Source of the DNA: Oikopleura dioica
Taxonomy: Eukaryota; Animalia; Chordata
Direction: 5' to 3'
Assembly: GCA_907165135.1 (NCBI GenBank)
Contig: OU015567.1
Span: forward strand, 14,198,001-14,262,000
Length of the DNA stretch: 64,000 nt
In this document: positions 1-64,000 of the stretch, one piece after another
How the letters are laid out: each line of letters opens with the position of its first letter
Numbering within the stretch: position 1 is the first letter of the stretch
The notes under the pieces: model-generated
What the model was told of the DNA's origin: nothing
The model's database searches: none
What the model saw: the letters and a program-made list of their open reading frames with translations, nothing else
Program-made: the position numbers and the translations under genes

Positions 1-82
1 CACGAAAAGGGGATTTTTACACAAGTGATTTTCTTATAATAATATCGATTATTTGGAAAGCTAGGGCTTGATCGAAGGTGAT

Positions 83-2174
83 CTACAAGTTTATAACTCC
101 TTGTTTAGATAAAGTATTGTCGTTGATGTCGAACGAGAGCTGCCAGTTGATTTGGGAAGGACGGCCTCCCACTAGAATCAATTGTGTAATGCGCGAAGAA
201 GTTGATGAAACGGGGTTGAACGCAGGGAACTCGTTGCCTGATGGCTGTAATAGTTTTATTCTGAAAACGATGGTAAGAATGGGAAATGAAAGGGACCCGT
301 ACCTGAAAGGTTTTGCAACTTTAGCATTGAACATTAAATTCTCGATAGGTGCTGGATTTGTCGAATCAAAAGTGACTAACAGTACAGAGACATCACTTCT
401 GTCTGGAATTTTATTCTCTCCTCGGACAAGGATGACTCTGACTCCATCATCGTCAACAAGAGTTCTTGTCGTCGAAGAAGCCTGGAAATCAGCGAGATTG
501 ACTTTGATTCCCGTCAAAGCCGCCACTTCGGATGGAGTTGGGCAGACAGCAATTTGGGGACTTGCTTGGCTCGTCATGGCGGATACAGAAGGTGCTGATG
601 GATTAATATCGAGCAGAGTTGGCTGACTGAAAATTTTGCTAGAACTTCAGTAATCATCAAAATCGACGGGTAAAGGCAAAATTGTTAGCTGATGATAAAT
701 GCATGCATAAATGAACAAAATCCTTTATAAAAACTACCTCTGCCAAGGATCGTAGCTAATAAATTGATTACGAGAAAATTCGTGAGACTTACGGTGCTCC
801 TCCTATTGGAGAGGACCCAAATATGCTGTTCAGAGTTTTCAAATCGTCGATCACATTTCCACTACTTTGAGCTGGTCTGTTCGATGGAGGATCGTCCTCG
901 AGGCCGAGAAGATTCAAGTCGACGCCGAGGTCGTGGAGGCGAGAAGTTTGGGTATCAGGACTTGATGTTGCAGTGAGGCCAGATGATGGAACGCTGCTGC
1001 CATTTGAAGTTGGCGTAGAAGCGCTAGAATGCAATAATAGGGAGGAAATATGAGAAAGAATTTACTTCGAAAGCTCCACTACATCGGGGTATTTATCTTT
1101 CACGACATTGATGACTCGATTGACTTCATCTGTTAACCTGAGGACCGCCATCAACTCATCGTTGTTTTCATTTGCTTCTGACGCGAGACGGAAGAGCTGT
1201 GGCCTCATTGATTCCAAGTCCGAATAGACTGTTGCCATCGCCGATTTCGCTCTTTATTCAGAGTGTTAAAAAATGAGAGAAGAACTTGGCCTTACGTAGC
1301 TCCAGCAGCAATCATATCATCCATGAGCATGTATTTTTCCTTCGCTTCTGTCATCAAAAGCATCTTGCGCGCCTCTCGCTCGGTCTTTTTACTGTCTTGC
1401 TCGTACATGGTTTTGATCATTTCATTTGCAAGGGCGATGTCTTCTGGATTCTTGGACGCAAGAAGTTCCGCCAGTCGCTTTTCCTCAGCATCGTCTTTTA
1501 TTAATGCGCACCTGAACAATGTTTCAACACTGACTTTGATTAAATTGGTACCTTTCTTTTGGTTGAGGAGTAGGGAGAAATCGTCTGTCGTCAAATTTTG
1601 GGTCCTTTTTGACGATGCCTTGTTTCTTCAGCATTGAATACGCATCAGCAATCTTTATTTGATCTAAAGTCAAAGTCAGTAGCTGTAAGAATAAGAAAGG
1701 CTCAACCTTTTAATGCAATAGTCCAGCCATACATCAATTCAATAATTCTAGTTTTAACCTGCGGTGATGACCTAAAAACAACATTAAATTTGATCGAGTG
1801 GCTTTTCTTTATGAGTTTACCTTGGTCCAAGATATTTTGGAGAGACAACGCGGATAAGTTCATTTAAAAATCTATATTTTCCGATTTCATTGTGAAAGAG
1901 TTTTCCAGAGGATCGAACGCAGATTTCCAACAGATCCAGGCCTCGGACAGCTTCTTTTTCTAACGGGCTTTGGATCTTGTAAGCCAACAATTGTTGTGCA
2001 TGAAGAGGGACGTCGGCATTTAAACTAAGAATGAAATTAAGATATATTTTTAGGTCTTGAAAAAATATAATCAAACCGAACATAAGCTGCAAATTCCTTG
2101 CCAGCAGCTTCGTCCCCCGTCAAAAACTTAGCATAGAGCCCCTCAATGTGGTCTTTCAATTCCGCGTCTCCCAT
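83..2174 (-). CDS. GGA: GGA-family clathrin adaptor (VHS, GAT and GAE domains), multi-exon
   Basis: VHS segment (LLAYKIQSPLEKEAVRGLDLLEICVRSSGKLFHNEIGKYRFLNELIRVVSPKYLG, 1817-2092), GAT segment (EEKRLAELLASKNPEDIALANEMIKTM, 1292-1594) and GAE ear (DDDGVRVILVRGENKIPDRSDVSVLLV...LLQPSGNEFPAFNP, 83-577), in the expected order. ATG at 2174. Confidence 0.92.
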
Positions 2175-2593
2175 TTATGATCAGCTCAATTCATATCTAA
2201 ATTTATCAAGAAATAAGTCTGGACATAAAAAAAAATCAGACGTCAGAGGTAAATCTCATGCAATCCTATTGACCCACTATTCTAAACATTAGCTCTTATG
2301 ATTATTTGAAAGGATAATAGAGGGCAAACTTTTGATCCTCTTATTGATGGAGCTAATTTCTGAGTAACACGCTCAATAGCTGCTTCGCCAATCGATAATA
2401 CTTTTTTGGATTTGGCGCAAATACTTTTAACCTTTGCTCGAACAACTAACTGGTGGGAGAAGAAGAAAAATAACAATCCAAAGACGGGCAGTAGACAGTT
2501 TATTGTGGGAAAAATTATCCTAAACACACTTTCGTGACAAGTGACAAAATGCATGGAAATAGTAGAAATTTTGAACTCGACAATCGATCATTT

Positions 2594-5500
2594 TTAGATG
2601 AGTCCGCCTCCCATCGTCATCACATCCTGTCGGGTGAGTTCGAGCAGCATCGGCTCGTCGAAGAACTTGTTTAAGGTGACGTCGTCGGTAAGGCCCTTTC
2701 TTCGTCGGGTCTTGATGGCGAATTCTCGCGCAAGAGCCGTGACCTAAAGATAGTAATTAATTTTACGACGGAATCAATATTCAAAGGCTCTAAGATTCTA
2801 TTTTTGGTGAGTACTTACGGGCTGTTGTTCGAGAGGTCGGATGACGACAGACTTGTCGAGTGGATCTCCAGGAACAATCTGCCAGTGGGAGAAGACCTGC
2901 GTGCAGAAGGCCTGTCCTTGGGTATGTGTTCGCAAATCAGTTTCGAAGCCGAAGGAGTCGATGGCAGGGATGAATGCCTTGATCGTGTACAACGGAGATC
3001 CAGCAATCGGCTGGTCGGATGTTACGTGACCACGACGACGGGCGAGAACGGTGTAGACAGCGGCGACGCAATCAGCGGGGGAAACGATCTCGGAGATCAA
3101 ATATGGCTCCATTAATCTAAAATGCACCTAGACACGCTCCATTGAAAGCGGGACTAACCTTGGAGTAGCCATGAGGAAGGAGGAGTAAGCGACTCGGCGA
3201 GCCGTGGGGATGATTTGACCACCACCACGAGCGAGAGGCTCGGAGGAGATGACGGCGTCGAGAATCTTGAACTTGACGTTTCGAATCGGCTCGTCGCACA
3301 AGGGACCTTCTCTCGTTCCCCACTGGAAACCTGAATTCAAGAGTTAAACCTGTCCTGTTCGCACAAAATATACCTTGAACAACACTGTCCCGGACAGATG
3401 AAAGGAGCGCCTTATCGACCTCCGACGGCAGCGTATCATCGAGCAAAATATTCGGCCCATTATTTGACGGTCCAAAACAGAGTTCGAAATCCCGCGTTTG
3501 CCCGGGGGAAGATACGGGCACGGGCAAAAAAGTGAAGATTCCCGAGGGCAAAAGCGGTCACGGGCAAAAAAACGAATTTTCCCGCGGGCCAAGCGGGCAC
3601 GGGCACAATAAAAAATATTCCCGCGGGCAAATTCGGGCACGGGCAAGATTCCCGCGAGCTTAAACAGGCACGGGCAGATTCAATGCACCTTATGAAAAAG
3701 TGTTTAAACTATTTAAATAGCGTGGAAATAGACACCAAATACTTGAGGGAGTATATTGAAAACTTATCTGCATATAGAACTGTTATGACGTGCTTTTTTA
3801 AGATTCACGAAGTTTTCCAGCCCATTTCCGCCTTATAGACCCCCGAACATTATACCTTTACAAATCAACAGAAAATTTTAAGAGCTTTAACGGTTCAAAA
3901 TTCTTGAAAACTCCACTTCCGGTCGGTTCTAGAGCCGGAAGTTGACGTAATTTAGGTGTTATGGTGAAGTGTGACCTATCAAATTGATGCTCAGACGATT
4001 TCCTATCATTTTAGACCAATAATCAAGACCAACCGCGGTAAAATAAACCGGAAAAAAGTGAAAAAAAAAATTCATCACTTTATGCCTTTTTTACATAATT
4101 TTAACGGTCGGTTTGACCAGGTTTGGGACTGTTTCTTCAGAAATATTGATTTTAGGATGAATCGAAATCTTCTGAGCATCAATTTGATAGGTCACACTAC
4201 CATTTTAACTAAATTTCGTCAACTTCCGGCTCTAGAGTCGACCGGAAGTGGAGTTCTCTAGAATTTTAAACCGTCAAAGTTTTTGAAATTTTCTGCTGAT
4301 TCTAAAAAAGTATGGTGTTCGGGGGTCTATAAGGCGGAAGTGGGCTGGAAAACTTCGTTAACCTTAAAAAAGCACGTCTATATGCAAAAATAAACTCATG
4401 GTCCATGAGCATGCAAAATGCAGAATTGTTTCGATCAGATGATGCTTCACCAACATCAATCATGTTTTCTCCAATATCATCGACACTATATCAATTATGG
4501 GCCATAATTTATGGCTTCTCCATCGCCAATTCTCGCTTCACCGACTTCAAATATGGCTTCTCCAATGTCCATCCCGGGTTCTTCGACGTCAATCCCGATT
4601 TCTCCATCGTCGATCCCGGCTTCATCCATCTCCATCTCGGCTTTTTCAACGCCAATTTTATCTTGAAGAAGCCATGATCGACATTCGAGAAGCGATGATC
4701 AGTGTTTGAAAAAATGGTGAGTGCGAGCCACGAGCGAGCGCGAGTTGGAGATTTAGCAGTAGAAAAAAATGTTCCCCCGGGCTACCCTCGGGAATATTTC
4801 GTGCGGGAACGCGGGCAAACCGCCCGTGCCCGTTTATGCCCGCGGGAATCTTCTCATTCATGCCCGTGCCCGTATCTGCCCGCGGGAAAATTTGTTATAG
4901 TGCCCGTGCCCGCTTGGCTCGCGGGAAAATTCGTTTTTGTGCCCGTGACCGTTTTTGCCCCCGGGAATCTTAAATATTCTGCCCGTGCCCGCCCGCCCGC
5001 CGCCCCCTTGCCCGGGAGCCGCAAAAATTTCGAACTCTGGTCCAAAAGCCCAGATCGATCTGGCAGCGAGTAGATCCCAGTCGTACTTTTCTCTGAAGAA
5101 GTTGCCTATCGTTTTCTTATCCATGCCAATGTTGACTTTGTTCGTTTCGATGTCCTCGGCGAGGCCCTTTTCCATCGGCTCGCAAATCATTGTGATCTTG
5201 TTCTTTCGATTAGGGGTTTCGGCAAAGCACTTCAATTGGGAAGTTTCGACGACAGTTTCGCAGAAGCTCACAACAGGGTCGGCTACCTGAAGGTAATCGT
5301 AAAAAAGGGAAAAATCTCCATTGCGATTTACCTTGACGTCGATATCCGAATACATCTTGCGCAAATCGTGCATCACGCAATCGAGATGAAGCTCTCCCGT
5401 TCCAAGAATGACGTGCTCACCGGATTCCTCAACTCGTGTTTTCACCATTGGGTAACTCTTGTTCACTTTTCGCAGGGCGTCAAGCATCTTCGGCAGCTCG

Positions 5501-7562
5501 GAAGGATTGATCGGCTCGCAGGCAATTTTCATAACCGAAATGCTGTTGTGCTTCAGTGGCGAGAAAATCTCGGCTGAAAAAGGATCAAACTTTAATTCTC
5601 AAAAATTTTGTACCATCGCAGCAATCCTCAGAGATTCCAACAACAGTCGCGGTCTTTGAAATCGGCTCATCAATTCCTTCAATCAGTACCATCGATCCTT
5701 GAAAAAATAAGAGCTAGAAAAGAATAGAAAAACAAACCAGCAGGAACTCGATCGACCTCGCAGGTGTACCGCGCTTGAGTAATCCACAGTCGTCCACATC
5801 GCATAATTCGCGAGTCTTCCTCGTCGTCAAGGGAGTAGTTCTCGCCGAGGATCTTTACTTCGCTATGAGAGTTGATGGTTCCTGAGATAACTCGTCCATA
5901 CGCATTGAATCTTTTTCGTGGTCAAAAATGAAAGTCTAAGTAGACGTTGTTTTCATGATTTATGACCATTTTCCTTGTAGCATCATCAGTAGAAAACATC
6001 TTCGTAACGTAAACAACCAGTGGTCCATTCGTATCGCACTTGACAACGTCTTGGGCGAAATCCGACTTCATCGTTCCAGCATACGCATCCTGCATTATTC
6101 TTCCATTTCCTTCCTTCGCCGAGGGAACCTTTTCAGCAATCATCTCCACAAAACTCGAAAAGTCACCAAAGAATCGAGAACAGACGATTCTCAGAAGCGG
6201 CCTGATGTTCATCTTCAACTCCGTCTTCGACAGTCGAATTCCGAGCTGCTCAACAGTCTCTGCTAGAGAAGTATCAACGTCTCCAATGGTTTGGGCGAAG
6301 ATCTTGTAGAGGGGCTCGAGAATCCACTGGACGAAGCTGCGGACAGACTCGGAAGATGATTTTTCCTTCTGGAACTTGCGAGTTTTCGGGTTGAAATAGA
6401 TGTCTCCCCAAAGACGCTCGGCGAGTTTTGAAGCTTGGAAAGAGCTGCCGTGCGAATCAGAGTAAATCTCCGCGAATGTATGGAGATTGAAGCAGAAAGA
6501 AAACTCCGGAGAAGCGAAGATGATGTTCTTCTTCAATGGGGAGATGAGTTCGAGATCGTCTCCAGCGTGAGTTTTGATCAACGCGTTGACTTCGTCGATG
6601 ACTTGCTTGATTTTGTAGTAAGCGTCTTCTGGTGGAAGCTTGAGCTCGATGATCAGTCGGTCAATTTTGTTGAGGCAGAGCGTGATGGGGATCTTCTGCT
6701 GGCATATGTGTTGGATCAGCCGCTCTGTGGACATCATTACTCCCTCCGCGACATCGACGAAGAGAACGACGCCGTCGACGATTCTCAGCGCTGCGGAGAC
6801 CTCGCCGGTGAAATTCACGTGGCCGGGAGTGTCGATCATGTTGAGCACGTAGTTCTTGCCTTTGGTGTTTGGCAGGAGCATTGTAAACGGAGTGCATTTG
6901 ATCGAACAGCCTCGTTCGCGCTCGGTGTGCAGGGTGTCGTTGTAGCGCGTGTTTCGCTGAGGATTCTTCTCGCAAGGATCGTGTCTGATCACATCTTTGT
7001 GCGTTTCTTCCCAGAGGCAGTCGCAGAAAGCCGTCTTTCCCGTATGCAGAGCTCCTACCATCGCAATGTTTCGCACCAAGTTAGGCTCGTCCAGCATTTG
7101 CGTCATGTAGTTGAAGTCGAACGTAGTTTCCGGAAGAGATTGTTCAACAAGAGCGAACTTTTTCACTTTGAGCGGCTTGACGATGGCTTCCGAGAGGGGC
7201 TGGGTGTCTTCTTCTTCGACCATTGTTTCGACTCCTGGGCCGTAGACTTCCTCATGCGATGGGTAGTACTTCTTGTCTTCGTGCAGAACGATCTGAACAA
7301 AGGGATTAAATTTGGTGGTTAACTTCTGACCAAAAATCATGTTTTCTCTAGAACTGGTTCTGAATCTGGTGACTGAAAGTCTTTTAGTAAATCGTACCTG
7401 CATGGATTCATCTTCATGAGTTTCTTCAGTACCCTCAATGGCGAGAGCCTCCTGCGCTAGAATCGGCTGCTCCTCTTCTTCCTCCAATTCCGGCTCCGAA
7501 TCGGAACTGTCCAGCTCCGGACCGATATAATTTCCGAACTCGTCATAATTCTCCGGATCCAT
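2594..7562 (-). CDS. EFTUD2: U5 snRNP 116-kDa GTPase (Snu114), multi-exon; one exon interrupted by a transposon at 3478-5039
   Basis: [18 protein letters not shown]-terminus, G-motifs ([20 protein letters not shown]), [43 protein letters not shown] and C-terminal LARDF-like [13 protein letters not shown]. Stop at 2594-2596. Confidence 0.97.
3787..4378. mobile_element. Foldback/MITE-like element with long imperfect inverted arms, nested in the hAT element
   Basis: GACGTGCTTTTTTAAG...AGTTTTCCAGCCCATTTCCGCCTTATAGACCCCCGAACA (from 3787) mirrors TGTTCGGGGGTCTATAAGGCGGAAGTGGGCTGGAAAACT...CTTAAAAAAGCACGTC (to 4378); arms of roughly 220 bp. TSD ambiguous. Confidence 0.8.
4440..4709. repeat. Degenerate 21-bp tandem repeat with acidic heptad coding potential
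   Basis: Units such as TCCCGGGTTCTTCGACGTCAA / TCCCGATTTCTCCATCGTCGA / TCCCGGCTTCATCCATCTCCA recur with a 21-nt period; the minus strand reads [28 protein letters not shown]. Confidence 0.7.
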
Positions 7563-7840
7563 TCTAAAAGAAGTTCATAGTCTCTAGTTCAGAAAGATAA
7601 CTCAGCCATTCAAAAAATAGAAATAAATTCAACTTTTCAAGTAAAGCGGCGCGCGGGCTCCAATTGGACGAAATATGAAAGTGGACGGTTAAAGGGAGAG
7701 AAATGATTTTGGCGGCGGTAAGAGGTGATTTCGGTTTTCTAATTGATTTTATTGATGTTACTATAATAATGCATTATCTCGAATTTAACGGATTTATATA
7801 AATTTTGTTTCGTTATATTTTTACTTCGAGACCCTCTTGA
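7563..7840. promoter_or_regulatory. Probable bidirectional promoter between EFTUD2 and the FAM173 gene
   Basis: Short divergent intergenic region with a GC-rich GCGGCGCGCGGG box, a CCAATTGG motif and an E2F-like TTTTGGCGGCGG motif. Confidence 0.45.
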
Positions 7841-7904
7841 TGAATCTCAAATCCGTTAAAATGCGGACTTCCTATTTTATTTTTTTATAAAATTTCAATT
7901 TCAG

Positions 7905-8562
7905 CTTCATCTGTTGGTTTGAAAATCGCAGCTGGATTTGGTGGAACTGCTTTGGCGATAACCGCGGTTTGCGTTCCTTTTGTCGCTCCTGGTCTCAAGA
8001 AACATGCTCTTCCCTTCATTCCAGCGACAGAACTCCAACTCGAGAATATCAAGACAGCCTTGGAGAAACACGGGACGGAGAGGGATTTGATTGATATTGG
8101 CTCTGGTGATGGAAGGTAAAGATTTTAAATTCGACGAAGAAATTGAACGCATTTCTTAGAATAACTCGAATGGCGGCTGAAATGGAGAAATTTCCACTTT
8201 GCTGGGGCATCGAAATCAATCGCTGGCTGGTTTATTATTCTAGCGTTAAATCGCTCCTTTCCGGTCAGTCATCTTCGACGCGCTTTTTCAAGTCCGATCT
8301 TTGGAAGCACAATTTCGACAAATACGGCAACATCGTAATTTTCGGCGTTGGCCCAATGATGGCCGATTTGGAAGATAAATTATTTGCGGAAATCGACGGG
8401 GACGCGAAGATTATTGCATGCCGCTTTAAATTTCCAAATAAAAAGCCGATAGACACGATCGGCCGCGGCATAGACACTGTCTGGGTCTATGATCTTAATA
8501 CTGTAGTTCTGTACAAATACAATGTGCAGCTCAAAATAGCGCCTGGGCATCCTTACTTGTAA
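7905..8562 (+). CDS. ATPSCKMT: FAM173-family mitochondrial lysine methyltransferase (ATP synthase c-subunit KMT-like); true 5' end uncertain
   Basis: PFVAPGLKKHALPFIPATELQLENI, LIDIGSGDGR (SAM motif I), GIEINRWLVYYS, SDLWKHNFDKYGNIVIFGVGPMM, IACRFKFP and GIDTVWVYD match FAM173A/B. Intron after 8115. Confidence 0.9.
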
Positions 8563-8617
8563 ACTATTTTTATGCTTTTGCTTTTGAAAATATTTTTCTG
8601 AAAAAATCAATCAATTC

Positions 8618-8972
8618 CATGGCTGTTGATTTCGAGTCCTTTGGTTTTACCCGGCATTTTTTTCCGGGCAACTCGCAGATTTTTCTACGGGTTACTCGCG
8701 CGGAGACCCGTCCGAGTAGATCGAGTAAATGAGTAAAGGATAATCGCGAGCTACTCGCGAAAATTTCGCCTAGAAAAAATAAAATTCGCTCGTCTGATTG
8801 GCTCGAGAAAAAGGGTTGCGGGTAATCGCGAGCTACTCGGCGGAAAGGAGAAAACAAGTAGCGCGGGTAGCCCGTGAAAAGACTCTCCGTGCGAGTAACC
8901 CGCTAAAAAATCTGCGGGTTGCCCGGAAAAAAATGCCGGGTAAAACCAAAGGACTCGAAATCAACAGCCATG
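8618..8972. mobile_element. hAT-like MITE (355 bp), intergenic
   Basis: About 88-bp near-perfect TIR starting CATGGCTGTTGATTTCGAGTCCTTTGGTTTTACCCGGC; 8-bp TSD ATCAATTC at 8610-8617 and 8973-8980. Confidence 0.92.
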
Positions 8973-9271
8973 ATCAATTCATTAAAACTTCCGCCAAAGC
9001 TCTTGACCAAATAATCGATTAATTTCTAATTTCTATCAACGGTCAAATTTAAGACTGCTCATTTCGGATAATCCAATCGACCGGGGATCGTCTTCCTTTC
9101 TCAACTTGACTTGCTCCCAATTCTCCCCCCATTCCACCAGAACGATCAAAAAGAACGCCGGTGGAACAAACCAGAATACTGAAAAGAGAACAGTTCAGAA
9201 TACAAACCCTCTTTTTTATTTCCGGGCGAAGGACTACTTGATTGAAAACCAGCCAAGCGAGGAGAGAAAAT

Positions 9272-11845
9272 ATGCTCAGAAAAGCAGCGCAGGTGGGTGA
9301 TTTGTGGAACAGCAAATAACTGCCGCCTTCTTTTTTTGGGCCATGTTTATATTTTGCCACATTTTTAGATTTGCAGCAGCAGAAAGAAGCTCATTCTTTC
9401 GGCGAGAATTTGCGAAAAGGATGGAAATCAAGGAAGAGGAAATCAGAAGAGCCCAGAAGAGAAGAGAAAAGCGTCAATGGAGGAGGCACAGAAAATCCTC
9501 GATCAAATCTTTGAAACTACTTCCATGATGAAAGGACAGGTAAAAATCTAGGGCCCATTCATAAATGGCGAAATCGAGGCTATTTCGTACTGAAAAACGG
9601 AATTAAGACCACCCACTGTTTTTAAAAACAAAAATTTACATTTTAATAGAAAAAAAGCTTCAAAAGTCTTCTTCTATCGATAGTAAAAAGTCGATTTCCT
9701 TGATGATTATTGTTTTTTTCATTTTTATAATATGGTTCAGGTGAGTTGGCGCTTCATAATTCGTAATTACGACGCGTGAATAACGCAGGAAATCGTAAAA
9801 GTTAATTTTAGCGACTAAGAAAAGCGAAGTTTAAATATATAAAATCATTTTTTATCACAAGAGGTTTACTGTACTGATAAATGAAGTGGATATGATAATT
9901 TGTTGGATTGGGTCCATCTTCAATATGTTTGCCTTTGAGCCTCGATGACCATAAACCGCGGCGCGTATGTTTTGTCTCTCCCACAAAGGAAATGTTTACT
10001 GCCGAAATCAATAAGAGCTTTTTCGGGAGCAATTAAGACCACTGCTCATCAGACAGAGAAAGAAGAAGACTGAGAAATTAAAGGTGAACTTTAGGTGAAA
10101 TCAACGAAGACGCGCGAGGCTAAAGCGGATTTGGGACAGATTAAAGAACTCGAACTTCTCACGCAAGGATTAGCTTCCCATGAAACCGGTAAGGTTTCAC
10201 AGCCAATGGGGCAGTAATATGGGGAGATATGAGAAACAGAAAAATACTAAACCATTGATTTTTTTCGCTAAATAATCAAGATCGAAGTTGAAGAGATTTT
10301 AAATAAGAGAAATTTCGATATTTTTTTTATTTCGTCAAAAAATCGGATCATCCCTTTTTCGAGTTCAAAAAGAATTGTTACAAATATGTTTGAAAAGGAA
10401 AGATCATCAAGTTTTATGTTGATTATTTTCGAAAAAAATCAATATTTTGATGAATTGATAAATATGGGAAAGTCTTCTTCTTTTAATGAATTATTCAGTT
10501 TGCTACTTTGACCCCGCTGAGGTGGAAGAAAACAGAAAAAGAGACAAAATAGGCGCGCCGAAACTTCAAAAGTTCCTCGCCGGTAAGAAATCCCTCAGAA
10601 GAAGAGATTTGGCGATTCTAGAGACAATAAACAGGAGTTAGAGTGTTTGTTTAGACAGATACAAAACATTTCAAAACGAGTGTTACGACGATGGCTGGAA
10701 CAAAAAGTACGCCGCTGTTCAAGAGGGAAGATCTGTTTCGCTGCCAACTACTAATGAAGAGGTTTGTCAGAGAAATACTCAGAGATAATGCAATAAATCA
10801 AGATCGTTTGTTTTATATTTTCCCAAAAAATAGCAAAGAGCAATTACGGCTCTTTCGCGCGATTACCAAATTTACTTACTTTTTAGGGCGCCCGTCATAA
10901 AGAATACGCCGGCGATTGGCGGGACCACGTCTTCACGGAAAAGTATCTAAAGGGCATCCCAAAAGACGGAGCGATCGGGCTCTTCATGGAATCTGCTGCC
11001 TATGGTCTTTCGCAAAACCCTTTTTATACGGTGGACGAGAAAAAGGAGCATTTGGAGTTTTTCCGGCAATATTTTGTTAATTACGAAGACGATTTGGTGA
11101 ATTTGGATGCTATTGAACCTGGTCTAATGAAAGCTACAGGTAATCAACTCAGAATTTGATACATTTTTTCGAGTAAAAAGAAGCCGCAAGAATCTTATTA
11201 TAAGATCGAAGTTTTAACCCAAATTTAGATCCAATAAAACAGGATTTTTTTAAGTGTGCCCAAGAATTTTCGTAACTTTTGATTGGGTTAATATAATTAC
11301 AATCTGTAACTTGCAGAATGTAGCCGGGTATAAGTTTACTCATTTTAGATAGAGTTGGTGTCAATATCTTTTCTGGTGGTGGAGTTATGACGTCATAAAA
11401 ATGCATTATAAAAGGGGGCCTTCAACTTTGTTACGTCATAACTCCACCTTCACTGGTGCAAATATCACCAAAAGCTTATTTAACACACTACAGACCCTCT
11501 CCAACAAGGTGCAAAAGAGAGAATTCAAATATCTCGACTCTAACACCTTCAAAAACGCTCCACCATTTTTGGGCACACTTAAAAAAAACCTGTTTAATCT
11601 CTACAACTCAAAATGAAGAAGGCAAAGAAGTCTGGCCGACGGAAAAAGTCGTGATGGAGCGATACAAAGAAATGTCTCCCTGGTCCCAAGATAATATCGG
11701 AGGCCACTCTTGGAAGAAAGAATGGGTCGACAAGGAGAAAGGACCAATGCGCTACAGAATTTGGCAGCGAAGATTGCATTTGGCCAAGCTCGAAACGGCG
11801 GAGAAAACTGCTGATACTTCTAAAGACGAACTTCTTGCTGACTAA
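9272..11845 (+). CDS. MRPS31: Mitochondrial ribosomal protein mS31, multi-exon; last exon (about 11620-11845) tentative
   Basis: Presequence-like MLRKAAQ|ICSSRKKLILSAR; exon 10887-11139 encodes WRDHVFTEKYLKGIPKDGAIGLFMESAAYGLSQNPFYTVDEKKEHLEFFRQYF, matching the conserved mS31 C-terminal block (HIFLEKHL..FP..GPIRHFMELV..GLSKNPY...K.EHI.WFR.YF). Confidence 0.82.
10255..10443. mobile_element. Small degenerate inverted-repeat element in an MRPS31 intron
   Basis: ATTGATTTTTTTCGCTAAATAATCAAG mirrors TTGATTATTTTCGAAAAAAATCAAT; no clear TSD. Confidence 0.4.
11245..11587. mobile_element. Degenerate palindromic MITE in an MRPS31 intron
   Basis: TTTTTTTAAGTGTGCCCAA (11245) / TTGGGCACACTTAAAAAAA (to 11587), plus an inner perfect 16-bp pair GGTGGAGTTATGACGT (11378) / ACGTCATAACTCCACC (11433). 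Confidence 0.6.
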
Positions 11846-11893
11846 AATTTTAATCATTTTCAGAAGCTAATCGTTGATTTCTTCAGAATAGAA

Positions 11894-13537
11894 ATGCCGG
11901 GAAGGCAGTCTGATTATACTGTGGTGCAGCAAATCGGAGTCGGAAGCTTCGGGACGTGTTGTTTAGTGAAGAGACTTGTCGATGGCCAAAAATTTGTCTG
12001 GAAAGAAGTCCGGTATGGAAATATGCGGGAGGCGGAAAAAGAGTCGCTTGTCAGAGAAGTGAATCTTTTACGCGACTTGAGGCACCCGCACATTGTCCGC
12101 TACATCGACAGAATCGTTGTCAAATCTTCTTCAACCCTTTATCTTGGTAAAATTAGGCGTTTGGACACCCTTTTCAAACTAATTCTAGTGATGGAATACT
12201 GCGCAGGCGGCGATCTAGCGCAATTAATTCAAGACAGAAAACAAAAACGCCTCGCCGGGCGGCTCAACTCAATGCTACCTCAAGAATTTGTACTCAAAGT
12301 ATTTTACCAGCTGCTATTAGCGCTGAAAGAACTTCATCAAAATCAACAAGGAAAAATTCTTCATCGCGATTTGAAGCCCGCTAATGTTTTTCTTACCTCG
12401 GCGATGGGTGATGTTAAATTGGGAGATTTCGGACTTGCCAGGTTAGCAAAAAAATTTTGCCGAAGCCTAATCGTTTGAACTTTAGGGTCCTCTCTTCCGA
12501 AGTGTCCATGGCAATCTCCTACGTCGGCACTCCCTACTACATGAGCCCAGAACAAGTGGCAAAGATGCGCTACAACGAGTCGTCCGACGTCTGGTCCCTC
12601 GGCTGTCTCATTTACGAACTTTGCGCGCTTCATCCTCCTTTCACCGCGAAGGACCAAAAAGAACTCTACGGCAAGATCAAAAAGGGAGAATTCAGAAGAA
12701 TACCTCACGCGTACTCGGAGGAGTTGTTTACTACATTGAGTAGTATGCTCAAACAGAATCCGGAAAAACGGCCTTCCGTCGAAAGTCTACTTCGTAAGTC
12801 AAAGTGCTTATTAAAACTTATTCAAATTGGTTTCAGAAATGCCGTACATAAATCCAACTTTGATGATGCCCAAGCCAAAACGTTCCACGACGCCAAAAGT
12901 GTCACGTGTTAGCTCGTTGAAGCGAGAAAGCACTGCTAGCAGTGCTACGAAAGATTCGATAAACTCCAGCGGCTACAAATCTTACGACACAAATAACTCA
13001 ACGCCGATTTCAAAGCCCTCTCCTCCGATTTCTAGTCAACGACCTTCCAGTCTCCCGAAGCCGATTAGATCCGGGTAATTCCCAATTCCATTTCTTCTCA
13101 ACAGCTAATTTCAACAGGTCGAATAACAACGTGCCGTATCTAAATCTTGCCGGTGACAGTCCCTCTCCAATAAAACCACTTGAAAGGAGTCCTTCGAAAA
13201 GAAGGAAAACAGAACTCGAGCTCAAAATTTGGGAAGAACGCCTTGTTCAGCGCGAAAAGTCATTAGATGATCGGGAAAGACGACTAAACGAGGTTCCCAT
13301 AGCTCCGTCTTTCTTGCATTTAAAAAGTATATTTAGCTGCAGAATGAGCTCGAAAAGAAGTCGCGCGTTCTCCAACCAGTCAAGCCTACCACGAACTCTC
13401 CAAGAGTAAGTCCCTTCCGCTCCGCAAAGTTCCTAACAAATCCAACCCTAGTTCGACGCGATCTCGAAGCTACAAAATCGCCTGGTCCCTCTTTCCATCC
13501 GACACAAAGCCTCAAAGCTCGTTCGCTCGCCCTCTGA
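11894..13537 (+). CDS. NEK2: NIMA-related kinase 2
   Basis: MPGRQSDYTVVQQIGVGSFG, VWKEVRYGNMREAEKESLVREVNLLRDLRHPHIVRY, HRDLKPAN, DFGLA, VGTPYYMSPEQ; C-terminal coiled coil EERLVQREKSLDDRERRL; GT-AG introns. Confidence 0.93.
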
Positions 13538-13824
13538 TCCTTCTCGAATTTCCAAAATATGAAACTATCCATTCCGAAGATGCCTTCTTTAAAATAAATC
13601 TTGCGCTTTTCTTCAAAAACTATTTCTACCTTTTGCGTATTTCTGCGCTCTTCCTTTCCATTCCTATCGATCACTAATCTTGCCATGGCAGTCTCGAACT
13701 TTTGACAAAGCTCAAACCAGGACATTTAAAATAGTATTCTGTATATTTTCTTTTCAATAAAAAATAATGAAACGATGAAAGAAGTTATTCTCTCGAAGTC
13801 AAGGCTCAAAGTAGATTCAATAGA

Positions 13825-19211
<5,387 letters not shown>

Positions 19212-19276
19212 GCTTGACTTGCTCATTCCTCTGAAACTATAAGTTCAATTATAACCTTCTCTTTCTTCTTTTCAGA

Positions 19277-21043
19277 ATGCCAGAATATACAGTAGAGGAC
19301 GTATTAGTGAAGCTTGAAGCTTTGTTCATCAGCGATGCATCTGTATGCACAACTGATCTTGCATCAGACCTCCAGCTTGAGCACCAGAAAGTCGTTGGCT
19401 TCATGAAGTCGATTCAAGCAGCCGGAGATTACATTTCAGCCACCGACAGGGTCAAGGTCGACGTGACGCTGAAGCCAGAGGGAGAAGGCATCGCAAAGAA
19501 TGGTAGCCACGAATTCGTTTTCTGGTCGAATGTGCCGGAAGAGGGAATTACTCAAGGAGACGCGATGAAAAACATTCCAAATGCTAAACTTGGAATGGGA
19601 AAAGCACTTGCGGCGAAGTGGATTTCAAAGAACAAGGAAGATGGAAAGATTTACAGAGCAGTCAAGGTAAACACCCAAAAACCTTTCTATCACTTATCCC
19701 TAAATAAGGAAACTCCAGAAGATACTATCGGCAATATTTGCAAGAAAGTCGCTGCAGGCCAGCCACTAGAAGCAAAAGAGCTTGCTGATGCCAAGAAACG
19801 AAAGCTCGTTGATGAGAAGAAATTAACCGTCTTTGACTTGAAGAAATCAGCTGGCTTCAAAACGACCGTCGAAAAGCCAGAAACGGAACTTACAAAAGAA
19901 CTTCTCGGTGAGTCTTTCCCAAACTCAACTTTTCCTTTTACTTCTTCAAAATAGCGAATGATGCGTGGAAAAGCAAGACTTTCAAAGAATACAACTACAA
20001 CGCTACTGGTGTTCGACCCCCACATGGATTCCTCCATCCTCTTTTGAAGCTCCGAAGCGCCTACAGAAATATCTTCCTCGAAATGGGATTCGAAGAGATG
20101 CCAACATCGAATTTTGTCGAATCATCATTCTGGAACTTTGATGCCCTCTTCCAGCCCCAGCAGCATCCAGCGAGAGATGCTCATGATACTTTCTTCCTTT
20201 CTGAGCCAGGTAAAAGTCATTCCCCAGCTCTCTTCCAATATTTCCAAGCATCGGCTTTGAACGATCCACCAGCAGATTACCTCGAGCGGGTGAAAAACAT
20301 CCACAGTCACGGTGGTTTCGATTCCAAAGGCTACGGCTACGACTGGAGCAAAGAAGAAGCCATGAAAAATGTTCTCCGAACTCATACCACCGCTGTTTCC
20401 GCGAAAATGCTCTACAAACTTGCTCAGCAGAAGGAATTCAAGCCCACTAAATATTTCAGGTTGGGAGAAAAAAATATTGCGAAAATTCTAAGGCCAACTT
20501 TTAGTATCGATCGCGTCTTCCGAAATGAAACTTTGGACAACACTCATTTGGCAGAATTTCATCAAGTCGAGGGACTCATCGCTGATTACAATGTCTCGTT
20601 AGCTGACTTGATTGGCGTCCTCCACACTTTCTTCAAGAAACTCGGAATCGAAAAGCTCAAGTTCAAGGTATTCTTTGTTCCTGTTTCCAACGCTCAAATC
20701 GTCCTAGCCTGCATACAACCCATACACCGAACCGTCTATGGAAATTTTCTCGTATCACGAAGGATTGAAAAAGTGGACCGAAATCGGCAACTCTGGAATG
20801 TTCAGACCAGAAATGTTGAGGCCGATGGGATTGCCCGAAAACGTGTCCGTCATTGCCTGGGGCTTGTCGCTAGAACGCCCAGCGATGATCAAATATAAAA
20901 TGAATAATATTCGGTGCGTTAGAGAATTCTCCTTGTTGTCTCCAACTGTTTTCTTTAGAGAGCTCTGTGGCTACAAATACGACCTTCGAAACGGTCAAAA
21001 TGCCTCAATCTGCCGCGTTGACTTCGAGAGATTGCGAAAGTAA
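19277..21043 (+). CDS. FARSA: Phenylalanyl-tRNA synthetase alpha subunit (cytosolic)
   Basis: [108 protein letters not shown]; GT-AG introns. Confidence 0.97.
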
Positions 21044-21071
21044 TGTTTCGTTTACCGTTAATTCCAGGAAA

Positions 21072-21329
21072 ATGTCTCAACTTTGTAGAACGTGTCCGGT
21101 GCGCGCGCGTTTCGGCGATTTGTCGCGGCAAACGAATTTGCGCAAGTTGAACTCTTGGCTCAGCGAGCGCTCGTACCTCGTCGACGATGTAGCGACAAAA
21201 CTCGATGTTCAAGCGCACGCGCATGTTCAACCCGAACTAGTCGATAATTACGCGCACGTGGCTAGATGGTGGAATCATATCGCCACTTACAAAGGCGAAT
21301 ATGAATTCCTCCCGGATGGCAAATTCTAA
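21072..21329 (+). CDS. 85-aa protein consisting only of an EF1B-beta-like N-terminal domain
   Basis: FGDLSRQTNLRKLNSWLSERSYL...LDV...HVARWWNHIATY...LP aligns with EF1B-beta FGDLKS..GL..LN.YL..KSYI....AD....HALRWYNHI.SY....LP. TTCCAG|GAAAATG start 29 bp after the FARSA stop. Confidence 0.72.
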   Translation: MSQLCRTCPVRARFGDLSRQTNLRKLNSWLSERSYLVDDVATKLDVQAHAHVQPELVDNYAHVARWWNHIATYKGEYEFLPDGKF

Positions 21330-21719
21330 GTTCTAGGCGATTTCATCGACTACCTCTAGGTTTATTATTATTACCAGAAAACTAATGTAGCTAACAGCGT
21401 TATTTCTTCAACAGAAAACTAACTTTATATCGTATTGCGTTGAGACATTTGCAGCTAACAATTCTAGGAAAAACAAGTTAAGCAAAAAGCCGCTGCTTAT
21501 TTAGGAGTATTTCTGTACTGTCAGTCCTCATCTGTATTTCTCAAGACTATTCTGAGATTTTAAAGACAAAATCAACCCTAAACTTGGTGTCTGTTCAATT
21601 TAAATATTCTCCCCGGCGAGTTGACCGTTTCTTAAGCGTGTCCTTGCTGATTTAAATATTGCAATAATTATAACTTATTATAAATAAGTTAATAAACGAC
21701 CTTTTCTTCGCGCGTTAGA

Positions 21720-22955
21720 ATGTCAGAGGTCGAAAGTTCTGACGACGAATACGAGGTTGAAGCCATCTTGGACACTCGAAAGAAAAAGATTAAGGGAGCA
21801 GTTAGAGAATATCTGATCAAATGGAAGGGTTACGATAATGAGGAGGACAACACTTGGGAGCCAGAGGAGAATCTCGATTGTACGGACATTCTAAAGGAGT
21901 TCAAGAAAAAGGTATTGAAATCATGGAAGACTTATGTTTTAAAATCATTTTTTCCAAGAATTTGCCAAGATTGGCCAAGAAAATAAAAGAAAAGAATAAC
22001 AAGAAAAAACGAAAGCGCCCTGAATCCGAAGAGAAAAAGATAATCTCCGATGCATCAGATACTGATCTCGGAGATGAGTCGACCGCTATTCATCCTAAGG
22101 TAAGTTTTTTTAATTGTTTTCAGTAACTGATATATTTTATAGAAGCTGAAGCATAACGACTCACAGAAGGTGTATCCACAAGAAGATTCAGCGGCTAGAA
22201 AAATCAAGAAGGAGCGAGAGTCTGGTGATAGGATAGCAAAGGTAGTAGTTTCTCAGGAAATGTGAGTTTAATAAACTTTTTAGCAGCGCAAGGTGAGCGA
22301 GGTGATCGATCTGGATTCTGAAGGATCAGAGGGAAGCCAGAAGATAAGCAAAAGACGAATTCGAGTGACACAAAAACGGCGAACATGGAGTAACCTTATT
22401 CCAGAAAATGAAGCTCTTTCTGATGACGATCAAGACAGTGTTATATCCGGCATGTCTGGCACAGTTACGATCGCCAAAGAAAAGAAAATATCAGACAAAT
22501 CTGATACTCTTTCCAGCACCAAAAAGAAGCAACCTTTCCAGCCGACAGAAACAAATCTCCCAGTTCAAGTTCCCGTCGAAGCTCAAACTTCTCAATCTCA
22601 GGAAAATGCTGCCAAAGAAAACACCCCATCTACCTCTGGGGTAGAACCTACCTCAGCAGAGATTAAAAATGAGAAAGAAACTACGCCCAGGAAGCATGTC
22701 TCAGGATTCGACCAAGGTCTCGTTCCCGAGGAAATCGTCGGTGCAACAGACATCAACGGCTTCAAATTTTTGGTCAAGTGGAAGGACTATCCCAAATATG
22801 AGTTCATCGAACGCGAAGTAGCGAATAAAAAAATCCCGCAGCTAGTGATTGCTTTCTACCAAGCACGAGTTCATTTTGACCACGATCAGGTTCCCCTTGA
22901 TTCGCCCTTCCATCCGCTTGCTGTCCGAAACTTGCCAAATCCCTTGCCCGAATAA
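21720..22955 (+). CDS. CBX: HP1/chromobox protein (chromodomain plus chromoshadow domain)
   Basis: [11 protein letters not shown]...[25 protein letters not shown] chromodomain; [16 protein letters not shown]...FLVKWK...[20 protein letters not shown] chromoshadow domain. Confidence 0.93.
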
Positions 22956-23485
22956 TCTCGCCCGCCAAACCCAGCCGCTGCAGACTGCAGTGACAGCAGT
23001 GCTCTCTCCTATGACTGTACTATGAGAAATTTCACTCCCCAGGTTGTTCCCATTTAAAAAAACGCTGTCAGTGCAGTATTCACAACTTTGACACAGCTCA
23101 CTTCACACGGTGCATGAAAACCTGCCTCTGAAAAAACTACCACTGCGGCAGTTTTTTCTGTCAGAAAAAAAAGCTCAAAATTTAAAAATCAAGGAGCCAT
23201 CAAATATCCATATTATCCATACTATCCATGTTATTGACACGCGTTCGCCATAAAAACACTTGTCGTTATTTGCTCCTGTTAAATCCTGTTAAACGCCCTG
23301 TGCCTTCAAATCTTGCTCTTTCTCTTCAACTGTTGAAGTTTTAAAAAGGAAATATCACATTTTTTGAGAGCAGTTGAACCCCTTGCTGTGTCATATCATA
23401 TGAATTGTTCACTGCCTCCTTTCGCACATGTATCTAATAAAAATAACTATTTTAAAACAAAGTCATATTTTTGTTCAATAAAAGA

Positions 23486-24244
23486 ATGATAGATGAGTGC
23501 ATTTTAAACGCAGTTGGAAGTACTAGTACTGTCATAGCGCCAGGTATGCATATTTAAAAGGACGGTGAATAAAATTTCCTGAAGACATTATCGAGCTGAT
23601 CGTAATCCTGAGGTACGAAAAGCCGACTGCGGAAGACGTCAGAATTGCGGTAGATAAATGGAGAAACTATATCATCACTCATGCAAAGAAAGCTGGAGCG
23701 ACTGAGAGAAGTCAGATAGTCGTATGTTTATATAAATTGTTGTTATCGTCATTTTCTAAGCTGATTTTAGACGTATGAAAACATGGAGAAAACTGCGGAA
23801 GGATACTCGTTTGAGCTGCAAATAAACACGAAATTGAGTTGTTACAAATCTGCGCAGGTATTTTCATCATTTTCAAAGCAAAACTCAAACCTTTCAAAGA
23901 AACTGCGTTCTCATCTTGTCGAAAAACTCGACTGCGATCGAACAACTATTCTTCCTCTTGAGTTTCATCATTCGCGAGAGGTAGTCGCCAAGAAGCGCGA
24001 AGAACTAACCAACTACGCGCTCCATAAAGTCAAGAACAACGCAAAAACTACGGCGAAACAAATGGGCGTCAGATTAGGAGCGCTCAAGTCGATCAGCGAT
24101 GTTGAATTAACGGAATCCTTCATGAATACAGGCGCTGCTGGAGACTCGAATGAACTCAGCCAAGTTTTGAACAAGAAATCAAAGACGAAAATAATCGCCG
24201 CTTCCGTCAAAGCTACGTTTTCTATCTTACCTGCTAATTCCTAA
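23486..24244 (+). CDS. IRAK1BP1: SIMPL-domain protein (IRAK1-binding protein 1-like)
   Basis: Spliced model MIDECILNAVGSTSTVIAP|DIIELIV...LVEKLD...LEFHH...GVRLG...KIIAASVKATFSI matches the SIMPL/IRAK1BP1 pattern (V.G...V...PD, LVEKLD, TIHAASKVFITFEV). Confidence 0.8.
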
Positions 24245-24354
24245 AAACCGTCTTTCCTGTAGCCCTGTTCTATTTTTATATTTTTGATCTTTTTCTTTTT
24301 TACTTGCACTCTCTTCCTTGATTTCATCCATTTTTTTACGTTGGAATTCTTAGC

Positions 24355-25195
24355 ATGAATGATATCTTGGCAACTGTTTGGTCGAGAATAGCTCCTCTGC
24401 CGGAGGATAAAAAGGTAGAACTGTAGAAGTGAATCGGATGCCTGTATATTCTAGGTCAGGCTCTTCGAGCGAATTAAAAATTCAGCGATTGAACTGCCTG
24501 TTGATGAGAAATTGAAGCTCCTTCCATCGGTTCAAAACCCAAAAGTAAGTCCTCGAAATTAAAGCTTTCAATCACTGAAAACTTCAGCATCTAAATTCTG
24601 AGCAGTATTTGATCCCAGCATCCTACGAAGAGTGGGAAAAGAACAGAACGTTTCTCAGCGCTTCAGTAAAAATCTTCGGCGCTGGATTCTTCGTCACCGC
24701 GCTCGCCACTTCCGTCTTCAAGCGATACATCCAAAAGAGCCTCAATTACTCCCAACAAGTCAAGTTCAAAGGAGGCTTTAATACAACTCTTTTCTCCGCG
24801 ACGATGATTTGTTCCTGGCCGATCATTTTCACTCAAGCTGGAGTTGTTAATTATTTGGTCAATAGAGAGTTCGTCGACGCTTCATTTCCGTCTTTTGTGA
24901 TGCGCGAATTAGGAAAAGATAATTTTTGGAACTTTGAAATAACCAAAAAAGGTTATTCAATATTTCAAGTGTCGGAAAGTAACAAGATTATTTAGACCAA
25001 GAAGATTATTTCAAAGAACATCCAGAAGAACTCGACGATCGAATTTTAAAACTTTTCGAAAATGATGGAAAAATCTATCACATCCATGATTTTGTTGGGA
25101 AAGATATGAAATCGTTGGAATTTATTGTTAAATCTCCCCTGCTTTGCGAACTGATTTCTAACCACACTGAAGAGTTTATTTTGGCGAAAAAATAA
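24355..25195 (+). CDS. Uncharacterised protein of about 220 aa with two hydrophobic segments
   Basis: Four exons join in frame through GT-AG introns (MNDILATVWSR...|VRLFERIK...|HLNSEQYLIPASYEEW...|DQEDYFKEHPEE...LAKK stop). Family not recognised. Confidence 0.6.
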
Positions 25196-25249
25196 AAAAT
25201 TCAAGTCATGAAAAGTAAATGTTTCCAATTTTCCTCCGCAGTTGATTTA

Positions 25250-27225
25250 TTAGAATCGCAGGACAGAGCAGTTTTTAGGAATAGCAGCCACCTGAACACA
25301 GGCGCTTGATGGCTTCCGACACTTAAAATTCGAAGAAGACCAGCCATTTTCAGGATCGAAAATTTCGAAAGAATCGCCAATTCCGCGGTCACCTTCCAAA
25401 ACAAAAAGTCGGTTTCCTGTCATAGCAACGCCGGGATGTAATCGCCCAAAATTCATTTTCTAAAAACATTTTTAATTTGAACAGCTACAGCTTGAAACCT
25501 GAACGCGTGTCCATTGCTGCGAATCGAAATTGAACTGCTCGCAACTTCTCCTCACATGGGGACCGTTTTCTCCTCCGACAACCCAAAGCTTGCCTTGGAA
25601 AATCAGGCTTCCATGACCAGCTCGAGCGCTCAGCATTGGGGGAGCCTCCGTCCATTTCTTTCCGTCAAAGACTTCGACAGAGTCGAACCGTGGAGAATAT
25701 AGACCACAGCTGTCATAGCCTCCAGTTACATACATTTTATCTTCAAAGGAAGCTGCTGCTGCAGATTCTCGATACATTTTCATTGATGGAATTTCTTCCC
25801 AAACGTTCTTTTCCGGGTCGTAACATTCGTTTACGGGTGATGGATCTTCCCTTCTCGAATTTCCACCAGACACATAGATGCGGCCATTCATCGCGCAGCA
25901 TGCCGGTGAGAATCGTTTGCAAATCATACTGGCGATGGATTCCCATTTGCCTTTTTTAGGGTCGAATCGTTCTGCAATCTCTCCAAGTACGTAGATCATT
26001 CCATTCAAGACGGCCAGTCCGAAATTTGAATCATATTTTTCCATCGGCGGCATTGATTTACATTTCTTATCGATAAACGACATTGACACACAAAATTTTA
26101 CCTGTGAATCTGGATCAAAAAGAACAAACTGATAGGTTTCCCGAAAGAATTCGCAGCCATTTTCAATCTCTTCAGTCCACGTTGTCAGAATATAAATGTC
26201 ATTCTCCAAATGCGAGCACCACCTCGGCTTCAATCGTTCACCTACAATTGCGTTCTCCACCATTTTGACCTGAGAAATTTTTCGTTTTCGCTTTTTCATT
26301 TTGGGTTTCTTCGCCTGATCTATCAATGCACAACATTGGGCATTGCTCGAAATCAAATCGAAGGTAAGAACCTCGTCGCGAAGAAATTCTGAAGGAAGCA
26401 GATGCAGGCGAACTCGACTAAGCATTTGATAAACGACCTTGTCCTCGCACGATGGATTCGCTACGAGCCAGATTTTGAAGGCAGACCAGACAGTTGTCTC
26501 ATCCTTGACATAAAGGTCAGAAGAACCGAGAATGCTCATCACTGAAAATTTCTATGATCAAGAAAGCGAAGGGATAAGTCGACAAAACAGTCTTTTTGAT
26601 TTGTACCTAATTTAGCTGGCGCGGTTGTCCAAACAGGAAGTTGGTAAAAATCGCAAAAGTAGCGGTCAATGTACTGTCGTGCCCGACGTTCCAAATCCGG
26701 TCGGAAAATTCTCTCAGCGAGTTGAAGAACATCGAGGACATTTTCCGTACTCATGCGGCGCTCAATGAAATCGAAACAAGCTGTGACCACTTGCTCACAT
26801 CCGAGATATTGAGCAGCGACGAGGATGGATTGCGCGGTTTCATTTGTAAGTTCGATCTCGCCGGTATAAGCCCACTCGATCACTTATACTTCGATTTACT
26901 ACTTGTGTGAAAAAATTAAAATAACACCTGAAATAATGATCTCTGGGTCGACCCCAGGAATATCAAGGGAAATTTCAGCTCCGTTCTTCCATGATGACAT
27001 TAGTTGTGTTTCGAAATACGGAAAAGCCGATGCTAGGACTAGTTTATGGGCTTCAAATCGAAGTGAGCCAGATTTAATCACAACGTCAACCCCTTTTGAC
27101 TCTTCTCGAAACTTGCCAAAGCGATTGAAGGAGGCTGGAAACAAGGAGGACTTGAGGCAAATCATTTCTGACTCAGGGATTGAGTTCGACGAGATTTCAG
27201 AATCTGTGTCGGACGACGAAGACAT
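25250..27225 (-). CDS. Kelch-like protein (BTB-BACK-Kelch), tandem copy A
   Basis: BTB (FEAHKLVLASAFPYFE), BACK (VWSAFKIWL, RVRLHLLP) and kelch repeats (IYVSGG, MYVTGGYD, LWVVGG). Confidence 0.9.
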
Positions 27226-27392
27226 AATTTTGTCTAAAACATAAAAACTCGACGATCGAAATTTAAAACTTTTCGAAAATGATGGAAAAATCTATCACAT
27301 CCATGATTTTGTTGGGAAAGATATGAAATCGTTGGAATTTATTGTTAAATCTCCCCTGCTTTGCGAACTGATTTCTAACCACACTGAAGAGT

Positions 27393-29496
27393 TTATTTTG
27401 GCGAAAAAATAAAAATACAAGTCATGAAAAGAAAATGTTTTGAATTTTCTTCGGCAGTTAATTTGTTAGAGTCGCAGGGAAGAGCAATTTTTAGGAATAG
27501 CAGCCGCCAGAACACAGGCGCTTGATGGCTTCCGACACTTAAAATTCGAAGAAGACCAGCCGTTTTCAGGATCATAAATTTCGAAGGAATCGCCAACTCC
27601 GCCGTCGCCTTCCAAAACAAAAGTCGGTTTTTATTCATAGCCACGCCGAGATTGTCTCGCCCCCAACTCATTTTCTTAAATTTTGTTTAATTTAAACAGC
27701 TACAGCTTGAAACCTGAACGCGTGTCCATTGCTGAGAGTTGAAATTGAACTGCTCGCAGTCTCTCATAGGATTGGGACCAGTTTCACCGCCGATAACCCA
27801 AAGCTGGCCTTGGAAGACCAGGCTTCCATGACCAGCTCGAGGGCTCAGCATTGGGGGAGCCTCGGTCCATTTCTTTCCGTCAAAGACTTCGACAGAGTCT
27901 AAATGTGGAATTCCACTGAAATCGCCATAACCTCCAGTGACATACATTTTATCTTCGAAGGAAGCTGCTGCTGCAGAGCTTCGATATGTTTTCATGGATG
28001 GAATTTCTTGCCAAATGTTTTTCTCCGGGTCGTAACATTCGTTTACGGGTGATGTCTTGCCGCCACCAGACACATAGATGCGGCCATTCATCGCGCAGCA
28101 TGCCGGCCAATATCGTTCGCTAATCATACTGGCTATGGATTCCCATTTGCCCTTTTTCGGATCGAATCGTTCAGCAGCCTTCCCGGAGTAATTTCCACCT
28201 ATTGCGTAGATCATTCCATCCAAGACGGCCACTCCGAATTCTGTCCAACAATGTTTCATCGGAGGCATTGTTTTACATTTCTTATCGATTAACAAATGTT
28301 ATCAATTGATTCGCACGAAATCTTACCTTTGAATCTGGATCAAAACGAACGAACTGATAGTTTTCCTGAAAGAATCCGCAGCCATTTTCAATCTTTTCAG
28401 GCCACGTTGTCAAAATATAAATGTCATTCTCCAAGTGCGAGCACCATCTCGGCTTCAATCGTTCAGCATCATTCCCGTTCCCCACCATGTTGACCTGGGA
28501 AATTTTTCGTTTCCGCTTTTTCATTTTGGGTTCCTTGGCCTGATCTATCAATGCGCAGCATTGGGCATTGCTTGAAATCAAGTCGAAGGTAAGAACCTCG
28601 TCTTGAAGGAATTGCGGAGGAAGCAGATGCAGACGAACTTGACTAAGCATCTCATGAACGAGCTTGTCCTCACACGATGGGTTCGCTTCGAGCCAGATTT
28701 TAAAGGCGGACCAGACAGTTGCCTCCTCCTTGACATAAAGATCAGAAGAACCGAGAATGCTCATAACTGAAAATTTTTAAGAACAAGAAAGCCAATTGGA
28801 TAAGTCGACAAAACAGTCTTTTTGATTTGTACCTAATTTAGCTGGCGCGGTTGTCCAAACAGGAAGTTGGTAAAAATCGCAAAAGTAGCGGTCAATGTAC
28901 TGTCGTGCCCGACGTTCCAAATCCGGTCGGAAAATTCTCTCAGCGAGTTGAAGAACATCGAGGACATTTTCCGTACTCATGCGGCGCTCAATGAAATCGA
29001 AACAAGCTGTGACCACTTGCTCACATCCGAGATATTGAGCAGCGACGAGGATGGATTGCGCGGTTTCATTTGTAAGTTCAATTTCGCCAGTGTATGCCCA
29101 CTTGATCACTTATTTATCGATTTACAATTTTTGGGAAGGAGTTGGAATAATACCTGATATGATGATCTCTGGATCGACCCCAGGAATATCAAGGGAAATT
29201 TCTGCTCCGTTTTTCCATGATGTCATTAGATGTGCCTCAAAATACGGAATGGCCGACGCTAGGACGAGTTTATGGGCTTCGAATCGAAGCGAGCCAGATT
29301 TAATCACAACGTCAATCCCTTTCGACTCTTCTCGAAACTTGCAAAAGCGATTGAAGGAGGCTGGAAACAAGGACTCGTGGCAAATCATTTCTGACTCAGG
29401 GATTGAGTTCGATGAGATTTCAGACTCTGTGTCGGGCGACGTTTCAGAATCTGTGTAGGACGACGTTTCGAGCTCTGTGTCGGAAGACGAAGACAT
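27393..29496 (-). CDS. Kelch-like protein (BTB-BACK-Kelch), tandem copy B; apparent 1-nt deletion in last exon
   Basis: Same exon structure as copy A and highly similar; A4 at 27619-27622 versus A5 at 25403-25407 in copy A shifts the final exon frame. Confidence 0.87.
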
Positions 29497-30039
29497 TATT
29501 TTGTCTAAAACAAGACGGAATTACTGTAGGTTTAAATTGGAGTAAAAAGCAAAGGAAATTGAGTTTTTTGAGACGCTCTTGTTCAATATTTTCTCGTAAA
29601 GTAGAGTTTTTGTCGAAAACCGTCTACCATTTTTTCTTCCTGAAACTAACTCGCGTCTAGAAGAGTTCACCCCGAATCAAGAAATCAAAGAGTTATCAGA
29701 ATTGAGCAAGTTTTTCGAGAGACAAGAAGATTCGAAGCGATTATTTGTGATAAATTACCGACGATTTTAGGATGTTCGGACGTTTCTAAGTCTCTGATGC
29801 GCATATGAAAGTTGCTCCCTACTGAATTTTTAATATTTTCAAAAAATCTTTCCTCTTTCTTGCCTGCTTGAAAGTTTTCAGTAAAAATGCCGACCATTTG
29901 TTTTCAAAGATGCGCTTTCTCAAACTTGAATTCGCATTTTTGCTTCTTTTTCATAATCATAATAAAAATCAATTAGCTGTTTATTTACACGGAAATAAAT
30001 CAATTGTTAATTGCAGCAGAAAGACGGAACAGGAAAAAA

Positions 30040-31334
30040 TTAAGACGCCTTGAGCTTAGTTTTGGGAATCGCCTTTGCAACGAGTAGACTTGAAAATGAG
30101 CAAAGCAGCGCAGAAGCAAGTAACGGACCCAGATCGCCAAAGGAAAGCAGAAACGCGTTCGCAAAGTCGCATAAGGATCGGCTGACTGCTGTGAGCGAAG
30201 TAACCGAGCCCATGATCGTGCCGCGGTTTTCGACCGGCGCGCGGGCGACGGTTAATTGCGTCAGGAGGATTCTTGAGCATTGTGTGAAGAAACAGTTGAT
30301 GAAGAGAACGGCGAGGAAAAGGAGCCAAAAGGAATTTCCCCACAAAAGTGCTAAAACAGTAGACTATAATTGGAAATGTTATATTCTTGTCTTACCTAGC
30401 GCTAGAACAGATGCAGCGAGACCAGCGCAAGTAAACAATTCTAGCTGCTTCAAATCGTAAGTTTTCGACAAATTTGGAATGATATTAGAAGCCAGAGCGG
30501 CAGAAACAGTGCCCGCCAAAGAAGTGTAGGAAGTGAGCATTCCCGCTCTGACAGGGCCGAAAGCGCGCTCCGAAAGAATCGGCATCACGAATCGCGCCAT
30601 CAAAATCGCCATTGTCAGCATCAACCGCAGCAGACACAAGTCCCACATTTTCAACAATTGCGACACTGTCGATTTGATTCCCGGCTGCTCTTTCTTCGAT
30701 TTTTCTTTCTTTTGCGAAATCGAATTATTTTGTTCGACGAAGAAAAAGACGAGCGCTGCGTTCATTACGAAAATGAGCGATGTCAGCTTGGCGCAGATGT
30801 AAAATCCATCAGTTGGAAATGATTCTCGGATGAATCCACTGATCATTGGGCCGAGGATGAAGCCAGCAGAGCCGATGGAGTTGAAAAGGCCGACCACGCG
30901 TGCTCGATTTTCTTCTGTTTCTTCGTTTACGATAACGAGACGGGAGAGTTCTTGCGTTTGCTAGAATACAAATTCGATTCAAAACTGATGGTTTTCATTG
31001 TACCTTTGAGCCACCAGCAATGATACGCGCGAGGATGAGAATTGCCAAGCCGGTCCCTTGAGAAAGTAGATAGTAAGAGAATGACGAGATCAGCAAAGAG
31101 CAAATAGTGACATTTCTAGTGCCATAACTATCCGCAAGTCGCCCGAAGAAAGGTTGAGAGAACAGCTGGGCGATGCCGTAGATAGAACCCACCCAGACGA
31201 CGTTATTTTCCAAGAAGTGACCTTGAAGAAATTAAATTAAAACTGTCTAAGCGTTTAATTGTACCAGAAAGAGAAGGAACTATAAGGGAGACTGCAAAGA
31301 GATCGAAGAAGGCAACGAAGTAAATCGCTTTCAT
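30040..31334 (-). CDS. MFSD9: Major facilitator superfamily transporter, MFSD9-like
   Basis: YFVAFFDLFAVSLIVP, GSIYGIAQLFSQPFFGRLADSYGTR (MFS motif A), VGLFNSIGSAGFILGPMISG, FYICAKLTSLIFVMNAALVFFF. Confidence 0.82.
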
Positions 31335-31489
31335 TCTTCACGATTTCGATTCGTTTCAGTCTAAAATTCATTCGTTCAAAAATCGTAATTCACAATCTCT
31401 TCAGAAGAGCTCTGATTCACTGTTCGTTTCCATAGGAACGTTCCTTTTTTCGACAAGGGAAAGTGATCTTCAAGATAAAAGTCTGAACG

Positions 31490-32142
31490 ATGACACAAGA
31501 GGTTCTTGATTTTGGATTCCGAGATTTAGAGACTCTCGAGGATTTTTCCCTTGAAACGAAAGGTATTTACGACGATTCGGAATACGCTAAAAATGATGAA
31601 GGACTCTACACAGCAAATAAATCGCTGCGCTTACGGTATATTGTTCTTTTGGTGATCTTGGAGATAGTTTTCTCTAGGAACAATCAGCTAGCCTCGATTG
31701 ACGGACTCTCTGAGAAACTGTCGACGATGATTGTCGATCACACAGCACTACAGTGGCTCGATTTGAGCTTCAACCAAATCGCAAAGATTGGAAACAGCTT
31801 CAACGATCTGGTTTCGCTAAAAGTGCTCTATCTTCATGGGAACAGTATAAGGCCCGGCTACAGTTTAGTAAATCGATAACGGGAAAGGAATGAATAGTTT
31901 TCAAATTCAAAAATACTAATGAGCATTTCCTAGCCTCAAAAAGTCAACTGAAAGAAATTCAACATCTAAGTCGCCTCCCTCTTACAAAATTAACCGTCCA
32001 CGGCAACCCGATCGAAACTCAATCAGCGTACAGAAAATACATTCTACAGCTGCTTCCATCGCTAGTAAAGCTCGATTTTGCTGCAGTTACCAAGGCCGAG
32101 CGCAAAGATATCAGCCACAATCCTCTCAAAAGAATCAAATAG
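31490..32142 (+). CDS. LRRC51: Leucine-rich repeat protein 51
   Basis: LDFGFRDL, LQWLDLSFNQI, LKVLYLHGN, LTVHGNPIETQSAYRKYILQLLPSLVKLDFAAVTKAER match LRRC51. Confidence 0.88.
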
Positions 32143-32229
32143 CTCGATTCTAAAATATTCGTAAAATAAAATTTCGTCAAGCAATTTATTATTTATACAA
32201 GCGCGGAAATCAAGGAAGAAAAAAAGTCG

Positions 32230-33938
32230 TCATCCAACAATCCCGCCGTGAGATAGTTCTCTTAGAAACATCGTTGCATAAGTTCCTTTGCCAAGCTGAA
32301 AAGAAATCGTATTCTCTTCTTCTTGCCTCACATTTTCCGCTTCCACGATTATTCTTCTAGAGCCATTCATGCTCTCCAAACTCATTCCTATCTTCCCCAG
32401 TCGTTTGTTTATCAGCTCTTTTGAGAATTCTACACCGGGGGCAATCTGTTTCAGCTCAGCAAGATACAGTTCAAAAACTGAATCAGAAGCGCTTCCAATG
32501 AAATCGAGCTCATCAGTTTCAACCCTGTTGCACAAAATGTTCCAAAGCAAACTCCCAGTCGCATGAAGCATGAATTTTTTCTTCGTCAGTGGAACCAGGT
32601 TCCAAGAGAAAACGGCTTCTTTTGACTTTTGAAAGTTCTTGAAGAACAAGGATTTGTAGCTTGTTTTTGGCTCTCGTTGACATTCTTTCTCAAGAGTCGA
32701 GTCTTCGGGAATGAGGGCAAGAATCGCTTCTTCAAATTTTCCGCAAAGAAGTAAAATTCCAGCTTTGACCTCTTCTCCCTTTCCGAATCTTTGCAGCCCG
32801 AAGTAATTGATGAATGAATTCTGATGAATTGGACCAAGTTTCTCTTCAGACTCGATTTTGATTTTGAACTGATTCGCCTCCAATTCGCCGATGCTCAAAT
32901 GCCGATTGAACTTATGCACTTCCAGGAGTTCTAGGGACGAAATGGTTGACAGGGCCTTTTTGATTTCGTCTTCTGGGCAGTTTTTGATGCTCAAGTATTG
33001 AGTTGTCACAGCGATTGCGTCTTTTGTACCAGCATACGCGATGTCGATTTCTATAACAACATTCAATAGATCCTATCAGTTGAAAAACTGCCATTTTTCT
33101 ATATTTTTACCTCTTATTCTCATCTTCCTGCTCAATAGACGGAGAAATTCATTGTGCTCCAAGCCAGTCTTCTGAACCTTGACCAGATGAAAAAACTGCT
33201 CTTGTTTCGGTGGGATACAAATTTCAAAAACATTTCGCTCTTTGTCATAATCAGATCGCCCGAGTTTCCCCATTTTCTTCTTTATAAGAGCGTGGAGTTT
33301 AGTACGCACATTCTTGTCGCAAAAAGAAGGATCGGTGACTTCAACTTTCTTTTGATTGACGATGCTCAGGCGGAATATTTCGCAGCAGTTTTCGAAGCTA
33401 GTCAGCTTTTGGAATTCTCGGAAAAGCGGTGCTTCTGCAAGCAAAAAATAACCACTGCCGCTGTTTTCCGGCTGACTAACGGGTTTTATCGAGAGCTTTG
33501 GTAGAGATGAAAATCTTGAAAATTCGTGGAAAGCGAGAAAAATGAAAAAGTGAAAATTTACAACTCTGGCCAGGGAAATCTTTCTCCGACTAATTTGTAG
33601 TGAAACTCTCGTTCTTCTAGCACAGGAAGAGGAATTCGAAGATCTTCTTTTCTTCCATCATTTTCTGATTTCAGCGCCTCTTTGATTCTTTCTGAAAATC
33701 CTTCAATCGACGAGATCAACACCTCTTCTTTATCCTTTGAGATTTCTACCGATTCGATCTTTCGTTTCTGCTTCTTTTCTGATCCTGATTCAATGATCGC
33801 CTGGTCGATAATTTCGGTAACGATGAAATCTTCTGGTCGAGATTTGATTCTTCCTTTGAAGATTTTTCTTTCATTGTTGAAGAAATTCTTGATTCCAAAA
33901 TTTGGCGGTATTGTTACAGTTACTGTCGATTTTTCCAT
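32230..33938 (-). CDS. PUS7: TruD-family pseudouridine synthase (PUS7/PUS7L-like)
   Basis: FKGRIKSRPEDFIVTEI, AGTKD (catalytic Asp motif), FINYFGLQRFG, FQLGKGTYATMFLREL. PUS7 versus PUS7L not resolved. Confidence 0.85.
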
Positions 33939-34210
33939 ACTAAAGGCTTTACAAATTAGCTAAATGTCCAAAAAGAGCAGGTTTAGTAGGTCAAGATTGA
34001 GTTTATTCGTCAGGAACTCAAGGAGATAAATAAATAAGTAGCATTAGACAGTCGAAACTTGCGGACTATTCACAAATTTCGAAATGTTTTGGAAGTGATT
34101 GGATTTTTCGTGAGCGGGATTAATATGAAAGCCTAAAGAAGGAAAAAGGGGAAGATTCTAATAAGAATAAGCGCACCACTAAAGCGTACAATAGTATCAT
34201 TTTCGTAAGC

Positions 34211-34899
34211 TTAGTTTTTCTTGGTTCGGAGGTCGTTAATCAGCTCGTCGAGCTTTTTAATGTCCCACGAGTCCATCCGCCGCTGGTTGGAGGAATAGTC
34301 GGTGAACCAGGTATTGTGCGCGGCGGTGAAAAGCGCATGGAACCAGCTTGGTGAATCCAGGCCCTTGATTCCGGGCTTGTCGTCGATCAGCAGGTCGCCG
34401 CGGACGATTGTCTTGTCCTTGGTCAGCATCAACTGGGAAACTGCTTTCTTTCCGAGGTGTTTTTCGACCCATTGGTATTTTTCGGTCACGCAGAATTTGT
34501 AGTTCGTAATTGGCGCCGAGCAAATCACAACTAAAATAAAGCTTTTAATCAATATTTTAATTGAATATAACCTTCAATATCCTCTCGACTGTTGAGATAT
34601 TCAAATGCTTCAACGGCTCCTTTCACTGGAGGAAGATTCAGGAACCAGCCTTCTTCTTCGTAGACCTCGTTCGGGTTCGTTATTCCGAGCTGGTTCTTGT
34701 AATCGTTTCGAACCAAGAATTCTTTGCGTTCTTCGAGAGGGATGAATGGTCGACCTGGCCATTTTTCTTGGTAGGTTTTCAAGAAAGTCGCTAAAGTTAA
34801 AATCAAAAATAAGGTAAAAATAGGTTATTTCTTACGTTCCCAATCGCACAAAACACCGTCCATATCAATCAGAACTCTGAACTTCTTCGTCTCCGACAT
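34211..34899 (-). CDS. NT5M: 5'(3')-deoxyribonucleotidase (HAD family)
   Basis: RVLIDMDGVLCD, FLNLPPVKGAVEA, VICSAPI, EKYQWVEKHLG, LTKDKTIVRGDLLIDDKP, LFTAAHN. NT5M versus NT5C not resolved. Confidence 0.92.
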
Positions 34900-35194
34900 T
34901 TTCTCTTTCTTATCAGCAACTAATCCGTGCTTTTTCTAGCGTTTTGTACTTCTCGAAAGGGCGATTCTTCCTCAAGCGTCAAGCGACAGCGCTGATTGGC
35001 CCGATTCTTTCCTTCAAGAGATTTTTGGACTGTACCCAGAAATTCCGGCAATCCAGGTTACTGTAGTACTCACTTCTTTTATAATCGGGAAATGGAATGG
35101 TATTTAAATTGAGACATTTTTCAATTGAAAACTGGTCTTTCTAAATAATAAAATTCAATAATTCAGAATTTTATGGTTTTTTTCTCTTCAGAAA

Positions 35195-38100
35195 ATGTTT
35201 CGAAATCGAGTCACTCAAATCATCAGAGCTGCATCTTCTAAGCCCGAGAAAATCTTTTCCTCTCAACTTTCAAAACTCTCAAAAGGCGAGAAACTAACGC
35301 AAGAATTGCAAGTTCTCCAGTTCGACGAAAAGCGCGATCTCTTCAGAAGAAATCGAAAGAAGCGCGTTCAAACTCGAGATTTGGAGAATCAATACGACTT
35401 GCTTCAGAATTTGGAGAGAACAGGAATTATCAGAAATCACTGGCCACTGCATGAAGCGAAGAAGATCAATCAATGGGTTAACAATCACGCGAGGAAGATT
35501 GTTGTTGTTTTTGATGTTTCAAAGGCGTTTACGATGAGAGATGCTGTTTCAGGTAAGAACTTTTAGTTTGAATCCGAACCCTAGCCTGGCTCAGCAAACT
35601 CTGTAGAGAACCTGAGTAAGCCTGAAATATCGTATGAAAAGCCGCATAGTTTTAAATTACCTTTCCAGTCTATTTTTAGATTCTGGTGATCCTTCAGGCC
35701 CTGACTAAGGTTTTATTCACAGAATGCCGAGCCCAGATCCGGCTAACCCGATTTTTCAACGCTCTTTTCTGAATGATATTATTAAAATTATGAGACAGTG
35801 ATACTAAATAGTCTATTAACAAGAAGTTTTTATACTCTAAACAAGACTACGCTAGTATGCTAGCATTTGTTTAAAAGCCGATAGCTATCGTATCCACCGG
35901 CATCGTAAATTTGCGGCATTAAAACATAACCGACGTCTTCTTGTAGGGAGAAGGAGATGCTGTAACTTGACATGTTCATGTGTAGTTCAAGAAACGCATC
36001 TTGATTCCGCCCAAAAAGCATCATCCGGCCATGACTGTTGATTAGGAAGTTGTAATCGAAGTAAAAGTTCCATTTTCCAGCGAGTACAGAGTTAGACTGA
36101 ACGTCCAGATTTTGACCTCCCATGTATATCCATCGATCTTTTTTAGGTCAAATAAGTGAAAATACCGTTTGAACTTGAAAAATTTAAGTAAGCAAAAAGA
36201 CCAGTTCCGAGAGTGTATCTATAGACGACTATCCACAAGCTGTATTCTTGCTTTTTCGTTGCAACAATGAAAAAATTCACGCCTGTTTTATCTGCAATCG
36301 GCACTGTATCTTGTACGTCCGTAAATATGATCTGGCAATTTTCATCGTGTGAAAAAATCACACTATTCCCCATGCATTTATTTCCCCAGGAGGAGTAGGA
36401 CCACTCTTAGACATCTATTTACCGTTCTTTCAAAAAGCGCGAAGGTTACCTTTGTCGTTTACACTTGACAAAGTAGCCCAACGTAGGTTCATTTCCTCAA
36501 AGTTTTTGAAAATCAGAAACACTTTTCCTTTCCATGAGTACATGTGCGATCTTCCAGAGACAAAATGTCTTAGTTTTGGTCTAAGGCTGATCGTTCGCTT
36601 GTGAATAGAAGGATTCACGTAGAAGCATTGGTCAGCAGAACTCACTGGAGCACATAAAATAATGAGTCTTTGTGAATCCTTCTCAAGCCAGGCTGAACCT
36701 GTGACTGATGATCCACCGGGAAAGTTGAATTTGTAAAACATGCGCCTAAACTTTTTTCACATTTCTAAAGTGGAATTTACCCCGCTCGCGGTGGTGGAAT
36801 ACGAGGGATGAGTTTTTCCCCGGTGAACTCTGCAAAGCCTCCCTTGTAGCTGATCAAGTAAAACTTCCCCTCAAACAAAACGCTTGTCATTCGCATGTAG
36901 TAATACCAACAATCAAATCCGTAATCGTTTAGGGTGCTATCAGTCCATATCATTATATTATTATCCGAAAGTAGGCCAGTTTGATTCATACATTTTGTCT
37001 CTTCAGTTTGGCTAGAAAAGTCATGAATACAGACTTTTGGAATCTCTCTCCGACGGAATTTTTGCACATCTTGAACTACTTGCAGCCCTCTTTTTCCTTG
37101 CTTCGTACATTTGAAGTAAGGGCAAGGGCAGCCTTTTGGGCATAACGAAGCAAACGGACAGACTTTCGATGAAAGCTCCTCTTTTTCGTCTGCCATCGCG
37201 GCGCACAAAGTAAAACATTCAAGAGCATTTCCGCATAGTCCCTCGCATATTTTTCTGCCATAGAAAAATTGCTGATTGCAGGCTCGGACATTCATTTTCT
37301 GATCTATTCCTGAAAACACTTCTTCTTCGATCGCTGGTCTCTCTTCCAGAATTTTTTGATCTCTTCGGTTGGCTGGATAAACTCCCCTTTTGCTCGGCAA
37401 TGGTTGAATGAAAGAGTACAAGGGTCATAAATGTGATTCTTCAAACACGCTCGGTATTGAATATTGCAGTCTGAAACGACAACGTTTAATTTTTCGAGGC
37501 CGATATAGTTCGCTATTAGAACTATTGTCATCCAAAATATACTCCCAAGTCCGACAAAGATGATTTTCTGTTTTGTTGTCGCATTTCCACTAAAATAAAA
37601 CTAAGAGTAACTCTGAGATATCCTTCTTACTGAGGCTCGAGGTAGCTTTTATCATCGTATTTTTCATAAACCACGGGAAATTTTGGGACGAGGAGAACTT
37701 TATCATCTCTCAATATAAGCTCCCCCACGCAGTTACAGTCCAAGCACTTTTCTAGTGATAAAACATTGAATAATATGAATCTTAAAATATTAAAAAAATC
37801 ACCATCCTTGGCTCTCATTCTCTTCTTGTCAAGTAAAACTGCTTCGTTTTTTACGTAATATTATTTCGTCTTCGGGATGAGTACGGAAGGTCGGTAACTC
37901 ACATGTCACCTATTTTATAATGACAGATGTCAAACATGGTATTTCAAAGGTCTTTTTTGAACGCTTTTTGTTCTTGAGCTCTTTGCCTCTTTTTCATTCC
38001 ACATCAAAAACTGGCCTTTCAAAATTTTCATTCAGTGACAGCTCTTCTTCTGGCAGGCGAATTAGGCCACAAGCCATTAATTCTCCTTGACGATCGAAAA

Positions 38101-39443
38101 ATCCGCAACAGAAAAGCACACCGCTCGGCCGTAGAATCTATTCTTCGCCCAGTCGCCCGAATCTACAAAAACTTTCTTCTTTCTTCCTGGTTCCCCAAGT
38201 CAAAGTATTACAATTTTCCAGAAATAACATTCCGACTTGCTTCAAATTCAAAAGATGACTTTAAAAATGTCAAAAAATTAACAAATGAACTGGTTTCGGA
38301 CGAAACAGCAGAAGCTGCCGCCGTAATTTCAAATCTTAATCTTTCTGGTACGAAATCATTCTTTCCCAAAGCCTTATTTTATTTTAGACGGGGCCTATGT
38401 CTTTCTGATCGACGACAGAAACACAACTTTCACTCAAGAAGCATTCGAAGTCGCAGAAATTATGAACGAATTTTCGCCCAAAAAAGCCCTTCGTTCGAAT
38501 ATCTGGTTTGAATTGGATTCCTCGCTATTCAATGATTTTACAGAAGACTATCTTTTGAATGAAGAAGTTCAGCCGTATGGAGTCAAAGATTTCATTTGGA
38601 AGCGATTGTATAAAGAAGATAAAGAAGGCTGCAAGAAGATTCTGAGGAAACTGACGGTAGCGAACGAAGATCAAATTAAGAGGCATATTATGAATGTTCA
38701 AGGTTTGGTCCGATACCCTAATACAGATAATAACGATTATTTGCTCAAAAACTCGTTTATTTCCAATTTCAATAATTATCAGACCATTCTACGAGGCGAA
38801 ACCCGTCGCGAACTAGGAATCAAGCTCTCCAAAAACAAGCTCCTTCATCAAGTCACAGATGAAATCCTCAGGTCCCTCCTAGGAGCGGAAGAAGTGGAAC
38901 ACGCGCGACTGACGCATCTTGCTCTGGAAGGCGATTTTAGTGCGATTTCTGTGCTCGATGACGATCAAATCGCGCTGATTACTGCGAAAGTCGATACATA
39001 TGATTGGAAAAAGCAGGCGGATTATTCATTCAGAGAATTTTTAATTGAATCTGGTAAGGATTTGGTAAGAAAAAAAAAAGACAACCAGAAAATTAAGGGC
39101 TTATGTCTTCAAATGAAATCGACGCTGAAGAAAAGCTGTGGCGATCAGTAAAATCATCTCGTCCAAGAATCAATGGAATCCCTATTTCTGATGCGGATCA
39201 AATTTTTATCTGGGACTGGATGATTCTTCCGAATAACTTAAGTTTCGTCAATTTCAAGGTAAAAATAATTCCTTGTTTTTTTTTCCTACAACTGCTTCCT
39301 AGGGCGAAACATTCGCAATAAAATGGTTTGACGATGAGAGAGTTGAGAACTTACGAGAAGAACATGGAAGATTTTTGAAAGAAAAAATTGATTCTGTAAA
39401 ACATTTATCTGGCTCTAAATCTGACAGAATAAAAGTTCTATGA
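35195..39443 (+). CDS. Mitochondrial tyrosyl-tRNA-synthetase-like protein lacking catalytic motifs (putative pseudo-synthetase)
   Basis: Exons 35195-35552, 38036-38350, about 38389-39052, about 39097-39258 and 39303-39443 join in frame via GT-AG introns. Presequence-like N-terminus; DLLQNLERTGIIRNHWP, KIVVVFDVSK, GHKPLILL, QVTDEILRSLLGAEEVEHAR..LAL and LIESGLMSS...RING...GETFAIKW align colinearly with YARS2/bacterial TyrRS including the S4-like domain. Confidence 0.78.
35860..37818 (-). CDS. Cys-rich, probably membrane-anchored protein with propeller-like repeats, nested antisense in the 2.5-kb intron of the TyrRS-like gene
   Basis: Hydrophobic IIFVGLGSIFWMTIVLIANYIGL; C-x-C modules (CNIQYRAC..C..C; CEGLC..C..C...CPFASLCPKGCPCPYFKC); MTSVLFEGKFYLISYKG and YSWKGKVFLIF strands. 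Frame break near T6 at 37352-37357. Confidence 0.65.
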
Positions 39444-39651
39444 CCAGATTTAAAAACATCTTGAAATTCTTGATGAGTACTGAACATGTTTTTAAAGATT
39501 TCACGACCATACGTACCGTTCTTGGGAACGAGCCAGGTCTTTACTTCAAGAATTTTTTTGTGCGAGAACTTTTAATGTATTTGCACCGTGAAAAAAATAA
39601 GTGCTATAAAGAGAACCGCATCAGGCGAATGCGGCAGTTTCAAGCGATCAA

Positions 39652-42600
39652 ATGCACAGGAAACTCGCCTTTGCCTCCCTAGTGGGCGCAATTCTGGCGC
39701 AAGAGAATGTCCCACTCTGTAAGTAACCTGTATTCTTAAATTTATTGACTCTATTTGTTAGCCGGGGTGAGCATAGACGCTTATGCGTCCGATGAATATT
39801 GCCAGAACAACTGGGGAAATTGCGGTAGCTGTTGGACCTGTACCTACTCTGCTGACAGTAATGGCGTCGTTGGTGGCGCGGATTGCTTCAATGAGGATGG
39901 TGGAGATGCGATGAGCGTGGACCAAGTTCGGCTTCGAAAGCAATATTGCATCAATGGCACTGATAGCAGTGTCTACGAAGGAAATATAAATGAATTCGGT
40001 GTCATGGAATGCGATGGAACTGATGAAGAATACATTAGCTACTGTTCCGTTTACAATCGAATGCGCAGGTCGAGTAATTATTGGCTTTTCACGATTACTA
40101 GAAGCGTTGTGGCGGTGAAAAGATCGAACGAAGACAAACTCCCATTGGTACAACCAGGCGTCGGATATCCAGTGTATTCCTTTTGGAATGCAAAGTCTGT
40201 TTGTCGTGGTGACGACTGTAATGACAGAACTATCAATCAGAAAAATTCTGACCTTGAAGAGTATGAACCTGGCACCGGTGGTGGTGATATAGATGGAAGC
40301 GGCGGTGGAGATATTGATGATCTAGGGACCAACACTTGTTTTGTCTGCGCGGACTGCTGGGAAACAACTCTTGTCGATCCCATAACGTGCCCAAAAGATT
40401 ACCCCTATTGCCACATAACTGTCACAGGCACATGGGATGCGACAACGGGGATTTCCAGAAATTGCTCCAACCAAGATCTAGGAACACTTCGTTCTGATAC
40501 TCTCACAGATCAGAGTGAAAGGAACATCTGTGAACCGGGAAATGTTCCGTGCAACGCTTTCAACATGCCCTTCAACTACATCGAAGATCTTCCTATCCCG
40601 AGTCGTCAAGACTTCTCCCGACCTTTGGGCGAGAACGAGAAGAAATTCATGTGCGGCGGATTGGAGGACAATTGCATCAGTTGCTACACATGTGTAGATA
40701 GCTCGGATCCTTTCAATTCTTGCACGACGATGCCAGAATATAATCAACCAGAACCACCTACTTTTCTGCGAGTTGTCTACGACTCAGATGCTGGTGTATT
40801 CTTGCAAAATGTATGTACGTTGACTGTCCTTAGATCCGTCTCTGGAGAAGGTCTTCCAGAAGTAATGATAAAACGAAATGTTGTTCAAGTCAAAGTCGAT
40901 CAAGACGTACCGGCTTACATAAATGACGAGACAGTATCAATAATTGGTTGCAGCGGAAACTACTGCAATGGAAATCTTCGGGATCGGCCAAATACTGACA
41001 CGCAATGCTTCCGTTGTCAAGCAAATTCGACCTCTGATCCGACAAATCCTTGTATTACAGGAGATTTGGACGCTTACGAAGATCCTGCCGTCAGATGTGC
41101 GAGTGGTCTTTGCAAAACTGTAACTTATGGAGAGATCATCCGAAGAGATTGTGCGACCCAAGAAGATTTTTGGACTGGATCCATCATCCGGCGATGTCAA
41201 TGTGACTTCTGGTAGTGCTACTTCTTTTGCCTGCAGGACAAACGGATGTAATGATGTGTACGTCGATGCAGCTCATACGATAAGAGTGGATACAGACTTT
41301 GATAATGAAATTTCTTTCGAAAACATCGATCCACAACGTGTTGAAGCGCTCGATACTTGCAGTGAAAATATGTGCATCAAGTGTAAAACTTGCAGCGTCA
41401 CTCTCAACCAAGACAGTGAAGACTTCGAAAACTGCGTCAAAGGAGATGTTACTGAATCAAAATGGTACCCAAAATACGAAAATGGGCTCCCAGTGGTTTG
41501 TGCAATTCTCAAGAGCCAAGAAGACTACAGTGTTACTTTTTATGGCGAGTTCAAATATTCTCTTGAGCGTGGCGCCATCACAAAAGTGAATCCAGGTAAT
41601 AAACGCATTGATTTTACTTTTTAAATTTCCGTTTGAAAAAGAATGATTCCGTCGTAATTCAACTCTTTCTTCAGCTCATTTCTACAACTGGAACGAAGCC
41701 AAGCTTGAGACCCGGCAAGATACCGTTGTTTCTTGTGTCGGAGATAAATGCAACGGACTATCTGCTACATCTCTTCCTGTTCGGCCGATTCAAGCTCCAA
41801 GGAACGCACAAAGAACGAATTCAACGTGTTACTCTTGCAGCTCAGATGAAATCGGCCCTTGTTTTTATGATCAGTCCGATATTGGCGAATATGCTTCAAC
41901 GACAACATGTACTGAAGGATGTCAAACTCGTTTCACTATGAATCGAAAGAAAAATCCTCTCAGTTTCTTTGGCGATTCCGAATCTCGGGTCACTCGAGGT
42001 TGTGGCGACGAACCATTGAAAGTGAGTACCCAAGAACTTTGGGCATGTATCGGTCACGATTGCAATTACTTTGACGACCCAATGCTGCCCGAACGCCAAC
42101 TTCCAAATGATCCGATTCCCAACGATGTGGAAGAGGTATTTTGTGCTCAGCAAGAATGCATTGAGTGTCAACATTGTGTCCATATTTTCATCTACTCTGA
42201 TCCTCGTCAGAAGGGCTATCCATGTGGCCTTCGAAAATTCAGACGATTCTATAAGCTTGGAGATCAGACAATCGAAAATGTGTGCACAACCGATTTTGGG
42301 CTTCGCGAAGATGGTGGATGGAGTCGAGTTGGCTTCATTGAGCACAAAGTGACACCAAAGCCGATGAGTACGGAGCTAGAAGAATCAGTTCTTCTTGAAA
42401 ACGAGAAATACACCATTAATACTGTCCTAAGCCAAGCGGAAAGTGCCAGTGGCTGTCCTATTTGTGTCGAAGGGGGTTGCAACAATGTTACTGTTTTCAA
42501 CAACTGCGCTGTCGAAGACATTTGCGCCTCCGTCGTGACTACTCGTCTATCAGACGCCGAAACAGTAGTTATTCAAAAATGCGCGACACCACAGCAGATT

Positions 42601-45600
42601 AATGATTTCCATAATGGACGACGGTCCATAACTCAACAGCTCAAGCGAAGTCAGTGTGATGACTCGGCCGGATGCAATGAAGTTGGATTTAATCCCTACG
42701 AATGGTCCTTTGAACCAAGTGCGAATCTCAAGTACCCGCCACAAATGCTCACAAGAGGTCAATCTGATCAAGTTAGAATCGACATGCAAGGCTCAACTCC
42801 AGCTTGTACTGACCCTTCGAAGTGCCTCACTTGCTACAAATGCTCCTATGTCTTGTTTGAAATCGATGGAGTAGTGACTGAATCCGGCACTGCATGCAAA
42901 GGCGACCAAGACACCAGTTCACTGGACCTCATTCCAGTCTGGAATACTTTCTGCTGGCCCGAACTCGCTGATGTTGGATATGATGGAATTCACGGAAGCT
43001 ACGACAACCTAGAATGTCACGAAGAACAGAGCTTGCATCAGATGACCTGCGGAGTCGACACTTCCGTAGATCGATTTGCAGGCGCTGGAACTAAAATGCT
43101 TCAAGTAAATCGCTTCTACGCCGGTTTTGCTGGAACGTATGAATTCGGAATCCCTGAATTTGGTGGTGTCTACAATATCCTTAAAGAAACAAACGTCGTA
43201 GGCAAATGCCCCGGCAATAACTGCAATGACATCGCTCTTGATCAATCTTTGCCGATCCTGGATCTTAGTAATGAGACTTACTGCAAGAGTTGCTTCTATC
43301 AACGAGCCGATAATGCATACACTCTTTACGGAAACTTTGGCGATGAAGATTGCCTCGATAATCCAAGAGATGTTGGCTCTGGAAGATGCAATGAAAATGA
43401 AGTGTGTACTATCAAAATCAATCAAATCGCACATAATCTCAACAATCTCAATCCAGGTCTCAATTCAAGAGTCGATACTATCTCTCGTGGTTGCATCCCA
43501 TGGCGCATCCCAGGACTCCGACCAGAAGTGCAAAGTGACATAAACCGAATCGTCGTTTGCTTGACCAACGAATGCAATAGTCTCCTGGTTGACTTTGACG
43601 CAGAAGACCTTATTCAACTACCACAGGCTGGATCTTGGGATCAACCAATTGATCCCGCTCTTGTGCCATTCTCTTGCGGAACATTCGATAACGAATGTAT
43701 CGGTTGCTTGAGTTGCGAGTCTGATCATGCTGATCCTTCAAACGCGGATATCTGCAGATACAGCCCTGAGTTGATTACAAATGGAATCTTCAGACGACGC
43801 TATTTTGATCCGTTGAGATCTGACTGGGTCATCAACCAATGTTCAACAAGAACAGCAACTATCAGCGGCCCTCTCGGCAATAGAATCAACATCATGGACC
43901 GGGGAGTAAGCCAGAGTGAAGCAGGAGTCGAGGATTCTTCCTACACTTCAACACTTTGCAAAGGTCACATGTGTAATGGCCAAGAAGAAGTAGAAACGCC
44001 AGCGAGCCCGAGAATGTGTTTCTTGTGTCAGAACACTGCTGAATGTAGAAGTGGCATTTTCGATGAAGTCGCGGCAGCAAGACAAAGTGAGTTCTGCAAG
44101 AGTGGAATTTGCGAGACAAGATGGAGTGGAGAAAATGTCATCAGGAGATGCGTTGACAGTCCGGTCATTCTTACCTACGCAAACGATATATTCAGCACTC
44201 AAGAGGAGACAACTCCATTCAATGTCACCGTCGAAGAACATGTAGAAACTTGCGAGGGAAATTCTTGTAATTCGAAATTCGTTGGCGTCGACAATCAAAT
44301 CTACGACGAAGCACCAGCATTCGAGCCAATGGAAGAGCCATCTCCAGTTCCAAGACCAGAGTCATGCGATGATCCACTGAACCCAGGTGTTGATACAGAT
44401 CTCTGCATCAAATGCTACAACTGCCAAAACGTCGTTGACGAAATTGACATCCCCGATGACGTTGCTTGTTACAACCAGTTGGATTCAGCTTTTGAAAGTT
44501 ACTTCTTCAAATCAACTGCTGGAATCCCAACGATGTGTGGCCTCCGAGTTGACAAAAAGGTTTCTACCGATGGTTACCATTATGTCATCAAAAGAACAGC
44601 TTACAGTGGAATTGACCCATTGAGTGTGACCGATGAGAAAAATCATCGGCTAGAAATTTTCAGATCGAGCCACTTGAATTGCAAGGATGAACTCTGCAAC
44701 AGTTACGCAATCAACGAGCTTCCAGTTCCTCCCATTCGTCTACCAAGATCCACAGACTCGAAAAATGACGGTCTTCAGTGCTACAACTGTACCTATTCTA
44801 CCGACATTGATGGCGGCAACACAGAATGTGCCTTTGATCCATCCTCAGTCGCAACATGCGGACCAGCCGAGTACTGTGACCTTCGTGTCACTGAAACTAT
44901 CGATTTTGAAACAAGTACCTTCGTTAACTCCCAGAAATACGAAGTAGAACGACAATGCAAACCTCAAATTTACTATGGTTCTTTCTTTTTCAATTCTCGA
45001 ACAATTGAGACATGGGCTTGTCTTGGAGATTTATGTAATGGACAGACTGAGGATGCCCAGCCGCCACCTTACCCAGATGTGCCGATAAGCGATGAAAGGT
45101 GGCAAGAGCCGATTCCAAGAGACGAAGTCGCCACGATCTGTAACTGGGTTGATTGCATCGAGTGCCTTACTTGCGACATCAGCTACGCTGTGAACCAGAA
45201 CAAGCCCGGGCAATCTGTTCTCGAAGAACAATGCACCACCGAATCTTATCGAGCAAATTATCTGAATAGAAGACAAACCTCTAGCCTCTGGTACAACCAG
45301 TGCTCTGTGCAAAATGGAATCCGTGTTATTGGAAAAACACCAACTTATTTCCTGAAAGCTGGTGTCGCTCGAACCGATGAACCAGGCAAGGTCATCAATG
45401 GTTTGCTCAAGAAAGTAACTAAGTTGACTGAGGCACGCGAGTCTGTAAGAGCACTCATCTGTGATGTTTGTGATGATGCAGTCAGCTGCGAAGCACCGGA
45501 GGACACATGTTTTGCAGATAATGGAGTCTGTGCGGCTGTAACAGAAACAGAAGATGGAATCGAAAAGTTGACTAGCAAATCGTGCGGTTCTTACCAAGAA

Positions 45601-45888
45601 GCTCAGCTTTTCAACAGCGGTGTCGATGAAATCGTTGAAGATTTTCAAACAGAAACCTGTGCCGAATCGGACTGCTTTACGACGAATGATATTGCTGAAA
45701 AACCGGAGTATCATCCAGAGCCTCCAACAACTGAACCACCAAGCACCCAATCTTCCTCAACACAATCGTCTACCCAGTCTTCTTCAACAGAATCCTCCAC
45801 CCAGTCCTCGACCACAACCACCTCCAGCGCCAAAGAAATCATGCTTAGCTCAATTTTCAGCGTTCTTGCTGTTGTTTTATTTTTCTAG
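39652..45888 (+). CDS. Giant (about 2000 aa) secreted, probably GPI-anchored protein of tandem Ly6/uPAR-like Cys-rich modules; one frameshift at 41167-41171
   Basis: Signal peptide MHRKLAFASLVGAILA; at least 14 modules beginning CxxC and ending C-x(3-5)-CN; S/T-rich stalk and hydrophobic tail IMLSSIFSVLAVVLFF; introns at about 39719-39760 and 41598-41674. Confidence 0.8.
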
Positions 45889-46226
45889 ATAAATTCTATA
45901 TTTTCTTATGTAAATCGCTATCTCTGTCCTACTTTTATCGAAGTCAAAAGTGCGATCGATGTCTGCATGACGAAATTCAACTGTACATACGACTGTACAT
46001 ACGCATACGATTATGCAATTTCCGAGAGGGCAATCCGTTTTGATGGGGAATAAATCTTTGGACATGAAAACAAATGTTGCATTTTCAGATTCACTATATT
46101 TGACAGGATTTAAATGCGTGTAGAAATAATTGCACAAATAAATGAGAGTTCTTTCTGGCAGGCTCAGGAGTCTTTTTCGGCTTCTGAAATGATTAATTCA
46201 TGTTTCCGTCGAGGGCAAGTTTTTGA

Positions 46227-47432
46227 CTAACCGATTGGAACGCGTTCGGGGGAGATCGCCCGGTCAGCCGAGGCAGAAGCCAAAGAGGAAACTGTGGAGC
46301 GAGATTGAGTGCGTTTCGCTTTGTTAGAGGCGTTACTTTGCACTCGTTCAGGCTTCTTTCGGATCGGCTTGGGGACTTTGTCTTCCTGAAATCACAATAT
46401 CAATAAGTGAGGATAGCTTTTAAGACTTACGGCGTTTTTCTCGAAGCAAATTTTTCGGACGCGATAGTCGAACTTCAGTGTCTGGCAGATTTTAAAGAAC
46501 TTCGAGTTCTTTCGCTTTGGTCTGTGCCGATCCTCGATCAAAGGATTATCTAGACATAAGAAATGAAAACAAGGAAGAGAGTGATTTTTCTTACCGGCTT
46601 GATAGAAGTCCGAGTGGTGGAACTCGTGCCATCGCCCTTTCGAATTAAGGTTGTACTTTTGACAGATTTTGTCGAGCTTTTCGAAGAAATCGTCAACTAA
46701 AATTTGTTGAGCATAAGATGTAAGAGGTTATTACTTACGGACGTGAGATCGCTCGTTCAAAACGCGATCCTCCTCCAAATTGCAACAGCCGATTCCGTTG
46801 AAGCCGTAAATGTGCACGAGATTGTGCTCAAGTCGGTTTGGCTGTCCGGGGATAAAGTCGTCCTGGTAGCTTGGTGGACGGTAAGAAGCAAATTGTCCGT
46901 GACCTCTTGCAAACTGAAATATTCTTGAGTAAAGACGACCCTAACGTTTGCTTACCAGGAAGAGGAGCTCGAAGTTAACGAGTATCGTTTCTCCTTGATT
47001 GTGATCGCCCCACTGAATCGCTTCGAAGTCTTCGTCCCATACCTGAAGATAACTTGCATTTTTTTCTAAGAATCAGACTCTTACCGCTTTGTAGAGAAAA
47101 TAAGGAAAGATTTCGTGTCGCTGAATTGAAGTCAACCAGGAGAAGTCGCCAGAAGGATCAGTGAAAGTCCAGTGAATGATATCGTTTCCCATTCGTAAAT
47201 CATCGACGAGGAGATATTTGATGATCTCCTTAATCTTCAGGTCGACTGGAACGATGTTGTAAGGCCTTGGATCGTCCAAATTCAAAAACTTTCGCTTGGG
47301 CATTTTTGAAGCAACATCGAATTGCTGCTTTTGAGCGGCAGACAAGGGCTGGAGTTCGAAGCCGAAGATGTTGATCTCTGGGTCTTCTTTGATTTGGGTG
47401 CTGGTTTCTTCTGCGTTGCTGGCGGACTGCAT
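46227..47432 (-). CDS. Uncharacterised multi-exon protein (about 350 aa)
   Basis: Consecutive open exons bounded by GT-AG (MQSASNAEE...FLYKA|VWDEDFEAIQWGDH...|FARGHGQFASYRPP...|DDFFEKLDKICQKY...|EDKVPKPIRKK...stop). No family recognised. Confidence 0.6.
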
Positions 47433-47857
47433 CTCTCGTTGATCTGAGTTAGGAGTGAGGGTTCTCCGCGATGCTTAGCTTAGACATAGTCTAAATTTCT
47501 AGAGAAAAATATTGCATGCTCGCCTCTTGCAATGAGTCTCTCCGACATCAATATCATTATTTTTTGTAAATTCATGAATGATTTACGAAGAATAACTGAG
47601 GTTCGCTTTCTAGGTTCATTTAATTCTACTCGTAAAAACAGCGTTCCAATTTCCCCTCTTATCAAGTCGTTATTTTATTAACCCGCTGATCGGTTTTCTT
47701 GGGCAAGATCGATTAGTTCAGCGCGGTTAAGAGAACATATTAGTCGAGATAATATTCAAATCAGCAAAATAAGATAATTTTCTGACTACACTAGAGGCGC
47801 TAACATACAAAATTGGCGAGAGCTACCCTAGAATCATTTTACGTTTCAGTCTGCGAA

Positions 47858-50800
47858 ATGAGATTCTTGGCGGTGATTGTCGGGATTGTACGAGAAAATC
47901 AAAAATATAGAGATGGACGGACTTTATCTTTATTCAGGTTGCATTGGAGCTGACTCAATCACATGAAAGGGACCCAGATCAAGTTTTTCTTCCCGAAGAT
48001 GATGGTGAGGAGCCTATGCGAATCGCTGATGCACGTGGTAATCAAGGACCTTATGAAGATCTAATGATAGCTCCATGGCAAGTTCCGATTCTTTCCGAAA
48101 ACTTCGGTATGAAGCTGGAACACATGCGAATCGACCACAATGGGCTGTCAGAGCCACCTGGAATGGAAGGACGAGCGATTCCAACCTATATGTACTCGAA
48201 AAATTGGGACTTTATCGATGAAAAAGGTCGAATTCGCGTTCCGTATTACATTGACCACACGGTACCAGAGGAATACCACGCAGGAATCCACGAAGGTCTA
48301 CTTGAATTCAATCGAGCTGTCGGTTGCATTGAGTTTTACTTCGATGAAGAGCGCTTTCACTGGCACGGAATCCATGTTTTCGGCGAAGACGATGAAGGTA
48401 CCAGTCCAGGATGCTGGTCTTTTATAGGACAATGTCCTAATTGCAACATGCATAAATACAACCACCAGGGGATGCGTGACGGTTGGCAACCACTTCGTCT
48501 ACCAAACTGGTGCACTGGACTCGGCGGTGTACACCACGAGTTTCTCCACGCTTTGGGCTTCCTCCATGAACAAGAGCGACCAGATGTCTGGAAGTACGTG
48601 GTAAATAATACAAATTGGCACTATCCGATGAGCAAAAATCAGTGGATCGACAGTGGCCATCCATTTGAGCCCTATTCTGGCGTGATGCCCAACGGATATG
48701 ATTTGAGAAACGGAGGTAAATACAAATCAGCGGTAATGCTCACCACCACCGATGCTGAACAACTTCACTGGCTCTACTGCAGAGACCTCGAGGTTTACCA
48801 TCCGATGCCTCCAAAAAGTCAACGTCTCTCACCAGATGTAATTGGTTTTATGCGGCCGATTTTCCATCACCGTCTGTGTGACAACTACGTCGATTGCTAC
48901 GATGGTTCAGATGAAGACGGAAGCCTTGCTGTTTGCAAAAATCCATACGGAAAAACCGATCTTGGCTGCTGCAAACGACTCAAGGGATGGGACGATGGCG
49001 CGATCTGCACTTCCAATGGAACAATGGCGAACGGAAGAGATGTATACTGGTGCGACGGAAGTCTTGCAAAGCGACTTGAGTTCCCGATCGTGGGTGGACA
49101 ATGTTCGACAGCGAAACTGGAAACGGAAAACAAGCATGGAGTTATACAGGCGACAGTGATCTTCCATGCGTAGGTGACAATGATGAGTTCGACCAATTTT
49201 TCATCTGGGGCAAGCATCAATTGAAGCTTTCTTGTCCCGTCTACGGTATAGAACGTCTTCAGCCGTGTATTGATCATAATTGTACTGATGATGAGCGTTG
49301 TGTCAACATTGATGAGACCTCGTTCTCCTGCATTCCTCGTCCAACTGTTACAACCACAACCACAAGTACAGTAAGCTCGGAAGGAACTGTTTGGTTTGAA
49401 TCGTACAATGAAACGGTTAACTACGCAGAAGCTAAAGAAAATTGCTCGAAACTCGCGCTGGATTATCCGGATACAATCGGTTTTCCATCTTTCTTCAGGA
49501 ACGAAAGAGAGTACAAGGTGTTTCGCCACCAAGTTGGCGAACGTAAAGAATGGCTCGGTTTTGAGCAACAAAATGGTGACACCACTCAATGGCTAAATGC
49601 TGATGGGTCGGAAGTTACCTTCGAACACTGGGATCTGTGGCATTCCACTGCACAGCCTAATCATGATTACCAACCATGTGTCATCACTGGCTATGGTGGA
49701 GATCCAAAATGGCATGACGTTGAATGTCATTCAGATCTCGTTTACTCCTGTAGATTCGAGTCATCTTCACTGACAACCACACCATTTACATTTACGAGTA
49801 CGACATCAACAACTGCTACTACCACAACAACCACCACAACGACAACTACAACGACAACTACAACAACAATCATTTCTGAGGGGACAGTTTGGTTTGAGGA
49901 ACAAGAAGACGTAGCAGTCTCTTACGCTACGGCGAAGGCAAATTGCGCGGCGAAAGCACTTGAATACGAAAATACTGTCGGATATCCATCTTTTTTTAGA
50001 AATGAAAAAGAGTGGGACCTCTACAGCCGTCAAGTGACTGTTCGAAGAGAATGGCTTGGACTGGAGCAGCAGGAAAATCATACAATGTGGCTTCATGCTG
50101 ATGGTTCAGAAGTCACCTTCACCTATTGGGATGCCCCCTGGCAGCCAAATCGAAATGACCAGCCGTGCGTCATAACTGGCTGGTCTGATATTCGAAAATG
50201 GCATGATATCCATTGCACCTACGGCGGAACTCGTCATTCTTGCCGCTTCGAATCATCGACACTAACCACCACTACGTCCACAACAACCACAACTACAACA
50301 TCAACAGTCATGTCAGCTGGGACCGTTTGGTTCGAAGAAATGGACGAGATAAACCTCAACTATACGATAGTGAAAGAAAACTGTGCTGAATATGCGAAAA
50401 ACTACCCAGGAACAGTCGGCTATCCCTCATTCTTCCGAAACAAGCATGAATGGGATCTTTACTCGAAAACAGTTACGCACCGCCGAGAATGGCTCGGTTA
50501 TGAGCAGAAATATTCAAATACCACTGAATTTTGGCTGAACGCAGATGGCACTGAAGCGACGTTTTTGAACTGGGAGGCGAAGTACGATCAGCCGAATAAT
50601 TACACTCAACAATGTGTTATTACTGGTTATACATTTTCGCGAGACTTTCATGATGTCGATTGCGATCATTTATTCGATGATTCAAATATAGACAAACAAG
50701 TCAAAAAACTGCACTACTCTTGTAGATTAGAAACTATCGGCACTACAAGTACGACAACAATTACGACGACCACTACCACAACAACAACTTCCACAACAAC

Positions 50801-51868
50801 GACTACAACAACAACTACAACTACAACATCGACGACAACGACGACAACGACGACAACTACGACTACAACTACGACAACGACGACAACAACATCTACAACG
50901 ACTACAACTACAACTACAACTACAACTACAACTACTACGACTACGACTACGACTACAACTACAACTACAACTACAACTACAACTACAACTACAACTACAA
51001 CTACAACTACAATTACAACTTCGACTACAAGTACGACTTCGACTTCAACTACAACAACGACTACAACGACTACAACAACTACAACTACGACAACGACGAC
51101 AACTACGACTACCACAACAACTTCCACAACAACGACTTCTACGACCACCTCGACTACCACAACAAGCACAACGACTTCAACAACTACGACAACAACTTCC
51201 CAGACATCAACACCTGCTGAAATATGTTCTGAAAGTGCCATTCCACCTGAGTTCGCAAGCTCTGGAACGTTTGAATGGGTTTGTACAGAGAAGTCGAAAT
51301 TCACCGACTGCAAGATTAAATGTGAGGGACAAGCTAAACCGGACCAAAAATTCATCATTCGCTGCAAGACGAATGACAATATCTGGACTCTTCGTAAAGG
51401 TTCAGTTCCAAGCTGTGCTCCTGAGCCTCCAAGAGCCGGATGTGAAGAGTCGACGATTCCAGACAAGTTAAAGTCTCCTGGCGGAAACTCGTGGACTTGT
51501 GTAGACAGTAAAAAGATCGAAAATGCACGGCAATTTGCGACGACGGAAGCGACAGTCAAGGATTCCAAATAAAGTGCAAGTTTCCCAAAACCGGTCAATC
51601 AACGTGGGTTAAATCAAATAGAAAAACAGATCCTCCTCTTTGTGGCGCGGAAGGACCAAAGATTTGCCACCAAGATGACATCGACGCAGATTTAATACCC
51701 GATGGTTCAGTCGTTTGGGACTGCAGCACAACCTCAAAACAAAATGTCTGTCAAGCTACTTGTACCAATGGAGCTGATGCGGATAAGGTCTACAGAGTAA
51801 AGTGTCAGAACAAAAAGAACACTTGGAAAGTTGAAAAGAAGAAAATGACAAAGATTGAATGCTCATAA
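47858..51868 (+). CDS. Astacin (M12A) metalloprotease fused to LDLa, EGF, three C-type lectin domains, a poly-Thr mucin stalk and three sushi-like modules; frameshifts at about 49084 and 51512
   Basis: Signal peptide; HEFLHALGFLHEQERPD zinc motif; CDNYVDCYDGSDE (LDLa); CIDHNCTDDERCVNIDETSFSC (EGF); three CTLD repeats (WLG...QPN...CV...WHD..C); terminal WxC..C...C modules. Confidence 0.88.
50741..51200 (+). repeat. Coding (ACN)n trinucleotide repeat giving a poly-Thr/Ser mucin stalk
   Basis: Uninterrupted ACA/ACT/ACG-rich tract of about 150 codons within the astacin ORF. Confidence 0.95.
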
Positions 51869-52339
51869 AAATTCTTTGAATAAAAAAACTTCGTGTAACA
51901 AAACAGTTTTGCCTTTATTTACAACAAAAAAGGATGAATAAGCCAAGTGGTGAGGTCGACTTTTAAGTAGATTCATTTCCATAAGCCTCGAAGAAAATAT
52001 CCTCCAAATCATCAGGATTAATATCGAGGCTCCTTGCCCGCCGATCTCGTTCCATTCTTCGCTGGCGCTTCTTGATGTAACTAGCGGCAATTTAATTTAC
52101 TGATATAAAAATCCATCCCAATCAAAAGAAGGTTGCTAGTGTGGTGTGTATAATTCATTTTGAGAGTATGTCAGAGAGTTGGAAACCTTATTATTCCGTG
52201 ACTGGAATATCTTTAATTATTAGGTGAATTTTAGCGAAGAATTAAAGTATAGAAAGTTTAGCTGCGTTTTTGGCGTTCTAATTTTCATCGCTTTACGATT
52301 TATATGGATATTTTCCGTGATGATATTTCGAGAGGTACT

Positions 52340-53096
52340 TCAAAATGATTCTAAAGTTGCTAACCTCGGAACATCAGGCGAAGAAGGCTTTGTGTTGTAA
52401 GAAGACGGACGATAAAGATCAACCTCGTCGAATCGAATGTGTCGCATAGACAGAGGACGATGCATCCCGCCGGAATGACTGTAGTCCAGCAAATGTGGCG
52501 TACTGTAGTACATTCTCGGTGCATCTATGTACTCTGGAAACTCGTCGAATTCTTTGTGCTATGTTTAATAAATAAAAATAAATCAAATTCAAGAAACATT
52601 ACCTTCATCGTCAAAACATTTGTCGAGCGATGTCGCTGGTCAAACTTTTCACTTCGGTAAGGATCGGCCTTGACAAGGGTCACGTGGCGATTTCCAAAGC
52701 CTTCATCTAACCAAATCGGACTGTTTCTTTTGCTTGGCGGGTCGAAGAAGCTTGGACTGATTCTTCTGATTTGATTTCGTCGCTTTCTTCGTATACAGTA
52801 CCAAACGATACCAGTTACTTTTGACTGATTTACAATTTGATTACAAATTTAATCTCAATTTTGAAATTTTCGATTTTTCAAATCAATCCTAAAAGCGCGA
52901 AAAAGACGCTACAGGGAATAAATATCATCATCTGTACATTTTTGTCTTTGACTAAAACACGCAAGAATAAAACTTGAATGTTTAAAACTTACTATCAACT
53001 GCCATTTTTAAAGAATAAAAAACGTAGGATTTGCAAGTCTCTTTCGATAGACAACGGAAAAACCGGCTCGTCTTTAAAAACCTTGGCCAAATGCAT
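52340..53096 (-). CDS. Small single-pass membrane protein
   Basis: Four exons give MHLAKVF...MMIFIPCSVFFALL|VTGIVWYCI-RRKRR (TM plus stop-transfer) and a Tyr/Pro-rich tail ending RLATLESF stop. Confidence 0.55.
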
Positions 53097-53542
53097 TAAA
53101 CGTGGCAGTAAAACTACTCCTCCAGATCATAAAACTGCTGAAATTATCACGTGGTTAATAGGTATATAGGTAAATTGATGGCTTTATTACTGTAGAAGAA
53201 AGAGATGATTCCGAAAGCAGGAATTTCAAAAGCAAACTTATTTTTGGGGTCAAACTTCCAAGCTTCCAAAGTGTCGCACAAAAATGTGATGTTTTTTTCA
53301 AATACGAATTATAAAGCCTTTGTCAATATTGTCCCTGACCCCATTTGTCAAGGGCATGTCTGGAGTTTTTCCCAAAAATAAGACTACATTTTTTGGTCTT
53401 GTGACCAGGAAAAAGAGGTAAGATTGGCTCGTTTTCTAGAGCACTAGTGATTTTATAATATTTTTCCTTATAGAAAAGAGAAACTTATCCTTTTTGCATA
53501 ACTTGGGCTTCAGAGTTTTGAGTAGTTTGTAGTAGTAGAGGA

Positions 53543-55144
53543 ATGAGATCCATTTTGGGTTCAAACTGGTCCAGAGTTGACGCTTTTGTACGCTTCTTTA
53601 GCTCTGGCGCCGCCTTGTTTGGCCCGAGGAAACGATTTTTCATTGCCAAATTATTGAAGCCCCAGTTTAGGACATTTTCCGCACCCTCCCCAGAAATGGC
53701 GCTGAAATCGAACGAGAAACAAGTGCTGTTAACCTTCGACCTCCCAGTCGGCAATTTCAAGGTCACTGTCGACAACTCTTTCAAAGACGTAAGTTGCGCG
53801 AGAATTAACGATGGTCAACTTGAACGATTTGACTTGGCCAACGCCTTACCCAAAGAAACTGGCTACATGCTTATGGCGAGGCAAATTGACGGACAAGGAA
53901 TCATTAAATTCGGAAGAAATGGCGGACCAGCTGAAGAAATTGATACATCCGAGCTATTGACTGGCCTCGGATCGATTTCAAAATCCCTTGGGACGGAAGA
54001 ACTCAAACTTAATTACTTGCTGATTACTCCTCTTTCATCGAAAAAGTATGTTGTATAATCTTTTCCCTCATTTTTACTCCACTCTAGTTCAAAAACAGGA
54101 AACAGATCTTGGCGAAAATCGCGTCCATTGGAAGTGGGCCATCGGGGATGCGGAAATTCTTTCAATACAAAGAACAAAGATAATGTCGTCGATCCAAGTT
54201 TGATGGCCAACGTAACGCTCGTCAATGGTTATTCTTGACTTCAAGACGCTATTTAGATCCGTGAGAACTCGATTCATTCTCTCACTACGGCGAGAACGAT
54301 CGGCAATGCTGATATGGTTGAATTTGACGTGACAATTACGAAGGATTTGGTGCCGATTATTTACCATGATTTGTCAGTTCTCCAAAGAGGGGATGAAGTT
54401 AAGATCAAGGATCTCACGCTCGAAGGTATTGCATAAAAATTCATACTTCTTGACAAATGTTTGAAGAAATGCGAAGTAGTGACGTTTGCGACATGTCCCG
54501 AAAAACCCTGACACACACGCCGACCTTTGACCTCACAGACAAAGTTCCAGGATCAGAGACGTCTCCAACTTTCGCTGCTGTTTCTGATGATGTCGATTCG
54601 GGCGTTGATTTCAATGTGGAACTCAAGTGGCCGCCGATGGACTCGGCAGAGGAGAAGGCATTCTTTGAAATCAACGACTATTGTGACAGGATTATTGATG
54701 TCGTCAGAAATAGCAAGACAACAAGAGGCATCGTTTACAGGTTAGTTTTGCTCAAAAATTCTTCTTGAAAAAGAAATTTAAAGTTCGTTCTCGCCTCGAG
54801 TGTGCGCCTGCCTGAAATTCAAGCAATCAGAATTCGAAGTCATCCAACTTGTCTGGGGCGATTCCGGACACTACGGATTCCACCACGACTCTCGAGTAAA
54901 GACCATTTCAAATGCTGCTGCTTGGTGCGAGTTTCTGGACATGGCGGGTGTCAATACTCTCGTCAACGATGCTCTGAAAAAGGACACCTTCGAGAAGAGT
55001 TTGAAGGATATTCGCGACAGGAACTTGGTCATCGGAGTTTATGGCGATTTGCTGAACTACGAAGAGAACAGAGTCTATTGTAGAAATCTCGGCCTTGATC
55101 TTGTCATTTACGATAATATCCACGTATTCAATAAAACTTCTTAG
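53543..55144 (+). CDS. GPCPD1: Glycerophosphocholine phosphodiesterase (GDE5-like); 5' end uncertain
   Basis: [58 protein letters not shown]...[11 protein letters not shown]. Confidence 0.87.
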
Positions 55145-55274
55145 ATTCAATAAACCTCGAAACTGACTGAATCTCGATTGAAAATGTTAATGAATGATGA
55201 AGACATGGCAGAGAACATCGAAAAGGGATATAATCTGCCCCTGCCATTAAAAATTCGCTTCAAGAGGAAAAAAA

Positions 55275-57576
55275 ATGGAAGGCGAGAAAAAACCTTTTTA
55301 CAGCTTTTATGATTACAATAAAACTTCGTGCGGCTGGCTCAAGTACATCTTCGGGCGAAAAATAAACGCTTGCAGGAGACTTTTATGGGCTTGCTTTTTT
55401 ATATTTGGAAATGTTATCGCAGTCTACCATGTTTGCAGTGTCACGAAGCTCTACTTTGAATACCCTTATTCGATGAAGGAGAAAATGTCTGATGAAAAGG
55501 ATAAATTTCCAGTAGTGACGATTTGTCTCAACTCGATGCACTCAAGAAATGAGACAAGATAGAACACTCTTTTATCAGTACTTAGTTAAATTATTAGCTT
55601 CCTGTCTAAATCACTCTAAAGATACAAAACGAAAGCATATTACCCTGAATTGGGGATGGAAAGCTTAGGCAAAGAAGAAAATGACAAATCTGGCTTGATG
55701 GATTTCTATGGAAATAATTAAGAGCTCTCAAATCATCTTTGTAAATTCTTTTCTCGGATTATTTTCTTCTTTATAAAAAATTTTATTTGAAAAAGTTTGA
55801 GATTTCTGTTTCCGAAGACCTCATGCGAACTACAGTGATTTGGACAACATCAACCTCGGCGAGTTTTTCAAAGCGACGAAAAACAACTATCTGATAATTT
55901 TATGCAAGTACAGAAAAGACAATTGCCGAACCCAGTGGCACGAAGAACTGACCATGTACGGGATTTGTCAGCGTTTTTACCCGCCAAAACGGGAAAAGAA
56001 AAGTGTTTCATCAATGAGGTCGCTACAAATTGTTCTGGCGTACAACAAGACTGACTGGACTTACGGATGGAATTATATGATGGACGGGTTCTCCATCTTT
56101 TACACGCCAAAAGGGGAACTTGTGCTGGACCCGATGACGTCTGTTACAGTCAATTCTCGGATAGTACCGGTTTTGCTTCTCCAACAACATCGAAATATCA
56201 AACTTGGCTCTCCATACACAATCTGCCACAACATCTCGGACGAGCATCTGAAATACTTCAAGAGCTACACGAAGAAGAACTGCCACTTGGAATGCCTCAT
56301 CGATGCGATCTTCGAGGAGTGCAAATGTGGCCCTCCTTATTTTCCAATCAAAGAGGGAATTCCCATGTGCACCTTTTCGCAGCACGTAAATTGTGTTTCC
56401 AAGCAGTTGAAGGACTTTGACTACGCAAACTGTGTGTGCCAAACTCAATGCTCAGAGTTGTACTATCAAAAGACGGTGTATTACACGGAGATTCACCAGA
56501 ACTTCCGAAATAAGACTGCGAAAATGCTCAAGCGATTTCCGGACATTGAGCTCGCTTCTGCTAGAATTTCCCTGCCAGATCCTTACGTAAGTTGAGTTCA
56601 AAGACTTCCTTCTTAATTCGTCATTTTCAGGAATATCAGCATCAAGAAACAGCAGACTACGATATTTACAAGTATCTATCAGATGTTGGCGGAGCCATGA
56701 GCCTGGTACTAGGAGTTTCTTTCGGTAAAACACTGTTTTTGGCTGATTTTCATCGTTGATTTCAGTCTCATTTCTCGAAATGTGCGAGTGTCTGCTTGCA
56801 GGAACACGCTCAGGATGGAAAAATCGACGACGAATAGCAAAGGCTACTCGTAGAAGTCTAACAACAATTGGCCTCATCAAACCAGCATTGACCACGTTTC
56901 TCAAAACTACTGCCATTCTGGTAGAGGTCTTCGTAGATGGTCTTAAAAATAAAACAATCGTCATTTAGGGCTCGACTGATGGCCTCAACGATGAAGAAAT
57001 TGAGAAAATAAAGAATGAGAATAAAAATAAGGAGTCATCCAAATCGCCTGCTACAGTTATAAGAAATGAGCCAAAACCATTCGAAAAATTGGAATCAGCT
57101 CCACCAAGTTCTTCTTATCAATCACAAGACTTTGATCAACCTGAGCCGCTTCGAACCGAACGTCTTTCCTGTATGTTTAGTTTTCTTCCTTGATTTCAAA
57201 CGGGCGTTTTCAGTAAATTTGAACGACATTTCAATTGATGAAGCGAACAGTTCCCGACCCCCATCTCCCTATCTTCGGTTTAAAAGCAAATAAAAAATGA
57301 AAGAAGTAAAGGATTTTAAGATATTACCGAAATGTCTACCCAGAAGCGCACTCAGGAGGAATGATCATCTCGAACAACTCCTCGATCACGATCAACATCA
57401 ACGAGAATCGAAATCCGCGCCCAACTCTTCGAAACATCGGCCGCGTAAGTTCCATTGAGTAGAAAAAGAAAACAGATTTCTCCTCAAAGAATGGAGCAGT
57501 GGACATTCGAGGAGATTCTAACGAAACGCGCGACTCGTTCAGCTACTTAGAAGTTTTGAGCAATCAAAGATCTTGA
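55275..57576 (+). CDS. DEG/ENaC (ASIC-like) ion channel subunit
   Basis: RRLLWACFF TM1, FPVVTICLN, Cys-rich thumb (YTKKNCHLECLIDAIFEECKCGPPY...CVCQTQC), TM2 LSDVGGAMSLVLGVSF|VSFLEMCE. Confidence 0.9.
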
Positions 57577-57677
57577 CTATTAATTCTTTACTTCAGTCTG
57601 AAATCTTATTATTCGCATTATTCGTATTAAAGCAAACGAAATAAATATCATTCAATAAAGTATTAGCTTGAAAAAAT

Positions 57678-58281
57678 CAGAATTTCAAATTCCATGCCAG
57701 CTAAGCTGTGGAAAAAAATAAGCTCAGCTTAGCTGGCCGTATTTATTTTTAGCTTAGCTAACCTAAGCCGAGCTGAATCTTTGTTATAAGAACTAAGGTG
57801 GACTTTCAATTTAATCTGCCAGATTTGCTTTTCGATTTCCGGAAAAAGTTTCCATTAGACCCCCCAAGTATCATACCTTTTTAGAATCGTCTTTAGCTGC
57901 TCTTTTCCCATATGGAAGCCGATTTTTGAATTTCGGACTTTTTATCGGATATTTATCGGTTTTTGTGATTTCTAATGCATTATTCAAGTCCCTATAAGTT
58001 CCAAACGATTCTAGTTTTTTAATTTTTTGCTCGATAAATAAAAATATCTCGTCGAGAGGATTCTAAAAAGTTGTTAAAGTACTAGATTGGGACAATCAGG
58101 TGGAAATTAAGGTGCACCCTTGGCAGATTAAATTGAAAGTCCACCTTAAGGTTAGCTAAGATCGGGCTCAGCTGCCGAGCTGCTGAGCTTGCAAGGTTCG
58201 CTAAGCTGTACAAAGCTAGCTGAGCTAGGCTAGGGATTTGAGCTAAGCTGAAAAAACCGACAATTTTGAGGACTCTTGAAT
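57678..58281. mobile_element. Degenerate AGCT/GCTAAG-rich MITE remnant hosting the TA-flanked MITE
   Basis: Repeated AGCTAAGCT/CTTAGCT motifs; shares GAGGACTCTTGAA with the 14.8-15.1 kb element; possible worn TIR CAGAATTTCAAAT at 57678. Confidence 0.45.
57796..58146. mobile_element. TA-flanked MITE (351 bp)
   Basis: Perfect 26-bp TIR AGGTGGACTTTCAATTTAATCTGCCA; TA on both sides (57794-57795, 58147-58148); internal TAGACCCCC...TTTTTAGAATC segment resembles the 3787-4378 element. Confidence 0.85.
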
Positions 58282-58519
58282 CAGATAAGTCGGAAAAAAT
58301 TATTTTATTGCATTTATGAAAAATACTACCAACAACAACTGCGCGTATATTTTGTTAATTATTTGTTTAGTTAACATAATTTCACGGTAAAATGTCATTT
58401 CCTCCGGCGGTTAATTCCAACAATAAAAGACAAAGATTTCCATGACGATTCGAGCGCCCTGATTGGCTGCTCTTGGTCACTCACAAACTTTTTCTTTCCA
58501 ACAAAACTGCGTGTTTTTC

Positions 58520-59812
58520 GGTTACACGACGTTTTCAGCATACCGACGTTTTCAGCAATCGACGTTTTCAGCATAACGACACTTTCAGCGCCGCTGAATT
58601 CGTCGGTTTGCTGAAAACGTCGGTTTGCTGAAAACGTCGTTTTTCACCTGAAAACGCGTGGGCGTTTAGAGAGGCAACCATTTTATCAAACTTCATCTGA
58701 AAAAGATATTTCCGTGAATCGTAAAATAACATAAAATCGATGTAATATTAATGAGTCAGTTTAACTGACTCAGTTACAAAAGATTGTATTTGATAAAATT
58801 ATTATTTTTATCTTTTTCAATATTGATTTATCATTATTTTCAATGTTTTAAAAACATATTCACGAATCTGAATAATAAGTTAATACTTTTAACATACTGG
58901 TGATTATAATTATTATGATAATTATGTATTAAGAAAGATATTTCGCTTATTCGTATTACTTTTTCTAAATAATGCATTTTTCATGACTCATTTAGAAATG
59001 CTTTAAACTTTTAATTAGCCAATTAAATTGCGAGAACGTCGCCTTTAGATCCATTTGGTTAGAAAATTTCGTCACGGCAAACACCCACGCGTTTTCAGGT
59101 GAAAAACGACGTTTTCAGCAAAGGCCAATTTCAATAAGAAGTTGAAAACTTAAAACCAAAAACCCCCCTTATTTTAGCTCATTGGAAAGAGCATGAAAAG
59201 TTATTCCAGAAAAAGTAGTCTTGTATGCTGAGTCATGTCCGATGACGTCACAGACATTGATTGAAGTTCCAAAAGTCCCAAAACTTTCGGACGCTCTCAT
59301 TTTTATTCTACTGAAGGAAAATTAGAGCTCGAAGATGAAAAATGATCGTCTTACGCTCCTTTATGCAGGCCTGCAAAAAAAATCTTATCAATAATGTAAA
59401 ACTATTTTTTCTAGAGATGTAAAAATTTTTTCGACTCAAATTTTTTTCATTTTTGGTTGCCTGCGTAGAGTGGCCTAAGACGGTCAAAACCCTGTATCTA
59501 ATGTTTTTTCCGAAAAATATTTTAGGAATAAGAGCGTCCGAAAGTTTAGAAAATCTGGGACTTTAGTCATCGATAATGACGTCATAATCTATGACTAAGT
59601 CACTTTACCTAATGTTTTCTAGTGTAACTTTTTATGGGGATTCCAATCAGACAATAAAAAGGGGGGCTTAGGATTTGAAATTTCTACTCCTTATTAAAAT
59701 TGGCCAAACCGACGTTTTCAGCAAACCGACGAATTCAGCGGCGCTGAAAATGTCGTTACGCTGAAAATGTCGGTTGCTGAAAACGTCGGTATGCTGAAAA
59801 CGTCGTGTAACC
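58520..59812. mobile_element. Mutator(MULE)-like non-autonomous element
   Basis: Long TIRs starting GGTTACACGACGTTTTCAGCA, built from GACGTTTTCAGCA repeats; 9-bp TSD GTGTTTTTC (58511-58519, 59813-59821). Confidence 0.9.
59123..59705. mobile_element. PIF/Harbinger(Tourist)-like MITE nested in the right TIR of the MULE
   Basis: GGCCAATTTCAATAAG / CTTATTAAAATTGGCC termini; 3-bp AAA duplication; removing it restores symmetry with the left MULE arm. Confidence 0.82.
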
Positions 59813-59852
59813 GTGTTTTTCACCTTCGGGGAGCTCAGGCAGAGATTTCATA

Positions 59853-61608
59853 ATGGTTGGCGTTATCGCAGTCGATGAAATTGCAGTTTCAGAAGAGATC
59901 TTATCGAGTTACTATAAGGAGGTAAGAGAAAATGGCGATTTAGCGCTAGAAATTTTGAATTTTTGTTCGAAACTCCTCTTTTTTTTCGATTTTCTCGTCA
60001 TTTTTGTTAAAGTATCAATTAAATCAAAATTACAAAAATGTAGATTTTCTTTCAGTAAAACGAAATTTTAGTACTTTCCCCTGGACCCATTTATCGAATG
60101 GTTGGGTTACCGAAACGACGAGACCCTGAGCCGACGAGAATTCAGTTTCACCCTCAAGGACGACGTTTACACTCGATTCCGAAGCTTCACGAGCAAGGAA
60201 GAACTGCATCAAGCGTTTATCAAGACCAAACCAGAAAAGGTAAGATTGAAAATTGACCTTGAGCCGCTACTCTGTTTGTTTGTATGTGACTCTTACTTAC
60301 TCTTCCCTCCCCTTAGATCGATATTGGAGCCATCTACAATTACAGCTGTAAACATCGCTTGTCTCCGGATTTCAAAGAAGAGCAACGAGAGGTAGAGAAA
60401 TCTTTTCATATGCGCTTGAAAAAAAGCAACCTGTGTAGAAAGCGTTCTGAAGGAACTTTTATCGAAAGCCGCGAAATTAAATTCATCTTTCAGCTCGTTT
60501 TCGATATTGATATTTCGGATTACGACGATGTGAGAACCTGCTGTCAGGAAGCGCGAATCTGCAAGAAATGTTGGCCCCTGATGTCGATTTGCGTCAAGGT
60601 CTTGGAGCAAACGATGAAGAAGACTTTTGGCTACGACAAATTACTCTTCGGTAAGATTATTTTTCCCAGTTCATTATTTCGGAAGTGAATGCATTGATAC
60701 CTGCGCCCCAGGGTGGTTTACAACTCCTACGTCCGTCAGTCGGCAAACTGGGCACTGACATCGAAAATCGCGGAAAATCGCAGCCGCGCTTTTTCTTTTC
60801 CGACAACTAATGAGAAAATATAGTGTTTTCGGGGCGAAGAGGAATCCATTGCTGGGTGTTTGACGAGGCAGCACGAAAGCTAAACGGGCCGGAGCGGTTT
60901 GCACTGGCTCACTATTGCCAGGTCACGGCGCAACAGATTGGCACTTCTCACAGACTCCACACACACATCCAAAACTCGCTCAAGATCACCGACGAGTACT
61001 GGGATGCCTATCTCGAATCTCAAGGTAAAATTTTTTTTCACAAAAGAAATTGACAGAGAAAATTTTTAGATTTGCTTGGTTCAGAAGAACAAGTCGACAA
61101 AATCCTGAAATACGTGAAAATGGACGAGTCGGTAAGAGATGAATGGAAGGAACATATGCTCAGATATGGCAGCACGATGGAGCGCTGGAGCGTTCTTGAG
61201 CAGAAGAAAAGAGAAGCGCATACGAAAAAGTACAAAGACCGACTTTTCATCGAGCGAATCAAGCTGGCGGTGACCTACCCAAGGATTGATATCAAAGTCA
61301 CGGAGGGATTCAATCACTTGCTCAAGGCACCGTTTTCCGTCCATCCGAAGACTGGAAAAGGTAGGACATCTTTCTTATAATCTTTCTCTAACATCATTTT
61401 AGTTTGCGTCCCTTTCACTTCCAAAGAAGTGGACCAGTTCGATCCAGAAGCTGTTCCGACCGTTTTCAGCCTCCGAAAAAACGATGAAGAGCTCGTAAAA
61501 GTGATCGAGAAGCAAGAAGGAGACTTGTCCAAGAAGTACTACCACGGAGAAATGAAGCACTCCGTCAAAATCTTCACCAAACTCCTCAACCGAGTTTTCA
61601 AAGAATGA
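59853..61608 (+). CDS. PRIM1: DNA primase small (catalytic) subunit
   Basis: YFPW, RREFSFTLKDDVYTRF, IDIGAIY, RELIF-like REIKFIFQLVFDIDISDYDDVRTCC, VFSGRRGIHCWVFD, YPRIDIKVTEGFNHLLKAPFSVHPKTG. Confidence 0.96.
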
Positions 61609-61734
61609 AGAACTTTTCATTTCTCACTAGAAATCATTTTTCTATCACTGCCCTTTATCACACCTCACAATTCCAATTTACCAAATTCAAAATCGCAACT
61701 GACCTTTTTCTTTTCAGAATCTCACAAGCCAAAA

Positions 61735-63300
61735 ATGTCTGACTCCGAATCGGATACTGAAATCACCATCGCCAATGACTTGGTCGTCACCAAGTACAAG
61801 ATGGCCGGCGAAATCGCCAACCGGTAAGCCCCACTAGTAAATTTTCCATTTTGAACGTTCCCTCTTTTCAGAGTCCTCGCCCTCCTCATCGAGAAGACCA
61901 AGGTCGGAGTGAGCGCCCTCGAGATCTGCAAATACGGAGACGACTTGATCGTCCAGGAGACCGACAAAATCTACAAGAAAGAGAAGGACATGACCAAGGG
62001 TGTTGCCTTCCCCACCCAGGCCAACGTCAACCACTGCATTTGCCACTACGCTCCTCTCTCTTCCGTTCAGAAGGACGTCATCATGAAGGACGGCGATGTC
62101 GTCAAGCTCGATCTTGGTGTCCACGTCGACGGATACATCGCTGTCGTCGCCCACACCGTTATCCTCGGTGACGCTAAGAAGGGACGAGCTGTTGATGCTC
62201 TTCTTGCTGCCCACTACTGCGCTGAAGCCGCTCTCCGACTCGTTCGACCAGGCAAAGAAGTGAGTATTCAAATTTCGAAAGGAGCCTATTAACTTTTCTT
62301 CAAGAACAACGAAGTCACCGATGTTGTCTCCAAAATCTCCGAATCATACAACTGCCGCGCCGTCGAAGGTATGCTCTCGTACCAGATGGAGAAGGACACC
62401 ATCGACGGAAAGAAGACCATCATCCAGAACCCAACTGAGAAGCAGCGACTTGAACACGAAAAGGTAAGTCTTCAAAATTCCTTCCTCACAAAATACACAA
62501 AAAATTTTGAAGCATCCACTCCGATTTCCAATTTTTAAAAGCTCATCAGAGGTAAACATGCGCGATTTTGTCGCATGTTTATGTTGCTCGCGTAAATGTC
62601 AAAATCGATGTCGATAAGGTTCTGTTTCCTCCTATCTAAAAGTGAATTCTAGTGCGAGTTCGCCGTCAACGAAGTTTACGCTATCGATATGTTGATTTCC
62701 ACTGGTGACGGTAAATCCCGTGATATGGATGTCCGAACTACTATCTACAAGCGAGAACCAGACCAGGTTTACCAGCTCAAAATGAAGGCTTCTCGAGGTG
62801 AGTAAAGGCTCCAAAAGCCGAATTTATCATGTTCTTCAGCTATCTTCTCCGAGGTCGAAAAGAAGTTCGACGCTATGTGCTTTAACCTCCGAGCTCTCGA
62901 CGACGAGAAGAAGGCCAAGATGGGCATCAACGAGTGCGTCAACCACGGTCTCATCACTCCCTTCCCCGTCCTCGTAAGTTCATTATTATCACACCACCAA
63001 CTCACAATCTCTCTTAGTTCGAGCAAGAAAAGGACGTCGTCACTCAATTCAAATTCACGACGCTTCTCATGCCCAACGGTCCATTGAAGATCACTGGCCT
63101 TCCCTTCGATCCTTCCCAGTACGAATCTGAGTTCAAGATCGAGTGCGAAGAAATCAAGGTAACAACTTTGCTTCCATAGAAGTTTCTAAATTTGCCTCCT
63201 TCAGACTCTCTTGGCATCGTCAGTGAGCCGAAAGAGCAACAAAAAGAAGAAGAAGAAGGCTGCCAAGAAAGCCGCTGCTGATGCTGGCGTCACTGCTTAG
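61735..63300 (+). CDS. PA2G4: Proliferation-associated 2G4 / EBP1
   Basis: [94 protein letters not shown], Lys-rich tail [11 protein letters not shown]. Confidence 0.97.
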
Positions 63301-64000
63301 ATGATCTAGGCTAGAATGTAACCGTCCTCGACCTGAAATTATCACTCCTATCTCGACAATTCTGTTTGCTCTCTACTACCACCACGTGTACCAAATGTGT
63401 ACCGCTCTCCTAGCTCATCATTAGTCCATTTTCGAATTCTGAATTTGTTCAATCTCTCCCTCTCTCTTTTATCCATTCTTCCCCTCGACCAGCACGTCTA
63501 ATGAGCCTCGCAACAACTGAACGGCCCTGGAAAGAAGCATCGAGCGCCGGATTCTAGTGATTCTAGGTGCTCGCCGTGCGATCCAGTCGAGCCTTGGTCG
63601 AGTACTCAAATTGTCGGGCCGCAAACCTCATTACGCCCTCTCTCGTGCACCGCCGCTCAAATGCACCACAATTATCAAAGTAAAGAAATAAACTCAGTAA
63701 GGAGTGTGCGAGCGAGGTAGGGATGGGTTTTGCGTCGGCTAGCCGTGCTGGTGTTGACCATCTTGCTTGAGTCCGGCTTCTTGAGCTCCCTCGCCGGTAA
63801 GAACCGTCCGGGCAGTACCTTCGCGCGAATAAAAAAACCTGCTCGGGAGGTTAATCCGCAGAGGGATCTCAACAGTCTGAAACCGGACTCTTGCCCCTTT
63901 TCTTTTAATTATACTTATGGGTGCTCACTGTATTTGACCTGTCCGCTGTTCTGCTTGAGCTGAAGTCGGCTAATGCAAGTGACTAATAAATTAGGCTTAA

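What the first reader, a model, noticed from the sequence alone, without database searches (positions are those of the whole stretch)
35195..39443. Mitochondrial tyrosyl-tRNA synthetase fold with all catalytic motifs erased: candidate pseudo-synthetase
Seen and aligned by eye: the protein keeps TyrRS architecture end to end (N-terminal L..L..RG, Rossmann strand ..FD, GH...L, helical domain, S4-like C-terminus, mitochondrial-type presequence). However, YCGFDPTADSLHVGH becomes VVVFDVSKAFTMRD (HIGH and the Tyr-pocket Tyr lost), YQVLQAYD becomes AEAAAVIS, GGSDQ becomes IDDRN, and no KMSKS-like motif remains. The ORF is intact across five exons, which argues for selection. Established precedents: insect SLIMP (inactive mitochondrial SerRS paralog) and Neurospora CYT-18 (mitochondrial TyrRS acting as an RNA splicing factor). 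Inference: a repurposed RNA-binding factor for mitochondrial RNA processing or translation, or a sign that mitochondrial Tyr charging has moved to another enzyme.
Basis: partly seen in the sequence, partly recalled or inferred. Interest (0 to 1): 0.85.

Follow-up and report, generated by a model that had tools for sequence, protein, structure and literature searches.

The report
Catalytically dead mitochondrial TyrRS relic
This tunicate (Oikopleura dioica) expresses and conserves a gene descended from the bacterial/mitochondrial-type enzyme that loads tyrosine onto tRNA, although every catalytic signature is gone; it was probably re-used for another, still unknown job after the mitochondria lost their own tRNA genes.

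Summary
The gene is real at 35195-39443 (+). It has six exons, not five: RNA contigs show an extra in-frame 93-nt intron at 38703-38795, giving 514 aa.

O. dioica's protein alone is not recognisable as TyrRS. Pfam, PDB phmmer and single-sequence hhalign all fail. A 28%-identical, fully colinear ortholog from marine metagenomes ("spB", blastp E 1e-55) bridges it:
- spB pieces hit only TyrRS chains in the PDB (best E 1.6e-4).
- spB alone versus a TyrRS alignment gives hhalign E 1.4e-5.
- The O. dioica+spB profile aligns end to end with E. coli TyrRS (E 2e-6; score 34.3; shuffle maxima 10.8 global, 22 local).

In that alignment HIGH is TMRD/TLSS, GGSDQ is DDRN/PPNL, the KMSKS loop is deleted, and the tyrosine-pocket residues (Asp and Gln) are lost.

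The gene is expressed and under purifying selection between O. dioica lineages (pN 0.13; pS 0.65-0.79).

A 2024 paper reports that O. dioica mtDNA keeps only tRNA-Met and scored mitochondrial TyrRS as lost. This gene is its overlooked, repurposed remnant.

What it does now is inferred, not shown. An RNA or tRNA-handling role is plausible, but the S4-like domain has lost its net positive charge. The scan earlier noted a ValRS-derived pseudo-synthetase elsewhere in this genome.

The parts
35195..35552 (+). Exon 1 (aa 1-119 plus 1 base). It holds a basic N-terminal extension (aa 1-63, 17 K/R against 7 D/E), the TyrRS N-terminal helix LLQNLERTGI (35399-35428), the first Rossmann strand VVVFDVS (35501-35521), and TMRD in place of HIGH (35531-35542).
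   Evidence: Gene model. RNA contig 35214-35414. Exon 1 alone against the spB N-terminus gives E 4.6e-6 and is colinear. Motif map. Charge.
35553..38035 (+). Intron 1 (2483 nt, phase 1). It contains unexplained antisense ORFs, for example 36777-37421 (-), 214 aa.
   Evidence: GT..AG ends. The joint is supported only by colinearity with spB and TyrRS, with no RNA reads across it. ORFs. No family match. No repeat copies or terminal inverted repeats.
38036..38347 (+). Exon 2. It keeps GHKP (38065-38076). ILLDD (38080-38094) replaces ALVGG, and the following GATGLIGDPS loop is missing. It also holds a reduced CP1-like region and AEAAAVIS (38308-38331).
   Evidence: Reads of a divergent O. dioica lineage map at 38215-38250. 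Selection against L014: pN 0.133, pS 0.649.
38388..38702 (+). Exon 3. The strand and turn FLIDDRN (38402-38422) stand in place of LQIGGSDQ. The KMSKS-loop deletion site is NDF|TED (38531-38548). QPYGV (38570-38584) corresponds to TSPYKFY, and LRKLTVAN marks the start of the helical domain.
   Evidence: RNA contig 38589-38700 joined to 38794-38898. Selection against L007: pN 0.126, pS 0.787.
38703..38795 (+). Retaining it would add 31 aa.
   Evidence: Spliced out in a metatranscriptome contig and in fragment P0001. In lineage L007 a stop follows the donor.
38796..39053 (+). Exon 4. This is the alpha-helical (anticodon-binding) domain, with SLLGAEE (38873-38893) corresponding to LVHGEEG, and the linker REFLIES (39032-39052).
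39098..39258 (+). Exon 5. This is the S4-like C-terminal domain, with RINGIP (39166-39183) and DWMILPNNLS (39214-39243). It is the best-conserved segment between O. dioica and spB (42% identity).
   Evidence: Introns on both sides confirmed by an RNA contig. Conservation. Alignment.
39303..39443 (+). Exon 6. It holds the last S4-like strand FAIKW (39312-39326, corresponding to LICW), a 37-aa tail and the TGA stop.

Best explanation
This is the appendicularian descendant of the bacterial/mitochondrial-type tyrosyl-tRNA synthetase (the YARS2 lineage). It can no longer activate tyrosine or charge tRNA.

Shown here:
- It keeps the full TyrRS domain order: N-terminal helix, Rossmann fold, reduced CP1, alpha-helical domain and S4-like C-terminal domain.
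- It lacks HIGH, KMSKS, GGSDQ and the tyrosine-pocket residues.
- The same losses are present in a very distant ortholog (28% identity), so the dead state is old.
- It is transcribed, correctly spliced, and evolves under strong purifying selection.

Inferred:
- Catalysis became dispensable when the mitochondrial tRNA-Tyr gene was lost and cytosolic tRNA-Tyr, charged by the cytosolic enzyme, was imported.
- The protein survived because it had, or acquired, a non-catalytic binding function.

The mechanism I favour is that it acts as a scaffold that binds RNA. The most likely ligands are imported tRNA (as carrier or chaperone) or the highly unusual mitochondrial transcripts and mini-rRNAs. Binding would use the conserved TyrRS body plus a conserved, strongly basic 50-63-aa N-terminal extension.

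Sub-confidences:
- TyrRS-derived: 0.9.
- Catalytically dead: 0.9.
- Functional under selection: 0.85.
- Acts by binding RNA or tRNA in mitochondria: about 0.4.
For: Homology chain:
- O. dioica against spB: blastp E 1e-55 over 501 colinear residues.
- spB exon B against the PDB: only TyrRS chains are hit, with 2ts1 at E 1.6e-4 to 2.4e-4, then 1jii and human mitochondrial 2pid.
- spB N-terminal exon against the PDB: only TyrRS chains, residues 2-82, E 0.25-0.5.
- Local TyrRS HMM: spB scores 15.5 bits, p 3e-7.
- hhalign of the O. dioica+spB profile against a TyrRS alignment: E 2e-6, O. dioica 64-477 to E. coli 1-424, score 34.3. In 100 shuffles the maximum was 22 (local) and 10.8 (global).
- spB alone gives 29.6, so the O. 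dioica row adds signal.
- Language-model features of spB exon B return only TyrRS clusters.
- The Foldseek top 30 are all bacterial or mitochondrial TyrRS, although weak.

Motif loss is documented.

Expression and splicing:
- Metatranscriptome contigs with 0-1 mismatches.
- 32 RNA-seq reads from a divergent lineage.
- Spliced fragment P0001.

Selection:
- pN 0.126 against pS 0.787 over 147 codons.
- pN 0.133 against pS 0.649 over 103 codons.
- The ORF is intact in two species that share only 28% identity.

Context from the literature:
- O. dioica mtDNA has only tRNA-Met. Mitochondrial TyrRS was scored absent by HMM and tRNA import is assumed. The rRNAs are 215 and 242 nt, and 65 poly-U stretches are excised by an unknown machinery (PMC11384887).
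- A precursor mitochondrial aaRS acting as a non-charging tRNA import carrier is known in yeast (pre-MSK1; PMC4394434).

N-terminal extension: K/R against D/E is 17:7 in O. dioica and 14:3 in spB, with shared SKP and EKRD motifs and no acidic residue in the first 15 aa.
Against: - O. dioica's protein alone gives no significant TyrRS match. The assignment rests on one bridging sequence of unknown taxon.
- No RNA read spans the exon1-exon2 joint that carries the HIGH-equivalent.
- AlphaFold models were poor. pLDDT was 41 without TyrRS rows in the alignment and 58 with them, so the fold match is weak and partly circular.
- Nothing here shows RNA binding or mitochondrial location.
- The S4-like domain is net acidic (-2 in O. 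dioica, -7 in spB, against +2 in E. coli). The RRGKK cluster is FKGE in O. dioica.
- The basic N-terminal clusters could equally be a nuclear-localisation-like signal.
- I could not search the whole genome for a second TyrRS. That point rests on PMC11384887.
Confidence: 0.6

Rival explanations
1. The protein is a TyrRS-derived pseudoenzyme that now works through protein-protein contacts, as an adaptor or regulator, and not by binding RNA. The way SLIMP binds LON protease is an example. It may act outside mitochondria.
For: - The most conserved block is a hydrophobic/aromatic C-terminal motif (DW.ILPNN.S.V......F.IKW) in a domain that has become net acidic.
- The canonical basic tRNA-contact cluster is degraded in O. 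dioica.
- The KKRR / RRNRKKR clusters in the N-terminal extension resemble nuclear-localisation signals.
- SLIMP is a precedent for an orthogonal protein-binding surface (PMC10570016).
Against: - No partner is known.
- The basic extension and the retained helical domain are equally compatible with RNA binding.
- The bacterial-type ancestry and the acid-free N-terminus point to mitochondria.
Confidence: 0.25
2. The gene is a transcribed but functionless remnant, a slowly decaying pseudogene of mitochondrial TyrRS.
For: All catalytic motifs are gone, its substrate tRNA gene is gone from mtDNA, and RNA depth is very low.
Against: - A 514-535-aa ORF and its splice sites are intact in two species at 28% identity.
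- pN is 0.13 where pS is 0.65-0.79, and third codon positions are 48-50% identical against 83-91% for first and second positions.
- The conserved blocks are not random.
Confidence: 0.05
3. The protein is still an active TyrRS that uses a non-canonical active site, or it becomes active as a heterodimer with another subunit.
For: - TyrRS works as a dimer with tRNA bound across subunits, so a dead subunit could in principle supply only tRNA binding. The SLIMP/SerRS2 heterodimer is a precedent.
- spB keeps the Tyr that corresponds to E. coli Tyr37.
Against: - HIGH, KMSKS, GGSDQ, the GDP loop Asp and the Gln/Asp of the tyrosine pocket are all missing or replaced in both species.
- No second bacterial-type TyrRS was reported in two O. 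dioica proteomes, and none is in this window.
Confidence: 0.04
4. The resemblance to TyrRS is a chance or convergent similarity, and the protein belongs to an unrelated fast-evolving family.
For: Pfam finds nothing in any piece. O. dioica alone is not significant against TyrRS. The AlphaFold models have low confidence.
Against: - Two separate pieces of spB each hit only TyrRS chains in the PDB, in the correct order: residues 2-82 and 239-373.
- The full-length colinear hhalign score is far beyond 100 shuffles.
- The language-model and Foldseek hit lists are purely TyrRS.
Confidence: 0.03

Closest known systems
Animal mitochondrial tyrosyl-tRNA synthetase (YARS2) and bacterial TyrRS (class Ic; Pfam PF00579 + PF22421 + S4 PF01479)
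   Same: - The domain order and length are the same, with an end-to-end alignment of O. dioica 64-477 to E. coli 1-424.
- Shared landmarks are the N-terminal L..L..RG helix, GH(K/R)P, (S/Q)PY after the KMSKS position, L.(H/L)G..G in the helical domain, and ING and IKW in the S4-like domain.
- Human mitochondrial TyrRS is the best PDB hit of the family profile.
   Different: - HIGH, KMSKS, GGSDQ, the GDP loop and the tyrosine-pocket residues are absent.
- CP1 is shortened.
- A conserved basic N-terminal extension of 50-63 aa is present.
- The S4-like domain is net acidic.
- The protein falls below Pfam detection.
[quoted passage not shown]
   Same: Both are mitochondrial aaRS descendants whose catalytic pocket is ablated and which are kept by selection for another role.
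   Different: - SLIMP is a class II SerRS paralog that heterodimerises with an active SerRS2 subunit, and the complex still aminoacylates.
- Here no active bacterial-type TyrRS partner is known. The dead protein appears to be the only descendant of the ortholog, in a lineage that lost the cognate mitochondrial tRNA gene.
Neurospora CYT-18 and other Pezizomycotina mitochondrial TyrRS (group I intron splicing factors; PMC4275181)
   Same: Both use a mitochondrial TyrRS scaffold for a second RNA-related job. Both have an N-terminal extension, and their C-terminal domain is involved. CYT-18 chains appear among the weak fold matches.
   Different: - CYT-18 keeps full aminoacylation activity and motifs.
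- Its RNA-binding insertions are fungal-specific.
- No group I introns are described in O. dioica mtDNA.
- RNA binding is not shown for the O. dioica protein.
Yeast pre-MSK1 (precursor of mitochondrial LysRS) as carrier for tRNA-Lys(CUU) import (reviewed in PMC4394434)
   Same: It is a mitochondrial aaRS that binds a cytosolic tRNA it cannot charge and takes it into mitochondria. This is the non-catalytic job a dead mitochondrial TyrRS could do in an organism that must import almost all of its tRNAs.
   Different: - MSK1 is still an active enzyme for the mtDNA-encoded tRNA-Lys.
- It is a class II enzyme.
- No import data exist for Oikopleura.
Leishmania double-length TyrRS pseudo-dimer
   Same: It contains a TyrRS module that has lost catalytic function and is retained for tRNA binding and architecture.
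   Different: It is a cytosolic, eukaryotic-type TyrRS, and the dead module is fused to an active one in the same chain.

Membership tests
Bacterial/mitochondrial-type TyrRS (evolutionary family) | Significant full-length, colinear sequence or profile similarity to TyrRS | tested here: met
   Met through the intermediate ortholog. The O. dioica+spB profile against a TyrRS alignment gives hhalign E 2e-6 and score 34.3, with shuffle maxima of 22 (local) and 10.8 (global). spB against the PDB hits only TyrRS, with E 1.6e-4. O. dioica alone is not significant.
Bacterial/mitochondrial-type TyrRS (evolutionary family) | Pfam PF00579 (tRNA-synt_1b) at the gathering threshold | tested here: not met
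   No PF00579 hit at E<=10 for any exon piece of O. dioica or spB.
Bacterial/mitochondrial-type TyrRS (evolutionary family) | Alpha-helical anticodon-binding domain followed by an S4-like C-terminal domain | tested here: met
   Aligned to E. coli 246-424, with the SPY, L.HG, ING and IKW landmarks. The confident part of the model (residues 130-230) superposes on the TyrRS helical domain, weakly.
Functional TyrRS enzyme (EC 6.1.1.1) | HIGH signature | tested here: not met
   HLGH is TMRD in O. dioica (35531-35542) and TLSS in spB.
Functional TyrRS enzyme (EC 6.1.1.1) | KMSKS-type loop (KFGKT) | tested here: not met
   There is a 9-residue gap at this position in both species, and no K..K(S/T) motif nearby.
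Functional TyrRS enzyme (EC 6.1.1.1) | Tyrosine and adenylate pocket: Tyr37, the Asp of the GDP loop, Tyr175/Gln179/Asp182, and GGSDQ (E. coli numbering) | tested here: not met
   Tyr37 is Val in O. dioica and is kept in spB. The GDP loop is deleted. Gln and Asp are replaced in both alternative alignment registers. GGSDQ is DDRN in O. dioica and PPNL in spB, or is deleted in the other register.
Functional TyrRS enzyme (EC 6.1.1.1) | Tyrosine activation and tRNA-Tyr charging | not testable with these tools
   This needs ATP-PPi exchange and aminoacylation assays.
SLIMP-type mitochondrial pseudo-aaRS | Descent from a mitochondrial aaRS with an ablated active site, retained under selection | tested here: met
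SLIMP-type mitochondrial pseudo-aaRS | Coexists and heterodimerises with an active paralogous subunit | not testable with these tools
PMC11384887 reports no mitochondrial TyrRS in two O. dioica proteomes, and none lies in this window.
SLIMP-type mitochondrial pseudo-aaRS | Mitochondrial localisation | tested here: inconclusive
   The first 15 aa have 3 K/R and 0 D/E, with an amphipathic NRVTQIIRAAS segment. No targeting predictor or localisation experiment was available.
CYT-18-type bifunctional splicing TyrRS | Retains aminoacylation motifs while binding group I introns | tested here: not met
   The motifs are lost. No group I introns are mentioned for O. dioica mtDNA.

The most novel reading that the evidence does not exclude
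After appendicularian mitochondria lost nearly all tRNA genes, several mitochondrial aminoacyl-tRNA synthetases were not simply discarded. They were kept as catalytically dead tRNA-handling proteins: this TyrRS relic, and the ValRS-derived pseudo-synthetase noted elsewhere in this genome. In this reading they act as carriers or chaperones for imported cytosolic tRNAs, or as protein replacements in the drastically reduced mitoribosome or the poly-U excision machinery. That would be an animal tRNA-import or mitochondrial RNA factor class built from dead synthetases.
Probability: 0.15. Interest if true: 0.85.

Novelty: new variant of a known kind. Interest (0 to 1): 0.66.

Why it matters
A published survey (PMC11384887) lists mitochondrial TyrRS as lost in O. 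dioica. This work shows that a remnant exists, diverged beyond standard HMM detection, and that selection still maintains it.

This changes the picture of what happens to mitochondrial aaRS genes when mitochondrial tRNA genes disappear. The outcome is not only loss or retargeting, but also conversion into a pseudoenzyme.

It also gives a concrete, testable candidate for two poorly understood areas of animal biology. One is tRNA import into mitochondria. The other is the unknown machinery that serves O. dioica's odd mitochondrial RNAs: 215- and 242-nt rRNAs and the excision of 65 poly-U stretches.

It warns as well that presence/absence tables based on HMMs can miss repurposed relics in fast-evolving lineages.

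Tried and rejected
1. Direct family and structure-database searches with O. dioica pieces gave no TyrRS signal. These were Pfam, PDB phmmer, Atlas features, blastp against E. coli TyrRS and single-sequence hhalign.

2. The representative search (1.84 billion proteins) with the exon 3 piece returned only 5 hits: three O. dioica fragments, spB (P0004) and one spurious repeat protein, P0005. No full-length annotated protein was available, so no full-length fold could be submitted.

3. Attempts to find more relatives all failed:
- Word-based searches with P0004 and exon 2 found only P0004 itself and one O. dioica lineage fragment, P0126.
- A degenerate DW.ILPNN.S.V DNA scan of JGI metagenomes gave 6 chance hits with stops and no tblastn support.

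4. AlphaFold2:
- The larvacean-only alignment gave pLDDT 41 and was unusable.
- Adding enterobacterial TyrRS rows gave pLDDT 58.
- The Foldseek list is TyrRS-only, but E is 0.01-0.5 and the result is partly circular, so it counts as weak support only.

5. The raw RNA-seq runs belong to a divergent O. dioica lineage and covered only 35 nt, so the exon1-exon2 joint could not be checked with reads.

6. L006 first looked like a cDNA contig. It is a diverged genomic haplotype with indels and not a spliced RNA.

7. There is no microsynteny between the window and the spB contig, and the taxon of spB could not be determined.

8. Formal dN/dS was undefined because synonymous sites are saturated. pN and pS are reported instead.

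9. The supplementary aaRS table of PMC11384887 is not held.

Full report
**Organism and context.** Klirs et al. 2024 (PMC11384887) report three relevant points:
- An HMM survey of two O. dioica proteomes found all cytosolic aaRS but only the Gly, Phe and Met mitochondrial aaRS. Mitochondrial TyrRS was therefore scored as lost.
- The mitochondrial rRNAs are only 215 and 242 nt, and 65 poly-U stretches are excised from transcripts by an unknown mechanism.

**Gene model.**
- Near-identical metatranscriptome contigs (0-1 mismatches) cover exon 1 (35214-35414).
- The same contigs confirm introns 39054-39097 and 39259-39302.
- They also reveal an additional in-frame 93-nt intron, 38703-38795.
- The same splice is seen in database fragment P0001. 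In another O. dioica lineage (L007) a stop codon follows that donor at once.

The gene therefore has six exons and encodes 514 aa: 35195-35552, 38036-38347, 38388-38702, 38796-39053, 39098-39258 and 39303-39443.

Three bulk RNA-seq runs come from a divergent O. dioica lineage and map only at 38215-38250. Their flanks match that lineage's ortholog (P0126/L014, 'SWFPKSKFYAFPE'), which shows expression there too.

No read spans the exon1-exon2 or exon2-exon3 joints.

**Is it TyrRS?** With the O. dioica sequence alone the answer is 'not detectable'. Five tests failed:
- Pfam finds nothing in any exon piece.
- PDB phmmer finds nothing relevant.
- Language-model features find nothing.
- blastp against E. 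coli TyrRS (L001) is noise.
- Single-sequence hhalign against a TyrRS alignment is not above shuffles (global z 0.7).

The exhaustive representative search found one informative relative, P0004 (34% identity, E 1e-10). It is encoded on marine metagenome contigs, including a TARA scaffold (L002-L006). I rebuilt that gene, which I call 'spB': L002 9175-9637, 9816-10678 and 10744-11025, giving 535 aa.

O. dioica and spB align colinearly over 501 residues at 28% identity, E 1e-55. A single spB exon runs straight across the position of the O. dioica exon1/exon2 joint. O. dioica exon 1 alone matches the spB N-terminus (E 4.6e-6) immediately before the part that matches exon 2. This supports the unverified joint and argues against hidden exons.

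spB is closer to the ancestor:
- Its large exon hits only TyrRS chains in the PDB: 2ts1 at E 1.6e-4 to 2.4e-4, then 1jii, human mitochondrial 2pid, 2jan and fungal mitochondrial 5ihx. The match covers TyrRS 239-373.
- Its N-terminal exon independently hits only TyrRS chains, at residues 2-82, with E 0.25-0.5.
- A TyrRS HMM built locally from 117 enterobacterial sequences scores spB at 15.5 bits, p 3e-7, in two colinear domains.
- hhalign of the O. dioica+spB profile against the TyrRS alignment gives a global end-to-end match, O. dioica 64-477 to E. coli 1-424, with E 2e-6 and score 34.3.
- In 100 column-shuffled controls the scores were 16.3 +/- 2.5 (maximum 22) in local mode and 3.1 +/- 2.3 (maximum 10.8) in global mode.
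- spB alone scores 29.6 (E 1.4e-5), so the O. dioica row adds to the match.
- The family profile's only PDB hits at E<=1 are human mitochondrial TyrRS and S. aureus TyrRS.
- Atlas language-model features of spB exon B return only TyrRS clusters, scoring 0.86-0.88.

Structure prediction was weak.
- With only larvacean rows the model had pLDDT 41.
- With TyrRS rows added it had pLDDT 58, and residues 130-230 reached 70-88.
- Foldseek's first 30 PDB matches are all bacterial or mitochondrial TyrRS, but with E 0.01-0.5 and TM about 0.3, and the alignment contained TyrRS.

I count the fold result as consistent, not as independent proof. Overall, homology to bacterial/organellar-type TyrRS is well supported by transitivity.

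**Catalytic motifs (alternative register).**

| E. coli TyrRS | O. dioica | spB |
|---|---|---|
| LYCGFDPTADS-LHLGH | IVVVFDVS-KAFTMRD | VYTVLPVD-RPLTLSS |
| ALVGG-ATGLIGDPS (carries the Tyr-OH-binding Asp) | ILLDD, rest of loop deleted | VLDD, rest of loop deleted |
| LQIGGSDQ | FLIDDRN | GLIPPNL |
| KFGKT (KMSKS) loop | 9-residue gap | 9-residue gap |

HIGH is lost in both species. The pocket Tyr is lost in O. dioica and kept in spB.

MAFFT offers another register, in which the segment (A/T)F(S/T)..A(Y/F)EVA(D/E)I pairs with the FSYNLLQGYDF helix and the GGSDQ segment is deleted. In that register Gln179 becomes D/E and Asp182 becomes N. Under either register the enzyme chemistry is gone.

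Retained landmarks are L..LE..G, GH(K/R)P, (S/Q)PY, LKLT/RKLT, L.(H/L)G..G, REFLIES, ING and IKW.

Both species share the losses, so the inactive state predates their deep split.

**Selection.** I compared Okinawa with the other O. dioica lineages.
- Against L007, over 147 codons of exons 2-3: pN 0.126 and pS 0.787. Synonymous sites are saturated, so NG86 dS is undefined. Codon-position identities are 0.83, 0.91 and 0.48.
- Against L014, over 103 codons of exon 2: pN 0.133 and pS 0.649. By my Jukes-Cantor arithmetic this corresponds to roughly dN 0.15, dS 1.5 and omega about 0.1.

Together with intact ORFs and splice sites in two species at 28% identity, this excludes a decaying pseudogene.

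**What might it do?**
- Conservation between O. dioica and spB is highest in the S4-like domain (42%) and in the N-terminal helix with the first Rossmann half (34%).
- The S4-like domain has lost its positive net charge: E. coli +2, O. dioica -2, spB -7. The RRGKK cluster is FKGE in O. dioica and LRRQ in spB. Canonical anticodon-arm binding is therefore doubtful.
- Both proteins carry a basic N-terminal extension, with K/R against D/E of 17:7 and 14:3. They share SKP and EKRD motifs and KKRR-type clusters.
- The first 15 residues of the O. dioica protein have no acidic residue and form an amphipathic stretch. This is compatible with a presequence but was not tested.

I favour a non-catalytic RNA or tRNA-handling role in mitochondria, with three candidate jobs:
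- An import carrier or chaperone in the manner of yeast pre-MSK1.
- A recruit to the protein-dependent mini-rRNA ribosome.
- A cofactor of poly-U excision.

A pure protein-adaptor role, as for SLIMP's extra surface, is a serious rival. None of these is shown.

**Comparison and novelty.** Pseudo-synthetases are known, such as SLIMP and the dead half of the Leishmania TyrRS pseudo-dimer. Mitochondrial TyrRS moonlighting is also known (CYT-18). Three things are different here:
- The apparently sole descendant of the mitochondrial TyrRS ortholog lost all catalytic motifs, in a lineage that lost the cognate mitochondrial tRNA gene.
- It diverged beyond standard HMM detection and was therefore published as 'lost'.
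- It is nevertheless maintained by selection.

An earlier scan note reports a ValRS-derived pseudo-synthetase elsewhere in this genome (not re-tested here). This hints at a general pattern. I rate the finding as a new variant of a known kind, with interest about 0.66.

**Limits.**
- There is only one bridging ortholog, and its taxon is unknown.
- The junction that carries the HIGH-equivalent has no RNA evidence.
- No full-length fold could be made, because a spliced protein cannot be handed to the fold tool by reference.
- No whole-genome search for another TyrRS was possible.

Noticed in passing
window 35860-37421 (-), inside intron 1 of the TyrRS-like gene: A string of antisense ORFs (87, 76, 103 and 214 aa) fills the 2.5-kb first intron and looks like a nested gene. 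It has no Pfam family, no convincing Atlas match, no other copy in the window and no terminal inverted repeats. No RNA coverage was seen in the runs laid on it.
   Followed up: partly
window 38703-38795: The 93-nt intron is in frame and free of stops in the Okinawa genome, so its retention would give a 545-aa isoform. In lineage L007 the equivalent intron starts with a stop. This is a trap for gene prediction.
   Followed up: yes
L014:1-380 (another O. dioica lineage, intron upstream of exon 2): The intron 1 sequence next to exon 2 is filled with tandem 'TCAGCTCAGCTTTTT'-like repeats. This is quite unlike the Okinawa intron 1, so this intron is evolving rapidly between cryptic species.
   Followed up: no
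L007:585-720 and L014:815-889: Palindromic 'GCTGAGCGAAGCGAAGC...GCTTCGCTTCGC...CAGC' elements (MITE-like hairpins) sit in the introns after exon 3 (L007) and after exon 2 (L014) of the non-Okinawa lineages. They are absent from the Okinawa introns.
   Followed up: no
window 35180-35194: A polypyrimidine tract and an AG ('tttttttctcttcag') end 4 nt before the ATG. This fits a spliced-leader trans-splice acceptor with an almost absent 5' UTR, as is common in O. dioica.
   Followed up: no
window 50766-51188 against L002:18184-18525: This is the only other tblastx similarity between the window and the spB contig (E about 2e-9, opposite orientation). It lies in a strongly AT-skewed part of the window and is probably a low-complexity Ser/Thr-rich protein, not synteny.
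   Followed up: no
window 34211-34806 (-): The upstream neighbour on the minus strand reads like a 5'(3')-deoxyribonucleotidase-type HAD phosphatase ('DLLIDDKPGIKG...'). This was judged by eye only.
   Followed up: no
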